Origin: a virus | Strand: one strand, 5' to 3' | IMG/VR virus record: IMGVR_UViG_3300031718_000141 | Span: 1-43,828 of that record | DNA length: 43,828 bases | Shown here: in pieces, positions 1 to 43,828 of the stretch | Layout: every line of letters starts with the position of its first letter | Numbering within the stretch: position 1 is the stretch's first letter | Translations under genes and position numbers: made by a program | The notes under the pieces: generated by a model | What the model saw: the letters and a program-made list of their open reading frames with translations, nothing else | What the model was told of the DNA's origin: nothing | Databases searched by the model: none

Positions 1-127
1 TTGCGCTGGGTCTCAAACCTCACCCGTAGTTCCAGCACATCTTGGAAGGCCGGACTCCATCCCCAATCGCCCTTCTTTGGCGGGTCCTTGGCCCATCCGG
101 TCGCAGCCGTCATGCATCCAGCCAACT
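1..127. repeat. Terminal direct repeat, copy A (identical to 43702..43828). Implies a circularly closed assembly with unit length 43701 bp.
   Basis: Read by eye: bases 1-127 (ttgcgctgggtctcaaacc...catgcatccagccaact) recur exactly at 43702-43828. Confidence 0.95.
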
Positions 128-164
128 GACACTCAAGCTGTTCTATCCTCTCTTGGTCGCTCAT
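1..164 (-). CDS. 5' part of a wrap-around hypothetical gene (MSDQERIEQLECQLAGCMTAATGW...). It continues at 43560..43701 and is 101 aa on the circle.
   Basis: ATG at 164-162 preceded by AGGAGG (174-169). The frame runs through the repeat into the 43560..43826 ORF. Confidence 0.6.
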   Translation of the reverse strand, partial: MSDQERIEQLECQLAGCMTAATGWAKDPPKKGDWGWSPAFQDVLELRVRFETQR

Positions 165-212
165 CGTTCCTCCTCGCACTAGCCATGCTTCCTCCGCCAA
201 CTCTCGGTTTGC

Positions 213-443
213 TCAGGTGCCGCGCCGCTCAGCCAGTGCTAGCTTTACGCCAGCTTCCATCTGCTCCCACGTCTCGCGCGGTAATCGGTACTTCATGGGT
301 AGCGCCAGCGAGCACAAGTCGATGAAGTACTTAGCCTCGCTCGGCTCCAACTTGCCGCCAAAACGGATGATGGCAAAACCTCGGATAGCCGTCTGTAAAG
401 CCTTATCTTTCTGGCTGACCGCTTCAATAAATTTAACGCTCAT
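213..443 (-). CDS. hypothetical protein, 76 aa
   Basis: ORF 213..521 trimmed to ATG 443. That ATG has a GGAGGGG SD and an ATGA overlap with the upstream stop. TGA stop. Confidence 0.55.
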   Translation of the reverse strand: MSVKFIEAVSQKDKALQTAIRGFAIIRFGGKLEPSEAKYFIDLCSLALPMKYRLPRETWEQMEAGVKLALAERRGT

Positions 444-979
444 TTCCCCTCCACCGTGCCTGGGAGCTTCTGAAGGGCCTCGCGCACCAGCACAGCACAG
501 GCCAACAAGTGCTGCCCGCAAACAGGGTCACACTTTGGATTCTTAGGGTCCTGCAACTCCGTGCCCCACTTTTCTATTCTGCTCACGGCCTCCGTCAGCT
601 TCGTCACGTCGGGCGCAGCTTTCGGCGGCCAATCATCTGGTGAAATAGGCTGGCGTCCTCCGTGACCCCATACTCCGCTTGTAGCCGTTGATCCTGACGT
701 GGCTGGTAGAAACGTCTGTGGCTCTCGGCTCATGTCGGGCGCAGCGGCGGCTAACGGTGCTATTGCGGCCTTGACATCAGTTAACAGGACGAATTCTCCA
801 AGAGGATTCTCTTCCATTTGGAATTCCCGGCCACTATTTGCCCATCGCCGCAAGCCTCGCAATGCATTGCCGAGCAACTTGACGTCGGGCGCAGCGAGGG
901 GTTGGGAGAGCGCCTCGCTAGGCCGCTCGCTGCACCCGCAGCCTACCCAATCTTCACGTTCTTTCTGCTTATCGCTCAT
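440..979 (-). CDS. hypothetical protein, 179 aa, with three AAPD(V/M) motifs
   Basis: ORF 440..982 (GTG) trimmed to the adjacent ATG 979. TGA stop overlaps the next start. Confidence 0.6.
   Translation of the reverse strand: MSDKQKEREDWVGCGCSERPSEALSQPLAAPDVKLLGNALRGLRRWANSGREFQMEENPLGEFVLLTDVKAAIAPLAAAAPDMSREPQTFLPATSGSTATSGVWGHGGRQPISPDDWPPKAAPDVTKLTEAVSRIEKWGTELQDPKNPKCDPVCGQHLLACAVLVREALQKLPGTVEGK
608..619. repeat. 12-nt exact repeat GTCGGGCGCAGC, copy 1 of 3
   Basis: Same 12-mer at 608, 734 and 884, all in phase inside CDS 440..979. Confidence 0.9.
734..745. repeat. 12-nt exact repeat GTCGGGCGCAGC, copy 2 of 3
   Basis: 126 nt from copy 1. Confidence 0.9.
884..895. repeat. 12-nt exact repeat GTCGGGCGCAGC, copy 3 of 3
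   Basis: 150 nt from copy 2. Copies 1 and 3 share the 14-mer ACGTCGGGCGCAGC. Confidence 0.9.
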
Positions 980-1003
980 CACCCAGCTCCTTCGGTCGGA
1001 CGC

Positions 1004-1180
1004 TCAGGCCCAACTGCCTCGTGCTATGGCTTTCTCGACTGCTTCCTTTGCCGTTGTAGCCTCAACTGTCGCTTCCAAGGGGTCCTGCTGCTTCTTGGTG
1101 AACCAATGCACCATCCAGTTCGGCCCGCCTACGTTGATCGCTCCATAAATTTCGCCGTCGATCGTGAATGTGTCGCTCAT
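1004..1180 (-). CDS. hypothetical small protein, 58 aa (MSDTFTIDGEIYGAINVGGPNWMVHWF...)
   Basis: Hand-translated; below the ORF-track size cut-off. ATGA overlap with the stop of 1177..1344. Fills an otherwise empty gap. Confidence 0.5.
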   Translation of the reverse strand: MSDTFTIDGEIYGAINVGGPNWMVHWFTKKQQDPLEATVEATTAKEAVEKAIARGSWA

Positions 1181-1344
1181 CGGCTCACCACCTTGGTCAG
1201 CCTCGCCAACTCCGCTTCCAGAAAAGCTACGCGCGTTCGCAGGTACTCTCGCTCTTCTTCCAAGGTCTTGATTCTGGCCTCGGCAAAGCCAGTCAAGTTT
1301 GCGATTTTAATAGCCACTTTAGCTGCTTCAAGCGTTGCGCTCAT
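1177..1344 (-). CDS. hypothetical coiled-coil protein, 55 aa
   Basis: ORF 1177..1374 trimmed to ATG 1344, which is preceded by AGGAGG. Confidence 0.55.
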   Translation of the reverse strand: MSATLEAAKVAIKIANLTGFAEARIKTLEEEREYLRTRVAFLEAELARLTKVVSR

Positions 1345-1363
1345 CGGCTCGTGCCCTCCTTGG

Positions 1364-1651
1364 TCAATCGCCAATTACTTCGTACCACCACCCATCGCGT
1401 GCGGGCAGCGTGCATTCCGCTAGAACAAGCAGTGACTCGACTTCCCGCTCGGAGACTTCCCTTATGATTCTGAATTTTGCTTTGACCATGCCCCCAACGA
1501 CTATTTTCCCTTTCGAGTGCTCCACATTCCGCGTGGCGACATCGCCGGGCCGGTAGTAATCGTTGAACACGGCGATGGACGAGCCGAAAGCGTCGTTAAT
1601 GCATGTCACCTTGCCGCTGTTGCGCCCGAAGTAAGCCTTGTACTGCTTCAC
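1364..1651 (-). CDS. hypothetical protein, 95 aa
   Basis: ORF track. Its start overlaps the upstream stop (ATGA). TGA stop. Confidence 0.6.
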   Translation of the reverse strand: MKQYKAYFGRNSGKVTCINDAFGSSIAVFNDYYRPGDVATRNVEHSKGKIVVGGMVKAKFRIIREVSEREVESLLVLAECTLPARDGWWYEVIGD

Positions 1652-2373
1652 GCTCCCTCCTTCGTTGGCGCTCCCGGTTGAGCCAGCCGCTCGCTAATTT
1701 GCTCCGACCGTGAAATAACTTCGCTCCATACCTTCTTTTGCTCCGTGGTCATTTGTTCATAACTGTGGAGCGTGTCAGCGTGAATCCAGAGATGTACGAG
1801 CAGCCCTTCTAACGCTGCCTCCCGCGTCCCCGGCGCTCCTTGGGCGGGAGGGGCAGCCGGTGGTCCACCATACCAATCCCAATCGTGGAATGCCTTACCC
1901 TTCCAGATTATTGCTACTACCTTACCGTCAGGACTGAATGCGACTGGTTGTGCAACTTCCGGCGTGCGCCCCGGCTCCCCGACAGGGGTAGTGGCCTGAC
2001 AATAAAGGCGGTACCCATTCAATTTAACTTGGGCGTCTTTCTGGGCCGCATCTAAGTCCGTCCACGCAGAATATGCTTCGGCATCCTTGCTGGGGCTGTG
2101 CTCAAATAATGTTTTGCCATCTTTTGTGCGCGCCAAGGATTTAATGGCAAAATGGAGCCTCTCTAATGAGCGAGCTAGGTTTAGACACATCCGGCCCTCG
2201 TGCGGCGACGCGACAGACGGAGTAGCGAGCGCCACGCGGAAGCGCGTAAGAATCAGCCGCAAATCGTTGCGCGCCTCGCACATTCGGCAATTGCTGCAGC
2301 AATGGTCGCCGCAACGCTCTCCTATCTTGTCTGCTAGTGCTTCCAGCGCCGCCCGCATCTCACTCGTCGTCAT
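1648..2373 (-). CDS. hypothetical protein, 241 aa (N-terminal Cys cluster CGDHCCSNCRMC)
   Basis: ORF track. ATGA overlap at both ends. Confidence 0.7.
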   Translation of the reverse strand: MTTSEMRAALEALADKIGERCGDHCCSNCRMCEARNDLRLILTRFRVALATPSVASPHEGRMCLNLARSLERLHFAIKSLARTKDGKTLFEHSPSKDAEAYSAWTDLDAAQKDAQVKLNGYRLYCQATTPVGEPGRTPEVAQPVAFSPDGKVVAIIWKGKAFHDWDWYGGPPAAPPAQGAPGTREAALEGLLVHLWIHADTLHSYEQMTTEQKKVWSEVISRSEQISERLAQPGAPTKEGA

Positions 2374-2543
2374 GCCCCGGCTCCTTTGCGCCGCTTCGTG
2401 GCTTTCCGTTTAGGTTTGTGCCGCAGCTTCAAAACTCCGTTACAGTGCAGCCCGCCATTGAGCTTTGAAATCCATACGCCTTCGCAACCGCAGTACCGCA
2501 ACGGATGGCCGCAATTTTTATTCGCGCATCGACTTTCGTTCAC
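2370..2543 (-). CDS. hypothetical Cys-rich small protein with a basic tail, 57 aa
   Basis: Hand-translated: VNESRCANKNCGHPLRYCGCEGVW...KPKRKATKRRKGAGA. GTGA overlap upstream and ATGA overlap downstream. Confidence 0.45.
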   Translation of the reverse strand: MNESRCANKNCGHPLRYCGCEGVWISKLNGGLHCNGVLKLRHKPKRKATKRRKGAGA

Positions 2544-2833
2544 TTCTCCGCTCCTTTGAGGAATGCTGCCTTAGCGGCGTTCCAGGCCGCCGATAATTTC
2601 CTCTGCTCAATGCAAAGTTCGCAACCAGCGCCATGGCACATCGTATGGTCCCAATGGCTGTGCCCATAGCCGCGCTTCATCGCATCCCCGGCTTCCACCA
2701 ACTCCGGAAGATGGGCCTCACGGAGCACGATGGCGATAACCGGCGTGGCTGCAAATACCGGCACGTCCAGCATGTTCTGCGACATCAGCTCGTTGGCTAT
2801 CGCTTCGCTGAGATTCAGTACCGCGTCCCTCAT
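2540..2833 (-). CDS. hypothetical protein, 97 aa
   Basis: ORF track. GAGGTG SD before ATG 2833. Confidence 0.65.
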   Translation of the reverse strand: MRDAVLNLSEAIANELMSQNMLDVPVFAATPVIAIVLREAHLPELVEAGDAMKRGYGHSHWDHTMCHGAGCELCIEQRKLSAAWNAAKAAFLKGAEK

Positions 2834-2900
2834 CCGGCACCTCGCTAAAAACTATGCAAAGACCTATAGCTAACGCCCGGCCAGTTCGTTACAGCGTGAA

Positions 2901-3071
2901 TCATTTCGGCGTCCCTTCCGGCAGCTTGATGCGTGCTCGGCGCAGCGGATACTTTTTGTCCAACTCCGCGTAAAAGGATTGCACAACATCCGGCCTGTTC
3001 TGCCGCAGCCAAAGGACGCACATCTGCCTGAAGTCGTTCTGCCTAAGTATTCCTTTTGATTGTTTCTTCAT
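2901..3071 (-). CDS. hypothetical small protein, 56 aa (MKKQSKGILRQNDFRQMCVLWLRQNRPDVV...), probably leaderless
   Basis: Hand-translated. The ATG lies 6 nt after a TAGAAA -10 box and has no SD. Confidence 0.5.
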   Translation of the reverse strand: MKKQSKGILRQNDFRQMCVLWLRQNRPDVVQSFYAELDKKYPLRRARIKLPEGTPK

Positions 3072-3077
3072 GGCTAC

Positions 3078-3106
3078 TTTCTACTATCAATGGAGATTGT
3101 TGTCAA
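3078..3106 (-). promoter_or_regulatory. sigma70-like promoter for a leaderless transcript: TTGACA - 17 nt - TAGAAA, then 6 nt to the ATG
   Basis: Minus strand: TTGACA 3106-3101, TAGAAA 3083-3078, ATG 3071-3069. Same geometry as the 41387..41415 promoter. Confidence 0.5.
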
Positions 3107-3109
3107 GCC

Positions 3110-3469
3110 CTATTTCTTTGTCCAGCGCGTTACCCTGCCATGTGCCGCTACGTGGCAACGGCGGCAGATGAACAGCGTCGATTCCGGTGAGTCATCCCCG
3201 CCTTGCGCCCGCGTTGGCGAATGGTGCAGCTCGCCGGTTTCTTCCGTGATGTTCCGCCCGCAGCGATGCCCGTTGAAGCCATGCACCGGAGCCTCGCAGA
3301 ACCCCCTGCTGCGCAGGAACACCGCGTGCCTCAGCGCCGCCATGTCCAAGCCGAAGAGAAACGTCTGTATCTCCCCGTCCTTCGAGCGCTTCTTGTAGGA
3401 GTTCTTGTCCAGAAACCCAGCCGCCAGCGTTGCAGCGTCATCTTTAAACATTGGCCTACGTCGCTTCAT
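3110..3469 (-). CDS. HNH endonuclease, 119 aa
   Basis: GELHHSPTRAQGGDDSPESTLFICRRCHVAAHG matches the HNH core (HH...GG...N-position...CxxCH..H). TAG stop. Confidence 0.75.
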   Translation of the reverse strand: MKRRRPMFKDDAATLAAGFLDKNSYKKRSKDGEIQTFLFGLDMAALRHAVFLRSRGFCEAPVHGFNGHRCGRNITEETGELHHSPTRAQGGDDSPESTLFICRRCHVAAHGRVTRWTKK

Positions 3470-3834
3470 GCGATAAACTCCGCAAGAAAGGCTTTTGCCC
3501 GCCCGTCCTTGACCTGCTCATTGGTAAACTGCAAGACCCGGTAGCCGTCCATTACAGCCCAATTCAGCTTGTTGTATTCGTCTTCCTGTGGAGAGTCCAC
3601 CTTGCCTGCTTTCGTGCGCCTGCGGGCTTCCTGTGCGCTCCAGTAGCCTCTCCTGTGACCACCTGAGAACTGTCCACCGCTTATTTCGATAGCCAGCCTT
3701 AGTTCTGGTACGTACACATCCAAGCGCCACTGCCTGCCATCGGCGAACTGAAACTCGGTCAGGATTTCCTCCTCGACGCCCAGTTCCGGCAGGATGTGGT
3801 CCACAAGCAACAACTGTGCCTCGCTTAGCTTCAC
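3466..3834 (-). CDS. Vsr/DUF559-like (PD-(D/E)xK fold) endonuclease-like protein, 122 aa
   Basis: WRLDVYVPELRLAIEISGG...H...EYNKLNWAVMDGYRVLQFTNEQV resembles the DUF559/Vsr pattern. GTG start in a GTGA overlap. Confidence 0.5.
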   Translation of the reverse strand: MKLSEAQLLLVDHILPELGVEEEILTEFQFADGRQWRLDVYVPELRLAIEISGGQFSGGHRRGYWSAQEARRRTKAGKVDSPQEDEYNKLNWAVMDGYRVLQFTNEQVKDGRAKAFLAEFIA

Positions 3835-4073
3835 TTGGCCCTCAATTCGCCCTCAAACAAGACGCCACGCTTGAACGTATCCACGAAATAGTGCACCGGC
3901 AGGTTGCCGTAGGCCGGGAATGCCGATGTGACTAGGCCTGAGCCTCTCGTTATAGCCCCGTTGCGCAAGGCCACTCGCCGAAACTTCACCTTGTCGCCAG
4001 TCTTGAACTTCGGCTTTGCTTTCTTCCCTGGATAGGAAGCCTTCAGGTATTTATCCACCTCGTCTCGCCGCAT
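3831..4073 (-). CDS. hypothetical basic protein, 80 aa
   Basis: ORF track. GGAAAGGAG SD upstream of ATG 4073. Confidence 0.6.
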   Translation of the reverse strand: MRRDEVDKYLKASYPGKKAKPKFKTGDKVKFRRVALRNGAITRGSGLVTSAFPAYGNLPVHYFVDTFKRGVLFEGELRAK

Positions 4074-4366
4074 CGCTTGAACTCCTTTCCGCCAGCCAAA
4101 TTAGCCACACGACCAACTTCCCTCACCTGGTGTGGACTTTGACTTTGCTGTGGCTGTTGCCTCTAAGGTTCTAAGCAAACTACAGAGTCGGCCAGCGGCA
4201 GCGACGGTTTTAAGTCCAGTCAGGCAAGCAAACTGTTTTCTAATGGCTCCGCGCGCCAGAGTTGTCCACTCACACGTCGGTCGTGGGCGTGTGTCACCGG
4301 GTAGGCCGTGGCTTTTCTTCCTGCGGAGTGAGGAATACATCGCGTCTTCTGCTGTTTCAAGGATGC

Positions 4367-4458
4367 TCTGTCGCACTGGATTCGAACCAATGTCTCCGAT
4401 GACCCGAGGCTGCAGCTCTCGGCGAGTCGGTGTCCTATCCGGCCTAGACGAACGACCA
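4367..4458 (-). ncRNA. tRNA-like element with tRNA-Glu-like D- and T-arms, an expanded 35-nt anticodon arm and no encoded CCA
   Basis: Hand fold. T-arm ATTGG/TTCGAAT/CCAGT. D-arm GTC/TAGGCCGGATAG/GAC. Acceptor TGGTCGT/GCGACAG has 1 mismatch and 2 GU pairs. Between the arms: CCGA/TCGG plus CCGAG/CTCGG helices and a 9-nt loop AGCUGCAGC. Confidence 0.45.
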
Positions 4459-4521
4459 AATCCCTTGCAAAGAATTTGTTGAGCACCCGTGAGGCAGCAG
4501 AAAACCGATTGACCGCAACTG

Positions 4522-4872
4522 TCATGCCGGGTCACCTGCGAGGCGCACCCTAGCAATTCTACCGTCTTCGGCAAGATGGCACGGCCTACAGAGCCAGAGA
4601 ACTTCCAAGGGCTTTGAGTAGTCGGGGTGATGTCCCTGTGGCTTACATTCTCGACCGCATCTTTCGCAGTGCGAGGGACGCACCAACTTCCCGCTATAAA
4701 GTGCCCAATGGAATTTGTTCCATGCGGCCATCTTCTCTGGATTTTTTTGCTTGCGACGGTGATATTTGCGTAGGTGGTACCCACTGTTTGAACGAGACTT
4801 CCGGGCAACCGCGTTGTAACCTTCTGCGTTGTCCTGACGCCATCGTTCTTGTGGTGTGCGAGTGTCAGACAT
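4522..4872 (-). CDS. HNH homing-type endonuclease, 116 aa
   Basis: HCERCGRECKPQGHHPDYSKPLEVLWLCRPCHLAEDG is a typical phage HNH signature. TGA stop. Confidence 0.8.
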   Translation of the reverse strand: MSDTRTPQERWRQDNAEGYNAVARKSRSNSGYHLRKYHRRKQKNPEKMAAWNKFHWALYSGKLVRPSHCERCGRECKPQGHHPDYSKPLEVLWLCRPCHLAEDGRIARVRLAGDPA

Positions 4873-5058
4873 GCTTTTGTGTTACACCCTTCATTGCACT
4901 GCGCAACGAGTGAAGGCCGTAGACGCCGGAAACGATATGGGATTGCATTTTGAACCGTAGCGCTTCTAACGGAAACAGCTGGTGCGGCCCGAAACGGGCT
5001 ACGGTTCAAAGGTAGGTACGCCTCGAACCGCACCGGAGAGCATGTTCCCGCTGCGGAA

Positions 5059-5087
5059 AATTTATCCTGCATCTCTTTTCCTGTCAA
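5059..5087 (-). promoter_or_regulatory. sigma70-like promoter TTGACA - 17 nt - TAAATT, upstream of a structured ~180-nt leader
   Basis: Minus strand: TTGACA 5087-5082, TAAATT 5064-5059. It sits in an otherwise non-coding gap. Confidence 0.45.
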
Positions 5088-5210
5088 GCCAAAGTTTTGA
5101 ACGTTTCAGAGAGCAGGCGCGGCACTCGCGCGTCCCATTTTTTCTTAGGTAGAGATTCTTGCCAGACAGCCGATGGCCTCTGGAGCACTTCTCACTTTTG
5201 AGAGCGCCCA

Positions 5211-5828
5211 TTAGACCAGCTTTCCGTCTGTCAGTTCAGCGAGAAACTCGCGTTGCAACGCGCCCATTTTGTCTTCTTGCTCGACAACCTTGCCAATCAT
5301 GGCGACTAGCCAAATGCGGTCGCCTTTCCACTTGTCAAGTCTGTAAGTGGCATGTAACGTTCCGGCACTACAGAGATTCAATGGGCCGGGAACGGTCTGG
5401 ACAAGACCAACATGGGCAGCGGTACCAGTTCCGCCATTCGCCGGTTTCCCGTCTTTGTCGGATTTCCAGTAGGCCAGCTTTGCGCCTTCGCGGAGCAGCT
5501 TTTTGGCTCTAGCTTTGCGTTCTTTCGGCAGCATGGCTAGGAAACAAACAGTAGCTTCCTTTAAGCCGTCGCCGTCGCCGTAGCCGTAGCCGGAGCCGTA
5601 GCCGTAGCCGGAGCCGGAGCCGTAGCCGTCGCCGTAGCCGTAGCCGTCGCCGTAGCCGTAGCCGTCGCCGTAGCCGTAGCCGGAGCCGGAGCCGTAGCCG
5701 GAGCCGTAGCCGTAGCCGTAGCCGGAGCCGGAGCCGTAGCCGTAGCCGTAGCCGGAGCCGTAGCCGTAGCCGTAGCCGGAGCCGGAGCCGTCGCCGTATG
5801 TCAGAGTGCCCAAGGGGACTTCTCCCAC
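5211..5828 (-). CDS. Gly-Tyr repeat protein, about 205 aa: N-terminal (X-Gly)39 array plus a C-terminal globular domain containing LCSAGTLHAT
   Basis: ORF track. Only non-ATG starts are available (GTG 5828, or TTG 5813 with a GGGAG SD). TAA stop. The repeat is in frame with a normal-looking C-terminal domain. Confidence 0.6.
   Translation of the reverse strand: MGEVPLGTLTYGDGSGSGYGYGYGSGYGYGYGSGSGYGYGYGSGYGSGSGYGYGDGYGYGDGYGYGDGYGSGSGYGYGSGYGYGDGDGLKEATVCFLAMLPKERKARAKKLLREGAKLAYWKSDKDGKPANGGTGTAAHVGLVQTVPGPLNLCSAGTLHATYRLDKWKGDRIWLVAMIGKVVEQEDKMGALQREFLAELTDGKLV
5565..5798 (-). repeat. Tandem 6-nt periodic repeat (GGC TAC / GGC TCC / GGC GAC units) encoding (X-Gly)39
   Basis: Plus strand reads gccgtagccgtagccggagcc... 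for about 234 nt. Confidence 0.95.
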
Positions 5829-6085
5829 TTCTCAGTAGCTTCTGCGGTGACTTCGGAAACAGAAGTTACATCCGTAAGGGTGAGCTTTGGAACCTTCGGG
5901 CCAATCTTGCATGAACTGGATGGGCCGTTCGCGGCAAGGCCAAGAAAGCCTTTCACGTCGGCAGACCAATACACACAATTGCGAGCATTGCTGATGGTGA
6001 TGGACTTGTCCTTTACGCCTACAGATGCGTAGCCGAAGAACACGCCTCGATGAACTGTTGTAACGAGCACTGCTTGTTCCTTCAT
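5801..6085 (-). CDS. conserved-looking phage hypothetical protein, 94 aa (MKEQAVLVTTVHRGVFFGYA...)
   Basis: ORF 5801..6184 trimmed to ATG 6085, which is preceded by AGGAGG. TGA stop. Confidence 0.7.
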   Translation of the reverse strand: MKEQAVLVTTVHRGVFFGYASVGVKDKSITISNARNCVYWSADVKGFLGLAANGPSSSCKIGPKVPKLTLTDVTSVSEVTAEATEKWEKSPWAL

Positions 6086-6107
6086 TGTGAGGGAACCTCC
6101 TGAGCAA

Positions 6108-6136
6108 ACCTTACGATAAATACGTTTTCGTGTCAA
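6108..6136 (-). promoter_or_regulatory. sigma70-like promoter TTGACA - 17 nt - TAAGGT
   Basis: Minus strand: TTGACA 6136-6131, TAAGGT 6113-6108. Followed by an AGGAGG SD and ATG 6085. Confidence 0.45.
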
Positions 6137-6223
6137 GCGAATAATTCGTTTAGTAGATTCTACAGCATCTCCCCGACTTGACATCTCGCTCGCCCGGCTG
6201 TGAAACTGGCCCCGCTATGCAGC

Positions 6224-6688
6224 CTAAGATTGTTTTGGTCGTTTGTTGCGGCCAGGTACACGTGTATTTCTGGATTGACAACGCCTTGGTGCGCGCTGAG
6301 GACCTCCCTTGCGAGTAGGCTTGAGAGTAGACAGGATTGCGACCAGCCGCATGATGTTTTCGTAATGTTCCTGCTCTTTACCACGAATCTCCGCCAAATC
6401 CAAGCCTAGCCCGTCCGCTATGCCCTTAAAACCTCCGTCGAGCCGCATCTGCAAACCATGCAAGAAGCCATTCATGTTGACTACCACTTCCGCTAAACTG
6501 TCCAGCCGCGCCGCCAGCCGCCCTTGAGATTCGAGCACGGTATCCAGCTTCTCGCGCAAGAGCTTCAACGAGAGCATTTCCTGCTCAGGGGCCTTAGCCT
6601 TGGCTGGCATTGGACCGGGGCATGAATGTTGCATAAAATCCACCGGGAATACACCGCCGCAAAACTGACAGGTATAAGCGCCAGCCAT
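6224..6688 (-). CDS. hypothetical protein, 154 aa: N-terminal CxxC...C zinc-ribbon-like motif, coiled coil, basic tail
   Basis: ORF 6224..6703 trimmed to ATG 6688 (TAATG overlap with the upstream small ORF). TAG stop. Confidence 0.6.
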   Translation of the reverse strand: MAGAYTCQFCGGVFPVDFMQHSCPGPMPAKAKAPEQEMLSLKLLREKLDTVLESQGRLAARLDSLAEVVVNMNGFLHGLQMRLDGGFKGIADGLGLDLAEIRGKEQEHYENIMRLVAILSTLKPTRKGGPQRAPRRCQSRNTRVPGRNKRPKQS

Positions 6689-6798
6689 TAGAGCACCCCG
6701 CAATACGCCAGAATCTTAATCAGTATCCAGACCGCGAGCACGGCACAGCACATGACCTGAAAGGCTTCACGAGCATTGGCTTGGCTTTGTGACTCCAT
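6688..6798 (-). CDS. small membrane protein, 36 aa (MESQSQANAREAFQVMCCAVLAVWILIKILAYCGVL)
   Basis: Hand-translated. TGATG overlap upstream and TAATG overlap downstream. Confidence 0.4.
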   Translation of the reverse strand: MESQSQANAREAFQVMCCAVLAVWILIKILAYCGVL

Positions 6799-7103
6799 CA
6801 GTCCTCCTTGGCGAGGCGCTGGATGCTGTCGTCGGACAGACCTTGCAGCACCTTGAGCATAAGCGAATAGGCGATTTGCGGATTACCTGTAAGCTCTTTG
6901 TAGCGTGCGAATTGGGCCGTGAACTCGGAATAAGTAGCAGGCGTGTCGAGTTGCACCACTAGCCGGGTCCTGCCTTCGACGTTCTTCACTCTCTTTTTGG
7001 CCTCGATGCGCGGGAAGATCAGCTTGCAACGTTCGTCGGGCCGGACCTTGCCTTCTTTCTTGAGCCACAGCATACGCGCAAGCTCTTCCTCGAAACTAGG
7101 CAT
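6798..7103 (-). CDS. hypothetical protein, 101 aa
   Basis: ORF track. Its ATG overlaps the ERF stop region by 8 nt. Confidence 0.7.
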   Translation of the reverse strand: MPSFEEELARMLWLKKEGKVRPDERCKLIFPRIEAKKRVKNVEGRTRLVVQLDTPATYSEFTAQFARYKELTGNPQIAYSLMLKVLQGLSDDSIQRLAKED

Positions 7104-7893
7104 TGGCTTCCAGTTTCTTGACGGTCAGGCCCATCTCGCCCACCAGCTTCTCAAGAAGCGCCTGCATTTCTCCTGATGGGACCAAAGCTGTCTCGTCCTT
7201 GGTCTTCTTGGCTTTGTGGGCTGAGAACACGAGCCGGAGCGAGTCTTCCATGTCCTGGTGCTGGCCGAGGTACTCGCGGATATTTAAGAACTCCGAGAAA
7301 TGGCCGTTGTGAGCAGGCGGGTCCAGATAGAACAGCGCATTAACTTGCGTTCCTTGCCCATTTGCAGGCGATTTCCCGGCCTTTTCTTTCATCTTGGCCA
7401 GTTTGGCCTCACCCACGGCTTTTGCAGCCTCAGAACTGCCTACCCCGCTGGCAGCATTGCCGTCGTCATCCTCTGGGGCAGTTCCGGTGATAGCCTGCCA
7501 GGCGATTCTGCGACCGTAAGTTACGGCGCTAGCCATAGTCTGAGGGTCGAATCGCCCCTGATTCCCCATTCCCGGCAGAGTCAGGTCGGATTCAACGAAC
7601 TGGCCGGACTCGTGGAATACAGTCGTGGTGATGATAGTTTCGTGGCTCTCTATGTTTCCTTGCGGGTGCTGCATGAGGAGCAGGCCGTGTTTGAGCATTG
7701 CCGCGTCGGTAGCCTCAATTACGGTGGCAAGGTCGGCATATTTACTGTAGCCCTGTCCGCGTTTATAAGCCTGATTCTCGACAGCCCTAATCACCGCGCC
7801 AAACTCTTTACGGGCGGCAATCATGGCCTTGAGCAATTCTTTGACATCTTCACTGCGGCGCACGCGCAATTTCACTTCTGGCTGGTCTGTCAT
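7096..7893 (-). CDS. erf: ERF-family single-strand annealing (recombination) protein, 265 aa
   Basis: SKYADLATV...LKHGL...HESGQ...AVTYGRRIAWQAITGTAPEDDDGN matches the Erf pattern I remember. GGAGG SD. TAG stop. Confidence 0.8.
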   Translation of the reverse strand: MTDQPEVKLRVRRSEDVKELLKAMIAARKEFGAVIRAVENQAYKRGQGYSKYADLATVIEATDAAMLKHGLLLMQHPQGNIESHETIITTTVFHESGQFVESDLTLPGMGNQGRFDPQTMASAVTYGRRIAWQAITGTAPEDDDGNAASGVGSSEAAKAVGEAKLAKMKEKAGKSPANGQGTQVNALFYLDPPAHNGHFSEFLNIREYLGQHQDMEDSLRLVFSAHKAKKTKDETALVPSGEMQALLEKLVGEMGLTVKKLEANA

Positions 7894-7905
7894 TTGGCCT
7901 CCGGT

Positions 7906-8160
7906 TTAATCGAATGGGGGACACTCATGGCTTTGCTCCTTTACGAGTTCGTATCCGGTGGCTCCAGGCTTCATGCGAGAGATGTTGATGCGCGTCTCGC
8001 GGTCGGTAATAGTCAGGCCATCAGCAGAACAGCGCTTTACAAAGGCAAACAGCCCGGCCTGCGAGATACGTACAACTCTTATAAAGCGCGGCATTAATTT
8101 ACCAGTTGGCTGGTAGCGCTTATCGCAATCGCGCCACACTTGTCCTACCTTGACGGTCAT
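7906..8160 (-). CDS. hypothetical protein, 84 aa
   Basis: ORF 7906..8250 trimmed to ATG 8160 (GAGAGG SD, ATGA overlap upstream). Confidence 0.6.
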   Translation of the reverse strand: MTVKVGQVWRDCDKRYQPTGKLMPRFIRVVRISQAGLFAFVKRCSADGLTITDRETRINISRMKPGATGYELVKEQSHECPPFD

Positions 8161-8321
8161 TTGGCCTCTCGGCTTAATTTCCAAAGATGGTCGCTGATAC
8201 GCTCCCTGAGCAATTCCAGTTCTTCCGTGGTAGCTGGCTCTTCGCGCCACATGCGCTTGAACGTCAGCGAGATAATATCGGCAATCTGTTCTCCGACTTC
8301 AGAGGGCTTAGGCAGGGCCAT
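8157..8321 (-). CDS. hypothetical small protein, 54 aa (MALPKPSEVGEQIADIISLTFKRMW...)
   Basis: Hand-translated. Its stop overlaps ATG 8160 (ATGA). Confidence 0.4.
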   Translation of the reverse strand: MALPKPSEVGEQIADIISLTFKRMWREEPATTEELELLRERISDHLWKLSREAK

Positions 8322-8505
8322 AATTCTGTCTCCTTCTGGTCAAGAGGGATTCGGGCAGAATGCCGAGCGCAAGCATGGCCCGTTCGCATTCTCTTTTAGC
8401 TCGTTCGCGGTCGATGCGCTCCAGCATTTCTGTCAGGAAGTCCGCCAAGGTGCTGTCACCGGCATCTATGGCTTGGTCGAGTTCTGCTTGCAAGTCGCGG
8501 CTCAT
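8308..8505 (-). CDS. hypothetical protein, 65 aa
   Basis: ORF track. ATGA overlap with the upstream stop. Confidence 0.55.
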   Translation of the reverse strand: MSRDLQAELDQAIDAGDSTLADFLTEMLERIDRERAKRECERAMLALGILPESLLTRRRQNYGPA

Positions 8506-8687
8506 TGCGCGATCTCCTTGCGCTCATAAATAGCTATGCGATATTTACGGTTGGGATTTGTCACGCGCCATTGGTCTATGCGGTCCGTAGCTCCTTCAAG
8601 CGTGCGGAAGGGCACGTCGCAAGGATTCCACTCTGAAAGTTCTGATTCGATGACATATACTTGCTTTGCCATATTCTTGTCGCTCAT
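8502..8687 (-). CDS. hypothetical protein, 61 aa
   Basis: ORF track. Coupled starts and stops. Confidence 0.6.
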   Translation of the reverse strand: MSDKNMAKQVYVIESELSEWNPCDVPFRTLEGATDRIDQWRVTNPNRKYRIAIYERKEIAQ

Positions 8688-8890
8688 GGCTTACCTTTCT
8701 TTGGCTCCAGTTCTTGCTCGGCGAATGCAATCAATTCGCGCACGTGCTCGACGCGCTCCACGGAATTACTCAACTCCTCGATAGTGGCTTTGGCATCATC
8801 ATCGATGTCGTCCCAAGAGTATTCAAGGGCGGCTTTAGCCTTGCGCCACACGTCAAGCAAAGCCTGTCTTTCTACTAACTTAGAGTCCAT
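8684..8890 (-). CDS. hypothetical acidic protein, 68 aa
   Basis: ORF track. Confidence 0.6.
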   Translation of the reverse strand: MDSKLVERQALLDVWRKAKAALEYSWDDIDDDAKATIEELSNSVERVEHVRELIAFAEQELEPKKGKP

Positions 8891-9095
8891 CTCGCTCTCC
8901 TGTACGCAACTCGTAGTCTAAAATGCGGGCCTGCTCGATGCGCTCGGCATGGGCTTTTTCGTAGCCTTCCATGCCCGTGACCCACGAGCCATCGCCCCAC
9001 TCTTTATCGCAGGCATTGCAGCGCACCACAGCGACGCGATACAGCCCGTTGTTATTGCCGCGCATATCGTAAATCTTCTCTGGAAAGTGGTTCAT
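8880..9095 (-). CDS. hypothetical protein, 71 aa
   Basis: ORF track. Confidence 0.6.
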   Translation of the reverse strand: MNHFPEKIYDMRGNNNGLYRVAVVRCNACDKEWGDGSWVTGMEGYEKAHAERIEQARILDYELRTGERDGL

Positions 9096-9307
9096 TGGCT
9101 CTCCTTTTCCGCTGCGGCGATGGCCGCGCGCAGGGCCTCACGGGCTGTACGCGCTTCAGTTAAACTCGAACTTGGCTGCGCAGCACCGCGCATGTGAGGT
9201 TCAGCGCCCTTGGCTGCGTCGAGCAACAGCTTATTCACTTGGCGGAGGCGGTCGCGCTCCATCTGGCATTGGGCCAATAACAGCCTGTCTTCAGCTTTGG
9301 TGCTCAT
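9092..9307 (-). CDS. hypothetical coiled-coil protein, 71 aa
   Basis: ORF 9092..9334 trimmed to ATG 9307 (GAGGGGAG SD). Confidence 0.55.
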   Translation of the reverse strand: MSTKAEDRLLLAQCQMERDRLRQVNKLLLDAAKGAEPHMRGAAQPSSSLTEARTAREALRAAIAAAEKESQ

Positions 9308-9330
9308 GGTTCGTTTCTCCCCTCTAGGTA

Positions 9331-9489
9331 TCAAACCTTCTTTGGTGCTGACCGCATGGCTAACGCAAGTTCACGGTCTGCGTGTCGCCGACAATACGGA
9401 ACACCATTCACTCGTTCGACCGCGTAGCACTTGCATTGCTCGCCGCTCGCCGTTATTCCTTCGCAGCGTGTTTGTTTTGCGATAGCCAT
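9331..9489 (-). CDS. hypothetical Cys-containing small protein, 52 aa. First gene of the minus-strand block.
   Basis: Hand-translated: MAIAKQTRCEGITASGEQCKCYAVERVNGVPYCRRHADRELALAMRSAPKKV. Confidence 0.45.
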   Translation of the reverse strand: MAIAKQTRCEGITASGEQCKCYAVERVNGVPYCRRHADRELALAMRSAPKKV

Positions 9490-9576
9490 GATGTTTTCAG
9501 CACCTCTTGTTTGCCCGGCTCCCCTCTATCGAAATCCTGCCACAAGGCCGAAAGCTTGTCAAGTGTTATTTTGCAC

Positions 9577-9605
9577 TTGATTTCACACTTTACGTATGCT
9601 ATAGG
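9577..9605 (+). promoter_or_regulatory. candidate promoter TTGATT - 17 nt - TATAGG, then 6 nt to ATG 9612 (leaderless geometry)
   Basis: Divergent intergenic region 9490-9611. No SD before ATG 9612. Confidence 0.4.
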
Positions 9606-9611
9606 TGTGCC

Positions 9612-9767
9612 ATGGCCTCAAGGCAGGCGGAATGGCAGAGAAGGCAGCTAGAGCGAGGGCGCTGCGTGAAGTGTGGCGGCAGGCTGAGCGCAAGGTCTAA
9701 GAGGTTATGTTATAAACACTTAGAAGCAGACAAGCTATATCCATCGCGCAAGAAAGTGGCCGCATGA
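9612..9767 (+). CDS. small zinc-ribbon-like protein, 51 aa
   Basis: ORF 9507..9767 trimmed to ATG 9612. Contains CVKCGG...CYKH. ATGA overlap with the next gene. Confidence 0.55.
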   Translation: MASRQAEWQRRQLERGRCVKCGGRLSARSKRLCYKHLEADKLYPSRKKVAA

Positions 9768-9967
9768 GCAGCACACCCAGAAGCCTACGGAGCGAGCCGT
9801 ATTTCCCTCAAGGCGTGGCAGGCGTGTTGACGACAAAGTGTGAGTGTGGCTGGGAGGTTGTAAGCATCATGCCGGAAGAGGCAGATGTGCTATTCGGACT
9901 GCTTTTTCATCACATGCAAGCCGCGCATGGCCTAAAGTTGCCTATTTTTACTTGCGAGCAGCTATGA
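9764..9967 (+). CDS. hypothetical protein, 67 aa
   Basis: ORF track. Confidence 0.6.
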   Translation: MSSTPRSLRSEPYFPQGVAGVLTTKCECGWEVVSIMPEEADVLFGLLFHHMQAAHGLKLPIFTCEQL

Positions 9968-10023
9968 ACCAGGCAAAAAAGCCTCTTGACGCCCCAGCAG
10001 CAAAAGGAGCATGATTAAGCGCG

Positions 10024-10566
10024 ATGTCTCGCAACATTCCATATGACGCTCCAAAGAGCCTGTGGGACGCGCTCTCACGACCGAGCGACACCTCTCCAGA
10101 TACCCTCCAGACCGATTCCAAGCCCACTTTCCCTCCAGACCGAGCCGTCAAGCCACGCAAGATTCGCAATGCCCCTGGTATCAAGACCAGCATCATCCAG
10201 CAAAGACTATCAGGCAAGTCTAAGCGTAGTATCGCTAACGAGTTGAAGATCGGCAGAAATACAGTCACAAAAGTCCTTCAGGACAGCAATGTGGAACAAG
10301 CTCTAAATGCGGGCTTACTTTCTTGCGCGCCGCTGATTCCTAAAGCAGTGCAAGCTCTTGAAAAGACGCTAGATAGAGGCGACGGTGCGTTAGGGTTAAA
10401 GTTCCTGAATGACATTGGAGTTTTAGGCGACCGCAAAGGAAATGCCGCGCCAGAATCACTTCATTTAACACAAGCTGTGTCCATCATGTTCAAGGCAAAA
10501 GACTTGCCGGAACAGCCTGTCATCGAAGTAAAGGCCTCAGAGCCGGCCCCGCCAGCAGGCAAATAA
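10024..10566 (+). CDS. helix-turn-helix DNA-binding protein, 180 aa. A small-terminase role is possible from position only.
   Basis: IIQQRLSGKSKRSIANELKIGRNTVTKVL is a resolvase/Tnp-type HTH. The gene lies upstream of the large terminase. Confidence 0.6.
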   Translation: MSRNIPYDAPKSLWDALSRPSDTSPDTLQTDSKPTFPPDRAVKPRKIRNAPGIKTSIIQQRLSGKSKRSIANELKIGRNTVTKVLQDSNVEQALNAGLLSCAPLIPKAVQALEKTLDRGDGALGLKFLNDIGVLGDRKGNAAPESLHLTQAVSIMFKAKDLPEQPVIEVKASEPAPPAGK

Positions 10567-10746
10567 GGTCATTGTGCCCCGGTATTGTGCAGTGATAAAG
10601 TAAGTCCTTTGCCATCAACACATTTCAGTTAACATAATAAGATAATATAAGACACGCGTCAAGTCTGACACAGCATCCAAGCAGCCAAAAACCCCCACCG
10701 GCATGATTTAGATTTAGAGTTTTCCCCAGAACTTTTGCGAAATCAC

Positions 10747-10776
10747 TTGACACACGTGTGCCCAATAGCGTAGAAC
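10747..10776 (+). promoter_or_regulatory. sigma70-like promoter TTGACA - 18 nt - TAGAAC, with the palindrome CACACGTGTG in the spacer
   Basis: TTGACA 10747-10752, TAGAAC 10771-10776, ATG 10786 9 nt later with no SD. Confidence 0.45.
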
Positions 10777-10785
10777 ATATGTGCT

Positions 10786-11187
10786 ATGAGAAAGCTATTT
10801 GCGGAGCGCCAACGCCTTGTGGTGTACTTGGAGCAAGCAGACGTGATTCGGATGACATCTCGGGCGCGCGAAGAGGGATTGACGTTAGTGGAGTGGGCGA
10901 GGGAGACGCTGCGTGGTGAACTCAAAATCAGTCGAGGTGAAGACCTGCCGCGGGCTAAAGCGGTACGTGTGGCACGACGGGGCACTAGCGGATCCGTGGA
11001 TGATGCCGCAACTGCTCAATCCGACGCACAGGCTCTCGCCGGAGACGTTGAGGGAGGCAGTGCGGGTAGTGAGAAGGATAATCAGCAGAAAAAGATACGC
11101 GGGAGCATAAGCTGCCCGCATGGATATGAGGTAGGCTGGCGGTGCACGCTTTGCGGTGGGAAGGTCACGCGGGAGATGTGCGCATGA
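10786..11187 (+). CDS. ribbon-helix-helix-like DNA-binding protein with a C-terminal Cys cluster, 133 aa
   Basis: The N-terminus RLVVYLEQADVIRMTSRAREEGLTLVEWARETL looks like an RHH (CopG/Arc-type) domain. Confidence 0.5.
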   Translation: MRKLFAERQRLVVYLEQADVIRMTSRAREEGLTLVEWARETLRGELKISRGEDLPRAKAVRVARRGTSGSVDDAATAQSDAQALAGDVEGGSAGSEKDNQQKKIRGSISCPHGYEVGWRCTLCGGKVTREMCA

Positions 11188-11354
11188 GGTTTTTGGGCCA
11201 GGTCGTCCTGATTTTTCTGCTTTGCGCGAGCGGGGCGTGGATACTAGCGGCTCTTTTGGCTTTTGCCTGGAACGTGCAGCCGGTGGATTTCAATTCACGG
11301 TTCATTACGTTTCTGTCGTGGATTGTTCCGCGTCCGAGGTATGCTAAGCGCTAA
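11184..11354 (+). CDS. small membrane protein, 56 aa
   Basis: ORF 11142..11354 trimmed to ATG 11184 (ATGA overlap). One TM helix. TAATG overlap with the terminase gene. Confidence 0.5.
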   Translation: MRFLGQVVLIFLLCASGAWILAALLAFAWNVQPVDFNSRFITFLSWIVPRPRYAKR

Positions 11355-12910
11355 TGGGCGTACGCAAGGGCGAACTCGACTTCAAAACCTTCATCGAGAA
11401 TCTGCCGCGCGCGCCCAAACAGCATAAATTTCTCGCCGCTGAAAACCGCATGGCCGCGATTGTCGGTGGCCGTGGCTCTGGAAAGTCCGTCGTTCTCTGC
11501 ATCTCTGCCCAAACCTTTGCCGCCAACGACCCAAACGGCATGTCCCTGATAGGCCGTCTCAACATGCCAGCGCTTGAAACCTCCACCATGCAGATTTTCC
11601 TGGAACTGGTAGAGGAAGGCTGGGGCGATTGGCAGGATTCCAAGAAGATTTTCCAGTGGAAGAACGGCCACCAGACGATTTTCAAGCATTTGGACATCAC
11701 CGACCCCAAAGTGGTGGGCCATATCAAGTCCATGAATCTGTCAGCAGCCTTTATTGATGAGGCGGTCGAGATTTCGGAGGAAATCTACTTCGTCATCCTC
11801 GGCGGAGTGCGCAGAAAGACCGCTCCCAGAAGAATTATCAGGCTAGCGTCGAATCCGGCAGGCCATGATTGGGTCTGGAGGCACTTTTTCGACCCGAACC
11901 GCAAAAAAGCGCTACAGGACAACCTCGGAATCACTATGTCGTCGATGGACAACGTGTTCTTGCCAGAGGAAACCATCGAAAACATGCTCAATACCTACCC
12001 TCCCGACTGGGCGGACCGGTTTATTTATGGCTCTTTCGCAGATTTCAGTGACTTAATCTTCAAAGAATTTAGCGAGGTGACGCATGTCTGGGACGAAACC
12101 AAGGAATACGACATCTTCGGAGGAACGCAAAACCCTCCTAACGATTGGCCGGTCATTGTCGGGATGGACATTGGAGGTGGTGAAGAAGGGGACCCTTGGG
12201 CCATACCAATCATCGCTGTGGCGCCAGATGGTCGCCTGTATCAGTACGACGAAGTTTACGGTTCCGGTCTCCGAATCAAACCAATCTCCGAGGAAATGCA
12301 CGCTAAAATTGGAAGTCACCCTATCGAGGGAATAGCCTATGACTACGCGCAAAGAGCCGCCGCGATGGAACTCGAAGAACACGGCATCTACGGCCAGCCC
12401 GCACTCAAGGAAGTCACTCCCGGCCTCTTCAAAACCGAGCAATATATGCACGTTGACCCTCGACTTGTCCACCCATTTAATCCCACGGTTAATGGCAGCC
12501 CTCGATACTTTATCTCTTCGCGGTGCCGACACACTCTCCGTGAGCTACCCGCTTACAAATGGGCAAAAGATAGGTCTGGCAACCCGAAGTTCGAGCCTGC
12601 CCATGAAAATTCCCACTGCCCATCCGCCATCCGGTACGCGATACATACTTTTAGACCGGAGCCAGAAAAGATTGCTCCCGCCAAAGCCTGGCAGAACCCC
12701 GCGCTCAATGAAATGAGTCGCCTCTACTGGTTCGAGCTGGCGAAGAAAGCGCAGTCACGCTATCCCGACAAAGGCCAGAAAATCATGACCGCGCAGGAGT
12801 GGGCGAACGTGCATGAAGTGGAAAACGCCGAACAACCCGTCATCCGCAACTTCCAGCGTTCAAGATTTACTAGATTTATCAAGCCTGCTGTGTTACGTTC
12901 GCGGCAGTAG
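11354..12910 (+). CDS. terL: terminase large subunit, 518 aa
   Basis: Walker A GGRGSGKS, Walker B-like AAFIDEAVE, C-terminal nuclease-type MDIGGGEEGDPWA. TAG stop embedded in TAGGAGGG. Confidence 0.9.
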   Translation: MGVRKGELDFKTFIENLPRAPKQHKFLAAENRMAAIVGGRGSGKSVVLCISAQTFAANDPNGMSLIGRLNMPALETSTMQIFLELVEEGWGDWQDSKKIFQWKNGHQTIFKHLDITDPKVVGHIKSMNLSAAFIDEAVEISEEIYFVILGGVRRKTAPRRIIRLASNPAGHDWVWRHFFDPNRKKALQDNLGITMSSMDNVFLPEETIENMLNTYPPDWADRFIYGSFADFSDLIFKEFSEVTHVWDETKEYDIFGGTQNPPNDWPVIVGMDIGGGEEGDPWAIPIIAVAPDGRLYQYDEVYGSGLRIKPISEEMHAKIGSHPIEGIAYDYAQRAAAMELEEHGIYGQPALKEVTPGLFKTEQYMHVDPRLVHPFNPTVNGSPRYFISSRCRHTLRELPAYKWAKDRSGNPKFEPAHENSHCPSAIRYAIHTFRPEPEKIAPAKAWQNPALNEMSRLYWFELAKKAQSRYPDKGQKIMTAQEWANVHEVENAEQPVIRNFQRSRFTRFIKPAVLRSRQ

Positions 12911-12921
12911 GAGGGAAGAAA

Positions 12922-13206
12922 ATGCTCCGTGACCTAAAAATCAGGGTTGCTCTTTGGCTTCTATCTGGACTAACACTGAGAGAGCGTGATGAGCTTCTCT
13001 CTGCGCCGCGCCAAGAACCGGTCTGCATCAATGTTAGCGGTCTACCTATCTGGTTTGTCGACGCCCAAAGGATAGATGTTTCTGAGTTCCCTAAAGGCAT
13101 TGGAGAAATCGTGGAAGTAAAAACTGGCGGGAGAACGGTAGGCGAGTGCTTTGCGGTAATTGGAATCCCCGACCATTTAGGAGAAGCAAATGCTCAACTT
13201 AGCTGA
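12922..13206 (+). CDS. hypothetical protein, 94 aa
   Basis: ORF track. AGGAGGG SD. Confidence 0.6.
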   Translation: MLRDLKIRVALWLLSGLTLRERDELLSAPRQEPVCINVSGLPIWFVDAQRIDVSEFPKGIGEIVEVKTGGRTVGECFAVIGIPDHLGEANAQLS

Positions 13207-13576
13207 AATCGGCTCCCGCGTGGACCGTGGCCAAGCCACACCCGCCGACATCCAGTCCATGCTCGCCGAACTCAAAAAGCTCTACGCCGACCCGAAACCA
13301 GCTTCTGAACTGGCTGCCGAGGCGGCCCAAGCCGCTTCTGACGCTGCCGCCGCATCTCTCACTCTCGCGCAAAAAGCGACTGTCGCCGCACAGGCCGAAG
13401 CCGCTGCTGCCGCTGAAAGAGCTGCTCACGCAAAGAAAGCTTCGGACGCCGCGCTTGCCGCAGCAAATGCCAGAACTGCCGAGCTGCAAGCCGCCGCAAA
13501 CAAGCAAAAGGCCGATGAGCTTCTCGCACAAAAGACCGCCGTCGCTACTTCTCTCAAAACGCAACTGGACGCCTGA
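13190..13576 (+). CDS. Ala-rich coiled-coil protein, 128 aa
   Basis: ORF track. The overlapping ORFs in other frames look like shadows of the Ala-rich coding sequence. Confidence 0.6.
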   Translation: MLNLAEIGSRVDRGQATPADIQSMLAELKKLYADPKPASELAAEAAQAASDAAAASLTLAQKATVAAQAEAAAAAERAAHAKKASDAALAAANARTAELQAAANKQKADELLAQKTAVATSLKTQLDA

Positions 13577-13830
13577 TGCTGACCGGCCAAGCGAAGTGGA
13601 AAGAAGTCATGCAAGGCCCCATCTCGCGCAATGAAGCGCAGATGATGGAAGACCGCATCTGCACGCATGTTCTTTCAACCGCCACGGCCATCGAAGCGCT
13701 CGATACGCTCCTGACCAAAAAAGGTATTCTCGCGGACAACGAACTCCTCAATGCGGTCGCCGAACTGCTCAAAACAAAATCTGAGCAGGTCAGTGCCGCA
13801 GCCGAATCCTCGAACATCGTAGGTGTCTAG
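13576..13830 (+). CDS. hypothetical protein, 84 aa
   Basis: ORF track. TGATG overlap. TAG stop. Confidence 0.6.
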   Translation: MLTGQAKWKEVMQGPISRNEAQMMEDRICTHVLSTATAIEALDTLLTKKGILADNELLNAVAELLKTKSEQVSAAAESSNIVGV

Positions 13831-14087
13831 TGGCAGTCAATATTCCAGCGGTTGCGGTAACCACCACCAAGCTGGCGGATGGCAACGTGCGCTTCGATTT
13901 CTACTCTTCGCTCGACGGCGTGAACGCCTATGCCGACTTGCGCTTCAGCGTGGTCATGTCGAGCGCAAACGTGACCAGCATCAATACCACCGTCAACGGC
14001 GGCTCGACCGGAGCAACGCTCACACAGGTCTACGCGCAGGACGCGAATCGCGGCGACTACGTGCCGGGCATGGCATTCGCAGCTTAG
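13830..14087 (+). CDS. hypothetical protein, 85 aa (GTG start)
   Basis: ORF track. TAGTG overlap. TAG stop within TAGGAG. Confidence 0.55.
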   Translation: MAVNIPAVAVTTTKLADGNVRFDFYSSLDGVNAYADLRFSVVMSSANVTSINTTVNGGSTGATLTQVYAQDANRGDYVPGMAFAA

Positions 14088-14095
14088 GAGAACTC

Positions 14096-14203
14096 ATGGG
14101 TGCAGGCGAACTGATGAAGCCCGTTACGGACGTGGCCAAGAAAGCCGCGACTGCGGGGAAGATTAAGAAAATTTCTTTGAAGATAAAAATGAAGGAGAAA
14201 TAG
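14096..14203 (+). CDS. small Lys-rich protein, 35 aa
   Basis: AGGAG lies 5 nt before ATG 14096. MGAGELMKPVTDVAKKAATAGKIKKISLKIKMKEK. TAG stop. Confidence 0.4.
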   Translation: MGAGELMKPVTDVAKKAATAGKIKKISLKIKMKEK

Positions 14204-14206
14204 CCG

Positions 14207-14602
14207 GTGACGAGAGACGAGCGGCTCGCATATGGCAAGTCGTACTATCGGAAAAATCGCACGGAAATGTTGGAGCGCGCCAAGTCTCGCTATGACCACG
14301 AGGAAAATCACGCCTATCAAATAAATCTGCGCTACGGCGTGACTAAGGAAGAATACGCCTCACTGCTAAAGGCGCAGGGCGAAGAATGTGCCATCTGTGA
14401 GAACAGGACCTCCAACAGGCGTACTAAGAAATTAAGCATAGACCACGACCATGAAACCAAGGAAACCAGAGGGCTGCTCTGCGCCAAGTGCAATTTGATT
14501 ATCGGCCTTTGTGGGGAAAACGCGGATATTCTAATCAATGCCGCTAATTACCTCGCCATCTGGAAAGAAGAGGGACGAATTATCAAAGAAGTGGCGGCAT
14601 GA
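14207..14602 (+). CDS. Endonuclease VII-type (T4 endoVII family) HNH nuclease, 131 aa
   Basis: CAICENRTSNRRTKKLSIDHDHETKETRGLLCAKCNLIIG matches the Endonuclease_7 signature. GTG start. Confidence 0.8.
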   Translation: MTRDERLAYGKSYYRKNRTEMLERAKSRYDHEENHAYQINLRYGVTKEEYASLLKAQGEECAICENRTSNRRTKKLSIDHDHETKETRGLLCAKCNLIIGLCGENADILINAANYLAIWKEEGRIIKEVAA

Positions 14603-15222
14603 TTGAAGGCTTCTACAAATACCGCGCCAAGCCAACGCTGGTGGAGAAAATCAACACCATCCGCATCGGCCAGTCCCGTCCCGATTTGTGCGGCACACCC
14701 ATCCTCGATGAAGGCTCCGTGCTATTTTCTTCTGCTGCCTCAGCGAATGACGAGCCAAGGTCCTGTTACAACTGCCCCTTTTTCAATTACGAGAAGTCTT
14801 GCAAGCTTCTCGACAAGGATTTGGAGATTCATAAGTTCACTTGGCCGAAAGAGCGTCGTGACGGAGCGAAACCGGTTGAATTTTGGCCGGTCTGCGGCTA
14901 CTGGATTCACGGCCAGCCAAACTACGGCCCGGAAGAACATTACGCGAATCTCGACCCGGAAGAAGCGGGACTAGGCTGGGTCAACGCGCCCGAGCCGGGG
15001 CTTTCTCTGTCGGGAACAAGCTGCGGCGGAGCGAATGGCGGCGACGATTGCGACCTGTGGATGATTGAAGGAGAAAAGGGCGACAAGCGCGCCGCTAAAT
15101 CCGGGTTCTGCCGGGTCATGCAGAAAACGACCGGGAATCTTGATTGTTGCGCGGCATGGGAAGACGACGATTGGCTGACCTGGCAGATGGTTGAGGAGCG
15201 CTTCCGTGAGTCCAAGCCCTGA
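14599..15222 (+). CDS. Cys-rich hypothetical protein, 207 aa
   Basis: ORF track. ATGA overlap. Confidence 0.7.
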   Translation: MIEGFYKYRAKPTLVEKINTIRIGQSRPDLCGTPILDEGSVLFSSAASANDEPRSCYNCPFFNYEKSCKLLDKDLEIHKFTWPKERRDGAKPVEFWPVCGYWIHGQPNYGPEEHYANLDPEEAGLGWVNAPEPGLSLSGTSCGGANGGDDCDLWMIEGEKGDKRAAKSGFCRVMQKTTGNLDCCAAWEDDDWLTWQMVEERFRESKP

Positions 15223-15226
15223 ACTA

Positions 15227-15406
15227 GTGAAGCAGGTGGCCGAGGAATACCGGCAGATTCTGAATGCGCCACCGATTGCCTACGGCCCCTCGATTCCCAC
15301 GTGTCACTTTTGCGGGAGTATCGTGAAAGAGCACGAGCGAGTATTAGTCGAAGTCGCCGGGCCGGACAAGACGGAGCGCTGGGCCGGGAGGTGCTGCCGT
15401 GGCTGA
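15227..15406 (+). CDS. hypothetical Cys-containing protein, 59 aa (GTG start; start uncertain)
   Basis: ORF 15191..15406 trimmed to the first start after the upstream stop. Confidence 0.5.
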   Translation: MKQVAEEYRQILNAPPIAYGPSIPTCHFCGSIVKEHERVLVEVAGPDKTERWAGRCCRG

Positions 15407-15432
15407 TATGCCCTTTGAATCGAGGTTCAAGT

Positions 15433-15726
15433 ATGGTCAGTTTGACGACGGTGTTGATGAGTTCGCTGATATGCTTTCTGGCCGGAAGCCTGCCGCTCGC
15501 GGCACTGCTCGCTCTCCAGTTGAAAATGCAGGCGGAGAGGGAGAGGGAGTGGACGAGAATTTTCTGCGTGAAGTCCTTAGAGATTCCGAGTCAAAGTATG
15601 GACGCTAATCCCGAACCGGTAGAAATGAAGGTCAAAAAGCCCGATACGCGCAAACGGCTTTCCTTTCCTCTGCCGGTTTCCGATTACGCCCGAGACGTAT
15701 ATCGCGCTGTGAAGAAAAGCTCTTAA
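15433..15726 (+). CDS. membrane-anchored hypothetical protein, 97 aa
   Basis: ORF 15301..15726 trimmed to ATG 15433 (GAGG SD 7 nt upstream). One TM helix. Ends directly before the portal start. Confidence 0.5.
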   Translation: MVSLTTVLMSSLICFLAGSLPLAALLALQLKMQAEREREWTRIFCVKSLEIPSQSMDANPEPVEMKVKKPDTRKRLSFPLPVSDYARDVYRAVKKSS

Positions 15727-18294
15727 TTGGCAGACGTTCCTCGTGGTGGACTGGCGGCGGGTTCTGGTTCGGACAGCATCGGAACCGGCGTCCCCAGCAA
15801 CGGAGCCACGACAAAGAAGGCTGGTGGCCCGCTACAATCGCTTATCTCGGGCATCGGCGGAAACATCAAGGACTTGTTCGGCAACCGCGACAAGCCCATC
15901 CACTCGGATACCGAAAAGCCGAAACCCCGCGACATCCAACCGCAGTACAAGTTTGACGAAAAGATAGACAAAAGGCTTCTGGGCCTGGCCGATTATTACT
16001 ACCGCGAAGGCTCGTTCGAGAAAATCCAATTTGCCCGTAAGTGGATGCGCAACGCCTTGATTTATCAGGGCTATCACGAACTCGAATGGAGCGAAATCAA
16101 CGTTGCTTGGGATATCATCCTGCAAGACTCCGGGGATTATGCTTTCCCGAATAATTATTACCGCTCGCTTATCCGGCAGGGAATCCGTGCCTATGTCCAG
16201 AATGAACCGCTCATGGAGCCGGTGCCGTCGAACGACGATGCCGAAGCGCAAGCCGCAGCCAAGGCCGCGCGAACCGCGCTCGAAATCATCAAAAAAGTCG
16301 TCAAGTACGACCAAATCCGGGTAGAAGAGGCGCTCAATCTTCGCCTGTTTGGCAATTCTTTTCGCTTCAATTACTTCTCGAAAGACCCGAGGCACGGTTA
16401 TGTCACAACGCCTGTGTATCAGGATGCGGACGTTCTGCTCTCCCCCGGCTCAAGCATGTGCGACCAGTGCGGACCTCTGGAAGGAAATTTCAGCCAGTGT
16501 CCCGGCTGTCAAGCCCCTATATCTAAAACTAACCCACCAGTCGTCTCCCGGCTCCCTTTCGTTGCAGGGAGTGTGCGTTATCCTAAAGGAGAAATCGTCA
16601 CCGAAGTCGTCAACCCGCTCGAAATCTATCTGAGGAGTTCCGCCTATGACCTCTTCCACGCGCCATTCCTGGTCAGAAACCGCGTGGTTGACCGGCTCGC
16701 GCTGCAATCGGCTTACCGCGACATCGCGCTTGCGCCGCGCGGAGATGAAGGCGGAGGCGAAGCCTACTCCACGGGCGGTGACCTGGGACTCATTTATCTT
16801 CAATCTCTGGCTGACCTGCCGGGAGACCCGGCCCAATATGCGGCTTGGTATGAGCGAGCTACGGCTGCTGCCAAAGCGCTACTTATTGAAGTTTGGCTGA
16901 GGCCCAGCATCTACTTTTTCGACAAGGAACTGCTCAGAAGGTTTCCCGATGGCCTTTACATTGGGAAAACCGGAGATGTTTTGCTTGAAGCGAGGAATGA
17001 AGCGATTGACGACCACTGGACGCAATACGTTTTCAACAAGGTTCCCGGAAGAATATGGGGAGATGGCGACGACGACCTGATTCCTCCGCAGTTGAAACTG
17101 GACGAAGTGGACCGGCTTTTCCAAAGGAATCAGGGTTACAACTCGGCACCGCTTCTCGTCATCGATAGCCAGCGCATCGACAAAAACGACATCATCAACG
17201 ACCCATCCACCATCATCGAATGCAAATCCGGTGGAAAGCCTATTCGGGATTCCTTCGCGGAAATCGACTCAAAACCGCTTTCTCCTGAGTCAATAAACTG
17301 GCGCAACATGCAGCTTCAGGACATGCAGTTCCACGCCCAGGTCAGTCCAGCCGCGATGGGCCAGCACGAAACAGGAACCAATACCTTTGGAGGACAGGAG
17401 TCTGCCGCCGCCAAGAGCGACAACGCCCTTCTCCCGAATCTGATGCTCTGGAAAGTGGCGGATGAGACGTGGGCCATGCAGGCGCTCAAAATTGTGGCTT
17501 CCAACTGGCTCGACCCGCGCGTAAAAGCAGTCAACGGCATTAATGGCCGGTGGGAGTTCCAGAAACTGCGCGGCGCGGCGCTCGACATGGACAAATTCAC
17601 CATTGAAACACGTATTTTACCTATCGACCCAGCGGAGCAGGAATCCTTCTCGCAAGCTGTAGCAGCGGGTGTTTTGAATCCACAAGACCCGCGCGTGGTG
17701 AGAAAGGCTCTAGACCTGTGGCACCTCGATTCCGAGCTTGACACCAGTTACGAAGACACCAAGAAACAATGGAAAGAAATCGAGCAGATGAAGCAGTCCG
17801 TCGCGCAATCGAACCCACAGGACTGGGCGAAGGCGCTAATGATGCGGCAAATGGGCCAGATGGTCAGCCAGAAAACCGGACAGCCTCCTCCCAATGTTCC
17901 TTTGCCCGGCCAGATTCAGCCGGTGCTTATCCGTGACAACGACATGGCGCATATTCAGGTTTGCAGGACGTGGATGAACTCAGACGAGGCCGACGACAGC
18001 CCGCAACTGATGCAGCTTGTTCTGGAACACGCCCAGTTGCACATGATGAACGCCGCGAAAAGTCAGATGATGATGGCCGCGATTCAATCTGCCGGTTCGG
18101 ACGCTCCCGGCGCACAACCACAAGCGGGCGGAGCGACGCAACCGGCGGGAACGGATAAAAAGCAGGAACATGGCGGACAGGTTCCTAAGAATCCAGTGAA
18201 GCGCCAGCAAAGAGCGGAAAAAGGTCAGGCCGCGAAGCCCAATAAACCCCAGCCAAGTTCCGGGAACCAGCACCACGTCAAGCGGTTGACATAA
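15727..18294 (+). CDS. portal protein (by position and size), 855 aa, TTG start
   Basis: Largest head gene, between terminase and scaffold/capsid. The coding-like N-terminus has no ATG for about 105 codons. Confidence 0.6.
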   Translation: MADVPRGGLAAGSGSDSIGTGVPSNGATTKKAGGPLQSLISGIGGNIKDLFGNRDKPIHSDTEKPKPRDIQPQYKFDEKIDKRLLGLADYYYREGSFEKIQFARKWMRNALIYQGYHELEWSEINVAWDIILQDSGDYAFPNNYYRSLIRQGIRAYVQNEPLMEPVPSNDDAEAQAAAKAARTALEIIKKVVKYDQIRVEEALNLRLFGNSFRFNYFSKDPRHGYVTTPVYQDADVLLSPGSSMCDQCGPLEGNFSQCPGCQAPISKTNPPVVSRLPFVAGSVRYPKGEIVTEVVNPLEIYLRSSAYDLFHAPFLVRNRVVDRLALQSAYRDIALAPRGDEGGGEAYSTGGDLGLIYLQSLADLPGDPAQYAAWYERATAAAKALLIEVWLRPSIYFFDKELLRRFPDGLYIGKTGDVLLEARNEAIDDHWTQYVFNKVPGRIWGDGDDDLIPPQLKLDEVDRLFQRNQGYNSAPLLVIDSQRIDKNDIINDPSTIIECKSGGKPIRDSFAEIDSKPLSPESINWRNMQLQDMQFHAQVSPAAMGQHETGTNTFGGQESAAAKSDNALLPNLMLWKVADETWAMQALKIVASNWLDPRVKAVNGINGRWEFQKLRGAALDMDKFTIETRILPIDPAEQESFSQAVAAGVLNPQDPRVVRKALDLWHLDSELDTSYEDTKKQWKEIEQMKQSVAQSNPQDWAKALMMRQMGQMVSQKTGQPPPNVPLPGQIQPVLIRDNDMAHIQVCRTWMNSDEADDSPQLMQLVLEHAQLHMMNAAKSQMMMAAIQSAGSDAPGAQPQAGGATQPAGTDKKQEHGGQVPKNPVKRQQRAEKGQAAKPNKPQPSSGNQHHVKRLT

Positions 18295-18348
18295 TGGAAT
18301 ACAGGAAAAACTTGACAACGGGTATAGAATGCTTTTGATGGAGGTTGC

Positions 18349-19206
18349 ATGTCCGAGGAAGCAACGCTCAGAGATGTAACGGCACCGCCGAATCCTGTGG
18401 AGTCTGCTGCGCCACCGGAACTAGCGGCACCTGCCAAGGACGCTCCTGTCGTGGTCTCCGACCCGGCGGAAGCGGATGCTCTTGAGATTGGAAGGATTCT
18501 TCTCAATAGCGGCTACAACAAATCGCAAATCAACACGCTGCTCGAAGCGCCCAACGCCTTGCAGTCGATTCGCAATTTGATTGAAACCGACCCGAAGCAG
18601 TTCACCAAACAACTTGCCTTGTCCAACCCCGCTGCCGCGAACAAACTTCGTGACGCGATTGCGGAGGAATATGTCGAACTCTTTGCGGACAAAGGCAAGG
18701 GAAAAGAAGCAGACGGAAAGTCCCAAGACTCCGAATTGATGCAGCAGGTACGTTCGCTCACCGAGCGGATTACCGGATTCGAGACGCAGGAACAAAGACG
18801 CCAGCAGGCCAGCGCCTTAGCCGCAACCGAGGCGCGCTATAAGGCCCGCATGGATGATTTCTTTGGGCAGGACGGCATCAAGAAGCTGGGCATGACCAGG
18901 ATGGACGAAAAAGGTATCCGGGCTTTGGTCAACAGCGAACTTGCCGCCGACCCGACCGCAGTCCAGCGCATCTCAAACGGTAATTTCGTGGATGTGGCCC
19001 CCGTATTCAAGCGCGTCATCGAAGATTGGGCAACCGACAAGAAATCCGCCGCCGAGGCGGAAAAGAGACAGCGCGATAACGTGCAGTCTGGCGCATCGTA
19101 CACCTTCCCTGGAGGCCCTCAGAATATCGAGGTGCCTGCGGCCATCAGCGAAAGCTGGGACGCTACCGAGGAAGGCTTCGCCAAGGCCCTGCAAAACGCG
19201 CGCTAG
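18349..19206 (+). CDS. scaffolding protein (by position), 285 aa
   Basis: Helical, charged protein between portal and capsid. GGAGG SD. TAG stop. Confidence 0.5.
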   Translation: MSEEATLRDVTAPPNPVESAAPPELAAPAKDAPVVVSDPAEADALEIGRILLNSGYNKSQINTLLEAPNALQSIRNLIETDPKQFTKQLALSNPAAANKLRDAIAEEYVELFADKGKGKEADGKSQDSELMQQVRSLTERITGFETQEQRRQQASALAATEARYKARMDDFFGQDGIKKLGMTRMDEKGIRALVNSELAADPTAVQRISNGNFVDVAPVFKRVIEDWATDKKSAAEAEKRQRDNVQSGASYTFPGGPQNIEVPAAISESWDATEEGFAKALQNAR

Positions 19207-19242
19207 CCAAGTAGGGTAACCATATAGCAGTATTCAACCTGT

Positions 19243-19259
19243 CAGCGGCAGCCCCGCTG
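19243..19259 (+). promoter_or_regulatory. hairpin CAGCGG-cagcc-CCGCTG abutting the capsid ATG
   Basis: 6-bp GC-rich stem. Its 3' arm ends 1 nt before ATG 19260. No SD in this interval. Confidence 0.4.
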
Positions 19260-20504
19260 ATGAAGATTTTCTTCAACCCGCGCATTTCAAAGCAATTCAA
19301 CTCCGCCGCTGTGCTCTGGAACCGTTACGCCGACGGCAAGGGCATCCCCATCTCGAATCGCGGCATGGAAATCCCGACGCACCTGAACCCCAACGCGAAC
19401 TTCGATTGGTTCTCGGATGGCGGCACTCTCCCAACGGGAGGTTCCGAAGGTCTGGCGTCGGCGCTGGTTTCGTTTTTCTCCTTTGTTGAAGCGGTGCAGT
19501 TGACCGGCGCGGCGCTCGATGCGGCTGGCAACGATGCGGTGACTTATGCCCGTGCGCTGGCGTTCAACATCAAGATGGCGACCATCAACGCCATCAAGTA
19601 CCTGAACATCTACGCTTTCCTCGACGGCACCGGTTCTCTTGCCACGCTGGGCACGGCGGTGCTTACCTCAACCACCGTCAACTCGACGCTCGTGGCTTCC
19701 GGGTCTATCGAAGGCACGCACTGGCTGCGGCCAGGCATGACCGTGGCTATCCATAACGGCAACTCTGCCACGGTGCGCGGAACAGGGACCATTGTTTCTC
19801 TGGCGGGCGCGATTGAAGACGCCACACAGACCAACTTCGTCATCGGCCCGACGAACGTAGCTTTCACGACCGCGAACGGAGACATTGTTACGGTCACGGC
19901 CACGGTAGGGGCTTCCGATTCCTACAACAACGTCATTTCCGGCCTCAAGTACATCATGGACAACGGGACGATTACCCCGGTGTTCCAGAACATCAACCGC
20001 TCGACGAACCCGCAATACAACGCCGGGTACATTTCGCTTGCCGGGTCTCCGGCGCTTGCCCGCGACCACCTGCGCCGCCTCTTGGCGACGGTCCAGATTC
20101 TACAGGGCCGCGTGTCGCCATCACTTGAACTCATCAGCCATCCGTCACAGCTTCACGCCTACATGGATATGGGCTGGACGCTCAAGCGCTTCAACGACGC
20201 CAACAAGAAGCTCGACCTGGGCTACACCGCTGTCGAGTGGGAAGGCTTCCCGTGGATTATCGACACGGATTGCCCGAAAGACCATATCTTCGGTGCGGAC
20301 CGCGACGTGCTGTTCAAAGTCGTGGCTCGGGAACTAAGCTTTGACGACCGGACCGGTTCGATTCTCCGCCAGGTGCCGTCCTCGACTGCAGGCCAGTACA
20401 CGGATGCGTTTGTGGCGTACCTAATTTTCCGCGGAAATTTGGGAACTTACGTTCCCAACGCTCATGTCAGAGAATTTGGGTTTTCTGTTCCAACGGGTTA
20501 CTAA
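19260..20504 (+). CDS. major capsid protein (HK97-fold expected; by position and size), 414 aa
   Basis: Follows the scaffold gene. Size and composition are typical. Confidence 0.6.
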   Translation: MKIFFNPRISKQFNSAAVLWNRYADGKGIPISNRGMEIPTHLNPNANFDWFSDGGTLPTGGSEGLASALVSFFSFVEAVQLTGAALDAAGNDAVTYARALAFNIKMATINAIKYLNIYAFLDGTGSLATLGTAVLTSTTVNSTLVASGSIEGTHWLRPGMTVAIHNGNSATVRGTGTIVSLAGAIEDATQTNFVIGPTNVAFTTANGDIVTVTATVGASDSYNNVISGLKYIMDNGTITPVFQNINRSTNPQYNAGYISLAGSPALARDHLRRLLATVQILQGRVSPSLELISHPSQLHAYMDMGWTLKRFNDANKKLDLGYTAVEWEGFPWIIDTDCPKDHIFGADRDVLFKVVARELSFDDRTGSILRQVPSSTAGQYTDAFVAYLIFRGNLGTYVPNAHVREFGFSVPTGY

Positions 20505-20522
20505 TTGAAGTAGAATCGCCCA

Positions 20523-20990
20523 ATGAAAACCTGCACACAATGCGGCAACAAGGTTCCTGCAACGACGGAGTTTTTCCATAAGGATTCTTCAAAATCCTGT
20601 GGCTTGGCTCCGTCTTGCAAAACTTGCAAAGTCGCAAAAACCATCGCGTGGGCGCGGCGTAATCCAGAGCGTGCGCGCGAAACGAATCGGCGTAATCGTG
20701 CTAAGCACGGACATACCTACGAACTCAGAAAACTCTACGGCATAGATTCTGAAATTTATCATGCCATGCTCAATACGCAAGGTGGCGTGTGTGCTATCTG
20801 CTCTGCTCCGCCCACCAAGAAGCGTCTCGCCGTGGATCACGACCACAAAACTGGAAAGAATCGCGGCCTCCTTTGCGCGATGTGCAACCACGCGCTAGAG
20901 CGCATGGAGTCCATTCCCGATTGGCACGAAAAAGCAATCGCCTATCTCGTGAAGTACGAAATCGCAAAACGCGAAAAGGAGTTCAAATGA
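20523..20990 (+). CDS. Endonuclease VII-type HNH nuclease with an N-terminal zinc finger, 155 aa
   Basis: CAICSAPPTKKRLAVDHDHKTGKNRGLLCAMCNHAL. Paralog of 14207..14602. Confidence 0.8.
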   Translation: MKTCTQCGNKVPATTEFFHKDSSKSCGLAPSCKTCKVAKTIAWARRNPERARETNRRNRAKHGHTYELRKLYGIDSEIYHAMLNTQGGVCAICSAPPTKKRLAVDHDHKTGKNRGLLCAMCNHALERMESIPDWHEKAIAYLVKYEIAKREKEFK

Positions 20991-21229
20991 AGCTGAATCC
21001 TGACATTTACGGTGGCGACCCGGTAGGCACCGCCGAATCCATTTCTGGCCGCATTCTTGGCATCCCTGACCCGACGCTCGACATTAACGGCGAGCGCGAC
21101 CCGCGCGCGGTAAGCGAGGGAAACATGGGCACTAAGGGTGGCGGGAAGAGCGACCAAGGCGAAAAATCCTCTGGCTCCGATTTGGGCGGTGGCGGCGCTG
21201 CCGACCAGAGCATGGATGGTGGCACCTAA
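20987..21229 (+). CDS. small acidic/Gly-rich protein, 80 aa (paralog of 21573..21887)
   Basis: ORF 20789..21229 trimmed to ATG 20987 (ATGA overlap). Confidence 0.55.
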   Translation: MKLNPDIYGGDPVGTAESISGRILGIPDPTLDINGERDPRAVSEGNMGTKGGGKSDQGEKSSGSDLGGGGAADQSMDGGT

Positions 21230-21570
21230 TGGCGCTGACCGTCACAAGACTTGCCGTCTATCGTGGCCAAGGACAGATGGACGAGTTTGTTTTTAAGCTC
21301 GTCACCGGAGCCGCCGACTACACGACTGGCGGCTATTCCATCACGCCAGCATTGCTCGGCATCAACGCTTTTGAGACGGACGGGCAGGGCACAGGGCTTC
21401 CGCCGGTAGCCGATTACTACAGCATTGACGGCGATGGTGTAGGTTCGGCCTTTGCTGGCATCAACCCCGCCAATGGCAACTTGCAGATGTACGTGACCAC
21501 CACGGGCGCGGAAGTCGCCAACAACGGCACTCCCGGCTGGACCGGTTTCATTCGCGTCTACGGACACTGA
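21229..21570 (+). CDS. hypothetical virion-module protein, 113 aa
   Basis: ORF track. TAATG overlap. Confidence 0.6.
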   Translation: MALTVTRLAVYRGQGQMDEFVFKLVTGAADYTTGGYSITPALLGINAFETDGQGTGLPPVADYYSIDGDGVGSAFAGINPANGNLQMYVTTTGAEVANNGTPGWTGFIRVYGH

Positions 21571-21572
21571 CA

Positions 21573-21887
21573 ATGGCGCGCAATCAGAATATCTACGGCG
21601 CTGACGACACGTCGATGGCGGAAAGCATCGCCTCGGACGCGCTCGGCAGCACTAAGGGAACCGAAGACATCTGGGGCACGGCGATGGACGCACGCGCGGA
21701 GTCCTACGACGGCACCAAAGACCCGCAGCCGGGCGATACGGAAATCATCACTAAGCTGAAGGCTGGGTCTGGAGACGACGGCAACATGGACTCCGACTTT
21801 AGCCGTAACTCTCCACGGCATAGGAAAGTGGCCATCAAGGGCGACGAATCAACCTTCACGCCGCCAGACAGGTTCTCAGGAAAATAA
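21573..21887 (+). CDS. small acidic protein, 104 aa (paralog of 20987..21229)
   Basis: Shared N-terminus N-x-(D/N)-IYG-x-D....AESI....LG. Confidence 0.6.
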   Translation: MARNQNIYGADDTSMAESIASDALGSTKGTEDIWGTAMDARAESYDGTKDPQPGDTEIITKLKAGSGDDGNMDSDFSRNSPRHRKVAIKGDESTFTPPDRFSGK

Positions 21888-22325
21888 ATGGCTTCCGCCA
21901 TAAAAAATCAGCCATCGGCTGCGAATGCCACAGTCGTAACAAGCCTCGTCACCAAACTGACGCGCGGGTTTCCAGCCAAGCTCGGGTCCGTAACGGCTTC
22001 TGGCGATGTGGTAGCCTTCGCTTTGCCGGAGCCTTCGCGGGACCATCAAGGTTTCCTGATTATTCAGGCGGTTGGTGGAACGACTCCAACGTTTGCTCTT
22101 GAAGTCAGTATCGATGGGGCGGCAACCTGGGCCGTCGTTCCGGTGGCGGCTGGGCCGGGAGCGGGAAGCATCACGCTTACCTTGACAGGACAACCTGGGG
22201 GAGATACGGCGGCTGCCTTCATGGCACAGTACAACGTATCTGGTTTTGGCGCTGGAGCGCAATTCCGTTTTGGCAGAACGGATGCCAATGGCGGCGCATC
22301 GGCAGTCTGGGCGCTCGTCGGATGA
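21888..22325 (+). CDS. hypothetical virion-module protein, 145 aa
   Basis: ORF track. Starts directly after a TAA stop. Confidence 0.6.
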   Translation: MASAIKNQPSAANATVVTSLVTKLTRGFPAKLGSVTASGDVVAFALPEPSRDHQGFLIIQAVGGTTPTFALEVSIDGAATWAVVPVAAGPGAGSITLTLTGQPGGDTAAAFMAQYNVSGFGAGAQFRFGRTDANGGASAVWALVG

Positions 22326-22582
22326 TTACCGGCTCAGAAGAGGGCTGGAAGGCGGCTTCCGACCCCAAAGACTCTCGGCACGCCGAGAAGCAGAAAGATA
22401 TAAAGAAACTTGTGGGTCGTTACGTCGAGAAGCAGAACGAGCACAAAGCGGCTATTGAGAAGAACATGGAAGAGGATTACTTCGACGCTGCTCTGACGGT
22501 AGCAAAGAAAATGCAGGGCGACACGCAGATTGGTTTTTCGCATATCCCACAGGAAAAATGGGATGCGATGTGGAGAGACTGA
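22322..22582 (+). CDS. hypothetical protein, 86 aa
   Basis: ORF track. ATGA overlap. Confidence 0.6.
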   Translation: MITGSEEGWKAASDPKDSRHAEKQKDIKKLVGRYVEKQNEHKAAIEKNMEEDYFDAALTVAKKMQGDTQIGFSHIPQEKWDAMWRD

Positions 22583-23178
22583 TGGCTTATTTCATCTATT
22601 CGAGCGAGACGCTGCCCAATCCGAAACTGATGGGAAAGCCCGGCTACACTCCCGACGCGGAGAGAATCGCTCACGCGGGATTCAGCATCGGCCAGCTCGA
22701 CGCCGGGAAATGGACGGCGCTTCCGAACTATATCAAGACCTTGCATCACCGGGACTGGCTCGATAAACGCGGCACAGAAGGCCGCGTGTACATGGACGAC
22801 GTAGCCAAGGCCATCAAGTCGAAGTTTGAAGGCCGGGGCGTGATGATTCTCGACCATGAGCCAACCGATGAGGAAAAGAAAGAAGTCGAGCGGCGCTCGC
22901 AGGAATTGAACCTGGCTTGGCGGATGCAGTGCGTCGAGTGGTACGAGAACCAGGTGCGCGAGAAAGAAGTCACCGGCAAGGGCCGTACTTCTCCGACGCC
23001 TTACGAAGACGAATGCTACACCATTTTGAAACTGACCAAGCCTTATTCCGTCGAGGCCATGCGCGCGCAGCGGCATCCCGGAGAGGCGGTTGGCGAGCAG
23101 ATGGTAGCGGCGCTTGAACGGCTGCTTGAACGCAAAGAGAAGGAAAAGACGGCAGAGAAGCCAGCGAAGGTCATCTGA
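22582..23178 (+). CDS. hypothetical protein, 198 aa
   Basis: ORF 22558..23178 trimmed to ATG 22582 (TGATG overlap). Confidence 0.65.
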   Translation: MAYFIYSSETLPNPKLMGKPGYTPDAERIAHAGFSIGQLDAGKWTALPNYIKTLHHRDWLDKRGTEGRVYMDDVAKAIKSKFEGRGVMILDHEPTDEEKKEVERRSQELNLAWRMQCVEWYENQVREKEVTGKGRTSPTPYEDECYTILKLTKPYSVEAMRAQRHPGEAVGEQMVAALERLLERKEKEKTAEKPAKVI

Positions 23179-23186
23179 GGGTATGA

Positions 23187-24206
23187 ATGCCTGTTGCTTC
23201 GACGGTTCCCGCGCTGGTCAGCCCGCCGACAAACATCTTCGGGCTTGTGCAGTACGTCGCCCAGCGAGTTCCGGGCTACGACTTCTCTGAATACCTCCGA
23301 GAACTGAACTCGGCCTATATCCACGTTTGGGAAGAAGTCTCGAAGCTCAAAAACAACTACTTCACAAATCTTAAGACCCTGACCGTAACGACTTCGGGCT
23401 ACAGCTTCGATTTGCTCTACAATACCTCGGCTCCGGGCGTTCTCTCCGCTCCTTTGTCCAATCGGCTCTACCAGGTTAGCCGTATTCGCGTACAGCCGCC
23501 TTCTGGCGGGCTTTTTCAGGCTACCCGGTCCATGAGCCTCACCGACCCGGATTTCATCTCCCTCAGCGCCAATGCGTCATCTTCGCCAACGCAGACCGGT
23601 CCCTACTACTGGGCACTGACCGGGCGCGGCACGATTCAATGGGGCTTGCCACTCGCGGCAGGCTCTACACTGGAGTTTTATTACACCTTTTGGCCGCTTG
23701 CGCTGTCATATCTTTTTTCAGGAATCGTCTCCTCGACGGGCACGGCGGTTACGGGAAACACCACAAATTTCACGCAGCTCTTGCAGCCCGACTTTCAAGG
23801 TGCGCAACCGGCCACCAACCAGCAGGAAGAATTGCAGGCGGAATTGGTTGTGGCTGGGGAGACGAACGGGCCAAACCAAATCTACCGCGTAGCCAGCATT
23901 GCTAGCGACACGGCCCTGACAACCCAGACAGCTATTTCTCCGGCGCTGGCGAACGGCTCAGCTTATGTCCTGGCGGCACTACCTGAGATTCCGCGCGAGC
24001 ATATCAGGGTCATCGCAGCCATCGCTCTCGCCAAAATGTACTCCGTGGCAGGCGACGATTCACGGGTGAATGAGTGGACGGCCATATCTCAGAGCAATAT
24101 TCAAATGATGAAGGACAGTTTACTAGAAAGGCAATCTAACAATCCTCCATCTAAACAGCGCTTTCCGTATGGAATCGGCAGGCGTAACAGGGCGTTCCTT
24201 CGCTAA
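23187..24206 (+). CDS. putative head-tail adaptor / tail tubular A-like protein (position only), 339 aa
   Basis: Gene order resembles the T7-like structural module. Confidence 0.4.
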   Translation: MPVASTVPALVSPPTNIFGLVQYVAQRVPGYDFSEYLRELNSAYIHVWEEVSKLKNNYFTNLKTLTVTTSGYSFDLLYNTSAPGVLSAPLSNRLYQVSRIRVQPPSGGLFQATRSMSLTDPDFISLSANASSSPTQTGPYYWALTGRGTIQWGLPLAAGSTLEFYYTFWPLALSYLFSGIVSSTGTAVTGNTTNFTQLLQPDFQGAQPATNQQEELQAELVVAGETNGPNQIYRVASIASDTALTTQTAISPALANGSAYVLAALPEIPREHIRVIAAIALAKMYSVAGDDSRVNEWTAISQSNIQMMKDSLLERQSNNPPSKQRFPYGIGRRNRAFLR

Positions 24207-27007
24207 TGCCGCAGAAATCTCCAATTAGAGCGCAACAATCCGCACCGGCGGAGATTCTTTCTTCGCTCAACCTGGGCGTGAACGATTACACCGACCCCAC
24301 CCTACAAACACCCCGGCAATGGGCGGTTGGTCAAAATGCCTACTCAGGGGCGTTCGGTTACGTGCAGCGCGCACGCTTTGCGAACATCGTTAAATATACG
24401 AACGGCGCGTCTTATAGCATCCAATCTATTAGTACCGTCGCTTCCGCGCTAGCTTCCTATACGAGTATCTCCATTACCACCGCTGCGGCAAATACGGCCA
24501 CCGTTGGTCAATTCATACAAATTTCAGGTGTCCCTATCCCAGGATACAACGGCTTGTTTGTGGTAAATGGGACATTCCCGCTGGCAAATATTATCACCTG
24601 TCTCGCTCCGGGTTCTTTTTCCTTGGCCCCATCAGCGAGCGGGATAGTAACCGTCCCGGCAGCCACCGGACTACCTTTCACGACGCTGAAATATTTTGCC
24701 ATACCCGGATTGAGCAATTATTTATTGGGAGACCTTGGTGGATTTTTGCTGTCGTACGACAGCGGAAACTCTTACGCTCAAACCTTTCGCATAAATCCCT
24801 ACGTGGACCCGCTGGGAGCTGGAGTGGCGTCGCTAAATGGCCCATGGTCACGCGAGGTGTTACAGAACATTATTTATGAAATGAACGGGCAGGTAAAGCA
24901 GGCTGGCAGGTTGGCGAATGGTTCCGGGGTTACTATGCCGTTCGTCGGCGCGACATCGACTACCTTCATTGAAGGTTTCGGCTTGGATGCTCCTGACGTT
25001 TCCCCACAAGTAGTTATCACGTCTGGAACAACGCAAAATATAACATCCATCACGCGGCTAAATGGAACAGTCACTGTCACGCTCTCGGCGGCATTGACCG
25101 TACCTGGAGGTAACGGCATTGGCATGGTGAACGTTGTAGGGGAGACGAACGACCCTACTTTCAACGGAACCTTCTTGGTATTGACCGGCTCCGGCACTGT
25201 GACTTTAACATGGGCGCAGCAGGGGCAGAACACAACTCCAACTGCGGCAGGGGCGGTCAATACCAGCATCACAAAATCGGTGGGACGCGGCTACGCGTAC
25301 GCATGGGAAAACGCGAACAAATCGCACGTAGGAGCGCCATCCCCGGCGACTCAATTTATCCTATACACCGCCCAGAATGGGCAGATACAGCTCATCGAAC
25401 AAGGCACTATTGGGATGATGAATAATTCCAATGTTGTGACCGGCACAGGAACTTCGTTTACATCGGCGTGGGTTGGCAGAAGTATCTATATGGCCGGAGC
25501 CAGCGGTTTCAGCAGTGTCATGTTTGCCAGGATTATCGCCGTGCAGTCCACGACTCAACTCACTCTGGACCTGAAGGCAAATGGCACGTTCTCCGGGTCC
25601 GTATTCCAGATTTTCGACCCCCAGGCTACGCATCTACGCCTTTATGCCACGGCGGATGGCGGAGCTACCTATTTCCGCGTTCAGCGTAATGTGTGGAATC
25701 CCAACAACTCCTTAACAACTTCCGGGCTGGTTTTTTTCGACAATGCAAATGCTGAGCCGCCGAATTTCCCATATACCACAGAAACCAGCCAACTCTACAA
25801 CGTTCCACCTCCGGTTGGAGCGTTTATCAAGGAATACCAAGGTAGGCTTCTGATTTATGGTGGCACCATTCCGGGCCAGACGTTTTTTTATACAAACATC
25901 GAATCCACCACGATTGGCTTGACGCAGGAATCTTGTGCACCACTAAACCAAGTCACGCTACCAATTCAGAACGCCAATATCTCAGGCATGGCGGATTTGC
26001 CGGGCGACCTCATCATTTGGAGCGACAAGCAGGATATGTTCCGCCTGACGGGCCTCCTTTCCGATAACACTCCTTTGGGACTTGGGACAGTGAACACGGC
26101 GGCGGGTAACGGGACGGCCATTACCGCATTACCTTACAACCTGGGCTGCGCTAATCCATTTGCCGTGGCGATTACCCCTCTTGGTGCTATTTGGGTAACC
26201 TCCAACCGGGAACTGTGGCTTTTTACCGATAAATACGCTCCGCGAAATATCGGCAGGCCGATTCAGAATATTTTAAGCAACATCCCAACGAACCAACTAA
26301 CCAATATTCGCACGACGTATTACCACTCGCTTAACCGGAACTGGGTGTCTATCGCGCTCTCGAACGGCGCGAGCAATAACGTGCTTGTGAATCTCGACCT
26401 CGACCTCCTGGCCTCGAATGGTGCGCCCTCCTTTTTCACTTTCGATATGGCTACGAACCATCCGGCGTTCTGGGTCTACAACATCAACTGCTCCGCGCTT
26501 GAAGTGGTCTATGAGACTGGCGGTCAGGTGCGGCTGGTGGTGGGTTCGACGGATTTGATTCAAGACCCGGATTACCAGACCGGTCTTTTCGGAACGGAAA
26601 CAGGCGTCACCGGCTACACCATTTTCCAGCCGTGGGGCAACGATTCCGCTTTTGTCATCAAGCGGCCAACGTGGATACGTTTCACTACCAATCAAGACCC
26701 GTCGCAACTGGCTTTGCAGGGCTGGAGCTTCGCGGCACTGGGGATAGACGACGACTATTACACCTTCAATTCTCCGCTCACGCTCACGCTTCAGCCGGGC
26801 GTCAACGACTCCTCCTCTCTATGTGGTAATCCCAATTTATCCGGCGGCGAACCTTTCCGGCACAGCCCGGAACTCTTCCGAATTGGTGGAGTAAACTTCG
26901 TCATGGGACGCCGCATTCAGTTTATTGTTAACTTTCCAACGGGAATAGGTGTAAATTACGCATTAAGAACGATTCAGTTAGGGTTCGGAGCCAGTCCGCC
27001 AAGGTAA
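24206..27007 (+). CDS. putative tail nozzle / tail tubular B-like protein (position and size only), 933 aa
   Basis: Largest structural gene. TAATG overlap with the preceding gene. Confidence 0.45.
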   Translation: MPQKSPIRAQQSAPAEILSSLNLGVNDYTDPTLQTPRQWAVGQNAYSGAFGYVQRARFANIVKYTNGASYSIQSISTVASALASYTSISITTAAANTATVGQFIQISGVPIPGYNGLFVVNGTFPLANIITCLAPGSFSLAPSASGIVTVPAATGLPFTTLKYFAIPGLSNYLLGDLGGFLLSYDSGNSYAQTFRINPYVDPLGAGVASLNGPWSREVLQNIIYEMNGQVKQAGRLANGSGVTMPFVGATSTTFIEGFGLDAPDVSPQVVITSGTTQNITSITRLNGTVTVTLSAALTVPGGNGIGMVNVVGETNDPTFNGTFLVLTGSGTVTLTWAQQGQNTTPTAAGAVNTSITKSVGRGYAYAWENANKSHVGAPSPATQFILYTAQNGQIQLIEQGTIGMMNNSNVVTGTGTSFTSAWVGRSIYMAGASGFSSVMFARIIAVQSTTQLTLDLKANGTFSGSVFQIFDPQATHLRLYATADGGATYFRVQRNVWNPNNSLTTSGLVFFDNANAEPPNFPYTTETSQLYNVPPPVGAFIKEYQGRLLIYGGTIPGQTFFYTNIESTTIGLTQESCAPLNQVTLPIQNANISGMADLPGDLIIWSDKQDMFRLTGLLSDNTPLGLGTVNTAAGNGTAITALPYNLGCANPFAVAITPLGAIWVTSNRELWLFTDKYAPRNIGRPIQNILSNIPTNQLTNIRTTYYHSLNRNWVSIALSNGASNNVLVNLDLDLLASNGAPSFFTFDMATNHPAFWVYNINCSALEVVYETGGQVRLVVGSTDLIQDPDYQTGLFGTETGVTGYTIFQPWGNDSAFVIKRPTWIRFTTNQDPSQLALQGWSFAALGIDDDYYTFNSPLTLTLQPGVNDSSSLCGNPNLSGGEPFRHSPELFRIGGVNFVMGRRIQFIVNFPTGIGVNYALRTIQLGFGASPPR

Positions 27008-27010
27008 ATT

Positions 27011-27367
27011 ATGGGAACAGAGCCGTTCGGAGAACTATTTCCAAGAAAGACAGACACGCCACCATTATGGGATGGTGGTTTAAGTGATTGGATTTGGGCC
27101 GCTGGAATTTATGAAGGAGAAGGGTCCGTTTCAAAAAACCATAAATCTCTCCAAGTGGTTATCGTGCAAAAGGACCCATTTATTCTTCATCGACTGAAAC
27201 AATTCTGCGGCGGAAGCATCGCCAAGAGGTGTAATAAAGGGTTTGAATGCTTTGCTTTGTACTTGTATGGCAAGGCTGCCATGCGCTTCTTAAGGAGAAC
27301 TAAAAAATACCTCTCCCCAAGAAGACGAGACCAGATTATAAGAGTATGGGCGCTAGAAGACCTTTGA
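27011..27367 (+). CDS. LAGLIDADG-type homing endonuclease-like protein, 118 aa
   Basis: WIWAAGIYEGEGSVS...LQVVIVQKDPFILHRLKQFCGGSI...ALYLYGKAAMRFLRRTKKYL fits a single-motif LAGLIDADG layout. Visibly AT-richer than the flanks. Confidence 0.6.
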   Translation: MGTEPFGELFPRKTDTPPLWDGGLSDWIWAAGIYEGEGSVSKNHKSLQVVIVQKDPFILHRLKQFCGGSIAKRCNKGFECFALYLYGKAAMRFLRRTKKYLSPRRRDQIIRVWALEDL

Positions 27368-27912
27368 TGGGGACAGCATATAATCCTCTACAGGTAATGA
27401 TGGGGAACCCTGGCAAGACGGGTGTGCCCTACACCGGCGTTACTCCTCCCGTAAAGTCCAAGGGTGCTCCTATTCTGCAAAACACGCCAGCCCCTGTGAA
27501 GTCTCCATCTCCACCATCTCCAGCGCCACAAGCGGCCCCTTCTGGGCCGCCTTCCGGCAGTGTCGTGGGGCCAGAAGCGGTGCGAGCGACAGGAACAGGG
27601 CCGTTTGATTCCGCTTACCGGCAAGACCTCGCCACTTATGCCGGAGGACTTTTTGCCAAGCCGGGAGGAAATCTTAGCTTTAATCCGACTAGTAATTCGC
27701 CTTTTGGCGGAGCGGCGACCGGCGGAGGCAATGCTCCGGTTCTCGGGATGCCCAATACACTTCTACAAAACGCGCTTGGCGGGAATCCGTTCAGCTACAC
27801 ACCACCAACACCGGCAGCCAACACGCTGACCGATCCGAATTTCTCGATGCAGCAGTGGATGAACCAATTTCTGACGCAGGGTGGGCTTAATACTAAGGCG
27901 GTCTATCAATGA
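27367..27912 (+). CDS. Pro/Gly-rich low-complexity virion protein (putative internal/ejection protein), 181 aa
   Basis: ORF 27346..27912. ATG 27367 is in a TGATG overlap. Confidence 0.55.
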   Translation: MGTAYNPLQVMMGNPGKTGVPYTGVTPPVKSKGAPILQNTPAPVKSPSPPSPAPQAAPSGPPSGSVVGPEAVRATGTGPFDSAYRQDLATYAGGLFAKPGGNLSFNPTSNSPFGGAATGGGNAPVLGMPNTLLQNALGGNPFSYTPPTPAANTLTDPNFSMQQWMNQFLTQGGLNTKAVYQ

Positions 27913-28670
27913 GTTCGATGCCCAATCCGCTCCAGGGCACCTCAAGCCAGAACCCATTAGGCTGGCCAGGAGCAACGGGAACGAATCAACCGACCGGAGC
28001 GCCTTCCGTACCCGGTATGCCGACCGTTGCTGGCGCACCTGCTCCCGCTCCAGGCGGAGCCACTACCCCATCTCCCGCCACTTCCAATCCTTTTGGCGGT
28101 ATCACGACACCGGCAAAAAGCCCTGTAGGCGGCGGCGCATTGGGCGCTAATTTAGCGCAGACTAACTACCAGACAGGAGCTTTGCGCAATCAGTTGCTGC
28201 CCATTTTCGCTCAGCTTTTTGGCGGAGCTACCGGCCCGGCACAGAATTTCTTCTCGCAACTCCTGAATCTCGGCTCGCCGTATTATCAGCAGCAGCAAGA
28301 AGCCAGCTTCAACACCGGAGTCAATGAAGCGCAGGACACGCAAGCCACCGCCAAGCAGCAGATTAACGCTTCCGGCTACGGAGCGGCCCCAAGCGGATTA
28401 GAAGCGGCGGAAGCGGGCGGAGCGGCAGTCGGGGAGACTCAGAATCTATCTCAGCTTTACCTGCAAAACCTGTTTCAGAATGAGAATATGCAGGCGCTGG
28501 GAGCACAGGGACTGGCTTCACTGGCACAACTCTTTAATCCTGCTCAGTTGATGAGCCAGACAAGTTCGAGCATCCAGCAGCCTGAAAACACCGCTGCGCA
28601 GATTATGAGTTCGATTGGGCAGATGGCGGGTGGAATCTTCGGGTCGAGCGGTATTCCGACAGGAAGTTAA
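27909..28670 (+). CDS. Gly/Pro/Gln/Asn-rich low-complexity virion protein, 253 aa
   Basis: ORF track. ATGA overlap. Confidence 0.6.
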   Translation: MSSMPNPLQGTSSQNPLGWPGATGTNQPTGAPSVPGMPTVAGAPAPAPGGATTPSPATSNPFGGITTPAKSPVGGGALGANLAQTNYQTGALRNQLLPIFAQLFGGATGPAQNFFSQLLNLGSPYYQQQQEASFNTGVNEAQDTQATAKQQINASGYGAAPSGLEAAEAGGAAVGETQNLSQLYLQNLFQNENMQALGAQGLASLAQLFNPAQLMSQTSSSIQQPENTAAQIMSSIGQMAGGIFGSSGIPTGS

Positions 28671-28674
28671 CAAA

Positions 28675-29685
28675 ATGGCTGATGATACTGGCGTAGGACA
28701 ACTACCAACACAGCTTTCCCCGCAGGTGCTTGCTAACCTGTCTGGCGGAGGTTCTCCGCTTGGGCCGACCAGTCCTATCGACCCGCAGCAAGTCGCTGCG
28801 CAGATGATGCAACGTGGCGGGCAGTTGACGGAACAGCAACTAGGTATTGCCAATCCAGCAGCGCAAAAAGCGACGGACTTGGCTTCCGCGCCTTATAAAA
28901 CCAACGACCCGGTATATGGCACGTGGAGCGGTAGAGCGCCTGGTTCAGCGCCTCCGCAACAGCAACCGGGATTCCTTCACACTATCGGCAGGGCGTTAAT
29001 TGCTCTTGGTGAAGCCACGGCTCCGGGAAGAACGATTCTCAATCAGCGTTACGCCTCTCAGACAACGGCCAGAGGCTCTGAGGCGAACGCCAGAGCAGAA
29101 GAGATTCAGGCGCTCCAGAAACAGTCCCAGTTGGCCGAGGAGCCAATCGCTTCAACGGCCCGCATGGGACCGGCCTATATGGGAGCTGCCGCGCGACAGG
29201 AATCAGCCGACGCTTCCGCATCTCGCGCTGAAACAGCGGCAGGAAACCTAAAAGAGCGGATTTCTAATGACGTTGTTTCGCAGAACGTTAAATGGAAAAC
29301 GCTTGACGTGAAGCAGCAGGCACTCGAATTAAAGAATACACTCTCTCGATTGGGGATGCAGGTTACGATGCGCGGCCAGGATATTAACTTCGGAACCCGC
29401 GAAGACGCCATTGCCGCTGTTTCTGCGGTTCAAGGTACAAAGATTTGGAATGAACTAGACGATTCTCTTAAATCCAAGCTGATGCAATATACGGGAATCT
29501 CGGACTTCGCCGTTCCTTCTGCACAATCTCCTGGGACAGTTATCCCTAAAGAAGGCGCTAGTCCTACGGATGTGGGTCGCTCCAAGCTCCCTCCTAAACC
29601 GGGCGAGAAGCCTGCCAAGCCGAAGGGTGGCGCGAACGAAATTCACTACGACAAGAACGGCAACCGGGTACAAGGGCCTGCCTGA
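28675..29685 (+). CDS. putative internal virion protein, 336 aa
   Basis: ORF 28615..29685 trimmed to ATG 28675 (AGGAAG SD). Confidence 0.6.
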   Translation: MADDTGVGQLPTQLSPQVLANLSGGGSPLGPTSPIDPQQVAAQMMQRGGQLTEQQLGIANPAAQKATDLASAPYKTNDPVYGTWSGRAPGSAPPQQQPGFLHTIGRALIALGEATAPGRTILNQRYASQTTARGSEANARAEEIQALQKQSQLAEEPIASTARMGPAYMGAAARQESADASASRAETAAGNLKERISNDVVSQNVKWKTLDVKQQALELKNTLSRLGMQVTMRGQDINFGTREDAIAAVSAVQGTKIWNELDDSLKSKLMQYTGISDFAVPSAQSPGTVIPKEGASPTDVGRSKLPPKPGEKPAKPKGGANEIHYDKNGNRVQGPA

Positions 29686-31580
29686 TGCCGGACATTACCG
29701 CCAACGCGCCTGACGGGACAAAGCACATCTTCCCTGACGGAACCGACCCGGCTGTAATTGACCGTGTAATGAAGCAGTACATTACTGGCAGCGCTCAACC
29801 GTCTACCCCTCAGCAACCGGGAACTGGCCGACCGGATGAGCCGGGAGCCTACCAAACCCGCAGGGGCGGTCCAATCCTCAATGCTAATAACTCCCCATTG
29901 CGAGAAGGTGCGCTTGCGGCGGAGCGTTCGCTCGGAATCAGCAATCCAACCTCGGCGGTAGATGCCTTGAAACAGGCTGGTGGTTCCGCTTGGGACTTTC
30001 TAAAGAAAAGCGCTGGCGAGCCTTTTGAGGGCATGACCGCGATGGATGCGCTCGACCCTGTGAATGTTGGTGTCAGGACGGCGGCGGTTGTTCCGAACGT
30101 AGTGGCTCGTGGTGTAGAAGGCATTGCTGGAGGAATTGAATCCGGCGGCAAGGACCTCTACCAGGGCCTGCAACGTGGCGATACACGTTCGGCGGCGGCG
30201 GGCATGGGCACGCTTCTCGCCACGCGCGCCATGACGCCGATGGACGAAGGTCTAAAGGCCAATGTCACAGAGGCCGGGAAAGCGATTCAAAGGCACTTAG
30301 CCATTGACCAAGGCAAGGTCCGGGTCGTGAACGACATGGTTCGCCAGCCACTTGCGAGGCTTGATGCGGCAGTGACGAACGAAATTGGAAAGAGCGTCCA
30401 GCAAGCCGTTCAGGCCGATGAAATGGACATGCAGACGAAGGGCACAAAGACCGGCATGGTGGATGTGTCCAAAGCGTCAGCGGCAGCCAGGGATAAGATA
30501 GGCCAGACAGCCAAAGAAGTCTCAAATCTTGGCGACACGCTGATTACGCGCGGGGAATCACAGCCGATGATGAACCTGCGAGACGCCAAGTCCTACACAA
30601 CGGATGTGGGTCGAGCGGCTGCCGCAGCGAGGCGGGCTGGGAACCTCCGCGAAGCGACGGCGCTCGATTCACTCTATGACGGGCTTCATAGCGCGACAAA
30701 GGACCGGGCTACCGACCTCGGCCAAGGCAAAATCTGGCAGCACTACATTGACGAAACGCGAAACTACAAAAACATGCAGGGAGGGCTGCTCGGGGAACTG
30801 ACGGATGAGCCTATCCACGCGAAAGCACTGAACAAACTGACAGACCCTGCCCGAGCGACGGAAGCGGCGGAAATCAGCAAGGCCCTCGACAAGTACGGCA
30901 TCGACCCGGCGCAGTTCGATAAGGCCAAATCGCTTGGCGTTGACCTGAACCGTTACTCGCAGGAAACCAAAGCCAACTTCATGGGCAAGATTAAGGCTAT
31001 TGTAAAGCATCCAATGCTTGCCGGTGGAGCAACGATTGGAGCCTCGGCAGTAGGCAGTGCTTCAGGGATTCCGGTAATGGGCCTTGTCCTGCCCATCATC
31101 GTTGCTGGCAAAGTAGCGAATATGTTGGACGCCAGCAGTCTCAAGGGTTTGCTTGCCGACATCCAGAAAGAGACTGGGCCTACTTCCGGGCAGGTGAACG
31201 CCCCGCTTGAAGGGCCAATGAAAGGCGGTGCCGAACCACCAAGGAATGTTCCACGTGGAACACCGCCATCCGGTAACCGCCGCGCGGCGGTGCGTGACGA
31301 GGTAAACCGTGGCATTCTCGACCAGCTTCATGGAGAACTGAGAAAGGCCACGGCACCTGAAGACAAGGCTCGCATACAGCGCAACATCAACGACCTGAAA
31401 GAGCAAGGCGTCACCGCCGAGGCGGACATTGCCGGTATGCTCAAGGACCAGTTCAAGTTTACGGACAACGCCGCAAAGCAGCTTGTCAGTTCCATCCGGG
31501 GCAAGTATCAGGGGCTTGACGAAGGGCTTAAAATGGCAATGGCCGAAGCTATCAAGCGCACGAAAGGAGCTAAAAAGTGA
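29685..31580 (+). CDS. putative internal virion/ejection protein, 631 aa
   Basis: TGATG overlap. Helical, Ala/Gly/Lys-rich, with one hydrophobic segment near residue 450. Confidence 0.6.
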   Translation: MPDITANAPDGTKHIFPDGTDPAVIDRVMKQYITGSAQPSTPQQPGTGRPDEPGAYQTRRGGPILNANNSPLREGALAAERSLGISNPTSAVDALKQAGGSAWDFLKKSAGEPFEGMTAMDALDPVNVGVRTAAVVPNVVARGVEGIAGGIESGGKDLYQGLQRGDTRSAAAGMGTLLATRAMTPMDEGLKANVTEAGKAIQRHLAIDQGKVRVVNDMVRQPLARLDAAVTNEIGKSVQQAVQADEMDMQTKGTKTGMVDVSKASAAARDKIGQTAKEVSNLGDTLITRGESQPMMNLRDAKSYTTDVGRAAAAARRAGNLREATALDSLYDGLHSATKDRATDLGQGKIWQHYIDETRNYKNMQGGLLGELTDEPIHAKALNKLTDPARATEAAEISKALDKYGIDPAQFDKAKSLGVDLNRYSQETKANFMGKIKAIVKHPMLAGGATIGASAVGSASGIPVMGLVLPIIVAGKVANMLDASSLKGLLADIQKETGPTSGQVNAPLEGPMKGGAEPPRNVPRGTPPSGNRRAAVRDEVNRGILDQLHGELRKATAPEDKARIQRNINDLKEQGVTAEADIAGMLKDQFKFTDNAAKQLVSSIRGKYQGLDEGLKMAMAEAIKRTKGAKK

Positions 31581-32062
31581 GTTTTATCCACGGCGATTCT
31601 CCCGACGTTGGAAGGACATCCTTGCACGTCCTTTGGGTAGCTATGCGAGCTAGATGCAGGATGAAGCCAACCAACCCTAGATATGAGAGCTACAAGCATG
31701 TTCGGTGCTGCCCCGAATGGGAAGATTACGTAACATTTAAGAATTGGGCCTTGGCGCATGGGTATGCCAAGGGGTTGATTTTGGACCGCAAAGATAACGC
31801 GTTGGGATATAACCGCGAGAACTGTCGGTTCGTTACGATGTCCGTGAGTAACAAAAATAAACGGTGGACGGCGGCCTGTCAGCGTCACATCCATGAATTG
31901 AGAAAGGCGAAGTGGCGTCCAATTTTCTGCGTAGAAGCGAGGCGTCAGTTCCTCAATCTAAAAGAGGCGGCTGCTTGGTGCAATGGAGATTCCAGCCTTA
32001 TACATAGAGCCGCAAGAACGGGATTTGCGCACAGGCAAATGCATTGGAGATTCACCGCATGA
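31577..32062 (+). CDS. HNH-family homing endonuclease-like protein with a C-terminal NUMOD-like DNA-binding motif, 161 aa
   Basis: LWVAMRARC...Y.....CPEWEDYVTFKNW....GLILDRKDNALGYNRENCRFVT matches a common phage HNH family. GTGA overlap. Confidence 0.65.
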   Translation: MSFIHGDSPDVGRTSLHVLWVAMRARCRMKPTNPRYESYKHVRCCPEWEDYVTFKNWALAHGYAKGLILDRKDNALGYNRENCRFVTMSVSNKNKRWTAACQRHIHELRKAKWRPIFCVEARRQFLNLKEAAAWCNGDSSLIHRAARTGFAHRQMHWRFTA

Positions 32063-32601
32063 GGGTATATTTCGTTCTTCCAGCAGAGACAATATACGAC
32101 GCCCAATCGAGAATCATGGGTCATCGCTCGACTCCGGCTCCGCGCGAGCAACTCAAGAAGCTCCGCGAGATAGCGCCGCGCCTCAAGGAATTGGGCGTCG
32201 AAAAAGTGATATGCTCGGACCTTGACGGGCAGAGCGGCTTCTTTCTGGCAAGGAATGTCGGCGTTCCGTGTGAGGAGTGGAAAAGCCTGCGGCGTTTTAA
32301 CGTTGGCAAGCACCATGGCCAGCACGCCGAGAAAGAGCAGCGGGTGCTCAAGGAATATCACGAGCGCTGGAAGACAAACCCGAACATTCCTTATTTCGGC
32401 GGGGATAGCTGGACTAGTTTCAAGAATCGGTTGGCAGCCTCGAAAGACAAACTCAAAAGAAACGGCGCGGTCTATGCGGTGGTGGCCGAGCGTTTCGTGA
32501 TTGAGCAAATGACGGGGCTTGCTGGAAAGCTGGAACGCGGACGTGTCTACCTTTGGGAAGACTCCGGCAGTATACCCAAGCCCCCTACGACGACGCACTA
32601 G
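32059..32601 (+). CDS. histidine-phosphatase (PGAM)-fold protein lacking the catalytic RHG and second His, 180 aa
   Basis: VYFVLPAET (where RHGET is expected), ICSDLDGQS, FGGDSWTSFKNRL, VYAVVAERFVIEQM (where vvSHG is expected). ATGA overlap. TAG stop. Confidence 0.5.
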   Translation: MRVYFVLPAETIYDAQSRIMGHRSTPAPREQLKKLREIAPRLKELGVEKVICSDLDGQSGFFLARNVGVPCEEWKSLRRFNVGKHHGQHAEKEQRVLKEYHERWKTNPNIPYFGGDSWTSFKNRLAASKDKLKRNGAVYAVVAERFVIEQMTGLAGKLERGRVYLWEDSGSIPKPPTTTH

Positions 32602-33188
32602 GCGACCAGACGAAGCAGTTTCTCGACTGGGTAACCACGAGCATAAACACGCTCGTAGGGCAAAATCTCACGTTACAGCAGGGATTTGCCGCGCTGAATC
32701 AGCCGACCGTTAACCCTTCTACGGCGCAACTGGTTTCCGCTGGCAGCCGACCGCAATCCATCACCACCGCTTTTACGTTCGTACCTACTTCTACCGGCGT
32801 TACTTTCTACTGGGATGGCACGAATGGCTCTCAACCGCTTTCCATCTACCGCGATGATGGAACGGTCGTCTCTCCGGTTGTGGGCAACCAGACTGTCTCC
32901 GGCCTAAGCCCAAGCACGACGTATTACTTCTATCCGTACTACGACGAAACTCTTGGCGCGGTGCGCTGGGCAGTCGTGTCGGGGGTTTCTATCGGCACAC
33001 CTGGATATGCTTTTATCACCAAAAACATTCTCGCCAATCAGCAGCAAATCATGCGGAATCATATCCCCTTGGCGAGCGGATTAGCCATTACCGGCGTGAC
33101 TACTACGGCATCCGGCACAGGTTCTCAGGGTAGCGGTGGAAATGGCGGTGGCGGAGGAGCGTTTGGGACAGGAGGGCGGCTGGTATGA
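32553..33188 (+). CDS. tail-fibre-associated protein with an FN3-like segment, 211 aa, TTG start
   Basis: ORF track. No ATG until residue ~170. TFYWDGTNGSQPLSIYRDDGTVVSPVVGNQTVSGLSPSTTYYFYPYY is FN3-like. Confidence 0.5.
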   Translation: MGRLRQYTQAPYDDALGDQTKQFLDWVTTSINTLVGQNLTLQQGFAALNQPTVNPSTAQLVSAGSRPQSITTAFTFVPTSTGVTFYWDGTNGSQPLSIYRDDGTVVSPVVGNQTVSGLSPSTTYYFYPYYDETLGAVRWAVVSGVSIGTPGYAFITKNILANQQQIMRNHIPLASGLAITGVTTTASGTGSQGSGGNGGGGGAFGTGGRLV

Positions 33189-34789
33189 AGAAATGGCTTG
33201 TTCCGTTACTGTTTTTTCTGCCTTCGCTTGCCGTAGCGCAGAGCGTTAGATACCAAAGCATTGCGCTTGGCCCGAAGGGTACGCCACTCTCTTTTCAAAA
33301 CGTTGCCGTATGTACTCAACCGGCCAATACAACGACTACGCCCTGCTCCCCTTTAGCTACACTGGCGACGAGCGCCAACACGACTAGCGGCGGAGCCAAC
33401 CCCACCACGACAGACATTAATGGAAATTTCTTTTTCTATGCCGCTCCAGGAGTCTACACGATACAAATTTATGGTCCTCAGATAGCTACGCCCTACGTTC
33501 AGCCGGATATTTCAGTAGGGGTAGCTCAAGGAGTCGCAACCGTCACATCTCTCAACAAAGTCGTCTTTGCGGACCAACAAAGCGGCACTACTGCCGATGC
33601 AAAAGTCTCTTCTTGTATCGCGGCTTTACCTTCTGGCGGGACATGCGACGCGCGCGGCTTCGGAGCCGGTAATCAGACATGGGCCGCGCAAGTCACCGTG
33701 CCGAGCCTCGTCAGTTTGAAGTTCGACCCGGCAACCCATTTCCAGCCTTCCGGGGCTTCTGTGAACGCTCTAAAGTTCGAGCCAAACAGCAACATCGACG
33801 GCTTCACTTTCGACTGCGGGGCGGTGAGCTATTCGGGAATTGTGATTCAGCCGGATAGCAGTCAGCAATACGGACTCGGCCAGAGTACGACGCTCTCTAA
33901 CATCACGATTGACAGCGCTTGTGCGGCAGTTACCACCGGAACGGCCGTTTCTCTTCCCTCGACATCCGTAGGCAGCAGCATCGCGTTCGTGAACTTCAAC
34001 AATTTCACGGTTGTGGGCCTTGCAAATGGTGTGCTTATTAACCCCAGTGGCAGCGGGTTCGTCAGCAGTAACCGCTTTGTCGGCCTGCAATGCACCACAA
34101 CCATAACCTGTATCCACATCACCGGCGGCGGCAGCAACGCTATCGGCAATCAGTTCATGGCCTTTTCCTCAGAGAAACTTCCCAGCGGTACGAATGCCGT
34201 CCTGATTGACGGCGCTGGTGGCTCCATCGTGGATAACGTGGTCATCGGCACCATGTTCGACTTCACGCACGGCGTAGCCATAACCAACACGACGGCGGCG
34301 CACAATCTCTTTATCGGCTATCAGGACGGCACGATTTCCGATGTTAACTCGCTAAATACATTCATCCCTTTAGGTTCGGCCAGCAGCCAGCCGGACGCTA
34401 TTTTGCAAAGCGCCAAGGTGATAGGAGCAATTCAGGTAGGTTCCACAAGCCTGACAAATCTATGGGAATCAAGCGCCGTTCCCACGATTGCCGGAGCTGG
34501 GTGCGGAGGGTCGGCAGCCAGCATCCCCGTGAATAACGGCACGGCGGCATTCAAAATCAATGTGGGCACCGCTCCAGGTTCGGCTTGCACGGTCACCATG
34601 CCAACCGCGACAACTGGATGGAGCTGTTCCGCAACTGACATTACCACAAATTCTACTAGCGTGTTTCTGCAAAAGCAGACCGGGGCGGAATCAACCACTT
34701 CCGTAATTATCACCAATTTTAGCGATGTGGCTGCGGCAACGGCGTTTGTCGCTAATGACATTGTAAAGGTGGCTTGCAGTGCAGATTAA
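33185..34789 (+). CDS. beta-helix tailspike/depolymerase-like protein with an N-terminal signal peptide, 534 aa
   Basis: MKKWLVPLLFFLPSLAVAQS, then repetitive N/G/T-rich beta-helix-like sequence. ATGA overlap. Confidence 0.6.
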   Translation: MKKWLVPLLFFLPSLAVAQSVRYQSIALGPKGTPLSFQNVAVCTQPANTTTTPCSPLATLATSANTTSGGANPTTTDINGNFFFYAAPGVYTIQIYGPQIATPYVQPDISVGVAQGVATVTSLNKVVFADQQSGTTADAKVSSCIAALPSGGTCDARGFGAGNQTWAAQVTVPSLVSLKFDPATHFQPSGASVNALKFEPNSNIDGFTFDCGAVSYSGIVIQPDSSQQYGLGQSTTLSNITIDSACAAVTTGTAVSLPSTSVGSSIAFVNFNNFTVVGLANGVLINPSGSGFVSSNRFVGLQCTTTITCIHITGGGSNAIGNQFMAFSSEKLPSGTNAVLIDGAGGSIVDNVVIGTMFDFTHGVAITNTTAAHNLFIGYQDGTISDVNSLNTFIPLGSASSQPDAILQSAKVIGAIQVGSTSLTNLWESSAVPTIAGAGCGGSAASIPVNNGTAAFKINVGTAPGSACTVTMPTATTGWSCSATDITTNSTSVFLQKQTGAESTTSVIITNFSDVAAATAFVANDIVKVACSAD

Positions 34790-35228
34790 ACTCTTGTTTC
34801 TCGCAGTAGTTTTATTGGCTTTGTGGCCGCAGAATCCCGGTACCACACATTCAAACGGGAGCGGCGCACCGGTAGGTTCGTGCATATCCGGCAGTTCCTA
34901 CGTAGACAGCGCGACCGGAAACCACTGGGCTTGCACCGGCTTAGCTTGGAAGCTTATGGCGTCAGGGGTGGCACTGAGTGGAACGACCGGTTCAATCGGC
35001 GGAGGATTGCTGACCGCTGGCGGGACTGCTTCAGGAACGGTCACTGTCACGGGGGCTACCGTAGGCATGGTTTGCACCGCACAGCCTAGCGATGGCACCA
35101 ACATCTACGCGTTAGGAGCAAATGTCGGTTGTACCGTAACGGCGACCAATACGGTTACGGTGAACGTGGTGGCCATAGTTGCTTTAACGCCTGTTGCAAA
35201 AACCTACGTAGTGAGGGTGATTCAATGA
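34779..35228 (+). CDS. secreted/anchored Gly-Thr-rich protein, 149 aa (GTG start)
   Basis: N-terminus MQIKLLFLAVVLLALWPQ. Confidence 0.55.
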   Translation: MQIKLLFLAVVLLALWPQNPGTTHSNGSGAPVGSCISGSSYVDSATGNHWACTGLAWKLMASGVALSGTTGSIGGGLLTAGGTASGTVTVTGATVGMVCTAQPSDGTNIYALGANVGCTVTATNTVTVNVVAIVALTPVAKTYVVRVIQ

Positions 35229-37246
35229 GACGACTATTTTTGTTTTTACTTTTGATTATGGCATGGCCGCATTCATCGCGCGCGCAAGGTGTCGTTATTG
35301 GAACATCCTGCCCAGCCGCAGGTCAGAACGCTATCTCGACGCAGGGCGTTCCTGTTGTTTGCACCGGCAGCCCGCTTGTCTGGACGAATCCCAATGGCTC
35401 CTCCTCCGGCTCCGGCAATGGGGTAGGGTCTGGAGCAGCGCCCATCATGGCTTACTATCTGTCGAACTCCTGCCCGATAGCGAACACCGGCTCCTGCTAT
35501 TTCACCTATGCCGATACGCTCATGGACAACACCTGTTCATGGACTTCTTCGACAGCTCAAGCGGTATGCTCGGACGGTCCTTTCAAATCGACGGACTGTG
35601 TAGGCGGAACCGGCTGCACCGGAACAGGAACAAGCAAGTCCCTGGCAGGATGGTCTAGTTGCCAAGCCGACCAAGTGGGCCTTCTCAGCACCTTCACCAA
35701 CGGCGCTATCAGCAACACCGCCAATGTAACCATCTCTTCATTTACAAGCTCTACGACGGTAGGACTATCCGCGACTCCGGCTAACGCGGTTGCTTCGGCG
35801 GGGTGTGTCTTCTTTGGGCACTTGGACGATACCGGAGCTGCTGCTTTCGATGCGGCTATCGCAGCCAGTACCCAATGCCCCAAGGGGATGCTAGCTGCCG
35901 CTTATTATCAGTACCAGAATCCCCATCACTACGCACAGCCAAACTCATGCTCCATCACTGAGCCGCTTGTCAACTTCGCCGGTCCCGGCTATGGCAATAC
36001 AACCCTTCCCGCCGGTCTCGAACTTGAAGGACGTGGCACCGGGCCTACCGTCGTCTTTCTAAACCCTTCTTTCCCGAATGGCGATGCCTGCACTAGAAAA
36101 GCCACCAGTTCCCAAACGACTGGCGGATGCTTCGCCATTCCCCTGCTTGGCAAGTGGGTTGACTTGCGTCTAAGCGGCGGCGGCAATTTCATCGCTTCAA
36201 ATATGTCGGGCAAGAACCTCATTACCATGGCCGTCGGCACGCTGATGAATTTCACCTGCACGAACTTCGGCGCAGGGCAGTCGAGCATGGCCGGAATCAA
36301 CATGGGGCAGTTCTCGCAACTGTATCAGGTGAACAATTCCGGTTGTGGCGGCTTGGGTATTGTTTCAGAAACAGGCTCTCTCAATAACGTCCTTTTCCGC
36401 ACGGTGGTGGAGAACTCCGGGACAAATGCGCTGCTTATCAATTCCGGCTCTCAGGTTTTCTGTTACTGGTGCGACTTCGCAGGACCAATCACTTCAACGG
36501 GCCTCGACATCATCAGCAACAACGGTGGCTCGCTTTCCGGTTTTGGAATGCAGGCGAAGATTGCCAACGCCACAAGCACTACGACTTCCGGCACAATTGT
36601 CTACCACGCTACGGCAACCGGAGCTAAGCTGTATGCCGACAACTCTTCTTTCATCGCCAATTACGGTTCAAATACAAACAATGGGGCGGTGTGGTGCGCC
36701 TTCACTCCATGTGTCGTATCGCTCGTCAATGGCAGTCAGTTGCTTGGCGGCTCAACCAGCTTTTCTTATGCCGATACGGCTGGCGGCACGCTCTACATCG
36801 ACCCCAGCACGCTGTTCAATCTACCGTTCTCGAACGGGAATATCAGTGGAACGATTGCGGCTGATGGTCACTCTTTCGGAGCGGGCTGTACTGGGACGGC
36901 GACAGCCTCTTCGACGCTCGGGCTTTACAACCCATTTGCCAATCCCACGACAACGGCTTCGGCTTGCTCCTCTACGACGATTGGCACAGGCTTTCCTATG
37001 CAGCGAGCGGCCACTATCTACGGGCTGCAATGCAAGTCCACCGCGACAACGGTTTCCGTAGCCTGCAAAATCGTTGTGAACGGAACACCGAACGCGACAG
37101 AAACTTGCACCATGACGGCGACGACGACTTGCAACGACTTTACGCATTCCATTTTAGTCAACAAGAACGACTTAATCACACCGGAGATAGTTACCGGCGC
37201 GGCGGAAACTGGCGCGAATATCACGCTCAGCTTTTTCTGGCAGTAG
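35225..37246 (+). CDS. Cys-rich beta-helix-like protein with a signal peptide, 673 aa
   Basis: ORF 35129..37246 trimmed to ATG 35225 (ATGA overlap). MRRLFLFLLLIMAWPHSSRAQG. TAG stop in TAGGAGAG. Confidence 0.65.
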   Translation: MRRLFLFLLLIMAWPHSSRAQGVVIGTSCPAAGQNAISTQGVPVVCTGSPLVWTNPNGSSSGSGNGVGSGAAPIMAYYLSNSCPIANTGSCYFTYADTLMDNTCSWTSSTAQAVCSDGPFKSTDCVGGTGCTGTGTSKSLAGWSSCQADQVGLLSTFTNGAISNTANVTISSFTSSTTVGLSATPANAVASAGCVFFGHLDDTGAAAFDAAIAASTQCPKGMLAAAYYQYQNPHHYAQPNSCSITEPLVNFAGPGYGNTTLPAGLELEGRGTGPTVVFLNPSFPNGDACTRKATSSQTTGGCFAIPLLGKWVDLRLSGGGNFIASNMSGKNLITMAVGTLMNFTCTNFGAGQSSMAGINMGQFSQLYQVNNSGCGGLGIVSETGSLNNVLFRTVVENSGTNALLINSGSQVFCYWCDFAGPITSTGLDIISNNGGSLSGFGMQAKIANATSTTTSGTIVYHATATGAKLYADNSSFIANYGSNTNNGAVWCAFTPCVVSLVNGSQLLGGSTSFSYADTAGGTLYIDPSTLFNLPFSNGNISGTIAADGHSFGAGCTGTATASSTLGLYNPFANPTTTASACSSTTIGTGFPMQRAATIYGLQCKSTATTVSVACKIVVNGTPNATETCTMTATTTCNDFTHSILVNKNDLITPEIVTGAAETGANITLSFFWQ

Positions 37247-37255
37247 GAGAGATGC

Positions 37256-37489
37256 ATGAAGAAAGCATTCGCAGCACTCGCTGTCTTGATTACGCTGGTA
37301 GGCTATAGCGCCTGGAATTGCCGCGTGCGCATCCCTTTGTCCAACATTTATGTGTGGACGATGTTCAAGCCCAAACCTCGGCTGTGGGGCAATGCTGTGG
37401 AGTTCGACCATCACGGCTGGCAGGAGATTTGCCTGGCTGAAAACGGCAAAGCAAAGTGCGTCCCGCTTGTAAAGGCGTCGCCGCAATGA
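37256..37489 (+). CDS. small secreted/membrane protein, 77 aa
   Basis: AGGAGA SD. N-terminus MKKAFAALAVLITLVGYSAWNC. Confidence 0.5.
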   Translation: MKKAFAALAVLITLVGYSAWNCRVRIPLSNIYVWTMFKPKPRLWGNAVEFDHHGWQEICLAENGKAKCVPLVKASPQ

Positions 37490-38337
37490 AAAAATGGCTT
37501 CGTGACCGCTGGCTATGGATGAAGTGGTTCTGCCTAACAATGGCACTGCTGATTGCTTTGCCGGTCGTCGCTCAAACGCCTATCACGGTTCAGAATCCGT
37601 CCTTTAGCGTTTCGCCCAGCGCGCCCAATGCAGGAGAAGGTGGGAATTGGGGCTACGCGCCAATCTCGGGCTGGACTGTTAGTGGCTCGATTGGCTTGTG
37701 GCAGCCTGACACCACAGGATGCGGCTTCTCCTCTGCTGCCGGTCAGACGCTTGCCTGGATAAATAGCGGGACACTCTCGCAGGACCTCACGGGGATCAGC
37801 GCGGTAGCCGGGCAAACTTACTCGCTGACGGTGCAGGTTGGCTTGCGAGGCTGTTTTGGCTCTGTCAACTACACCATCTCTCTCATGGCCGGTTCAAGCG
37901 TGCTCTGTACGATAAATGCTAACAACTCAGCGCTCAGTTCTGGGACGCTCGTTACACAGACGATTTCTTGCCCCGCTTCCTCGCCTGCACCTGTGGGAGA
38001 CTTGAACATCGTCATCACCGTTCCGCCGAATCAATCCGGCCAGCTTGAGATAGGCACCGTGGGACTTTCTCTGAGCGGCCCTCCCGCACCTTATGTCTTT
38101 CAGTTGCAGGGCGGCCCATCGATTCAATTCCCGATGTCTGCGCCTCCTGCTTGTGGGGCCTCGGACGGTACTTGCTCGATTCAGATACAAGTGGTTGTGC
38201 CCGCCAGTTCCTGCTCGACGGACCCGACCGGCCAGACAATGACTTGTACAGGCACGAGCGGGCAGATAAACCTGCTCAAGAACATCACGCTCCCTGTCCC
38301 ACAAACACAAACCATCCCCGTGGCGGTGACGCAATGA
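37486..38337 (+). CDS. secreted carbohydrate-binding-like protein, 283 aa
   Basis: ORF 37456..38337 trimmed to ATG 37486 (ATGA overlap). Signal-like LTMALLIALPVVAQT. NPSF...GW...SQDL...Y.L.V jelly-roll-like pattern. Confidence 0.6.
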   Translation: MKKWLRDRWLWMKWFCLTMALLIALPVVAQTPITVQNPSFSVSPSAPNAGEGGNWGYAPISGWTVSGSIGLWQPDTTGCGFSSAAGQTLAWINSGTLSQDLTGISAVAGQTYSLTVQVGLRGCFGSVNYTISLMAGSSVLCTINANNSALSSGTLVTQTISCPASSPAPVGDLNIVITVPPNQSGQLEIGTVGLSLSGPPAPYVFQLQGGPSIQFPMSAPPACGASDGTCSIQIQVVVPASSCSTDPTGQTMTCTGTSGQINLLKNITLPVPQTQTIPVAVTQ

Positions 38338-38555
38338 TGCTGCTCTTCGCGTTGTGCCTCTTTCACTGCAAGCACGTCGAGAAGTTCTCCGGCCAGATTC
38401 AGCCGAACGGCAGCTACTACCACCATTTCACAAAGCCTTTTGCCTCGCCAAGCGTCACCTGTAAGCTCTCTGGCGGGACTTTGGTGTTTGCTTCGCGGCA
38501 GGTGGTGCATGTAAAAGGTGAGCCGGGGACGACCGTGAGCGGAACGTGTCAGTGA
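38334..38555 (+). CDS. small protein with a hydrophobic N-terminus, 73 aa
   Basis: ATGATG at 38334, overlapping the upstream TGA. Confidence 0.45.
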   Translation: MMLLFALCLFHCKHVEKFSGQIQPNGSYYHHFTKPFASPSVTCKLSGGTLVFASRQVVHVKGEPGTTVSGTCQ

Positions 38556-38557
38556 AG

Positions 38558-38761
38558 ATGTGCAGCGCCTATTCCGAGCGGCAACTCGCGGAGTCCGTCG
38601 TTATGACACCTTGCCCAAGGAAAGCACGCAAGGGCAACAATCGATTCTGCCGCGAACACGAACGGGCTTACAGGGAGATTCTGACGGGAATCATTCTACT
38701 GGGGGTAAAAGATGACGCTACAGGCCACAGCACTACAAAATCTTATTATCGGCGGGCCTAA
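38558..38761 (+). CDS. hypothetical Cys-containing protein, 67 aa (start uncertain: 38546 GTG, 38552 GTG or 38558 ATG)
   Basis: ORF track 38546..38761. Its 3' end overlaps the next gene by 50 nt. Confidence 0.4.
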   Translation: MCSAYSERQLAESVVMTPCPRKARKGNNRFCREHERAYREILTGIILLGVKDDATGHSTTKSYYRRA

Positions 38762-39320
38762 CGGGAACGTAGGCTCGATTCGCTTTCCGGCCAAGACCAA
38801 GTATTCCCTACAGTCTCCGCTGGCGTCTTCATTGCTCTACTGGATTACCAATAAGCCCGGTTATAGCGCCGGTAGCGGCGGAATATTCGCCCATGAACTG
38901 CACAAGGACAACAACGGCCAGCCGGGAGACCTGATTTGCACGGCATGGATGGTTGTAGATCAGCCCACGGAGAACGGTATCGGCAAGTTCTCCCGCGCCT
39001 GCTTCGCGCCAGATGCCATGGTGACCGGGGACTACTACCACGAGGTTATCCGCAACATCGACGTAAGTCCGAAGACCAATTTCTCCTCGCTCGATTTCCT
39101 TACCAACCCTAAAATGGTCAACCAGACACCGGATATGCAGGTGCTCGTGCAGCAGGGCGGCGGGCTGTTCAAGCCTCTCGACGGCGGGATTGTGGTGGGG
39201 AGTCCGGTTTCCCTCGTCTACTTCGATGGCACCGTAGATGAGTATGATGGCTACGAGGTTGTGAACGGGGCGGTGCTGGCGGCTGGGCCGCAATACGGAT
39301 TCGTGGGAGGAGCGGCGTGA
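38712..39320 (+). CDS. hypothetical protein, 202 aa
   Basis: ORF track. GGGGG SD. Confidence 0.65.
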   Translation: MTLQATALQNLIIGGPNGNVGSIRFPAKTKYSLQSPLASSLLYWITNKPGYSAGSGGIFAHELHKDNNGQPGDLICTAWMVVDQPTENGIGKFSRACFAPDAMVTGDYYHEVIRNIDVSPKTNFSSLDFLTNPKMVNQTPDMQVLVQQGGGLFKPLDGGIVVGSPVSLVYFDGTVDEYDGYEVVNGAVLAAGPQYGFVGGAA

Positions 39321-39610
39321 CATTTGTTCAATTCCTTAGCCAGCACCAAATTGTAGTCACCGCGATTCTGACTTGGGCGGCGAACTCGGGCTTTACCATC
39401 TTCGCTACGTCATTGCCAGCGCCCACGGCGCAATCATCCACAAGCTATCAATTCTGGTTCAAGCTGCTCAACAATCTGGCTGCTAATCTATCTCGTGCCA
39501 AAAACACCGCTGTCGAGAGCAGCCCTAACTTTCAGGATGCTGTGAATCTGCACCTCGCTCAACAAGGGCAAAACAAAGTGGTCGTGACGATCCCTGAGAC
39601 AAAGCCTTGA
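39317..39610 (+). CDS. hypothetical membrane-associated protein, 97 aa (GTG start)
   Basis: GTGA overlap. Hydrophobic segment IVVTAILTWAANSGFTIFATSL. Confidence 0.5.
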   Translation: MTFVQFLSQHQIVVTAILTWAANSGFTIFATSLPAPTAQSSTSYQFWFKLLNNLAANLSRAKNTAVESSPNFQDAVNLHLAQQGQNKVVVTIPETKP

Positions 39611-39873
39611 GCGACTTCAACGGCAACGGCGGCGTGAACATGAAGTGGGCCCACCTGATTCTTTTACTGGGTGGGCAGCTTGTGTTTGCTGGCGCGGCCT
39701 ACGGGATACTGAAATTTGAGGTAGAGGACCATGCGCGGCGGCTGAACGAAATCGAGCGCAAACAGGACGCCAATTTCATCCCCCGTTCGGAGTATGACCG
39801 CAGGCATGACGACTTAATTAGGCAGATGCAGGAGTTGCGGGAGGAAGTCAGAGAACTGGAGCGGCACAGGTGA
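39607..39873 (+). CDS. N-terminal TM plus coiled-coil protein, 77-88 aa (TTG 39607 or ATG 39640)
   Basis: WAHLILLLGGQLVFAGAAYGIL followed by a charged helix. Confidence 0.55.
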   Translation: MSDFNGNGGVNMKWAHLILLLGGQLVFAGAAYGILKFEVEDHARRLNEIERKQDANFIPRSEYDRRHDDLIRQMQELREEVRELERHR

Positions 39874-40145
39874 GTCCCTGGTTCACAGTCATTTTCGCCA
39901 TGCTGGGCGTGCTGGGCAGTGCGACCATCAACCTGCTCATCGTGGGCTATTACATTGGGAAGTATCAGGGCGATTTGCGTGAGTGCCAGAAAGCCCTTGG
40001 AGAGATGAAAGAAGAGAACCGGGAGCGCGAGAAGGAATTGCGCGAGGACCAGCGCGATGATAGAGAGATGCTGTCCAAGATTCGTGAGCGGTTGAAAGGC
40101 ATAGAATCAAAAATCAACGGTACGGCGTGGAAAAGGGAGGCATAA
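39870..40145 (+). CDS. N-terminal TM plus coiled-coil protein, 91 aa (GTG start)
   Basis: GTGA overlap. WFTVIFAMLGVLGSATINLLIVGYYI followed by a charged helix. Confidence 0.55.
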   Translation: MSPWFTVIFAMLGVLGSATINLLIVGYYIGKYQGDLRECQKALGEMKEENREREKELREDQRDDREMLSKIRERLKGIESKINGTAWKREA

Positions 40146-40146
40146 A

Positions 40147-40362
40147 ATGGGCATCGGCCCGAGTCCGGGAACTACTTACAAGACACGTTGCACTGCAAAA
40201 TCGAGCCACACGGCGAGCTTCAACGGTGATATAAGCATCGCTATCTCTGGCACGAAAGAGCAGATTGAGTACTATGAGTTTGGCCGCACTTACATCTGGA
40301 ACGTTATGCCTGCTGACGGCGACAAGCCTGATGGCGGGGATACTCAAGCATCCACCAGCTAA
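40147..40362 (+). CDS. hypothetical protein, 71 aa
   Basis: GGGAGG SD 7 nt upstream of the ATG. Its 3' end overlaps the next ORF. Confidence 0.45.
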   Translation: MGIGPSPGTTYKTRCTAKSSHTASFNGDISIAISGTKEQIEYYEFGRTYIWNVMPADGDKPDGGDTQASTS

Positions 40363-40891
40363 TCTGGGCTGGTATCTCTGGGCGGAGCTTGTTTCTATCC
40401 CGTTCTTCCTGTGCTCGGCGTGGGCTTTCGGGGTCTACAGCGTGGCTTACGCGGTTGTCTATTGCCTGCTGACGGCGCTCATCTTCCTGACCATTGCCCG
40501 GCTGGCGTGGGATTGCCTTGAGTCACGAAGGTATCGTTTCAGGGCTTTAGGCGTGGCGCTGACTTTTTCCATCGTCCTGACCAGAATCGCGTTTATAGGC
40601 ATTTCCAAGCCCTTCTCCGGCTACTTGGTGATTTCACTGGTCGAGGGGCTTATTCTCGCGTGGGCGGGCATCCTAGCCGTGTTTACCGCCCCTTATACGC
40701 GACGGCCCGACCTGACTTTCCCACTAGGAGCTTTGTGGCTGGGGCAGGCGTGCTACCGGCTGGGATGGGCCTTGAACTTCAGCGTCTGGCAGGAGATTAA
40801 TTGGGTGATACCGCCGATGCTCGGACTCGCGTGTTATTCATTTCTAGCGTGGCGGCTGGGCCAAAGAGCCGCTGTCGAGCATCTAAGCTAG
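40274..40891 (+). CDS. polytopic membrane protein (about 6 TM), about 205 aa (start uncertain: 40265 TTG, 40274 ATG or 40331 ATG)
   Basis: ORF track. Last gene of the plus-strand block. TAG stop. Confidence 0.6.
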   Translation: MSLAALTSGTLCLLTATSLMAGILKHPPANLGWYLWAELVSIPFFLCSAWAFGVYSVAYAVVYCLLTALIFLTIARLAWDCLESRRYRFRALGVALTFSIVLTRIAFIGISKPFSGYLVISLVEGLILAWAGILAVFTAPYTRRPDLTFPLGALWLGQACYRLGWALNFSVWQEINWVIPPMLGLACYSFLAWRLGQRAAVEHLS

Positions 40892-40939
40892 AAAATTGGC
40901 GCGCCCGGTGGTACTTAAACCCGCACAGCGCTAGCAGCC

Positions 40940-40954
40940 GGGCGCATGGCGCCC
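40940..40954. terminator. GC hairpin GGGCGC-atg-GCGCCC between the convergent blocks; possible terminator (weak T tract)
   Basis: Perfect 6-bp stem read by eye. Lies between the two copies of ATTGGCGCGCC. Confidence 0.3.
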
Positions 40955-40963
40955 CGTTCTCAA

Positions 40964-41380
40964 TTAAGAGACTGATTGCTCAGCCGGGGCATTGGCGCGC
41001 CAAGAGGGAGTCGAACCCTCAACCTGCCCAGTTAGAGTGGGCCGCTCTGCCAGTTGAGCTACAGGCGCGTAAACTCGGTAATGCTTCAGTACTTCTCTCT
41101 GCTCGCCGCGAATCGGAGCCGTCGCAATCGCTGTAAATCCCAAGTCAAAATCAGGCTCCGTCCATTCGTAATGAGGGATGCCGTTGTCCCTCAGTTTCTT
41201 GGCGGTCTTGAGCAGTGAGCGCACGTTGGGCAAGCCAATCAGGACGATGTTCGGGCAGCCCGTCTCATGCCGAATCGAGACAAGCTGGTAGATGGCGTGA
41301 TTGGATTGGACGATTTGTTGCGCGAAAGTAATATCGGTGCGGACGAAAACGTAAACGTAGGAATCAGGAATCTATGACAT
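40964..41380 (-). CDS. PTH2-like (peptidyl-tRNA hydrolase 2 fold) protein. ATG-TCA-TAG opening with an in-frame amber at codon 3; the frame has no stop before the tRNA and only closes at TAA 40966-40964.
   Basis: Hand-translated. Domain codons 41371..41069 read IPDSYVYVFVRTDITFAQQIVQSNHA...PNIVLIGLPNVRSLLKTAKKLRDNGIP...FTAIATAP...VLKHYRVY. The ORF track sees only the TTG-started 3' part (40964..41233). Confidence 0.6.
40993..41068 (-). tRNA. tRNA with anticodon CUA (amber suppressor), 76 nt, CCA encoded
   Basis: Hand fold of GCGCCTG-TA-GCTC-AACTGGCA-GAGC-G-GCCCA-CTCTAAC-TGGGC-AGGTT-GAGGG-TTCGACT-CCCTC-TTGGCGC-G-CCA. All stems are Watson-Crick except U6.U67 and G7.U66. U8, A14, G18G19, A21, U33, A37 and the T-loop are conserved. 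The anticodon is at 41035-41033. Confidence 0.85.
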
Positions 41381-41386
41381 GTGCGC

Positions 41387-41415
41387 ATTCTAGAAAATCC
41401 CTCAAACACTGTCAA
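41387..41415 (-). promoter_or_regulatory. near-consensus sigma70-like promoter TTGACA - 17 nt - TAGAAT, then 6 nt to the ATG (leaderless)
   Basis: Minus strand: TTGACA 41415-41410, TAGAAT 41392-41387, ATG 41380-41378. Confidence 0.6.
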
Positions 41416-41425
41416 GCAAAATCCG

Positions 41426-41842
41426 CTAACCTTCCTCGACCGCTTGCTGCACGTTGTCGCCGTTATTGCTTGGCGGGTAGGTCTTGCCATGGCGCAACTG
41501 GAAGTGGAAGTGCTCGTTGTCCGTGCCCGCGTTCTCCAGCCAGCCGAAAAAGTAGTCCGTCACATAGCCGCCAGAGTTGACTATCGGCGTTCCAAAGTGA
41601 GCTAAAACCTTGTCCACGAAAACGGATTTAGTTACCTCGTCCATGTCATGCGAGCGCACGTCGTAGGCGCATCCGGCGTGGTGCGGGTCGAGGTTCCCGC
41701 TGTGCATCCCGTCCGTGCCCGAGGTGATTACTAGGTCGCGTCCCATCTCCTGTCCCGTCTCCCACAGAGCCGCCAGCAAAGCAAATCCTGAAGGAGCGAT
41801 GATTGAGAATTGCACACCCGGCGCTACCGTTATGACGTTCAT
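41426..41842 (-). CDS. endolysin, zinc peptidase M15 (VanY/L-Ala-D-Glu peptidase-like), 138 aa
   Basis: ITSGTDGMHSGNLDPHHAGCAYDV...EHFHFQL gives the H-x-D and H-x-H metal ligands. ATGA overlap with the holin. TAG stop. Confidence 0.65.
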   Translation of the reverse strand: MNVITVAPGVQFSIIAPSGFALLAALWETGQEMGRDLVITSGTDGMHSGNLDPHHAGCAYDVRSHDMDEVTKSVFVDKVLAHFGTPIVNSGGYVTDYFFGWLENAGTDNEHFHFQLRHGKTYPPSNNGDNVQQAVEEG

Positions 41843-42042
41843 ATACTCGCTTTCTTTTCAATCCGCCTGACGTACCAGCGTAGAGCGTCGTTCACCATGC
41901 ACAAGCCCGCGTGGACGCCCAGCAGCACTATGAGAATTGTAGCGCCCCATTTACAAACGGAGTCGTTCTCAGAGTGAAGCAGAAGGCAAAGCACGAGCGT
42001 GAATGTCCACCAAGGCACGTTTTTGTCATATCGGCTGTCCAT
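41839..42042 (-). CDS. holin (two TM helices, basic C-terminus), 67 aa
   Basis: WWTFTLVLCLLLH and GATILIVLLGVHAGLCMV, then RWYVRRIEKK. Sits immediately upstream of the endolysin. Confidence 0.6.
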   Translation of the reverse strand: MDSRYDKNVPWWTFTLVLCLLLHSENDSVCKWGATILIVLLGVHAGLCMVNDALRWYVRRIEKKASI

Positions 42043-42075
42043 TGTGGGTTCCTTTCGGAGGCGTGGGAACCGGGT

Positions 42076-42094
42076 AGCGCCAAGCTACAGGCGG
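42076..42094 (-). ncRNA. tRNA-derived minihelix-like sequence: positions 2-12 of the CUA tRNA fused to its 3' acceptor strand
   Basis: The minus strand reads CGCCTGTAGCT-TGGCGC. The tRNA has CGCCTGTAGCT at positions 2-12 and TTGGCGC at positions 66-72. Confidence 0.4.
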
Positions 42095-42179
42095 CTCCCA
42101 TGCCCGATTCGCGTTGCGTTTTTAGCTCAGACTTACACGCGCTTCCTTCTCTGCTGGCATCCGAACACCAGCAAGGCCG

Positions 42180-42617
42180 CTATGAAAGCTGGTTGATATT
42201 GCCGCCGGTGGCCGGTGTCGTCAGCAAGGGCACTGTGGCCGTCGCTGTGACTGCCGTGCCGTCCGAGGCTGTTCCTGCCACCGTCAAGGTGTAGCTCGTG
42301 AGCGTGTCCGCCACCGCATCCACCGCCGTCACCGTGTTCCCCGTGGGGTCCGATGCCAGAGGAGTCAGCGTCAGGCCGGGGTCACTCGAACTCCAGTTGA
42401 CCGCCGCGCCCGGTGTCATGCCGCCGTTCCACACCACCTGAAATACGCTCGTTCCGCCAATCTTCGTGCCGGTAATCGCCATCTGTTTTTCTCCTTGAAA
42501 GATTTTGCCGCCCGTTGCTGGCCTGCGAAGAAGAGAATGCGCCAAGGACACCAGTTCTTCAAGAGCATTTGCGATGCGTCCCAGGTCGAAATCGGCTAGT
42601 TTGTCCCATTCGCTCAT
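42180..42617 (-). CDS. Ig-like (Big_2-like) domain protein, 145 aa, with a strong internal start at 42482 (100-aa form)
   Basis: ORF track. AAGGAG lies 8 nt before the internal ATG. The Thr/Ala/Val-rich beta-sandwich-like C-terminal part is the Ig-like region. TAG stop. Confidence 0.6.
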   Translation of the reverse strand: MSEWDKLADFDLGRIANALEELVSLAHSLLRRPATGGKIFQGEKQMAITGTKIGGTSVFQVVWNGGMTPGAAVNWSSSDPGLTLTPLASDPTGNTVTAVDAVADTLTSYTLTVAGTASDGTAVTATATVPLLTTPATGGNINQLS

Positions 42618-42754
42618 GCTTTCCGCCTGTGCGTTACGCCGATGTAGAACAGCAAAATAGGCACACTGAACGGAGCCAGCAACTGCAAAAAGCCGTACAG
42701 GTACACAGCCAATGTCCCTGCCAGCCCCAGCCAGTCCTTGAGCGCGTGAAGCAT
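42614..42754 (-). CDS. small membrane protein, 46 aa (MLHALKDWLGLAGTLAVYLYGFLQLLAPFSVPILLFYIGVTHRRKA)
   Basis: Hand-translated. TAATG overlap upstream and ATGA overlap downstream. Confidence 0.4.
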   Translation of the reverse strand: MLHALKDWLGLAGTLAVYLYGFLQLLAPFSVPILLFYIGVTHRRKA

Positions 42755-42960
42755 TAGCTCTTAGGCGGATTCAGCGCGGCCATCATCGCCGTGTAAGCGG
42801 TATCGTTGCCCTGCGTCACAGTCTGAACCTGTGCAGCCAAGGCATCGTCAGTCAATCCGCTCTGCGAGCGCAAATTACCAATCCAGCCGAGCAGCGAATT
42901 TAGAAGCGTGAGTGCGAGGGTAATGTCTCCGGTTACGGGTCCTGCTGGTGTTGTTGCCAT
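42754..42960 (-). CDS. hypothetical protein, 68 aa
   Basis: ORF 42754..42963. ATG 42960 is in a TGATG overlap (or GTG 42963). Confidence 0.5.
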   Translation of the reverse strand: MATTPAGPVTGDITLALTLLNSLLGWIGNLRSQSGLTDDALAAQVQTVTQGNDTAYTAMMAALNPPKS

Positions 42961-43394
42961 CACTTTCCGCCTAGTCCCGTCAACAGGGCGCTGATTCCGG
43001 TGCTTACGCCTGTGACGATTGCTTGAATGTCGGCCTGCGCGTTAGGGTTGCTGACGTGAATGAGCGCTAGTTCCGTGGGGTTGGTGAGCGTGGCCTGAAA
43101 GGTCTGAGCGCACGCGGTATAGGCTCCGGCAGCGTTCCCGGCTGTATGGGCCGACTGAGCGCAAGAGGCAAAAGCCCCATTCCCGTCATTGGCAAATTTC
43201 AGCCAACCAAGAACGTTTGTCTCTTCCTGTACCGTGATGGTCCCATTTACCCGCAGAGCATCTACAGACTTCATGCCCGCCGCGATGCCGTTACCGATGT
43301 TGAGCGCGGCCTTCTCGCAAGCCCCGTAGTTGTCGGCGCACCCACCGAGCAGGAACGTCAGCACCGCAAAAATGGCCCATTTTCCTTTCTTCAT
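42960..43394 (-). CDS. lipoprotein, 144 aa
   Basis: MKKGKWAIFAVLTFLLGGC gives a signal peptide plus lipobox LGGC. GAGGTG SD. Confidence 0.65.
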   Translation of the reverse strand: MKKGKWAIFAVLTFLLGGCADNYGACEKAALNIGNGIAAGMKSVDALRVNGTITVQEETNVLGWLKFANDGNGAFASCAQSAHTAGNAAGAYTACAQTFQATLTNPTELALIHVSNPNAQADIQAIVTGVSTGISALLTGLGGK

Positions 43395-43441
43395 CAAGTC
43401 ACCTCACGTTGGATTTTACTCGTACTTTGGCCCTTGTCACG

Positions 43442-43531
43442 TTAATTCTTGAATATACCGCTCAGCCACCACCAGACAAACCCGCCTGCCAGCGCCAGCC
43501 CTGCCAGAAAGTATATGGCTCTGCGCCGCAT
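43442..43531 (-). CDS. very small membrane protein, 29 aa (MRRRAIYFLAGLALAGGFVWWWLSGIFKN)
   Basis: Hand-translated. AGGAGAGGG SD. Confidence 0.35.
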   Translation of the reverse strand: MRRRAIYFLAGLALAGGFVWWWLSGIFKN

Positions 43532-43559
43532 CGCCCTCTCCTATCGCTCCTCGGCCCCG

Positions 43560-43828
43560 CTACTGAACTTTCAGGTTCAACGTCCAATCTATTGCGCTCT
43601 TGGCCTCGGCAATCCATTTTTCCGCGTCTGCTCGCGTAGGACCGCCGTGGGATACGTGCGCGAAGGCCGACTCGACTAGGGCCAATCCGCTTTCCAATGC
43701 CTTGCGCTGGGTCTCAAACCTCACCCGTAGTTCCAGCACATCTTGGAAGGCCGGACTCCATCCCCAATCGCCCTTCTTTGGCGGGTCCTTGGCCCATCCG
43801 GTCGCAGCCGTCATGCATCCAGCCAACT
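43560..43828 (-). CDS. 3' part of the wrap-around hypothetical gene (see 1..164)
   Basis: ORF track 43560..43826. The true ATG lies at position 164 of the circle. TAG stop. Confidence 0.6.
   Translation of the reverse strand, partial: LAGCMTAATGWAKDPPKKGDWGWSPAFQDVLELRVRFETQRKALESGLALVESAFAHVSHGGPTRADAEKWIAEAKSAIDWTLNLKVQ
43702..43828. repeat. Terminal direct repeat, copy B (identical to 1..127).
   Basis: Exact 127-nt match to the start of the window. Confidence 0.95.

Follow-up and report, generated by a model that had tools for sequence, protein, structure and literature searches.

A fast-changing Tyr/Ser/Asp-Gly repeat array and its predicted Sm-like partner form a widespread two-gene module of temperate phages

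Why should a phage protein begin with a tract in which every second residue is glycine and nearly everything else is tyrosine, serine, or aspartate, and does such a tract act as a protein at all? The question is raised by the window, a viral stretch of 43,828 nucleotides (IMG/VR record IMGVR_UViG_3300031718_000141) that carries one array gene on its minus strand. Based on the open reading frame list and the translation, we place the coding sequence at 5211..5813 (minus strand), with a favored TTG start and a product of 200 aa; an alternative GTG start at 5828 gives 205 aa, and the TAA stop lies at 5213..5211. Retranslation of 5211..5828 (minus strand) reproduced exactly the (X-Gly)39 tract of the preliminary description, at residues 11 to 88 (5565..5798, minus strand) with Tyr 22 times, Ser 11 times, and Asp 6 times at X; homologues carry arrays of this type in the same frame. 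The tract consists of three hexamers (TACGGC, 22 copies; TCCGGC, 11 copies; GACGGC, 6 copies), so that four codons alone build it (GGC 39 times, TAC 22 times, TCC 11 times, and GAC 6 times). It is 50% Gly and 28% Tyr, is composed of G, Y, S, and D alone, lacks Lys and Arg altogether, and has a net charge of about -6 (6 Asp). Tandem Repeats Finder places it at 5564..5798 (period 6, 39.2 copies, score 351), and all remaining tandem repeats in the window have at most 2.7 copies. GGC makes up about 44% of the Gly codons in the long ORFs of the window (191 of 438), and the probability of finding it by chance at all 39 Gly codons of the array is about 1e-14. Inspection of the 205-aa product by eye reveals no obvious hydrophobic segment.

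The array gene has no ATG start and overlaps its upstream neighbor, as had been noted from the letters alone. The N-terminal leader and start region (5799..5828, minus strand) contains both GTG (5828..5826) and TTG (5813..5811), and the TTG sits 8 nt past a Shine-Dalgarno-like GGGAG (5822..5826, minus strand). This GGGAG falls in the conserved Trp and Glu codons (TGGGAG) that lie at the 3' end of the upstream DUF6948 gene, whose TGA stop (5803..5801) falls inside the array gene, an arrangement that implies translational coupling. Among homologues, P0001, P0004, P0006, and P0009 are called from the TTG position, and P0003 and P0005 are called from the GTG position. Most relatives have a leader motif of the form h-h-x-G-x-(V/L)-P-x-W, which is degenerate in the window (..GTLT).

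It could be argued that the array is an assembly artefact or a noncoding repeat, as arrays of this kind often break assemblies (32 of 89 loci in one set and 26 of 133 in another end inside an array). However, all k-mers of at least 51 nt that overlap the window array are unique within the window, so that unambiguous assembly of the unit order is possible, and the ends of the contig overlap by 127 nt, which closes it on itself. Arrays occur likewise in isolate and long-read genomes. A database search for the C-terminal domain and for GY arrays, suggested in the preliminary description as a check, recovered more than 120 diverged relatives of the domain that have such an array in the same reading frame; same-frame arrays were found in 24 close homologues and at more than 80 viral loci. 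With reading frame and residue set thus conserved among the homologues, the coding nature of the array is borne out, and the chance that it is an artefact or noncoding appears negligible.

The arrays of the relatives vary in length and are restricted in composition. The 55 complete arrays have 7 to 74 units (median, 35). Across the family, the X positions are occupied by Tyr (0.39), Ser (0.28), and Asp (0.25), which together fill about 92% of them; basic and aliphatic residues are almost absent (Lys, 0; Arg, 0.0015), and Ala and Gln account for 1.2% and 0.06%, respectively. The fraction of the array in register with period 2 is about 1.0 in nearly all homologues. In two relatives, P0133 and P0171, X-Ala replaces X-Gly. 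Many arrays are very acidic, with net charges that reach -26 in some relatives. Compensation between an acidic array and a basic domain was considered and rejected, as the Asp count does not correlate with domain charge across 124 proteins (rho = -0.08).

At the nucleotide level, hexamer positions 3 to 6 are uniform within each array and variation is confined to positions 1 and 2. Almost every array uses a single Gly codon and a single third base for X, whereas the adjacent domains have mixed codons. The fixed codons differ by lineage (GGC, GGT, or GGG for Gly; TAC type or TAT type for X), and Ser is encoded by TCY in 97% of cases and almost never by AGY. The uniformity of positions 3 to 6 probably reflects concerted evolution. 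Turnover is fast: gene pairs with 100% identical domain DNA nonetheless have different arrays; an alignment of two copies from one Bryobacterales chromosome has 1 mismatch and 1 gap over 5,450 nt, the gap accounting for arrays of 18 versus 23 units; and eight copies in a Marinacidobacterales metagenome-assembled genome have 9, 15, or 17 units. The length polymorphism anticipated from the hexanucleotide repeat is thus seen between near-identical genomes and between copies within a genome, throughout in whole 6-nt units and always in frame. Such resizing most plausibly occurs by slippage or unequal exchange. In the window, the array includes local duplications of 18 nt ((YYD)x3.6) and of 24 nt; the order of X is close to random in the family, and in the window the longest repeated substring is not longer than in shuffled arrays (P = 0.41). 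Judged by these comparisons, the repeat is shown to be a translated, fast-changing low-complexity segment of the form (Tyr/Ser/Asp-Gly)n.

Frequent indels, a random order, and widely differing lengths are also what would be seen if the array were a neutral runaway microsatellite, tolerated as junk at a permissive site. We consider this highly improbable. Essentially all DUF6948-linked genes keep the array, across many bacterial phyla and while neighboring domains are exchanged, and some of the proteins are almost nothing but leader and array. Moreover, Tyr is retained and few residues are admitted: X is limited to Tyr, Ser, and Asp, and His, Pro, Ala, Thr, Val, and Cys occur rarely although mutation could reach them as easily, which argues that the set is probably held by selection at the protein level.

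Other repeat and variation systems do not fit. We rejected a variable region of a diversity-generating retroelement (DGR), as the window has one array and no template copy and as the variation is not adenine specific (T/G at hexamer position 1 plus A/C at position 2); no reverse transcriptase was found among the scanned window ORFs. A phase-variable on/off contingency locus was rejected because the 6-nt unit is a multiple of three and no frame shifts were observed, and a collagen-like (Gly-X-Y)n because Gly occurs at every second residue, not every third. The Pfam TrAA12 match to the full protein (23.7 bits versus a cutoff of 30.9) comes from the array region alone and is a low-complexity artefact, as is an NCBIfam serine-rich match to the array protein. 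PHROGs, PADLOC, and NCBIfam gave no informative match for either the array protein or DUF6948.

The upstream gene proved to be the constant companion of the array. It encodes a DUF6948 protein of 94 aa (5801..6085, minus strand), identified by Pfam PF22253 (75.7 bits versus a cutoff of 27; E = 3.2e-21), and overlaps the array gene by 13 nt. Its longest ORF extends to an ATG at 6184, and homologues start at the MKE.. position (6085). Residues W87 and E88 are invariant in a 43-sequence alignment and present in at least 90% of the sequences in a further alignment. An AlphaFold2 (AF2) model (pLDDT, 90.2) was compared with the PDB by Foldseek: nearly all of the top 50 matches are Sm/LSm subunits (probability, 0.99 to 1.0), with Lsm1-7, archaeal Sm, and human Sm proteins matching consistently over about 80 columns at an rmsd of 2.3 to 2.6 Å, at E-values that are modest (7e-3 to 5e-2). 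DUF6948 is thus predicted to be an Sm/LSm-like small beta-barrel, and presumably it forms rings. The likeness to Sm, LSm, and Hfq lies in its small size (about 94 aa) and in the superposition of the model on archaeal and eukaryotic Sm/LSm subunits; in contrast, a sequence relationship was looked for and none was detected. Eukaryotic LSm proteins act together with low-complexity regions in RNP granules, and peptide binding is another role of small beta-barrels.

Sm, LSm, and Hfq proteins bind RNA, and the predicted fold of DUF6948 is the same. It could therefore be proposed that the nucleic acid is the constant feature and the peptide secondary, with (NNCGGC)n RNA serving as a ligand of the Sm-like protein in translational control, or with the DNA acting as a recombination or replication element. 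The overlap of the two genes, the ribosome-binding site within DUF6948, and the striking uniformity of hexamer positions 3 to 6 within arrays are consistent with this. However, lineages differ in their array codons (GGC, GGT, or GGG, and TAC- or TAT-type), and the arrays therefore share no common RNA or DNA motif. The variable positions are limited to Tyr, Ser, and Asp codons, position 5 of the hexamer is altered in the X-Ala variants, and the frame relative to the flanking domains is constant. This explanation seems to us very unlikely.

The pairing of the two genes is close. Of 133 independent DUF6948 loci, 125 have the array gene immediately downstream, and in 7 of the 8 others <600 nt of DNA lies downstream; in a separate locus set, DUF6948 is directly upstream of the array gene at 54 loci. 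What follows the array varies: among the 125 array genes, 53 continue into a domain like the C-terminal domain of RIIB (RIIB-C-like), 36 terminate with the array, 10 have another domain, and 26 run into the contig end. The heads are thus an RIIB-C/DUF7666-like fold (as in the window), a helical "GAC" domain for which no Pfam family was matched, or none, and some array proteins are scarcely more than leader and array. The attached globular domain is interchangeable, and because the array follows DUF6948 so regularly while the head varies, what is conserved is the pair formed by the Sm-like gene and the array. The preliminary description had assigned the array to an early protein. The early setting holds, as the window array gene is codirectional with Erf, its neighbors being Erf and further accessory early genes, and as the array gene lies downstream of Cro/CI in a Hyphomicrobium prophage; the array is not peculiar to one protein, being the core of the module. 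The module sits in early operons of temperate phages. DUF6948 is found in at least 7,982 protein clusters and on 406 viral contigs, and the phages and prophages of soil bacteria that carry the module number in the hundreds to thousands. We found no papers on DUF6948, DUF7666, or GY/YG repeats of phages or bacteria in the literature searched, where this widespread family is without a paper and the two-gene module is previously undescribed.

In the window, the array is joined to a globular C-terminal domain of 117 aa (residues 89 to 205; 5214..5564, minus strand; alignments and AF2 model). The domain had been called ordinary looking, and it is real and conserved, with a confident predicted structure (pLDDT, 90.6) and a family of 296 representatives. 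It is basic in the window (K+R, 20; D+E, 13). The motif C-x2-G-x-L-H-A-T contains a His (His71) that never varies across a wide family alignment and a Cys (Cys65) shared by at least 90% of its sequences. A Foldseek search against BFVD matched the model to DUF7666 and RIIB proteins of T4-like and N4-like phages (probability, 1.0; TMq, 0.5 to 0.62), at an rmsd of 2.8 to 3.4 Å over about 95 columns for DUF7666 proteins and a TMq of about 0.6 for RIIB proteins. We therefore predict that the domain adopts a fold resembling DUF7666 and the T4 RIIB C-terminal domain. Several motifs occur in the same order in these proteins (Y-x-A-W-K, P-G-x-V, C-x2-G-L-H, and K-x-R..E), and hhalign of the domain family alignment against a 12-sequence RIIB C-terminal alignment brought C-x2-G-L-H into register over 90 columns, with E = 0.0022 and a probability of only 13%. 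The proposed link to RIIB is purely structural: Pfam DUF7666 had no sequence match to the window domain at E <= 0.1-1, and hhalign against full-length T4 RIIB found nothing. A PDB fold search with the model gave no match (best E = 0.56), the sole PDB match of the domain profile (Mtd, E = 0.33) was dismissed as chance, and tblastn against 50,697 isolated-phage records returned none. T4 RIIB has weak N-terminal HTH matches just under the Pfam cutoffs, where the window protein has the array instead. RIIB has been reported to be toxic when expressed. No rIIA-like match was found among the scanned window ORFs, a subset of all ORFs. A YW-S-D..G..NGG-like motif shared by DUF6948 and the C-terminal domain had suggested paralogy, which was rejected (hhalign probability, 1%).

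Proteins with the DUF7666 fold are, like the window protein, fused to repeat modules (ankyrin, DUF4116, and pentapeptide). Within the family itself, about 30 members combine the same RIIB-C-like domain with Pfam Pentapeptide repeats (E = 1e-26 to 1e-76), which have a known beta-helix fold and stand in place of the X-Gly array, at the C terminus. DUF6948 is not upstream of these genes at the two loci examined (L003 and L005), and Pfam detects no pentapeptide repeats in the window protein.

Taken by itself, the architecture could be that of a passive flexible spacer, in which the array is a nonsticky disordered tether or entropic bristle between the N-terminal motif and the head, or a solubilizer, and its length drifts by slippage. 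A composition of 50% Gly plus Ser and Asp is typical of linkers, the length is free to vary (7 to 74 units), X residues follow one another almost at random, and the motif G-x-(V/L)-P-x-W precedes most arrays, as in an anchor-tether-head design. However, Tyr is the commonest X (39%) and is kept in nearly all arrays, although a pure spacer would have no need of it. In addition, 36 of the 125 array proteins stop at the array, leaving nothing to tether, and DUF6948 co-occurs with the array and not with the head domain. We consider a passive spacer somewhat unlikely.

Among known Tyr/Gly repeat polymers, the YG domain of PEX13 appears to be the nearest precedent. In PEX13, cohesive repeats in an unstructured Tyr/Gly-rich region form a hydrogel or selective phase that binds aromatic motifs of clients, and the system includes a short conserved peptide motif ahead of the repeats and a small beta-barrel, the SH3 domain (PMC12173945). 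The window array, at 50% Gly and 28% Tyr, is likewise a repetitive Tyr/Gly-rich domain. In contrast, PEX13 is a eukaryotic membrane protein whose repeats are not a strict dipeptide array, whereas the phage arrays have strict period 2, about 25% Asp, a length that varies between near-identical genomes, and a separate Sm-like partner; the resemblance is compositional only, because homology is untestable on low-complexity sequence. For the [G/S]Y[G/S] low-complexity (prion-like) domains of the FUS family, membership is similarly not definable by homology. All 22 Tyr residues of the window array occur as G-Y-G in a Ser/Gly-rich context with few charges, none of them basic, and the sticker-spacer logic may be applicable. 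The array differs from FUS in lacking Gln (and so the SYGQ composition), in its perfect period 2 and single hexanucleotide, in being more acidic, and in its occurrence in phages. By analogy, it seems to have less in common with FUS than with the PEX13 YG domain or silk-type (GX)n.

Silk fibroin shares the strict Gly alternation (39 of 39 units in the window) and has X residues that include Tyr and Ser; its X is mostly Ala or Ser, as opposed to Y 39%, S 28%, D 25%, and A 1.2% in the phage arrays, and nothing about the phage proteins suggests secretion or a structural role. Short GYGYGYG peptides self-assemble as cross-beta fibrils (PMC8163036). The array could thus be an ordered beta structure, silk- or amyloid-like cross-beta or a beta-solenoid with a Gly face and a Tyr/Ser/Asp face, forming fibers or a rigid rod. 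The perfect period 2, across 39 units in the window and in nearly all arrays, is consistent with this, as strict period 2 is a requirement of a beta-strand or silk-type structure and not of a pure sticker-spacer polymer. The X-Ala arrays of P0133 and P0171 point the same way, since the apparent constraint is then, as in fibroin, that every second residue be small; the rod-like pentapeptide-repeat module that the sister family has in the array's stead would be a functional parallel, although it stands at the opposite terminus. However, period 2 need not be selected, because a hexanucleotide unit yields it automatically. Asp at 25% of X would put many like charges on one sheet face, and free length variation and random X order would be unusual in a folded solenoid. 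We regard an ordered beta structure as decidedly unlikely.

The explanation that we tentatively favor, largely by analogy, is that the array is a disordered acidic polymer with Tyr stickers that works with its Sm-like partner in multivalent assembly early in infection. Tyr would provide the cohesive or binding stickers and Gly and Ser the spacers, and Asp would maintain the solubility of an intrinsically disordered chain. The array would thereby confer self-association or partner binding that is multivalent and tunable by length, and together with the presumed ring of DUF6948 it may build a higher-order assembly, such as a gel, a condensate-like phase, or a brush. This assembly could concentrate or position the attached globular head, which is RIIB-C-like in the window. 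RIIB is a counter-defense protein against RexAB (PMC10312443), and the likely role of the assembly would be host takeover or counter-defense early in infection. Some points sit uneasily with a sticker polymer. The acidity of the arrays, with net charges down to -26, would oppose self-cohesion unless counterions or a basic partner are involved, and no specific intramolecular design is visible, as the order of X is close to random and the Asp count does not covary with domain charge.

A bolder version, again by analogy and in our estimation unlikely, is that temperate phages of soil bacteria carry genes for a "YG phase" of their own, in which Sm-like rings nucleate or cap hypervariable Tyr/Ser/Asp-Gly polymers to form a selective gel or condensate. 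Such a phase might shelter phage recombination and replication intermediates or trap host defense proteins, the rapid turnover of the arrays would be the footprint of an arms race, and the whole would parallel, in a bacterial virus, the PEX13 YG and nucleoporin FG phases.

To our knowledge, cohesive Tyr/Gly repeat polymers have so far been known from eukaryotic pores and RNP granules. If the sticker-polymer reading is correct, such a polymer would here be doing the work in a phage family for the first time, and it would come with a dedicated Sm-like partner and a length tunable by slippage. The module is directly testable because cultured strains carry it, for example Hyphomicrobium sp. MC1 (where the isolate genome has the same module, in a prophage at about 1.154 Mb of FQ859181.1), Sphingomonas elodea ATCC 31461, Sphingobium boeckii DSM 25079, and Gemmobacter caeni DSM 21823. 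Finally, these arrays frequently break phage contigs, so that a circular genome opened at the array can pass as linear, and frequently lead to wrong gene calls in metagenomes: P0010, the clearest case of a family member seemingly devoid of an array, turned out to be a gene-calling error.

Re-translation of the open reading frame (ORF) at window 5211..5828, on the minus strand, reproduced exactly the protein given in the preliminary description. Its residues 11-88, encoded at 5565..5798 (minus strand), form an (X-Gly)39 array in which X is Tyr (22 positions), Ser (11), or Asp (6). Tandem Repeats Finder describes the array as 39.2 copies of period 6 (score 351) and, run on the whole window, detected no other tandem repeat above 2.7 copies. 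Only four codons are used: GGC (39 times), TAC (22), TCC (11), and GAC (6). As GGC makes up about 44% of Gly codons in the long ORFs of the window but all 39 of those in the array, the codon uniformity is a DNA-level property and not ordinary codon bias. The longest exact internal repeat is 48 nt; slippage would be favoured most by an 18-nt (YYD) repeat present in 3.6 copies and by shorter tandem stretches of 6 to 30 nt. All k-mers of at least 51 nt across the array are unique, so the order of its units can be assembled unambiguously. The chance that the array is an artefact is negligible.

The 117-aa domain that follows the array has 24 close homologues, all metagenomic, and also occurs in 127 IMG/VR contigs and 9 MAG contigs; its searches further gave 296 representatives at 50% identity. 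Nearly all full-length family members have an X-Gly array at the N terminus, in the frame first noticed in the window. The 55 complete arrays contain 7 to 74 units (median, 35). Across the family, X is Tyr at 39% of positions, Ser at 28%, Asp at 25%, and Asn at 2%; Arg is at 0.15% and Lys is absent. In some lineages Asn, Thr, Ala, Phe, or His is found as X. Codons for His, Pro, Thr, Ala, Val, and Cys are rare as X although point mutation reaches them equally, which argues that the restricted residue set reflects selection on the peptide; that the repeat is a neutral microsatellite is very improbable. We conclude from these comparisons that the array is coding and conserved, with a residue set that appears restricted at the protein level. 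His is frequent as X in the homologues P0249, P0200, and P0208, and two proteins have X-Ala arrays: P0133, where (X-Ala)n replaces (X-Gly)n (AYANAFAFADAYAN..), and P0171, where the same pattern is more degenerate. P0010, the only clear candidate for an array-less homologue, proved to be a gene-calling error. On its contig the ORF (L108 2266..2854) runs unbroken through the array; the caller had split the gene, started the protein at an internal ATG past the array, and made a bogus (A-M/L)n ORF, "AMAMAL," in another frame. Such split calls inflate the counts of "domain-only" members in databases.

Almost every array keeps a single Gly codon and a single third base in its X codons throughout. 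The fixed codons differ between lineages (GGC, GGT, or GGG; TAC/TCC/GAC or TAT/TCT/GAT), the Gly codons of adjacent domains are mixed (GGC, 48%; GGT, 20%; GGA, 18%; GGG, 13%), and Ser codons in arrays are 97% TCY. We infer that the uniform hexamer positions 3 to 6 result from concerted evolution by slippage or unequal exchange; heterogeneity is kept only at positions 1 and 2, where TA, TC, and GA are single steps around TAC. The length polymorphism anticipated for a hexanucleotide repeat is seen between relatives, as in-frame changes of whole units. Loci L047 and L049 have 100% identical domain DNA yet arrays of 24 and 25 units that also differ by one Ser/Tyr change, and L060 and L069, likewise 100% identical in their domain DNA, carry 70 and 74 units. 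Across 5,450 nt, two copies on one long-read Bryobacterales chromosome show 1 mismatch and 1 gap, the single gap matching their arrays of 18 and 23 units; in a Marinacidobacterales MAG, eight copies carry 9, 15, or 17 units. Array turnover, judged from such cases, is fast. Because the changes are always whole units, the reading frame is never lost, and the array sets length and does not act as an on/off switch. Loci ending inside an array number 32 of 89 and 26 of 133. Four IMG/VR contigs of 45-74 kb (L016/L110, L081/L168, L085/L123, and L086/L185) carry DUF6948 at one end and the remainder of the array gene at the opposite end; these are circular genomes opened by the assembler inside the array.

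As described previously, the array gene lacks an ATG start and overlaps the gene upstream, whose stop codon, TGA 5803..5801, lies inside it. The candidate starts are GTG 5828, which gives the longest reading, and TTG 5813. A GGGAG element (5826..5822), embedded in conserved Trp-Glu codons near where the upstream gene ends, sits 8 nt before the TTG, and the GTG is without a comparable element. Gene callers placed homologue starts at the TTG position in P0006, P0009, P0004, and P0001 and at the GTG position in P0003 and P0005. We favour TTG 5813, which would leave a 13-nt overlap, an arrangement that suggests translational coupling of the two genes. The stop codon of the array gene (TAA 5213..5211) and the start ATG of a 49-aa HNH-like ORF overlap as TAATG. 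Counting this one, four small HNH or endonuclease-like ORFs clustered just downstream (3110..3469, 3466..3834, 4522..4872, and 5062..5211, all minus strand) share its operon; some are fragment-like.

The upstream gene matches Pfam DUF6948 (E = 3.2e-21). Its longest ORF, 5801..6184 (minus strand), starts at ATG 6184 and encodes 127 aa. Homologue starts correspond to ATG 6085 (94 aa, MKEQAVLVTT..), which makes translation of the additional 33 residues improbable. DUF6948 lies directly upstream of the array gene, on the same strand, in 54 loci with upstream DNA, and Erf, HNH, and endonuclease neighbours are not conserved across array loci. An outward search from DUF6948 returned no fewer than 7,982 protein clusters, together with 406 viral contigs and 53 genome contigs. 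A (Y/S/D-Gly)n ORF lies directly downstream in 125 of 133 loci, at a median of 48 nt from the DUF6948 end to the array start, and 7 of the 8 exceptions have <600 nt of downstream DNA; five arbitrarily picked DUF6948 genes from long contigs agreed with this. The surroundings of the 125 arrays vary: 53 adjoin the RIIB-C-like domain (the predicted fold of the 117-aa domain), 36 end the protein, 10 precede another C-terminal domain, and 26 meet the contig end. Many of the 36 have an N-terminal helical domain of 60-90 aa ("..RAGAC..GV.."). As the array is constant downstream of DUF6948 whereas its surroundings vary, the Sm-like gene and the array form the conserved unit, and the heads are swapped. 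Taken with the predicted fold of DUF6948, this establishes coupling of the array to a putatively Sm-like gene.

Most arrays follow a lead-in motif, h-h-x-G-x-(V/L)-P-x-W, which is degenerate in the window. The helical domain (motif ..(R/L)xGAC..G(V).., followed by the array to the C terminus) has no Pfam match and is found in L103 2761..3189, L104 1375..1923, L128, L158, L160, L211-L219, and L227-L237; a related domain, "aC.eav.aF..FP.G..WP..AEAAGL.V.W," follows the array in L151, L153, L171, L173, and L186. The DUF6948-plus-array element occurs nine times in the Marinacidobacterales MAG CBDFHB01 (L211-L219) and four times on the Bryobacterales chromosome OZ252030.1 (L193 and L196-L198), with flanks mostly 93-100% identical. 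These copies point to a prophage or mobile element that is multi-copy and possibly transposable.

The AF2 model of DUF6948 (pLDDT 90.2) matches almost exclusively Sm/LSm subunits in the PDB (probability 0.99-1.0, rmsd 2.3-2.6 Å, about 80 columns), with modest E-values of 7e-3 to 5e-2; sequence searches found no solved relative. That the nucleic acid of the array, as RNA or DNA, is the ligand of this Sm-like protein is an improbable alternative. The window's C-terminal domain (AF2 model, pLDDT 90.6) has no fold match in the PDB and no Pfam sequence match. Its matches among predicted viral structures are DUF7666 proteins and RIIB of T4-like and N4-like phages, as well as giant-virus ankyrin, DUF4116, and pentapeptide proteins (probability 1.0, TMq 0.5-0.62). 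Sequence support for this resemblance is weak: alignment to the RIIB C-terminal domain with hhalign gave E = 0.0022 with 13% probability over 90 columns, and four motifs line up in the same order (Y-x-A-W-K, P-G-x-V, C-x2-G-L-H, and K-x-R..E). In a wide domain alignment, His71 is invariant and at least 90% of sequences have Cys65. A sister architecture has the RIIB-C-like domain at the N terminus, then Pfam pentapeptide repeats and a conserved tail, ..PGW..L..GYLE.. (L003, L005; P0042, P0045, P0056, P0061, P0064, P0066, P0070, P0072, P0082, P0101, P0140, P0141, P0157, and P0166); DUF6948 is absent upstream in the two such loci examined (L003 and L005).

We tentatively propose that the array is a sticky multivalent polymer that builds an assembly with the Sm-like partner and carries the head domain. 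It would be a disordered acidic polymer with Tyr as stickers, giving multivalent, length-tunable association; with a probably ring-forming partner it could yield a higher-order assembly bearing the head, possibly for host take-over or counter-defence. There are two precedents: the YG domain of PEX13 forms a hydrogel, and its YG repeats bind aromatic client motifs (PMC12173945); GYGYGYG peptides self-assemble (PMC8163036). RIIB is a counter-defence protein against RexAB, is toxic on expression, and triggers a bacterial gasdermin system (PMC10312443). A silk- or amyloid-like beta structure, which we consider unlikely, is also compatible with the strict period of 2, a point against the sticker polymer. 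Further points against that polymer are the acidity of some arrays (net charge down to -26) and the random order of X, with no co-variation with domain charge; a passive spacer is a doubtful but appreciable alternative to it.

Cohesive Tyr/Gly low-complexity domains as such are already known. This family differs in being phage-borne, in its strictly dipeptidic, apparently slippage-driven, acidic array, and in having a dedicated predicted Sm-like partner and interchangeable heads. Searches of a paper library found no paper on DUF6948 or DUF7666 and no phage or bacterial paper on GY/YG repeats or strings such as GYGYGYG. The module is of clear interest, with a function that we can only propose.

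The first 127 bases of the window (1..127) equal the last 127 (43702..43828), so it looks circularly closed (k = 127 overlap); we take it to be the complete genome of a tailed phage, 43,701 bp long, with the 127-nt overlap added. Against isolated phages, its terminase reaches only 25-26% identity, and the array gene lies in a leftward small-gene operon with Erf. In a prophage of Hyphomicrobium sp. MC1 (cultured, finished genome), the DUF6948 and array pair has Cro/CI and Erf upstream of it and the integrase downstream. MAGs and isolates imply hosts in Acidobacteriota, Alphaproteobacteria, Myxococcota, Planctomycetota, Cyanobacteria, Bacteroidota, Saccharibacteria, and others; the nearest MAG match to the window is a Terriglobales contig. 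The only tRNA gene in the window (40993..41068, minus strand) has the anticodon CUA (amber suppressor), is labelled tRNA-Pyl by ARAGORN, and scores 60.8 bits with the Rfam tRNA model; 6 of the 30 long plus-strand ORFs end in TAG.

Follow-up and report, generated by a model that had tools for sequence, protein, structure and literature searches.

In the 43,828 nucleotides of virus record IMGVR_UViG_3300031718_000141 (hereafter the window, i.e., the whole stretch of DNA analysed), a gene for a protein of predicted peptidyl-tRNA hydrolase 2 (PTH2) fold has an in-frame UAG as its third codon and runs, without an intervening stop, into a tRNA gene with anticodon CUA. The cassette recurs in dozens of uncultured phages as well as several cultured jumbo phages and has so far gone undescribed. 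We consider it probable (roughly 0.7) that it forms a compact phage-borne translational circuit, in which an enzyme gene is gated by UAG and a co-encoded suppressor tRNA. Anticodon-less, tRNA-like minihelices are a third conserved component, unremarked in the initial annotation made from the sequence alone. That annotation knew of no described phage module built in this way, and we likewise found no prior description of one.

Organization of the cassette

The elements on the minus strand (Table 1) follow each other as first read: direct reading and a promoter scan recovered TTGACA, 17 nt, TAGAAT, 6 nt and ATG-TCA-TAG, and this promoter was the sole site found in the 2 kb scanned (40200-42200). 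The hexamer GCGCAC, which separates TAGAAT (ending at 41387) from the start codon (A at 41380), contains no Shine-Dalgarno (SD) sequence, and the spacing from the −10 element places the predicted transcript start at the ATG, which would make the window mRNA leaderless. The frame is open from the TAG down to 40964, again as initially stated, and the 101-residue translation given at that time was correct. The claim that 47 codons behind the TAG lack any start codon needed a small correction, as the stretch exists but comprises 46 codons, with TTG 41233-41231 as codon 47 and first in-frame ATG, GTG, or TTG; a protein initiated there would miss the first strand and first helix of the modelled fold together with most of its second strand. 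The first base of the tRNA (41068) directly follows the TAC codon at 41071-41069, the last conserved codon of the PTH2-fold domain, and both ARAGORN and Rfam place a tRNA with anticodon CUA where the initial annotation had put it. The final 34 sense codons of the read-through open reading frame (ORF) consist of tRNA, spacer, and minihelix sequence, and its TAA lies 27 nt beyond the tRNA.

Table 1 Coordinates of the cassette elements in the window
Feature	Position	Strand	Evidence and details
Promoter, sigma-70-type	41387..41415	−	TTGACA 41415-41410, 17-nt spacer, TAGAAT 41392-41387; 11/12 match
Opening ATG-TCA-TAG	41372..41380	−	Direct reading; ATG 41380-41378, TCA 41377-41375, TAG 41374-41372
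Full read-through ORF	40964..41380	−	ATG to first non-TAG stop, TAA at 40966-40964
PTH2-fold domain (predicted), 101 codons (IPDSYVYVFVRTD...HYRVY)	41069..41371	−	Predicted structure, homologues
tRNA(CUA) with encoded CCA end	40993..41068	−	ARAGORN, Rfam; anticodon 41035-41033
Minihelix 1, anticodon-less, tRNA-like	40947..40990	−	Fold, comparison with relative L031
Minihelix 2, partly degraded	40890..40945	−	Covariation with L031; minihelix proper 40897-40945

A diverged protein of predicted PTH2 fold

The initial annotation had called the protein PTH2-like, which holds for its predicted fold but not for its sequence at the Pfam cut-off. The AlphaFold2 model of the domain (pLDDT 93.6, pTM 0.86) retrieved PTH2-family structures as its best 14 matches in the PDB (Foldseek probability 1.0, TM 0.67-0.79), after which the next match had E = 0.12. 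At the sequence level, the score against Pfam PTH2 (PF01981) was 14.9 bits (E = 0.031) with a gathering threshold of 23 bits, and sub-threshold matches to the same model occurred in 12/37 family members (best E = 0.0058). No PTH2 was found when the family profile was searched against PDB sequences, NCBIfam gave no matches for the enzyme or its two neighbours, and the matching PHROG families 34073 and 1866 are both of unknown function. The conserved catalytic motifs of PTH2 are the GKGK loop and D-A-G-x-T-Q; in an hhalign comparison with MJ0051, for which an unverified reference sequence was used, the secondary-structure elements aligned in order at a probability of <1%, with both motifs unmatched. 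The protein is predicted to have a PTH2 fold but is too diverged for recognition by Pfam PTH2. Its substrate would most likely be a 3′-terminal ester on a tRNA or a tRNA-like RNA (peptidyl- or aminoacyl-tRNA).

The ORF is under purifying selection, with a dN/dS of ~0.22 between the window and L031. The family comprises 1930 cluster representatives at E ≤ 1e-3 and 905 at E ≤ 1e-10, and many of the latter are cut off to begin at internal starts, which is what gene callers that halt at the TAG would produce. Invariant throughout the family are VQSNHA, PNIV, H..W.EPD, and a T, and the C-terminal tails in homologues are tRNA sequence read as protein (‘APVAQ...GS.P..’). Database proteins that begin with ‘MTQ...’ were considered as cases in which a glutamine codon had replaced the TAG; their DNA reads ATG ACG TAG, and the Q stems from gene calling with code 15.

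The predicted suppressor tRNA and the minihelices

ARAGORN detected tRNA(CUA) as the only tRNA in the 43.8-kb window, and its full-length Rfam match reached 60.8 bits (gathering score 29). Its 7-nt anticodon loop, CUCUAAC, presents CUA between U33 and a purine (position 37), and two stems differ from those of L031 by compensatory changes: the anticodon stem (GCCCA/UGGGC versus CCUGA/UCAGG) and the T stem (GAGGG/CCCUC versus GUGGG/CCCAC). Cloverleaf, anticodon, and compensatory stems together mark it as an amber suppressor by prediction. Similarity to tRNAs from the arrays of related phages pointed to no clear nearest isotype. Opal suppressors, at one point guessed in relatives from ‘SK/SN’ in translated tails, were dismissed, as ARAGORN showed the anticodons to be CTA, which the tails translate in another phase.

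Minihelix 1 combines a 6-bp acceptor-like stem with a GCAA-capped hairpin and a 3-bp hairpin with the loop UUAAUU, in which the TAA of the ORF falls, and ends in G-CCA. Its minimum free energy of −20 kcal/mol corresponds to z = −3.3 relative to shuffled sequences, and a nearly identical minihelix in L031 has a longer first hairpin with a GAAA cap. Minihelix 2 has the acceptor-like stem GCGCCCGG/CCGGGCGC and ends in G-CCA followed by AUUUUCU; the stem covaries with L031 (GGGGCUA/UAGCCCC), the U-tract is conserved, and the element possibly doubles as the terminator of the cassette. It aligns with the copies in three further relatives (L018, L032, L001) but has no 5′ strand for hairpin 1, and its fold is no better than that of shuffled sequences (z = −0.45). 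Elements of the minihelix architecture occur in at least 38/50 related cassettes, where ~0.03 would be expected per locus, and show covariation. Between ORF and tRNA or past the tRNA, Rfam recognized no ribozyme or other known RNA family beyond tRNA, apart from a weak YrlA-like match in L001 only.

The minihelices resemble mimics of the tRNA top half, such as acceptor/T-arm minihelices and the tRNA-like domain of tmRNA, in that an acceptor-like stem of 6-8 bp is combined with a short hairpin like a T arm, the discriminator base precedes CCA, and an anticodon arm is missing. They differ in that a GNRA-capped hairpin stands where the D and anticodon domain would be, and that G3:U70, an mRNA-like part, and SmpB context are all absent. 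Placement of the ORF stop in the loop of hairpin 2 was rejected as a feature: judged by eye, roughly every second read-through case shows it, and by our estimate this does not clearly exceed the one in three expected from the choice of frame.

Conservation of the opening and its pairing with tRNA(CUA)

The comparison set consisted of 50 non-identical environmental cassettes from metagenomes and viral contigs and of eight isolated phages. Every one of them (50/50 and 8/8) opens with ATG, one to four sense codons, and TAG, so that the mini-ORF spans 2-5 codons and the TAG stands at codon 3-6 in 58/58 gated homologues; the form with a single sense codon accounts for 46/50 cassettes. An arrangement this uniform is not due to chance, and gated homologues occur in lineages as far apart as phages from soil and jumbo phages of enterobacteria (30-40% identity). 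The codon before the TAG varies (ACA 25, ACC 8, ACG 7, ACT 1, plus TCA, CCT, and CAT), the changes within ACN being synonymous. As the initial annotation had supposed, it is the ATG-NNN-TAG opening that evolution conserves, with promoters and SD sequences both placed on that ATG. A TTGACA-like −35 element lies 34-38 nt before the ATG in 31/50 relatives and 39-40 nt before it in ~8 more, so that the predicted transcript start coincides with the ATG in ~39/50. The leaderless state inferred for the window therefore extends to most relatives but not to all, as a GGAG-type SD sequence 5-8 nt before the same ATG is present in ~8-9/50 cassettes and in all isolates examined. The missing stop before the tRNA is similarly shared by the window and ~30/40 relatives, whereas ~10/40, like the versions in jumbo phages, end at an ordinary stop.

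A two-codon upstream ORF on the leaderless or SD-led mRNA could also load 70S ribosomes that terminate by release factor 1 (RF1) and re-initiate at the adjacent codon, with tRNA(CUA) as a mere neighbour, an explanation that we judge unlikely. The codon after the TAG (ATT 27, ATC 12, ATG 6, ATA 3, GTG 1, GTA 1) is ATN or GTN in 50/50 cassettes and start-like in 49, which fits re-initiation as well as a suppression context, and the gate could be leaky or bypassed in the 7/50 relatives with ATG or GTG right after the TAG. However, bacteria initiate only very weakly at AUU, AUC, and AUA, and the AAT or AAC found in the isolates CBB, BF, Kaldavass, XbC2, and Arash and the GTA of the environmental cassettes L017/L068 are unusable for a restart, with no canonical in-frame start for tens of codons. 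A device of this kind should moreover tolerate TAA or TGA, neither of which ever takes the place of TAG in the 58 openings. The base following the TAG is a purine in 58/58 and A in 56/58 cases, a +4 context said to favour amber suppression in E. coli (work attributed to Bossi in 1983 and to Miller and Albertini in 1983).

The pairing of the TAG with a CUA tRNA also speaks against re-initiation. At least 39/47 cassettes with enough flanking sequence carry tRNA(CUA) 0-300 nt downstream, and six of the remaining cassettes without a called tRNA(CUA) have CUA anticodon stem-loops. In Salmonella phage Arash the CUA tRNA lies ~1 kb downstream and in Acinetobacter phage ME3 ~450 nt upstream; one suppressor tRNA is reported for RsoM2USA (PMC8504454), and a ‘tRNA-Pyl’ is listed for the Erwinia Eneladusvirus phages (PMC7760394). 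Three lineages (L022/L081, L089, and L090) have no TAG and start from ordinary SD or coupled starts, and the adjoining tRNA is tRNA-Arg(UCU), tRNA-Lys(UUU), and tRNA-Arg(UCU), respectively, in no case CUA (co-occurrence of TAG and CUA tRNA, Fisher p = 0.008). These TAG-less homologues also run through the tRNA, and the missing stop before the tRNA is thus independent of the amber gate.

A proposed amber-gated circuit

In the circuit that we favour, a strong promoter would produce one transcript with the PTH2-fold gene (UAG as third codon), tRNA(CUA), and one or two minihelices. Ribosomes would initiate at the 5′-proximal AUG (leaderless in the window), decode one sense codon, and meet the UAG. 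With RF1 alone, translation would terminate after the dipeptide, while processing, charging, and accumulation of tRNA(CUA) would permit read-through and production of the enzyme. Enzyme synthesis would then be gated by, and proportional to, amber-suppressor activity, forming a coherent feed-forward AND gate, and if the enzyme acted on the suppressor or its products, a feedback loop as well. By hydrolysing its substrate, the enzyme would deal with the effects of suppression or of damage to tRNAs. We infer from the sequences that tRNA(CUA) decodes the UAG, and likewise any role for translation into the tRNA, the biochemical role of the enzyme, and the action of the loop as feed-forward gate or feedback.

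Some observations count against the circuit. Excision of the tRNA by RNase P would remove the stop codon of the mRNA, which seems counter-productive, and phage XacN1 has two CUA tRNAs together with an ungated, fused homologue. On the same side stands the outcome of the sequence-level searches, in which the enzyme was not recognizable as PTH2. A more elaborate version, which we regard as rather unlikely, is a homeostat for nonsense suppression: the enzyme made by read-through would act specifically on an ester of the suppressor tRNA or the minihelices and so set the level of suppression, the fusion of ORF and tRNA would couple ribosome traffic to tRNA maturation, and the minihelices would be new CCA-ended substrates, decoys, or cofactors. 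If true, deacylation or peptide release from the suppressor tRNA or minihelices would constitute a tRNA-based analogue of RF2 autoregulation.

Comparison with known systems

The lambda bar minigenes (AUG AUA UAA/UGA) share with the cassette a two-codon ORF, a strong initiation signal, and a link to peptidyl-tRNA hydrolase, but they stand alone, end in UAA or UGA, and show toxicity only where the host is defective in pth, while here the UAG is in frame with the enzyme gene. By analogy, AUG-ACA-UAG might act as a drop-off minigene that releases fMet-Thr-tRNA and sequesters a host tRNA, with the read-through enzyme relieving or tuning this effect and tRNA(CUA) setting the ratio. The bar-type anatomy of one sense codon between AUG and stop behind a strong initiation signal in 46/50 cassettes and the peptidyl-tRNA hydrolase fold of the downstream product favour this explanation, as do the tRNA partners in the TAG-less relatives, since tRNA-Lys(UUU) and tRNA-Arg(UCU) are prone to limiting drop-off according to the E. 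coli pth literature. It is nevertheless quite improbable as the main function, as UAG alone serves as the stop and the second codon varies (ACN, TCA, CCT, CAT, and versions with 3-5 codons); it is also compatible with the circuit rather than exclusive of it.

The proposed circuit resembles prfB, the gene for RF2, in that decoding efficiency at a conserved early in-frame stop controls the synthesis of a translation-related factor. In prfB, however, this occurs through a +1 frameshift at a UGA on which RF2 itself acts, in contrast to read-through by a dedicated tRNA. A synthetic amber-suppressor AND gate was reportedly built by Anderson et al. in 2007. As in such synthetic gates and feed-forward loops, the output would require both an amber mRNA and a suppressor tRNA, with less leak and an added delay, but those are engineered, with tRNA and target on separate promoters, whereas the present arrangement is natural and co-transcribed, with the ORF fused to the tRNA. 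The cassette would be a natural counterpart of this hand-built logic, with gate, tRNA, and target on one RNA.

The predicted alpha/beta fold is that of the archaeal and eukaryotic PTH2 enzymes (PDB 2zv3, 1q7s, 1xty, and 3erj) and of the PTH2 of jumbo phages, which occurs in phage genomes with tRNA clusters and was proposed to clear peptidyl-tRNA (Iyer et al. 2021, PMC7824862). Unlike known PTH2, the family lies below the Pfam and PDB sequence thresholds and has invariant residues of its own. No report of an amber gate or a tRNA fusion of PTH2 was found in the literature.

Genetic code of the window

The window points to gating of a single gene and not to recoding of a genome. A greedy gene set in code 11 covers 93% of the window, compared with 91% when TAG is read as sense, and 12-16 genes, the large terminase among them, end in TAG. 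Inspection of same-frame ORF pairs around TAG revealed no other gene in need of UAG decoding and no TAG fusions, in agreement with the initial annotation, which had singled out the PTH2-fold gene in this respect. Two candidates were rejected: in 13823-14203 and 14207-14602 the second ORF encodes an endonuclease VII that starts at a GTG behind a GGAG of its own, and in 34823-35089, 35129-37246, and 37256-37489 the pieces on either side are junk frames or come with a separate SD sequence. Back-up stops past the TAG-ended genes were not clearly enriched (median distance 11 codons, versus 17.5 for TGA and 64 for TAA; n = 12), and efficient suppression would extend these genes, which is a further point against the circuit.

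The least probable alternative, an early stage of whole-genome TAG recoding toward code 15 with the TAG of the cassette as the first recoded sense codon, draws on the suppressor tRNAs of recoded phages, which close standard-code relatives can gain first (bioRxiv 10.1101/2021.08.26.457843), and on the translation of some family genes with code 15 by gene callers, but it is at odds with the code-11 gene set described above and with the retention of the same early TAG site across lineages at 30-40% identity, which indicates long-term maintenance and not drift.

The proposed amber gate resembles the code-change modules that Borges et al. described for stop-codon-recoded phages in that a phage suppressor tRNA would permit translation of genes with in-frame stops. 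Those modules adjoin lysis genes and were proposed to act as a timer, with dozens of late genes recoded and the module itself in standard code (bioRxiv 10.1101/2021.08.26.457843). Here, in contrast, the genome uses the standard code, the single gated gene lies within the module, is co-transcribed with the tRNA, and has a product like a tRNA-ester hydrolase. A release factor or aminoacyl-tRNA synthetase is also absent, unlike in the code-change modules.

Implications for phage tRNA biology

For the orphan amber-suppressor tRNAs carried by phages with the standard code, the cassette would provide a specific and conserved target. The authors who described XacN1 could not find targets for its suppressor tRNAs (PMC5852040), and the RsoM2USA paper named no specific suppressor target (PMC8504454). 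About 1900 sequence clusters are systematically mis-annotated (cut at internal starts, missing from annotations, or read in code 15), which could be corrected in gene callers and annotation pipelines. The combination of a predicted PTH2-fold enzyme with specific tRNAs (CUA, or UCU and UUU where ungated) and a new tRNA-like RNA points to unexplored phage tRNA biology, and the cassette is accessible in cultured phages of Yersinia, Pectobacterium, Serratia, Erwinia, Salmonella, Acinetobacter, and Ralstonia. A search for prophages and hosts in 185,579 species genomes gave one match, on a 3.3-kb contig of a Gemmatimonadetes metagenome-assembled genome.

An amber codon at the start of a gene with a PTH2 fold

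Direct reading of minus-strand positions 40800–41600 reproduced the promoter, the ATG-TCA-TAG opening and the open frame behind the TAG exactly where the initial annotation had placed them (see table). The promoter, with 11 of 12 consensus matches, is the only site returned by a consensus scan of 40200–42200. The TAG is indeed followed by a stretch free of start codons, of 46 rather than the 47 codons claimed, as the first in-frame ATG, GTG or TTG is a TTG at 41233 (codon 47). The proposed canonical CUA tRNA abutting the ORF was borne out by ARAGORN and by the Rfam tRNA model (60.8 bits, gathering score 29). Its first base directly follows the last conserved ORF codon. Its anticodon and T stems differ from those of the closest relative (L031) by compensatory changes, which marks it as a maintained tRNA. 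The ORF itself is under purifying selection, with a dN/dS of ~0.22 against L031.

The genome of the window is not recoded. Greedy gene sets cover 93% of the window with code 11 and 91% with TAG as sense, and TAG ends 16 of 71 ORFs in the greedy and 12 of 61 in the curated set, including the large terminase. Inspection of two same-frame ORF series separated by TAG revealed separate genes, each with a Shine-Dalgarno (SD) sequence, or junk frames. Within the limits of sequence analysis, the cassette ORF is the only gene in the window needing UAG decoding, as had been suggested.

The PTH2-like nature of the protein holds for its predicted fold and not for its sequence. Pfam PTH2 was its sole Pfam match and stayed below threshold (14.9 versus 23 bits), as did similar matches in 12 of 37 homologues; a search against NCBIfam and a profile search of the family against PDB sequences gave no match. 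A confident AlphaFold2 model built with 37 homologues as input (pLDDT 93.6, pTM 0.86) retrieved exclusively PTH2-family structures as its best 14 Foldseek matches in the PDB (TM 0.67–0.79, probability 1.0), among them MJ0051 (2zv3), Bit1 (1q7s), AF2095 (3erj), Sulfolobus solfataricus Pth2 (1xty), PH1539, TA0108 and Atu0240, and the next match had E = 0.12. According to this model the protein has a PTH2 fold, yet it belongs to a separate sequence family, in which VQSNHA, PNIV, H..W.EPD and a T are invariant. As a lead only, hhalign against a provisional MJ0051 sequence preserved the order of secondary-structure elements and left the GKGK and DAGxTQ motifs unmatched. At E ≤ 1e-3 this large family comprises 1930 representatives of 50% clusters, and at E ≤ 1e-10 it comprises 905. 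Cellular genomes all but lack it, the single match in 185,579 species being on a 3.3-kb MAG contig.

Coordinates of cassette features and of other elements in the window and in related environmental loci (L numbers)
Feature	Position	Strand	Remarks
-35 box, TTGACA	41415–41410	minus	direct reading; 17-nt spacer follows
-10 box, TAGAAT	41392–41387	minus	direct reading; six bases, then ATG
Opening ATG-TCA-TAG	ATG 41380–41378, TAG 41374–41372	minus	direct reading
First stop past TAG, TAA	40966–40964	minus	frame open from TAG
tRNA, anticodon CTA	40993–41068	minus	ARAGORN; only tRNA in 43.8 kb
Minihelix 1	40947–40990	minus	6-bp acceptor-like stem, GCAA-capped hairpin, 3-bp hairpin with UUAAUU loop; z = -3.3
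Minihelix 2	40897–40945	minus	partly degraded copy; acceptor stem covaries with L031; U-tract follows
Minihelices, L031	1881–1931, 1937–1989
Minihelix, L002	~3380–3432
Second tRNAs of 96–104 nt	L008 3505–3602, L011 3536–3635, L001 3446–3541, L006 3440–3542, L009 3863–3966
Small-ORF block	41426–43826	minus	cassette directly downstream
138-aa ORF	41426–41842		stops at TAG, 10 nt ahead of cassette -35 box
67-aa ORF	41839–42042	minus	membrane-spanning look by eye
145-aa ORF	42960–43397	minus	lipoprotein-like N-terminus by eye
TAG-rich run	5347–5850	plus frame	23 TAG triplets in one frame, every 2–6 codons
YrlA-like match	L001 3717–3823		41.6 bits, gathering score 69

Conservation of the opening and covariation with the tRNA

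From 24 loci fetched from IMG/VR, 53 from JGI metagenomes and several found by exact protein look-up, 50 different cassettes with an ATG...TAG opening were left after removal of duplicates. The early in-frame stop is TAG in all 50, preceded by ATG and one sense codon in 46 and by ATG and two to four sense codons in four. The second codon varies mostly at its third position (ACA 25, ACC 8, ACG 7, ACT 1, TCA 2, CCT 2, CAT 1); the codon 3′ of the TAG is ATT (27), ATC (12), ATG (6), ATA (3), GTA (1) or GTG (1). In 31 cassettes a TTGACA-like -35 box is found 34–38 nt 5′ of the ATG, and in about eight more the distance is 39–40 nt; about 8–9 have in its place a GGAG-type SD sequence 5–8 nt 5′ of the same ATG. 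Two initiation mechanisms thus converge on the ATG preceding the TAG. The leaderless opening proposed initially would apply to the window without defining the system.

Among the 47 gated cassettes with enough flank, at least 39 have an ARAGORN-predicted tRNA(CTA) 0–300 nt 3′ of the ORF, and CUA anticodon stem-loops were found directly in six of the others. Three independent TAG-less lineages have conventional starts and run into non-CUA tRNAs: an SD-led GTG coupled to the upstream gene with tRNA-Arg(UCU) (L022/L081), an ATG abutting the upstream stop with tRNA-Lys(UUU) (L089), and an SD-led TTG with tRNA-Arg(UCU) (L090; ENA contig k141_1189303, where the small and large terminase genes flank the ORF and the tRNA embedded in it). 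The association between TAG and CUA tRNA is significant on a conservative count (Fisher's exact p = 0.008).

Homologues in isolated phages

In GenBank phages, tblastn detected homologues in 35 records (29–41% identity), mostly jumbo phages. The region is unannotated or carries only a truncated ORF in several of them (LT960551, KY630187, MG752970, MW879342 and others) because of the in-frame TAG; "MTQ..." copies in protein databases stem from a code-15 gene caller. The openings are ATG TCT CAC TAG ATT in Yersinia phage fHe-Yen9-04, ATG GCA CAA TAG AAT in Pectobacterium CBB, ATG ACG CAC TAG AAT in Serratia BF, ATG CTG TAG AAC in Salmonella Arash, ATG GCT CAC TAG AAT in Erwinia Kaldavass and Xanthomonas XbC2, ATG TTG TAG ATT in Ralstonia RsoM2USA and ATG ACT TAG ATT in Acinetobacter ME3. 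A GAGGA/GGAG-type sequence precedes the ATG in most isolates, ME3 having no clear one. CUA tRNAs occur ~1 kb downstream of the gated gene in Arash and ~450 nt upstream in ME3 (annotated "anticodon CTA"); one suppressor tRNA has been reported for RsoM2USA (PMC8504454), and "tRNA-Pyl" is listed for Erwinia Eneladusvirus phages (PMC7760394). A more distant homologue in RaK2 is ungated with a plain ATG start, and XacN1, Xoo-sp13 and RAS14 have the domain, also ungated, as a fusion with a longer ORF.

The gene ends at a normal stop in gated isolates, without fusion to a tRNA. In ~30 of 40 environmental cassettes no stop separates the ORF from the first tRNA, which it enters or passes; in ~10 it is stopped ahead of the tRNA (e.g., L016, L053 and L072). 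Since TAG-less relatives likewise run through their tRNA, this trait of the compact environmental cassettes does not depend on the amber gate; the stop-free run into the tRNA, correctly described for the window, is not a defining feature. Its consequence is a real one, since excision of the tRNA by RNase P, should it occur, would leave the mRNA upstream with no stop codon.

Amber gating as the best-supported reading

Simple re-initiation after the TAG is made less likely by the exclusive use of TAG as the stop, by its covariation with a CUA tRNA, and by the AAT and AAC codons that follow it in isolates and cannot be restart codons. The same three observations support amber gating of the PTH2-fold gene, which is the best-supported reading: translation would start at the ATG, reach UAG after one to four codons, and proceed past it only where RF1 is outcompeted by the co-encoded tRNA(CUA). 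The base after the TAG is a purine in 58 of 58 cases, which would fit the +4 purine that classically favors efficient amber suppression in Escherichia coli. With the gate at the very start, failed read-through would cost only a dipeptide. Expression of tRNA and mRNA from one promoter would constitute a coherent feed-forward AND gate, expected to provide delay and leak suppression, and also, as in prfB, a feedback loop should the suppressor or its products be targets of the enzyme. We infer the hydrolysis substrate from the predicted fold alone. Phage PTH2 has been suggested to clear peptidyl-tRNA from jammed ribosomes (Iyer et al., PMC7824862), and a role in tRNA recycling would fit both this suggestion and the pairing of ungated relatives with UUU and UCU tRNAs. 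As far as its genetic logic goes, the self-referential reading put forward initially is well supported.

The cassette is real and conserved, and it belongs with suppressor-tRNA-dependent translation in phages. The literature describes suppressor tRNAs of phages, code-change modules in recoded phages, theta ribozymes beside phage tRNAs and PTH2 in jumbo phages, and the XacN1 authors stated that targets of the suppressor tRNAs could not be identified. A literature search of incomplete coverage returned no amber-gated PTH2-like gene, ORF–suppressor-tRNA fusion or minihelices, and the arrangement is apparently undescribed. It represents a specific and widespread system, testable in cultured phages and accompanied by a new tRNA-like RNA.

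Minihelices and additional tRNAs

Directly after the window tRNA lie two short anticodon-less elements ending in G-CCA, and the TAA of the ORF falls in the second-hairpin loop of the first. The first minihelix of L031 is almost identical, with a longer, GAAA-capped first hairpin. By a simple structural filter (44–57 nt; 6–8 bp acceptor stem, hairpin mostly with a GNRA tetraloop cap, 3–4 bp hairpin whose 6-nt loop is UUNANU, discriminator base, CCA), at least 38 of 50 cassettes have elements of this architecture beside the tRNA, compared with ~4 matches per 88 kb of shuffled sequence (~0.03 per locus), which fold much more weakly. Across 15 gap-free copies, 99% of cells are paired, with double changes at 10 of 10 tested pairs, acceptor pairing having been a selection criterion and the register of hairpin 2 not. 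TAG-less L089 has one copy 5′ of its tRNA-Lys. An apparent conserved peptide between ORF and tRNA in some loci (G.AQAAC..T.D.GA) proved to be translated minihelix RNA. No Rfam family matches the minihelices.

Second tRNAs of 96–104 nt, which ARAGORN mis-calls as taaa or aac, follow the first suppressor at five loci; they combine a CUA anticodon loop with a very long variable arm whose own hairpin contains CUA, and may be class-II-like amber suppressors. Many first tRNA(CUA) genes (L012, L016, L018, L020, L021, L024) have non-canonical T loops (e.g., GUAUAAG, GUGGGAG, CUCAAUA) and D loops without GG, and the second tRNAs at these six loci are canonical, often with discriminator U73; the window tRNA is likewise canonical.

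By the look of its 67-aa and 145-aa ORFs, the small-ORF block upstream of the cassette would suggest a lysis cassette; the adjoining 138-aa ORF had no PHROG or NCBIfam match. The TAG-rich run elsewhere in the window points to a short TAG-rich tandem repeat on that strand. On the 102-kb viral contig of L001, a weak match to YrlA (Y RNA-like) follows the cassette at a distance of a few hundred bases.

What the first reader, a model, noticed from the sequence alone, without database searches (positions are those of the whole stretch)
40993..41068. Canonical amber-suppressor tRNA (anticodon CUA) in a genome that otherwise uses TAG as a normal stop
The hand fold gives a standard 76-nt cloverleaf with encoded CCA and anticodon loop C-U-CUA-A-C.

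From established work on stop-codon-recoded phages, phage suppressor tRNAs usually accompany genome-wide reassignment, with many in-frame recoded stops in late genes. Here I found only one in-frame TAG, in the adjacent PTH2-like gene. I counted 14 genes that terminate at TAG, several with a start or an SD immediately after the stop. So the tRNA does not look like part of a recoded genome.

The D-arm (GTAGCTCAACTGGCAGAGC), the discriminator G73 and the loop CTCTAAC resemble a bacterial tRNA-Trp (CTCCAAA) carrying a C35-to-U change. This is from memory and is low confidence.
Basis: partly seen in the sequence, partly recalled or inferred. Interest (0 to 1): 0.75.

Follow-up and report, generated by a model that had tools for sequence, protein, structure and literature searches.

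The report
Self-gated amber-suppressor tRNA module
A soil phage that uses the normal genetic code carries a real stop-codon-reading (amber suppressor) tRNA, and this tRNA is physically fused to, and apparently needed to translate, a small tRNA-hydrolase-like gene that begins with a deliberate UAG stop; the same design recurs in over a hundred phages, including cultured ones.

Summary
A canonical 76-nt tRNA with anticodon CUA and encoded CCA lies at 40993-41068, on the minus strand (ARAGORN; Rfam 60.8 bits).

The window is a complete ~43.7-kb tailed-phage genome in the standard code. TAG ends about 15 genes, including the large terminase, and it interchanges with TAA and TGA in close relatives.

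The single in-frame TAG is not an oddity. It is codon 3 of the upstream PTH2-fold gene. An early in-frame stop is conserved in 101 of 106 distinct homologue contexts (30-72% identity). It is TAG in 99, and 73 of those have CUA tRNAs nearby. It is TGA in the two loci that carry a UCA tRNA instead.

In the window's clade the gene has three further features:
- a consensus sigma-70 promoter placed to give a leaderless mRNA;
- no stop codon before the tRNA, which starts at the nucleotide after the last domain codon;
- an open frame through the tRNA that ends in the loop of one of two CCA-ending mini tRNA-like hairpins.

I read this as a self-contained suppression module. Hydrolase synthesis is gated by the suppressor, and translation and tRNA maturation probably compete on one transcript. 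The coupling is well supported. The direction of feedback, the hydrolase substrate and the inserted amino acid are inferred or unknown.

The parts
41410..41415 (-). -35 box TTGACA of the module's promoter
   Evidence: The consensus scan gives TTGACA, 17 nt, TAGAAT, matching 11 of 12 positions. A TTGACA-like box lies 34-39 nt before the ATG in 37 of 55 near-clade loci, against a 2.5% background.
41387..41392 (-). -10 box TAGAAT. It sits 6 nt before the ATG, so the transcript should start at or next to the A of the ATG, giving a leaderless mRNA.
   Evidence: There is no Shine-Dalgarno sequence upstream of the ATG in the window.
41378..41380 (-). ATG start codon of the PTH2-fold gene
   Evidence: In 66 of 106 distinct homologue contexts the start codon lies 2 codons before the gate stop.
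41372..41374 (-). In-frame TAG at codon 3, the 'gate' codon that the module's own tRNA must read
   Evidence: An early in-frame stop is conserved in 101 of 106 distinct homologue contexts: TAG in 99 and TGA in 2. The TGA cases are exactly the loci with UCA tRNAs.
41069..41371 (-). PTH2-fold hydrolase-like domain, from IPDSYVYVFVRTDI to KHYRVY. No stop codon follows it.
   Evidence: The AlphaFold2 model has pLDDT 90.9. The top 14 Foldseek PDB hits are all PTH2 family, with TM 0.63-0.78. Pfam PTH2 scores only 13.6 bits against a cutoff of 23. phrog_34073 matches at 7.5e-12. The family has 868 clusters at E<=1e-10.
40993..41068 (-). tRNA with anticodon CUA (anticodon at 41033-41035) and encoded CCA. 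Its nucleotide 1 directly follows the last domain codon, TAC.
   Evidence: In homologous abutting tRNAs the cloverleaf is kept, with compensatory changes in 11 of 20 pairs, and CUAA is invariant.
40964..40966 (-). TAA, the first in-frame stop of the ORF. It comes 34 codons after the domain, beyond the whole tRNA, in the second hairpin loop of mini-element B.
40947..40990 (-). Mini tRNA-like element B. It is a Y-shaped RNA with a 6-bp closing stem (GCCCCG/CGGGGC), a hairpin with a GCAA loop, a 3-bp hairpin with a UUAAUU loop, and then G-CCA.
   Evidence: The fold has z = -3.3. A descriptor search finds 76 such elements on the cassette strand against 10 on the opposite strand in 112 loci, and 48 of them start within 100 nt after the ORF domain. 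There is no Rfam match.
40897..40945 (-). Mini tRNA-like element A. It has an 8-bp closing stem (GCGCCCGG/CCGGGCGC), a CUAG-containing loop, a GGU-UUAAGU-ACC hairpin, and then G-CCA. The window copy has lost the 5' half of its first hairpin.
   Evidence: In the alignment of 18 homologous elements, 9 of 10 internal pairs show compensatory changes. All homologues fold alike. The window copy itself is not significant when folded alone (z = -0.45).

Best explanation
The tRNA is a functional amber suppressor that belongs to a compact, autonomous phage module. It is not part of a recoded genome.

The module has four parts in order:
1. A host-type sigma-70 promoter, placed so that the mRNA starts at the AUG (leaderless).
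2. AUG-UCA-UAG followed by a PTH2-fold hydrolase-like ORF.
3. No stop codon, then the tRNA(CUA).
4. Two CCA-ending mini tRNA-like hairpins.

Shown or strongly supported: the UAG at codon 3 is a conserved gate. It can only be passed when a matching suppressor tRNA is active, so hydrolase synthesis is tied to suppressor activity.

Inferred, and my committed mechanism:
- Early on, ribosomes stop at codon 3. The rest of the transcript stays free of ribosomes, folds, and is cut by RNase P and 3' processing into mature suppressor tRNA.
- Once the suppressor accumulates, ribosomes pass the gate, make the hydrolase, and translate on through the tRNA and into the mini-element. This unfolds them, so that transcript yields protein instead of tRNA.
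- The result is negative feedback that holds suppression at a tolerable level in a genome, and a host, that still use TAG as a stop.
- The hydrolase is the second arm. It is either a clean-up or rescue enzyme for peptidyl-tRNA and stalled-ribosome products of read-through, or a deacylase that limits the suppressor.

The inserted amino acid is unknown.

The confidence of 0.6 is for the module and the gating. For the specific translation-versus-processing feedback I would give about 0.3.
For: The tRNA is real and canonical, and homologous copies show compensatory pair changes.

The genome uses the standard code:
- Coding density is 95% under code 11, and stops are TGA 37, TAA 20, TAG 17.
- Stops interchange among TAA, TAG and TGA in close relatives.
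- No other credible in-frame TAG exists.

The gate:
- An early in-frame stop occurs 2-11 codons after an ATG in 101 of 106 distinct homologue contexts, from 30 to 72% identity.
- The codon after the gate is often not a possible start (AAT, AAA, AAG, GAA), which argues against reinitiation.
- 99 gates are TAG. 73 of those loci hold at least one CUA tRNA within 3-5 kb, and none holds a UCA tRNA.
- The two TGA-gated loci (L065, L180) each hold a UCA tRNA and no CUA tRNA.
- The gate-less homologues L071 and L166 sit next to 5 and 18 tRNAs, none of them a suppressor.
- 94 of 381 tRNAs in these loci are CUA.

The fusion:
- In homologues at 46% identity or more, almost no ORF stops at the domain end. 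Tails of 23-100 codons run into a CCA-ending RNA.
- The tRNA starts 0, 3, 6 or 9 nt after the last domain codon in 21 of 25 cases, by my reading of the junctions printed.
- There is never an in-frame stop before the tRNA 3' end. The one case whose frame would hit U8-A9-G10 has UCAGCU at that position instead.
- The stop falls in the hairpin-2 loop of a mini-element in 23 of 58 loci, including the window.

The PTH2 fold is.

Cultured phages carry the same gate plus a CUA tRNA: GAP32, CBB, fHe-Yen9-04, BF and RsoM2USA.
Against: - Nothing here shows transcription, processing, charging or suppression. Everything is comparative.
- The feedback direction is inference. RNase P may cut co-transcriptionally before any ribosome arrives. 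That would favour the non-stop rival and leave the frame conservation partly explained by shared ancestry of homologous tRNAs.
- Distant homologues (<46% identity, jumbo phages) keep the gate but have normal stops 1-15 codons after the domain and Shine-Dalgarno leaders in 29 of 38 contexts. The fusion is therefore clade-specific and not needed for hydrolase function.
- 26 of 99 TAG-gated loci show no CUA tRNA in the 3-5 kb held. The tRNA may lie elsewhere in those large genomes.
- The canonical PTH2 Gly-Lys loop is missing and the Pfam threshold is not met, so the enzymatic activity is uncertain.
- The window copy of element A is degenerate.
Confidence: 0.6

Rival explanations
1. ArfA-like non-stop control. 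RNase P cuts at tRNA nucleotide 1 and leaves the hydrolase mRNA without a stop codon. Ribosomes that passed the gate stall at the 3' end, so the product is SsrA-tagged by tmRNA and degraded. The hydrolase, acting as a backup ribosome-rescue or peptidyl-tRNA-recycling factor, accumulates only when trans-translation is saturated by suppressor-induced read-through. This model keeps the gate and differs only in what the missing stop codon is for.
For: - No stop codon lies between the domain and the first RNase-P-type substrate (tRNA or mini-element) in nearly all near-clade loci, even where 3-9 nt of spacer would have room for one.
- A permuted tmRNA lies 0.5-4.5 kb upstream on the same strand in 27 homologue loci, 16 of them distinct.
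- Five homologue C-termini end in Ala-Ala, like an SsrA tag: four in one 44-45%-identity subclade, CYAAA, EVEYAA, DVAA and LQEAA, plus KMAA in the cultured phage RsoM2USA.
- Iyer et al. 2021 (PMC7824862) proposed a ribosome-rescue role for phage PTH2.
- The ArfA precedent is from established knowledge: its non-stop mRNA is made by RNase III cleavage and its product is controlled by tmRNA tagging.
Against: - The model does not explain why junction offsets are multiples of 3, or why the frame stays open through the whole tRNA and into the next element. After cleavage the downstream frame would be irrelevant.
- The Ala-Ala tails are confined to a few homologues: 4 of 43 distant tails plus RsoM2USA.
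- A PTH2-fold protein has no known way to sense an empty A site.
- No experiment supports it.
Confidence: 0.22
2. Mini-ORF with reinitiation. AUG-NNN-UAG is a two-codon upstream mini-ORF, like the lambda bar minigenes. The hydrolase starts at the next codon (AUU, GUG or AUG) by termination-reinitiation. The suppressor tRNA has an unrelated role, such as perturbing the host or competing phages.
For: - The codon after the gate is ATT, ATC, ATA, ATG or GTN in most loci.
- From established knowledge, two-codon minigenes provoke peptidyl-tRNA drop-off, which is thematically linked to a peptidyl-tRNA hydrolase.
Against: - The codon after the gate is AAT, AAA, AAG, GAA, CTG or GGG in more than 13 distinct loci, with no start codon before the conserved first beta-strand.
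- The ATG-to-gate distance varies from 2 to 11 codons.
- The stop type follows the suppressor anticodon: TGA with UCA, TAG with CUA, and no stop where there is no suppressor.
Confidence: 0.06
3. Incipient recoding. The phage is an evolutionary intermediate on the way to code 15, following the Borges et al. model. It has acquired a suppressor tRNA, and the TAG in the neighbouring gene is simply the first tolerated in-frame stop.
For: - Borges et al. (bioRxiv 10.1101/2021.08.26.457843) report standard-code relatives of recoded phages that have acquired suppressor tRNAs.
- The module sits just downstream of small membrane-protein genes on the same strand that I guess to be lysis-type genes. This would resemble their 'code change module' upstream of a lysis cassette, but the guess has no database support.
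Against: - The gate sits at the same early position in over 100 diverse phages at 30-72% protein identity, so it is old and selected rather than incidental.
- TAG is not depleted in the window, at 17 of 74 stops.
- G+C is 53-58%, not low.
- No other gene carries an in-frame TAG.
Confidence: 0.05
4. The tRNA is inactive or incidental. It would be a mutated copy of a sense tRNA captured by the phage, with no selected suppressor function.
For: - It is the only tRNA in the genome.
- It has one acceptor-stem mismatch, U6-U67.
- The window's relatives by capsid protein appear to lack the module.
Against: - CUAA is invariant and all four stems covary across homologous tRNAs.
- CUA tRNAs make up 94 of 381 tRNAs around this gene family.
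- The Rfam score is 60.8 bits.
Confidence: 0.03

Closest known systems
Phage suppressor tRNAs and 'code change modules' of stop-codon-recoded phages (Borges et al., bioRxiv 10.1101/2021.08.26.457843; Peters et al., PMC9523058)
   Same: Both have a phage-encoded CUA tRNA that reads UAG in a host using the standard code. Both have translation-related helper genes clustered with the tRNA. In both, in-frame stops serve as a switch for gene expression.
   Different: - The genome here is not recoded, and exactly one gene carries the in-frame stop.
- The helper is a PTH2-fold protein, not a release factor or an aminoacyl-tRNA synthetase.
- The recoded gene is the helper itself, whereas Borges' code-change genes are written in the standard code.
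- The ORF is fused to the tRNA without a stop codon.
prfB (RF2) autoregulation through an early in-frame UGA (established knowledge)
   Same: A translation-factor-type gene carries an early in-frame stop codon. How that stop is decoded reports the cellular activity of the very process the gene product belongs to.
   Different: In prfB the stop is bypassed by +1 frameshifting when RF2 is low. Here the stop must be read by a co-encoded suppressor tRNA, so expression rises with suppressor activity. No frameshift site is involved.
ArfA regulation by a non-stop mRNA and tmRNA (established knowledge; reviews PMC8012679, PMC3989581)
   Same: A rescue-type factor gene is followed by a structured RNA that a housekeeping RNase cleaves, so the mRNA would lack a stop codon. 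There is also a genomic link to tmRNA in relatives.
   Different: The cleavage signal would be a tRNA cut by RNase P, not an RNase III hairpin. The protein has a PTH2 fold and is unrelated to ArfA. Cleavage and tagging have not been shown.
PTH2 peptidyl-tRNA hydrolases of jumbo phages (Iyer et al. 2021, PMC7824862) and archaeal/eukaryotic Pth2 (PDB 1xty, 1q7s, 2zv3, 3erj)
   Same: The fold is the same, with TM 0.63-0.78 and Foldseek probability 1.0. The RxD...HA and D-x-G-x-T motifs are recognisable. Homologues occur in the cultured jumbo phages GAP32, CBB and RaK2.
   Different: - The Pfam threshold is not met.
- The Gly-Lys loop carrying the proposed catalytic Lys is deleted, and a different set of residues is invariant (Q22, H25, N41, E72, D74).
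- The stop-codon gate and the tRNA fusion have not been described. GenBank annotations truncate the gene (GAP32_397) or omit it (RsoM2USA).
Theta (minimal HDV-like) ribozymes downstream of phage tRNAs (Kienbeck et al. 2024, PMC10879173)
   Same: Both are small structured RNAs of about 50 nt placed immediately 3' of phage suppressor tRNAs, and both plausibly define the tRNA 3' end.
   Different: Only 4.5% of theta-associated tRNAs encode CCA, and the ribozyme has a nested double-pseudoknot HDV fold. Here both the tRNA and each element end in N-CCA, and the elements fold as simple three-way junctions that resemble a tRNA without a D arm. They look like RNase P substrates rather than ribozymes. 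There is no Rfam match.

Membership tests
tRNA (Rfam RF00005) | Covariance-model score above the gathering threshold, with a full cloverleaf | tested here: met
   The score is 60.8 bits against 29, covering model positions 1-71. ARAGORN also calls it, and the MFE fold is the cloverleaf.
Amber suppressor tRNA | Anticodon CUA in a 7-nt loop with U33 and a purine at position 37 | tested here: met
   The loop is C-U-CUA-A-C. CUAA is invariant in 16 homologous tRNAs.
Amber suppressor tRNA | Is aminoacylated and decodes UAG in vivo | not testable with these tools
   Support is indirect only: the gate codon type covaries with the suppressor anticodon across loci.
tRNA-Pyl (ARAGORN's label) | Atypical Pyl tRNA architecture (short D-loop, 3-nt variable loop, no G18G19 or T-Psi-C) together with pyl genes | tested here: not met
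   The window tRNA has a canonical D-loop with GG, a 5-nt variable loop and a UUCGA T-loop. No pyl-type gene turned up among the roughly 35 window ORFs scanned against Pfam or PHROGs.
   The best hits are phage tRNA-Asn at 80%, then Arg, Gly and Trp at 74-77%, and E. coli Thr at 74%. No isotype-specific models were available.
Stop-codon-recoded phage (code 15) | Many in-frame TAGs in conserved (late) genes, with TAG not used as a terminator | tested here: not met
   There is one in-frame TAG in the genome. TAG ends TerL and about 14 other genes. Stops interchange among TAA, TAG and TGA in relatives.
PTH2 (Pfam PF01981) | Pfam gathering score | tested here: not met
   The score is 13.6 bits against a cutoff of 23, E 0.078.
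PTH2 (Pfam PF01981) | PTH2 alpha/beta fold | tested here: met
   The model has pLDDT 90.9. The top 14 PDB hits are all PTH2 family, with probability 1.0.
PTH2 (Pfam PF01981) | Conserved catalytic residues (the Lys of the G-K loop and the Asp of D-A-G-x-T; recalled from the literature) | tested here: inconclusive
   The G-K loop is absent in both alignments. The position aligned to the Asp is D or N in the family, while E72, P73 and D74 are invariant.
Theta / HDV-like ribozyme next to a tRNA | Nested double-pseudoknot HDV-like fold starting at the tRNA 3' end, with the tRNA usually lacking CCA | tested here: inconclusive
   No Rfam family matches at E<=10 apart from one chance hit. The elements fold as three-way junctions ending in N-CCA. 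I did not run the published theta descriptor.
ArfA-type non-stop regulation | The mRNA is cleaved upstream of any stop codon and the product is tagged by tmRNA | not testable with these tools
   Only the prerequisite is seen: no stop codon lies before an RNase-P-type substrate.
Stop-codon-gated autoregulated translation gene (prfB-like logic) | A conserved early in-frame stop whose decoding depends on the activity being regulated | tested here: met
   The gate is present in 101 of 106 contexts and its type matches the co-encoded suppressor. The dependence itself is inferred.

The most novel reading that the evidence does not exclude
This would be a previously undescribed kind of translational circuit: a 'tRNA-or-protein' transcript. 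A suppressor tRNA gates, through an early stop codon, the translation of the ORF to which it is fused. The translating ribosome in turn blocks maturation of that same tRNA. Together these set a homeostatic level of stop-codon suppression in phages that keep the standard code. The PTH2-fold enzyme and the CCA-ending mini-tRNAs would be further dedicated components: a clean-up or limiter enzyme, and RNase P punctuation signals or decoys.
Probability: 0.3. Interest if true: 0.9.

Novelty: new variant of a known kind. Interest (0 to 1): 0.8.

Why it matters
Suppressor tRNAs in standard-code phages have been reported repeatedly without any identifiable target. Examples are XacN1 (PMC5852040) and RsoM2USA (PMC8504454), and Borges et al. 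treat such tRNAs as possible precursors of recoding.

This analysis gives them a concrete, conserved client: an early gate codon in a PTH2-fold gene that gene callers truncate or miss.

It suggests that suppression is a regulated activity with its own feedback or safety device, not only a step toward recoding.

It points to new small CCA-ending tRNA-like RNAs.

It shows that ORFs fused in frame to tRNA genes can be selected.

The same gate plus CUA tRNA occurs in cultured phages of Cronobacter, Pectobacterium, Serratia, Yersinia, Erwinia and Ralstonia. The question of what a suppressor tRNA is for becomes directly testable with standard genetics.

There is also a practical consequence. Annotation pipelines should look for this gated gene whenever a phage carries a suppressor tRNA.

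Tried and rejected
- **Isotype assignment.** BLAST against E. coli genomes and GenBank phages gave mixed Asn, Arg, Gly, Trp and Thr hits. Comparison with about 150 tRNAs from related loci found the nearest non-suppressor to be a tRNA-Thr with a low score. I drew no conclusion.
- **Host prediction.** The scan of 185,579 species genomes found only one 3.3-kb MAG contig. There are no prophage copies, so there is no host tRNA set to compare.
- **The module region in the window's close relatives.** I searched with three neighbouring proteins. The right-hand end of the genome is not conserved, so I can only say that capsid-protein relatives are not among the module-bearing IMG/VR contigs.
- **Testing related loci for recoding.** Comparing long-ORF content with and without TAG as a stop did not discriminate at this G+C content, and I abandoned it.
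- **Other read-through clients in the window.**
  - The ORF 37256-37489 starts with its own signal peptide.
  - The frame 34790-35089 is Arg-rich nonsense.
  - 14207-14602 is a stand-alone endonuclease VII.
  - The number of same-frame TAG junctions matches my own estimate of the chance expectation.
- **Endolysin assignment for 41426-41842.** I guessed an M15-like peptidase from a motif. Pfam, PHROGs and a PDB sequence search all found nothing, so it remains an unsupported guess.
- **XacN1 as a solved case.** Its homologue is fused to an HD-like domain and has no gate.
- **SsrA-like Ala-Ala tails as a general feature.** They occur in only a few homologues.
Full report
**1. The observation**

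ARAGORN reports a single tRNA in the 43,828-nt window, at 40993-41068 on the minus strand, with anticodon CTA. Rfam's tRNA model scores 60.8 bits against a gathering score of 29, E 7e-11, over the whole model.

The sequence has an encoded CCA, G73, anticodon loop CUCUAAC, canonical G18G19 and a UUCGA T-loop, and one U6-U67 mismatch. The minimum-energy fold is the cloverleaf.

**2. The genome**

The two ends of the window are identical over 127 nt, so this is a complete genome of about 43.7 kb. It encodes a large terminase (11354-12910) and a major head protein (19260-20504) and an endonuclease VII. Most other proteins have no family match.

Under the standard code, simple ORF calling covers 95% of the sequence. 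Stops are TGA 37, TAA 20 and TAG 17. The terminase ends at TAG.

In 22 relatives whose head protein is 77-100% identical, orthologous genes end interchangeably in TAA, TAG or TGA. The head protein, for example, ends in TAA 14 times, TAG 6 times and TGA twice.

I checked the same-frame ORF pairs that are separated only by TAG:
- One downstream ORF begins with its own signal peptide.
- One upstream 'ORF' is Arg-rich nonsense.
- One is a stand-alone endonuclease VII.

**3. The neighbouring gene**

Directly upstream on the same strand, the frame reads M-S-TAG-IPDSYVYVFVRTDI...KHYRVY. It then continues without a stop codon straight into the tRNA. tRNA nucleotide 1 follows the Tyr codon, and the frame ends at a TAA 34 codons later.

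Sequence evidence for PTH2 is weak: Pfam gives 13.6 bits against a cutoff of 23, and a PDB profile search gives E 0.16. Structural evidence is clear. An AlphaFold2 model built on 19 homologues has pLDDT 90.9, and its 14 best PDB matches are all Pth2-family structures, with TM 0.63-0.78.

The Gly-Lys loop of canonical Pth2 is missing, and a different set of residues is invariant. I therefore call it a PTH2-fold hydrolase-like protein and not a Pth2 enzyme. The family is large, with 868 clusters at E<=1e-10. It is essentially absent from 185,579 species genomes, so it is a phage family.

**4. The gate**

I collected homologous loci from IMG/VR, JGI metagenomes and GenBank phages, giving 158 loci with 106 distinct start contexts.

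- 99 have a TAG 2-11 codons after an ATG, most often as codon 3.
- The identity range is 30-72%, so this single codon is far more conserved than the residues around it.
- The following codon is often ATT, ATC or GTN, but in more than 13 distinct loci it is AAT, AAA, AAG, GAA, CTG or GGG. No start codon then occurs before the conserved first strand. This argues for read-through rather than reinitiation.
- 73 of the 99 TAG loci contain at least one CUA tRNA within the 3-5 kb held, and none contains a UCA tRNA.
- The only two homologues gated by TGA (L065, L180) each have a canonical UCA tRNA and no CUA tRNA.
- The gate-less homologues next to tRNA arrays (L071 with 5 tRNAs, L166 with 18) have no suppressor.
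- Overall, 94 of 381 tRNAs around this gene are CUA.

This three-way match is the main evidence that the gate is decoded by the co-encoded suppressor.

**5. The fusion**

In homologues at 46% identity or more, which are soil and peat phages of about 40-180 kb, the ORF almost never stops at the domain end. Tails of 23-100 codons run into a CCA-ending RNA.

About 28 of these loci have a CUA tRNA abutting the domain. By my reading of the junction sequences printed:
- The tRNA's first nucleotide lies 0, 3, 6 or 9 nt after the last domain codon in 21 of 25 junctions.
- The frame that would meet the universal U8-A9-G10 as a UAG is used once, and in that case the tRNA reads UCAGCU instead.
- No ORF stops before the tRNA 3' end.

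These tRNAs keep the cloverleaf with compensatory changes in 11 of 20 pairs, and CUAA is invariant. Many have non-canonical D- and T-loops and are missed by ARAGORN. Spacers of 3-9 nt that encode sense codons show that a stop codon could have been placed there but was not.

**6. Promoter**

A near-consensus sigma-70 promoter (TTGACA, 17 nt, TAGAAT) ends 6 nt before the ATG. Transcription should therefore start at the A of the ATG, giving a leaderless mRNA. There is no Shine-Dalgarno sequence.

A TTGACA-like box lies 34-39 nt upstream of the ATG in 37 of 55 near-clade loci, against a 2.5% background. Distant homologues have Shine-Dalgarno sequences instead, in 29 of 38 contexts. No other promoter-like site lies between the ATG and the tRNA, so the tRNA is transcribed as the 3' part of this mRNA or of read-through from upstream.

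**7. Mini tRNA-like elements**

Two units follow the tRNA, at 40947-40990 and 40897-40945. Each has a 6-8-bp closing stem, two internal hairpins, one unpaired nucleotide and then CCA.

- Homologous elements in 18 loci fold alike, and 9 of 10 internal pairs show compensatory changes.
- A structural descriptor finds 76 such elements on the cassette strand against 10 on the other strand in 112 loci. 48 of them begin within 100 nt after the ORF domain.
- The ORF's stop codon lies in the second hairpin loop (UUGAGU, UUAAUU) of such an element in 23 of 58 near-clade loci, including the window.
- No Rfam family matches.
- They differ from the theta ribozymes described next to phage tRNAs. Those follow tRNAs lacking CCA and have an HDV-like fold (PMC10879173).

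I interpret them as RNase-P-type substrates that punctuate the transcript. This is inference.

**8. Mechanism**

Well supported: the hydrolase-like protein can be made only when a matching suppressor reads the gate.

My preferred reading of the fusion is competition on one transcript. Without suppressor, ribosomes stop at codon 3 and the RNA folds and is processed into tRNA. With suppressor, ribosomes translate through the tRNA and into the mini-element, giving protein and preventing maturation. This would be negative feedback on suppressor level.

That reading accounts for the early gate, the avoided stop codon, the frame-preserving junctions, and a stop placed beyond the tRNA.

The main rival is an ArfA-like scheme. 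RNase P would create a non-stop mRNA, the product would be SsrA-tagged, and the enzyme would accumulate only when trans-translation is saturated. Support for it:
- the avoided stop codon;
- permuted tmRNA genes upstream of 16 distinct homologue loci;
- Ala-Ala C-termini in one subclade and in RsoM2USA.

It does not explain the frame conservation. The two schemes are not mutually exclusive. Nothing here tests transcription, processing, charging or enzyme activity.

**9. Identity of the tRNA**

Similarity searches give tRNA-Asn of Gordonia phages (80%), then Arg, Gly and Trp (74-77%), and E. coli Thr (74%).

G73 and U35 are compatible with charging by GlnRS, as for many amber suppressors. That is established knowledge and was not tested here.

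**10. What is known**

- Phage PTH2 genes have been noted in jumbo phages as possible ribosome-rescue factors (PMC7824862).
- Suppressor tRNAs in standard-code phages have been reported without targets: XacN1 (PMC5852040) and RsoM2USA (PMC8504454).
- Borges et al. describe code-change modules written in the standard code.
- My full-text searches found no description of a stop-gated PTH2-like gene or of an ORF fused in frame to a suppressor tRNA.

Cultured phages carry the gated gene:
- GAP32 reads MAQ-TAG-NEKTWIYVFVRTD, and the annotated CDS GAP32_397 is N-terminally truncated.
- CBB, fHe-Yen9-04 and BF each have a CUA tRNA 3-4 kb downstream.
- RsoM2USA reads ML-TAG-ISDKTYSYCFIRTD, and the gene is not annotated.
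- The XacN1 homologue is fused to another domain and is not gated.

**11. Verdict**

The interesting part is what surrounds it. This is a conserved, self-gated module that gives the suppressor a dedicated client. It is a new variant within phage suppressor and code-change systems, with a regulatory architecture that I could not find described. I score interest at 0.8.

Noticed in passing
window 40897-40990 (-); related loci such as L013 2829-2880 and L054 718-822: A family of 44-58-nt Y-shaped RNAs. Each has a closing stem, two hairpins, one unpaired nucleotide and then CCA. They lie immediately after the suppressor tRNA or after the ORF. 76 copies sit on the cassette strand against 10 on the opposite strand in 112 loci. 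Some loops carry CUAG at the position an anticodon would occupy. There is no Rfam family for them, and their function is unknown (RNase P punctuation? decoys?).
   Followed up: partly
L012 562-662, L016 3446-3541, L019 3434-3534, L020 3440-3542, L025 3445-3549, L001 3863-3966: tRNAs of about 100 nt, found by Rfam and missed by ARAGORN. In L012, L016, L019 and L020 the anticodon reads CUA by eye, and an insertion of about 30 nt (AGAGCA plus an extra hairpin) follows the anticodon arm. This is either an extra-long variable arm or a duplicated arm.
   Followed up: no
L052 1139-1222; L003/L004 3525-3600; L072 547-625; L034 654-736: tRNA-like genes with 8-nt anticodon loops or odd anticodons (ARAGORN 'tcaa', 'gcaa', 'ata'). 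They abut or closely follow the hydrolase-like ORF in place of a CUA tRNA.
   Followed up: no
L012, L015, L016, L019, L020, L024, L027, L031, L032 (tRNAs abutting the ORF): Many of the fused CUA tRNAs lack the canonical D-loop GG and the T-loop UUC (for example GGUGAAAAUCC) while keeping all four stems. Their 'elbow' contacts appear remodelled. The window's tRNA is canonical.
   Followed up: partly
L002, L005, L006, L010, L056, L065, L085, L089, L134, L135, L137, L141, L147, L150 (upstream of the homologue): Phage-encoded permuted (two-piece) tmRNA genes lie 0.5-4.5 kb upstream on the same strand as the gated gene. Five homologue C-termini end in Ala-Ala like an SsrA tag: ...CYAAA, ...EVEYAA, ...DVAA, ...LQEAA, and ...KMAA in RsoM2USA.
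   Followed up: partly
GenBank JN882285.1 290135-290464 (GAP32); MG752970.1 ~68870-69240 (RsoM2USA): Public annotations mis-handle the gated gene. GAP32_397 is called about 28 codons short, and the RsoM2USA gene is not annotated at all, evidently because of the in-frame TAG.
   Followed up: yes
window 1-127 and 43702-43828: A 127-nt perfect direct repeat at the two ends of the window. The window is a complete circularly assembled (or terminally redundant) genome of about 43.7 kb.
   Followed up: partly
window 5564-5798: The hexanucleotide AGCCGT is repeated about 39 times, at 89% matches, inside the minus-strand ORF 5211-5828. It encodes a long dipeptide repeat in a protein with no family match.
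   Followed up: no
window 41426-42042 (-) and 42614-43397 (-): The genes just upstream of the module on the same strand look like a lysis cluster by eye. There is a 138-aa protein with an SxH..GxAxD...H motif, a 67-aa protein with two hydrophobic segments, and a lipoprotein with an LLGGC lipobox. Pfam, PHROGs and a PDB sequence search gave no support for the 138-aa protein.
   Followed up: partly
AP018399.1 243756-244595 (XacN1 ORF364; L188): In Xanthomonas phage XacN1 the homologous domain is the C-terminal part of a longer protein with an HD-like N-terminal region, and it has no gate codon. The targets of XacN1's two CUA tRNAs therefore remain unexplained.
   Followed up: partly

What the first reader, a model, noticed from the sequence alone, without database searches (positions are those of the whole stretch)
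41372..41380. AUG-UCA-UAG is formally a two-codon minigene, like lambda bar, placed in front of a peptidyl-tRNA hydrolase homolog
Without suppression, the 5'-terminal ORF is just fMet-Ser-stop.

Established knowledge: two-codon minigenes such as the lambda bar regions (AUG AUA stop) cause peptidyl-tRNA drop-off and are toxic when Pth activity is limiting.

Here a minigene of the same format is fused in frame to a PTH2-like domain and followed by the tRNA that reads its stop. Inference: depending on suppressor level, the same transcript could act either as a peptidyl-tRNA generator (no suppression) or as mRNA for a hydrolase-like protein (suppression).

Alternative: re-initiation at the AUU (41371-41369) that directly follows the UAG.
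Basis: inference. Interest (0 to 1): 0.7.

Follow-up and report, generated by a model that had tools for sequence, protein, structure and literature searches.

The report
Amber-gated PTH2-like gene beside suppressor tRNA
A phage gene for a peptidyl-tRNA-hydrolase-like protein starts with Met-Ser-STOP(UAG) and can apparently be translated only when the amber-suppressor tRNA encoded just downstream reads that stop; the same device recurs in dozens of soil phages and in cultured jumbo phages, giving those puzzling suppressor tRNAs their first identified target.

Summary
On the minus strand a near-consensus sigma-70 promoter places the transcript start at ATG-TCA-TAG (41380-41372). This is in frame with a 101-codon PTH2-fold ORF that has no start codon of its own, and a tRNA(CUA) follows directly.

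It is not chance. In 38 of 40 non-redundant relatives the domain is directly preceded by TAG (never TGA). Before the TAG there is an ATG plus 1-4 codons, and after it an A. A tRNA(CUA) lies within about 700 nt in at least 35 of them. Ungated relatives have normal starts and carry tRNA-Lys or tRNA-Arg instead. Eleven cultured jumbo phages (CBB, GAP32, BF, ME3, XacN1, RsoM2USA, Arash and others) have the same gate, usually unannotated. Published papers on several of them noted amber suppressors without known targets.

The window uses the standard genetic code. The best explanation is translation gated by the co-encoded suppressor. The resemblance to lambda bar is only formal, and restart at the AUU is disfavoured because relatives have AAU, AAC, ACC, GUA or AUA at that position. 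A conserved, covarying tRNA-like RNA without a D-arm also belongs to the cassette.

The enzyme's substrate, the amino acid inserted and the biological purpose remain unknown.

The parts
41387..41415 (-). Sigma-70-type promoter: -35 TTGACA (41415-41410), 17-nt spacer, -10 TAGAAT (41392-41387). It predicts a transcript that starts at or next to the A of the ATG (leaderless).
   Evidence: 11 of 12 matches; the only hit in 2.5 kb. The same layout, with the -10 ending 4-9 nt before the ATG, is seen in about 26 of 37 related soil-phage loci.
41372..41380 (-). The gate: ATG TCA TAG. This is a two-codon mini-ORF whose amber stop is in frame with the PTH2-fold ORF. The next base (41371) is A.
   Evidence: ATG plus 1-4 codons plus TAG is conserved in 38 of 40 clusters and in 11 cultured jumbo phages. 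The +4 base is A in 46 of 48 gates, against 2 of 15 genuine TAG stops in the window.
41069..41371 (-). PTH2-fold domain, 101 codons (IPDSYVYVFVRTD...HYRVY). It has no canonical start codon before codon 46 and no stop codon before the tRNA.
   Evidence: AlphaFold pLDDT 93.7. Foldseek hits to Pth2 and Bit1. Relatives in XacN1 and Xoo-sp13 pass Pfam's PTH2 threshold. The family has 861 representatives at E<=1e-10.
40993..41068 (-). tRNA with anticodon CUA, an amber suppressor. It is an elongator type (G1:C72, G73, 5-nt variable loop, encoded CCA) and starts at the first base after codon 101 of the ORF.
   Evidence: A tRNA(CUA) lies downstream of the gated ORF in at least 35 related clusters.
40964..41068 (-). 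Formal 3' extension of the ORF, 34 codons read through the tRNA gene to the TAA at 40966-40964. It is probably not a functional peptide.
   Evidence: The predicted homologs have 'translated-tRNA' tails (AQLAE..GS.PS). ORF ends relative to the tRNAs are tabulated.
40947..40990 (-). tRNA-like element, copy 1: a 6-bp outer stem, hairpin A (GCAA loop), hairpin B (UUAAUU loop) and a G-CCA tail.
   Evidence: MFE -19.8 to -20.0 kcal/mol depending on the exact stretch folded, z = -3.1. Model R1 gives 9.4 bits, E=0.058, in a local search with the filters off. It has the same position and architecture as the family in related loci.
40897..40945 (-). tRNA-like element, copy 2: an 8-bp outer stem, a truncated hairpin A containing GCUAGC, hairpin B GGGUUUAAGUACC and a G-CCA tail followed by AUUUU.
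   Evidence: Model R1 gives 20.8 bits, E=8e-5. It is similar in sequence to the L013, L031 and L038 elements.

Best explanation
This is a translational gate that depends on a suppressor tRNA. A strong promoter makes one transcript that begins at the AUG. The transcript carries, in order, the mini-ORF AUG-UCA-UAG, a PTH2-fold ORF in the same frame, an amber-suppressor tRNA(CUA) and one or two small tRNA-like RNAs. A ribosome that starts on the 5' AUG reaches the UAG at codon 3. If release factor 1 wins, only fMet-Ser is made. If the phage's charged tRNA(CUA) wins, translation continues into the hydrolase-like protein, which has no other way to be initiated. The amount of protein therefore tracks the activity of the co-encoded suppressor and is kept low relative to the tRNA. 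The UAG sits in a dispensable N-terminal tail right next to the start, so any inserted amino acid is tolerated and a failed attempt costs only a dipeptide. Shown here: the anatomy, its conservation, the exclusive use of UAG followed by A, the covariation with tRNA(CUA), the PTH2 fold and the standard genetic code of the phage. Inferred: that the tRNA is charged and actually reads this UAG, and the transcript start. Speculative: the purpose. My preferred reading is that the enzyme deals with acylated or peptidyl tRNAs produced as a consequence of suppression, or acts on the suppressor itself, so that the gate meters it to suppressor activity.
For: (1) The anatomy in the window. (2) 38 of 40 non-redundant relatives have TAG directly before the domain, never TGA. 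TAA occurs only in an ungated relative and in one weak hit. 24 of the 38 have no canonical start between the TAG and strand beta1. (3) A tRNA(CUA), often two, lies within about 700 nt downstream in at least 35 gated clusters. The four ungated relatives (L016, L083-L085) have ordinary ATG or GTG starts and carry tRNA-Lys(UUU) or tRNA-Arg(UCU) at the same spot. Fisher p = 7e-4. (4) The +4 base is A in 46 of 48 gates, against 2 of 15 genuine TAG stops in the window. From established knowledge (Bossi 1983; Miller and Albertini 1983), a 3' A is the classical context for efficient amber suppression in E. coli. (5) The gate works with either kind of start: leaderless in about 26 of 37 soil loci and SD-led in 6. 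It is SD-led in cultured jumbo phages: CBB MAQ*N, GAP32 MAQ*N, BF MTH*N, fHe-Yen9-04 MSH*I, XbC2 MAH*N, RsoM2USA ML*I, ME3 MT*I, Arash ML*N, XacN1 MK*T, RAS14 MK*T, Xoo-sp13 MKK*N. (6) These phages encode tRNA(CUA). In ME3 it is 420 nt upstream. In pEa_SNUABM_12 it is 3.3 kb downstream (PMC7760394). XacN1 has two per terminal repeat and 'no target identified' (PMC5852040). RsoM2USA has one (PMC8504454). (7) In 48 kb of pEa_SNUABM_12 this is the only ATG + 1-4 codons + stop + long-ORF pattern with any stop codon, and its 108 codons contain no ATG, GTG or TTG. (8) The window and neighbouring loci use the standard code: coding density is 0.90, and TAG ends 15 of 64 and 59 of 208 predicted genes. 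The gate is therefore a single-gene device, not genome-wide recoding. (9) The protein is real: pLDDT 93.7, PTH2 fold, 861 family representatives.
Against: There is no experimental evidence of any kind: no transcript start, no proteomics, no charging data. The amino-acid identity of the tRNA could not be assigned. Its nearest matches are tRNA-Asn, tRNA-Arg and tRNA-Thr at 75-80%, which is not significant. The related loci share ancestry, so the p-values overstate independence. In 5 of 38 soil clusters an ATG or GTG directly follows the TAG and could serve as a conventional start. In the soil subgroup the codon after TAG is always ATN or GTN, which is also what a restart model predicts. A module in which the suppressor's only visible client is its own neighbour looks circular, so the real purpose is missing. 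An active suppressor would also read through the 23% of this phage's genes that end in TAG. The catalytic Lys18 of Sulfolobus Pth2 falls in a deletion, so hydrolase activity is not assured. RaK2's homolog has a normal start, and I did not check whether RaK2 has a tRNA(CUA).
Confidence: 0.78

Rival explanations
1. Dual-use bar-like minigene. When suppression is low, the AUG-UCA-UAG mini-ORF is selected to produce fMet-Ser-tRNA(Ser) by drop-off. This sequesters a tRNA and stresses host Pth. When suppression is high, the same mRNA makes a hydrolase that relieves the stress.
For: The format is right in 32-34 of 38 soil clusters: ATG plus one sense codon plus stop. Codon 2 is usually a minor NCA codon; ACA makes up 18% of Thr codons and TCA 10% of Ser codons in this phage. 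Early-elongation drop-off and minigene toxicity under limiting Pth are established (PMC2490762; PMC10192219, listed). The product downstream has the fold of a peptidyl-tRNA hydrolase. The TAG always lies within 1-4 sense codons of the AUG, even though the dispensable tail after it can be 20 residues long.
Against: The length of the mini-ORF and its last sense codon are not conserved. There are 3-5-codon versions ending in CGC, CGG, CTG, ACA, CAC, CAA and AAG. A tRNA-specific sequestration device would be expected to keep both fixed. The conserved features are instead UAG plus A and the co-encoded suppressor. Most copies are leaderless, which usually means modest initiation rates, whereas bar toxicity needs strong expression. 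The toxicity itself cannot be assessed in silico.
Confidence: 0.1
2. Termination followed by re-initiation, or direct non-canonical initiation, at the codon after the UAG (AUU in the window). The mini-ORF only recruits the ribosome, and the tRNA(CUA) serves other genes.
For: In the soil subgroup the codon after TAG is ATT (22), ATC (9), ATG (4), GTG (1), GTA (1) or ATA (1). Most of these are canonical or near-cognate start codons. The conservation is tied to the TAG and not to the domain, because the tail length varies.
Against: GTA and ATA in soil loci, and AAT, AAC and ACC in eight cultured phages, cannot act as start codons. A restart would work with any stop codon, yet TGA is never used and TAA never occurs in a gated locus. 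Ungated relatives switch both to a normal start and to a sense tRNA at the same time. From established knowledge, IF3 discriminates against AUU and AUC.
Confidence: 0.05
3. Leaky stop read by host tRNAs. The UAG-A at codon 3 is read through at a low basal level by near-cognate host tRNAs and acts simply as an attenuator. The adjacent tRNA(CUA) is linked for another reason.
For: An early UAG followed by A is a leaky context. Attenuation would make sense for a catalytic protein placed behind a very strong tRNA promoter.
Against: It explains neither the exclusive choice of UAG over the leakier UGA, nor the loss of the gate exactly where the neighbouring tRNA is Lys or Arg instead of CUA.
Confidence: 0.05
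4. Pseudogene or sequencing error. The TAG is a nonsense mutation in a decaying gene.
For: Gene callers and GenBank annotators treat it this way: the gene is missing or truncated in the BF, fHe-Yen9-04, pEa_SNUABM, RsoM2USA, CBB and Arash records.
Against: The stop is at the same place in 38 diverged clusters and 11 cultured phages, while the protein sequence stays under clear constraint: there are invariant residues, a confident fold and no other in-frame stops.
Confidence: 0.01

Closest known systems
Lambda bar minigenes (AUG AUA stop), toxic in Pth-deficient (rap) E. coli
   Same: The format of start codon, one sense codon and stop. A phage origin. A conceptual link to peptidyl-tRNA hydrolase. 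The sense codon is usually a minor one.
   Different: bar minigenes are stand-alone, led by a Shine-Dalgarno sequence and end in UAA or UGA (from my memory of Ontiveros 1997 and Hernandez-Sanchez 1998; the latter is cited in PMC2490762). Here the stop is always UAG followed by A. It is in frame with an ORF that has no start of its own, it is usually leaderless, its length and codon vary among relatives, and it co-occurs with a tRNA that reads the stop.
Stop-codon recoding in phages (code 15, TAG to Gln) with suppressor tRNAs that regulate late and lysis genes (Borges et al., bioRxiv 10.1101/2021.08.26.457843; Peters et al., PMC9523058)
   Same: A phage-encoded tRNA(CUA) makes the expression of phage genes with an in-frame TAG conditional on the phage's own translation apparatus.
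   Different: Recoded phages have in-frame TAGs in 26-71% of their genes, avoid TAG as a stop codon, and are gut phages of Bacteroidota and Firmicutes. Here the phage is 90% coding under the standard code and TAG ends about a quarter of its genes. The only gated gene found is the PTH2-like one, at codon 3, in the same operon as the tRNA.
prfB (RF2) autoregulation through an early in-frame UGA
   Same: An in-frame stop codon early in the gene acts as a sensor. Competition between termination and a recoding event at that codon sets the output of a gene for a translation factor.
   Different: prfB is rescued by a +1 frameshift and senses its own product. Here the rescue is by a suppressor tRNA, and what is sensed is the co-transcribed tRNA (against RF1), not, as far as is known, the PTH2-like protein itself. 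This comparison rests on established knowledge and was not tested here.
Archaeal/eukaryotic Pth2 (Pfam PF01981; 1XTY, 2ZV3, 1Q7S Bit1) and the PTH2 genes noted in jumbo phages (Iyer et al. 2021, PMC7824862)
   Same: The same alpha/beta fold (TM 0.75-0.79). Shared R-x-D, Q-x-x-H-A and D...G-x-T motifs. A position among phage tRNA genes.
   Different: Sequence identity is 13-18%. The window protein scores below Pfam's threshold. The loop that carries catalytic Lys18 is deleted. It is about 15 residues shorter. Neither the amber gate nor the overlap with a tRNA has been described for PTH2.
Theta (HDV-like) ribozymes next to suppressor tRNAs in gut phages (Kienbeck et al. 2024, PMC10879173)
   Same: A small structured RNA of about 50-60 nt placed directly beside phage suppressor tRNAs.
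   Different: Theta ribozymes are double pseudoknots beside tRNAs that mostly lack an encoded CCA (4.5% have one). The element here is a plain nested fold: an outer stem around two hairpins, ending in its own N-CCA, beside tRNAs that encode CCA. It matches no Rfam family.

Membership tests
Lambda bar-type toxic minigene | An ORF made of AUG, one sense codon and a stop | tested here: met
   ATG TCA TAG at 41380-41372. Two codons in 32-34 of 38 related clusters, 3-5 codons in the others.
Lambda bar-type toxic minigene | A stand-alone ORF with its own Shine-Dalgarno sequence, not continuous with a coding frame | tested here: not met
   There is no SD, and the -10 element ends 6 nt before the ATG. 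The stop is in frame with a conserved 101-codon domain that lacks any start codon.
Lambda bar-type toxic minigene | A specific last sense codon and tRNA that gets sequestered (AUA/tRNA-Ile in bar) | tested here: not met
   The last sense codon varies among relatives: ACA, ACC, ACG, TCA, CCT, CAT, CAC, CAA, TTG, CTG, AAG, CGC, CGG.
Lambda bar-type toxic minigene | Peptidyl-tRNA accumulation and growth arrest when Pth is limiting | not testable with these tools
   This needs expression in pth(ts) cells.
PTH2 peptidyl-tRNA hydrolase (PF01981) | The PTH2 alpha/beta fold | tested here: met
   The AlphaFold model has pLDDT 93.7 and pTM 0.87. The 14 best Foldseek hits against the PDB are all Pth2, Bit1 or PTH2-like proteins, E 8e-6 to 2e-4, TM 0.67-0.79.
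PTH2 peptidyl-tRNA hydrolase (PF01981) | A score above Pfam's gathering threshold (23 bits) | tested here: inconclusive
   The window protein scores 13.6-14.9 bits, which is not met. 10 of 27 family members give weak hits. The homologous domains of XacN1 ORF364 and Xoo-sp13_327 score 25.3 and 29.5 bits, which is met.
PTH2 peptidyl-tRNA hydrolase (PF01981) | The catalytic residues reported for Sulfolobus Pth2 (K18, D86, T90; from memory of Fromant et al. 2005) | tested here: inconclusive
   In the hhalign comparison (E=0.15) K18 falls in a 2-residue deletion. The H25 equivalent is invariant. The D and T equivalents (EPD..G.T) are conserved.
PTH2 peptidyl-tRNA hydrolase (PF01981) | Hydrolysis of the ester bond in N-blocked aminoacyl-tRNA | not testable with these tools
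   This needs an enzyme assay or complementation of pth(ts).
Alternatively coded (code 15) phage | In-frame TAG in a large share of genes, low coding density under code 11, and TAG avoided as a stop | tested here: not met
   Coding density is 0.90 under the standard code and 0.895 with TAG read as sense. TAG ends 15 of 64 genes. The same holds in 20 related loci. There is no second gated gene in the window.
Alternatively coded (code 15) phage | A phage-encoded tRNA(CUA) | tested here: met
Leaderless mRNA | The transcript starts at or within a few nt of the AUG, with no SD | tested here: inconclusive
   The geometry of the promoter fits: the -10 ends 6 nt before the ATG, and there is no SD. The 5' end itself has not been mapped.
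Functional elongator suppressor tRNA | A canonical cloverleaf with a 7-nt anticodon loop, U33, CUA and a purine at 37, and no initiator features | tested here: met
   Rfam tRNA 60.8 bits. The loop is CUCUAAC, position 1:72 is G:C, and the anticodon stem lacks the three G:C pairs of initiator tRNAs. Charging and amino-acid identity cannot be tested here.
Theta / HDV-like ribozyme (for the tRNA-adjacent element) | A nested double-pseudoknot HDV fold placed beside tRNAs that lack CCA | tested here: not met
   Covariation supports a continuous outer stem that encloses two hairpins. No HDV-family hit in Rfam. The feature as described is from PMC10879173.

The most novel reading that the evidence does not exclude
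Amber-suppressor tRNAs carried by standard-code phages are not a step toward recoding. They belong to a self-contained, mobile 'metered suppression' module with three parts: the suppressor tRNA(s); a PTH2-fold esterase whose synthesis is gated by the suppressor itself and which in turn acts on the suppressor's acylated or peptidyl forms (a feedback loop that holds read-through at a set level), or on the peptidyl-tRNAs that read-through generates; and a previously undescribed tRNA-like RNA ending in CCA and lacking a D-arm. This would be a new kind of translational control device, and it is present in cultured phages of Enterobacteria, Xanthomonas, Ralstonia and Acinetobacter.
Probability: 0.25. 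Interest if true: 0.9.

Novelty: new variant of a known kind. Interest (0 to 1): 0.8.

Why it matters
Papers on several cultured jumbo phages report amber-suppressor tRNAs in genomes that use the standard code. They either could not find a target (XacN1, PMC5852040) or only guessed at one (RsoM2USA, PMC8504454). This work identifies a concrete and conserved client. It is a PTH2-fold gene that annotation pipelines miss or truncate, because it begins with a 2-5-codon ORF ending in UAG.

This turns an open question into experiments that can be done with phages already in culture: CBB, GAP32, BF, ME3, Arash, XacN1 and RsoM2USA. It shows that stop-codon gating by a phage tRNA exists as a single-gene device outside recoded genomes. 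It links suppressor tRNAs functionally to peptidyl-tRNA metabolism.

It also offers a compact natural part for synthetic biology: a promoter, an amber gate at codon 3, and a cognate suppressor in about 500 bp. Finally, it flags a systematic annotation error, and it reveals a new covarying tRNA-like RNA.

Tried and rejected
(1) Genome-wide TAG recoding. Rejected: coding density and stop-codon usage fit the standard code in the window and in 20 related loci. The junctions between same-frame ORFs separated by TAG have their own RBS and ATG.

(2) Other amber-gated genes. The pattern scans found only antisense, spurious hits in the window, and nothing else in 48 kb of Erwinia phage pEa_SNUABM_12.

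(3) An initiator-type tRNA(CUA) starting translation at the UAG. Rejected: position 1:72 is G:C, the anticodon stem has no GGG:CCC, and the upstream AUG is conserved.

(4) Quadruplet UAGA decoding. Rejected for the window, because the +1 frame does not encode the domain (read directly).

(5) Assigning the tRNA's amino acid by similarity. Inconclusive: the best matches are tRNA-Asn of Gordonia phages (80.5%), tRNA-Arg(UCU) of Xoo-sp13 (78.6%) and E. coli tRNA-Thr (75%, E=7).

(6) Sequence search of the family profile against PDB sequences. Nothing relevant.

(7) Profile-profile alignment to Pth2. Weak (E=0.15).

(8) The element next to the tRNA as a theta/HDV-like ribozyme, or as any Rfam family. 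Rejected.

(9) Read-through from the upstream gene (41842-41426, TAG stop, same frame) into the cassette. Rejected: a TGA lies 7 codons on, at 41404-41402.

(10) A scan of genome contigs gave only 2 MAG loci, so no host could be assigned.

(11) Eight full-text literature searches found no earlier description of the gate. The library does not cover most subscription journals.
Full report
**1. What is in the window.**
Everything below is on the minus strand. TTGACA (41415-41410) is followed by 17 nt, then TAGAAT (41392-41387), then 6 nt, then ATG TCA TAG ATT (41380-41369). The promoter scan scores this 11 of 12 and finds no other promoter-like site in 40000-42500. With the -10 element ending 6 nt before the ATG and no Shine-Dalgarno sequence, the transcript is predicted to begin at the AUG.

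After the TAG the frame stays open for 135 codons. The first 101 codons (41371-41069) are the conserved domain. The very next base (41068) is the first base of a tRNA with anticodon CUA (41068-40993; ARAGORN; Rfam tRNA 60.8 bits). The formal ORF runs through the tRNA gene to a TAA at 40966-40964. The first canonical start codon after the TAG is 46 codons in. Starting there would remove strand beta1 and helix alpha1.

The window is a phage. It has a large terminase subunit and a major head protein. It is 90% coding under the standard code, and TAG ends 15 of 64 predicted genes.

**2. The protein.**
Pfam gives only a sub-threshold PTH2 hit (13.6-14.9 bits against a cut-off of 23), and PHROGs returns families of unknown function. 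An AlphaFold model built on 27 homologs is confident (pLDDT 93.7, pTM 0.87). All 14 of its significant Foldseek matches in the PDB are archaeal Pth2, human Bit1 or PTH2-like proteins (TM 0.67-0.79).

Homologous domains in Xanthomonas phages XacN1 and Xoo-sp13 pass Pfam's own PTH2 threshold (25.3 and 29.5 bits). A profile-profile alignment to Pth2 is weak (E=0.15). It places the catalytic Lys18 of Sulfolobus Pth2 in a two-residue deletion, while the His, Asp and Thr positions are kept. I therefore call this a PTH2-fold protein whose activity is unproven. The family is large, with 861 representatives of 50%-identity clusters at E<=1e-10.

**3. The gate is conserved.**
Homologs found in the protein database often carry C-terminal tails that are translated tRNA. 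Many are also called from inside the domain. Both are signs that gene callers cannot find the true ends of the gene.

I fetched 61 related loci from viral, genome and metagenome collections and walked upstream in frame from the domain. I then reduced the set to 40 clusters at 90% identity.
- 38 clusters have TAG directly before the domain, and none has TGA.
- The two TAA cases are an ungated relative (L016) and a weak partial hit (L061).
- The mini-ORF is ATG plus one codon in 32 clusters, or 34 if the proximal ATG is counted. That codon is ACA in 20, ACC in 5, ACG in 4, TCA in 2 and CCT in 1.
- The mini-ORF is 4-5 codons long in L001, L004, L014 and L036.
- 24 of the 38 clusters have no canonical start codon between the TAG and strand beta1.
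- About 26 of 37 loci have a TTGACA/-10 pair that ends 4-9 nt before the ATG, which is the leaderless layout. Six have a Shine-Dalgarno sequence aimed at the mini-ORF's ATG.

**4. The suppressor travels with the gate.**
ARAGORN, supplemented by reading the sequence, finds a tRNA(CUA) within about 700 nt downstream in at least 35 gated clusters. Often there are two, with different scaffolds.

The family also has ungated members, the 'MNLDDC.VY.FVRQD' subgroup. L016, L083, L084 and L085 start with an ordinary ATG or GTG; L016 has a clear Shine-Dalgarno sequence. At the same position, overlapping the ORF's 3' end, they carry tRNA-Lys(UUU) or tRNA-Arg(UCU). L086 belongs to the same subgroup but yielded no tRNA call. 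The association between gate and CUA gives Fisher p = 7e-4. This is not corrected for phylogeny.

Neither the window nor 20 related loci show TAG recoding of other genes. No second gated gene was found.

**5. Context of the UAG.**
The base after the gate's UAG is A in 46 of 48 gates and G in the other two. After the window's 15 genuine TAG stops it is A only twice, and A follows 22% of all TAG trinucleotides. From established knowledge, a 3' A is the classical favourable context for amber suppression in E. coli.

In the soil subgroup the following codon is always ATN or GTN. On its own this would also fit a restart model. Cultured relatives have AAT, AAC and ACC, and two soil clusters have GTA and ATA. 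Restart therefore cannot be the general mechanism.

**6. Cultured phages.**
A tblastn search against 50,697 phage records found homologs in 35 jumbo phages. Eleven that I inspected have the gate, always led by a Shine-Dalgarno sequence.

| Phage | Start of the ORF |
|---|---|
| CBB | MAQ*NEK |
| GAP32 | MAQ*NEK |
| XbC2 | MAH*NEK |
| BF | MTH*NDK |
| fHe-Yen9-04 | MSH*IDK |
| RsoM2USA | ML*ISD |
| ME3 | MT*IHE |
| Arash | ML*NKH |
| XacN1 (two-domain form) | MK*TIK |
| RAS14 (two-domain form) | MK*TLN |
| Xoo-sp13 (two-domain form) | MKK*NFN |

RaK2 is the one exception seen, with a normal ATG. In GenBank the gene is absent or truncated in most of these records.

These phages encode tRNA(CUA):
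- ME3 has one 420 nt upstream on the same strand.
- pEa_SNUABM_12 has one 3.3 kb downstream, within the same tRNA region (PMC7760394).
- RsoM2USA has one (PMC8504454).

In 48 kb of pEa_SNUABM_12 this ORF is the only instance of ATG + 1-4 codons + any stop + a long ORF. Its 108 codons contain no ATG, GTG or TTG.

**7. Interpretation.**
The most economical reading is that the PTH2-fold protein is made only when the phage's own amber suppressor reads the UAG at codon 3. Otherwise the product is a dipeptide.

Placing the gate in a dispensable N-terminal tail, right next to the start codon, makes the identity of the inserted residue irrelevant and the cost of failure minimal. Putting it behind a consensus-strength promoter that also drives the tRNA keeps protein output low and proportional to suppressor activity.

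The formal resemblance to lambda bar is real, but the features that define bar are not shared: a stand-alone, SD-led ORF, a fixed sequestered tRNA, and toxicity under limiting Pth (PMC2490762). Peptidyl-tRNA drop-off at the gate is plausible as a by-product, and no more than that can be said.

Why a phage that uses the standard code needs an amber suppressor at all remains unanswered. The purposes I offer are inference: metering an enzyme that clears the acyl- or peptidyl-tRNA consequences of read-through, or negative feedback on the suppressor itself.

**8. Additional finding.**
In the soil-phage cassettes, a 50-57-nt RNA lies directly after the first tRNA (or after the ORF) and before the second tRNA(CUA). 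It has:
- an outer stem of 7-9 bp;
- hairpin A, with a 7-bp stem and a GGCA or UGCUAGC loop;
- hairpin B, with a 3-4-bp stem and a UUGAGU loop;
- an N-CCA tail.

Each copy folds this way on its own. A covariance model built from five copies finds it in at least 17 further places at E<1e-3, always on the cassette strand. All 18 of 18 base pairs show compensatory changes. 95.9% of cells are paired. The covariation score is 0.74, against 0.19 in shuffles and 0.06-0.09 in the slid controls. The caveat is that the alignment was fitted to the model.

The window has two copies, at 40947-40990 and 40897-40945; the second has a truncated hairpin A. No Rfam family matches. The element is not an HDV-like theta ribozyme. 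It is absent from the ungated loci. It looks like a tRNA mimic without a D-arm, and its role is unknown.

**9. Novelty and limits.**
Eight full-text searches found no description of the gate. The library lacks most subscription journals, so an earlier report cannot be excluded.

Nonsense suppression by phage tRNAs, and stop codons used as regulators, are known from recoded gut phages. A conserved single-gene amber gate at codons 3-6 of a PTH2-fold gene in standard-code phages, co-inherited with the suppressor, is a new variant.

Everything rests on sequence. The transcript start, tRNA charging, read-through, enzyme activity and any minigene effect all need experiments, and those are feasible in the cultured phages listed.

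Noticed in passing
window 40897-40990 (-); L001 3381-3432, L009 3387-3438, L004 3384-3435, L007 3386-3436, L013 3381-3434, L005 3387-3440 and 3442-3494, and others: A conserved 50-57-nt tRNA-like RNA without a D-arm: an outer stem, hairpin A (GGCA or UGCUAGC loop), hairpin B (UUGAGU loop) and an N-CCA tail. It lies between the PTH2-like ORF or first tRNA and the second tRNA(CUA). All 18 of 18 pairs covary. It matches no Rfam family and is not a theta ribozyme. It is absent from ungated relatives and from the cultured-phage loci I examined.
   Followed up: yes
window 40964-41068 (-); most related loci: The PTH2-like ORF usually has no stop codon before the tRNA and reads into or through it. If RNase P cuts at the 5' end of the tRNA, the remaining mRNA would have no stop codon, which would make it a substrate for ribosome rescue and tmRNA tagging. 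A few loci (L011, L035, L051) do have a stop before the tRNA.
   Followed up: partly
L004 3441-3545, L021 about 560-680, L006 about 3863-3970, L031 about 915-1013, L008 3536-3635: The second tRNA(CUA) genes carry an insertion of about 25-35 nt straight after the CUA anticodon arm. The insertion looks like a repeated D-stem 3' half plus a second anticodon arm (for example a UAUUUAA loop in L004). ARAGORN misses these genes or gives them the wrong name. They could be an intron, or two tRNAs nested in one acceptor stem.
   Followed up: no
L012 3456-3529 ('tcta'), L005 3505-3602 ('taaa'), L047 about 1139-1222 ('tcaa'), L017 3519-3593 (loop CCUCUAGU): tRNA genes with 8-nt anticodon loops, which are candidate four-base decoders, sit in the same cassettes.
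   Followed up: no
L082 about 1463-1500 (IMGVR_UViG_3300046457_000084): A 10-codon, SD-led mini-ORF ends in TAG, but the PTH2-like domain lies in the +1 frame relative to it (…CAG TAG G TGC ACT…). There is no start codon in the domain's frame. This could be a frameshift, quadruplet reading of UAGG, or an assembly indel.
   Followed up: partly
L016 3389-3463, L083 485-559, L084 1870-1945, L085 1879-1954: Ungated members of the same protein family overlap tRNA-Lys(UUU) or tRNA-Arg(UCU) at their 3' end. The PTH2-fold gene is therefore a general companion of phage tRNA genes. These two isoacceptors are classic targets of anticodon nucleases (from memory).
   Followed up: partly
L064 655-1506 (XacN1 ORF364), L073 152-1003 (RAS14), L070 155-1009 (Xoo-sp13_327): In phages of Xanthomonas and Stenotrophomonas the PTH2 domain is fused behind a domain of about 180 residues that has a weak HD-hydrolase hit (E=0.008). 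The amber gate then sits at the start of the whole two-domain protein.
   Followed up: partly
GenBank records MT939486.1 286858-287195, KY630187.1, LT960551.1, MG752970.1, KU574722.1 (CBB_406), OQ632216.1 (gp84c): The gated gene is unannotated or is called from an internal codon in published phage genomes. This is a systematic annotation gap. pEa_SNUABM_12 also has a separate, conventionally annotated 'putative peptidyl-tRNA hydrolase' at 280995-281426.
   Followed up: partly
window 37244-37260 (+) and 41402-41428 (-): Consequences of read-through for the phage's own TAG-terminated genes. The 705-aa gene ending at 37246 is in frame with the ATG of the next gene (…FFWQ*ERCMKK…), so suppression would fuse the two. 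The gene upstream of the cassette (41842-41426) would gain only 7 residues before a TGA.
   Followed up: no
soil-phage loci, first codon after the gate's TAG: In the soil subgroup the codon after TAG is always ATN or GTN (Ile, Met or Val), even though the distance to the conserved domain varies from 3 to 20 residues. In cultured jumbo phages only the first A is kept. The conservation of the second base (T) is unexplained.
   Followed up: partly
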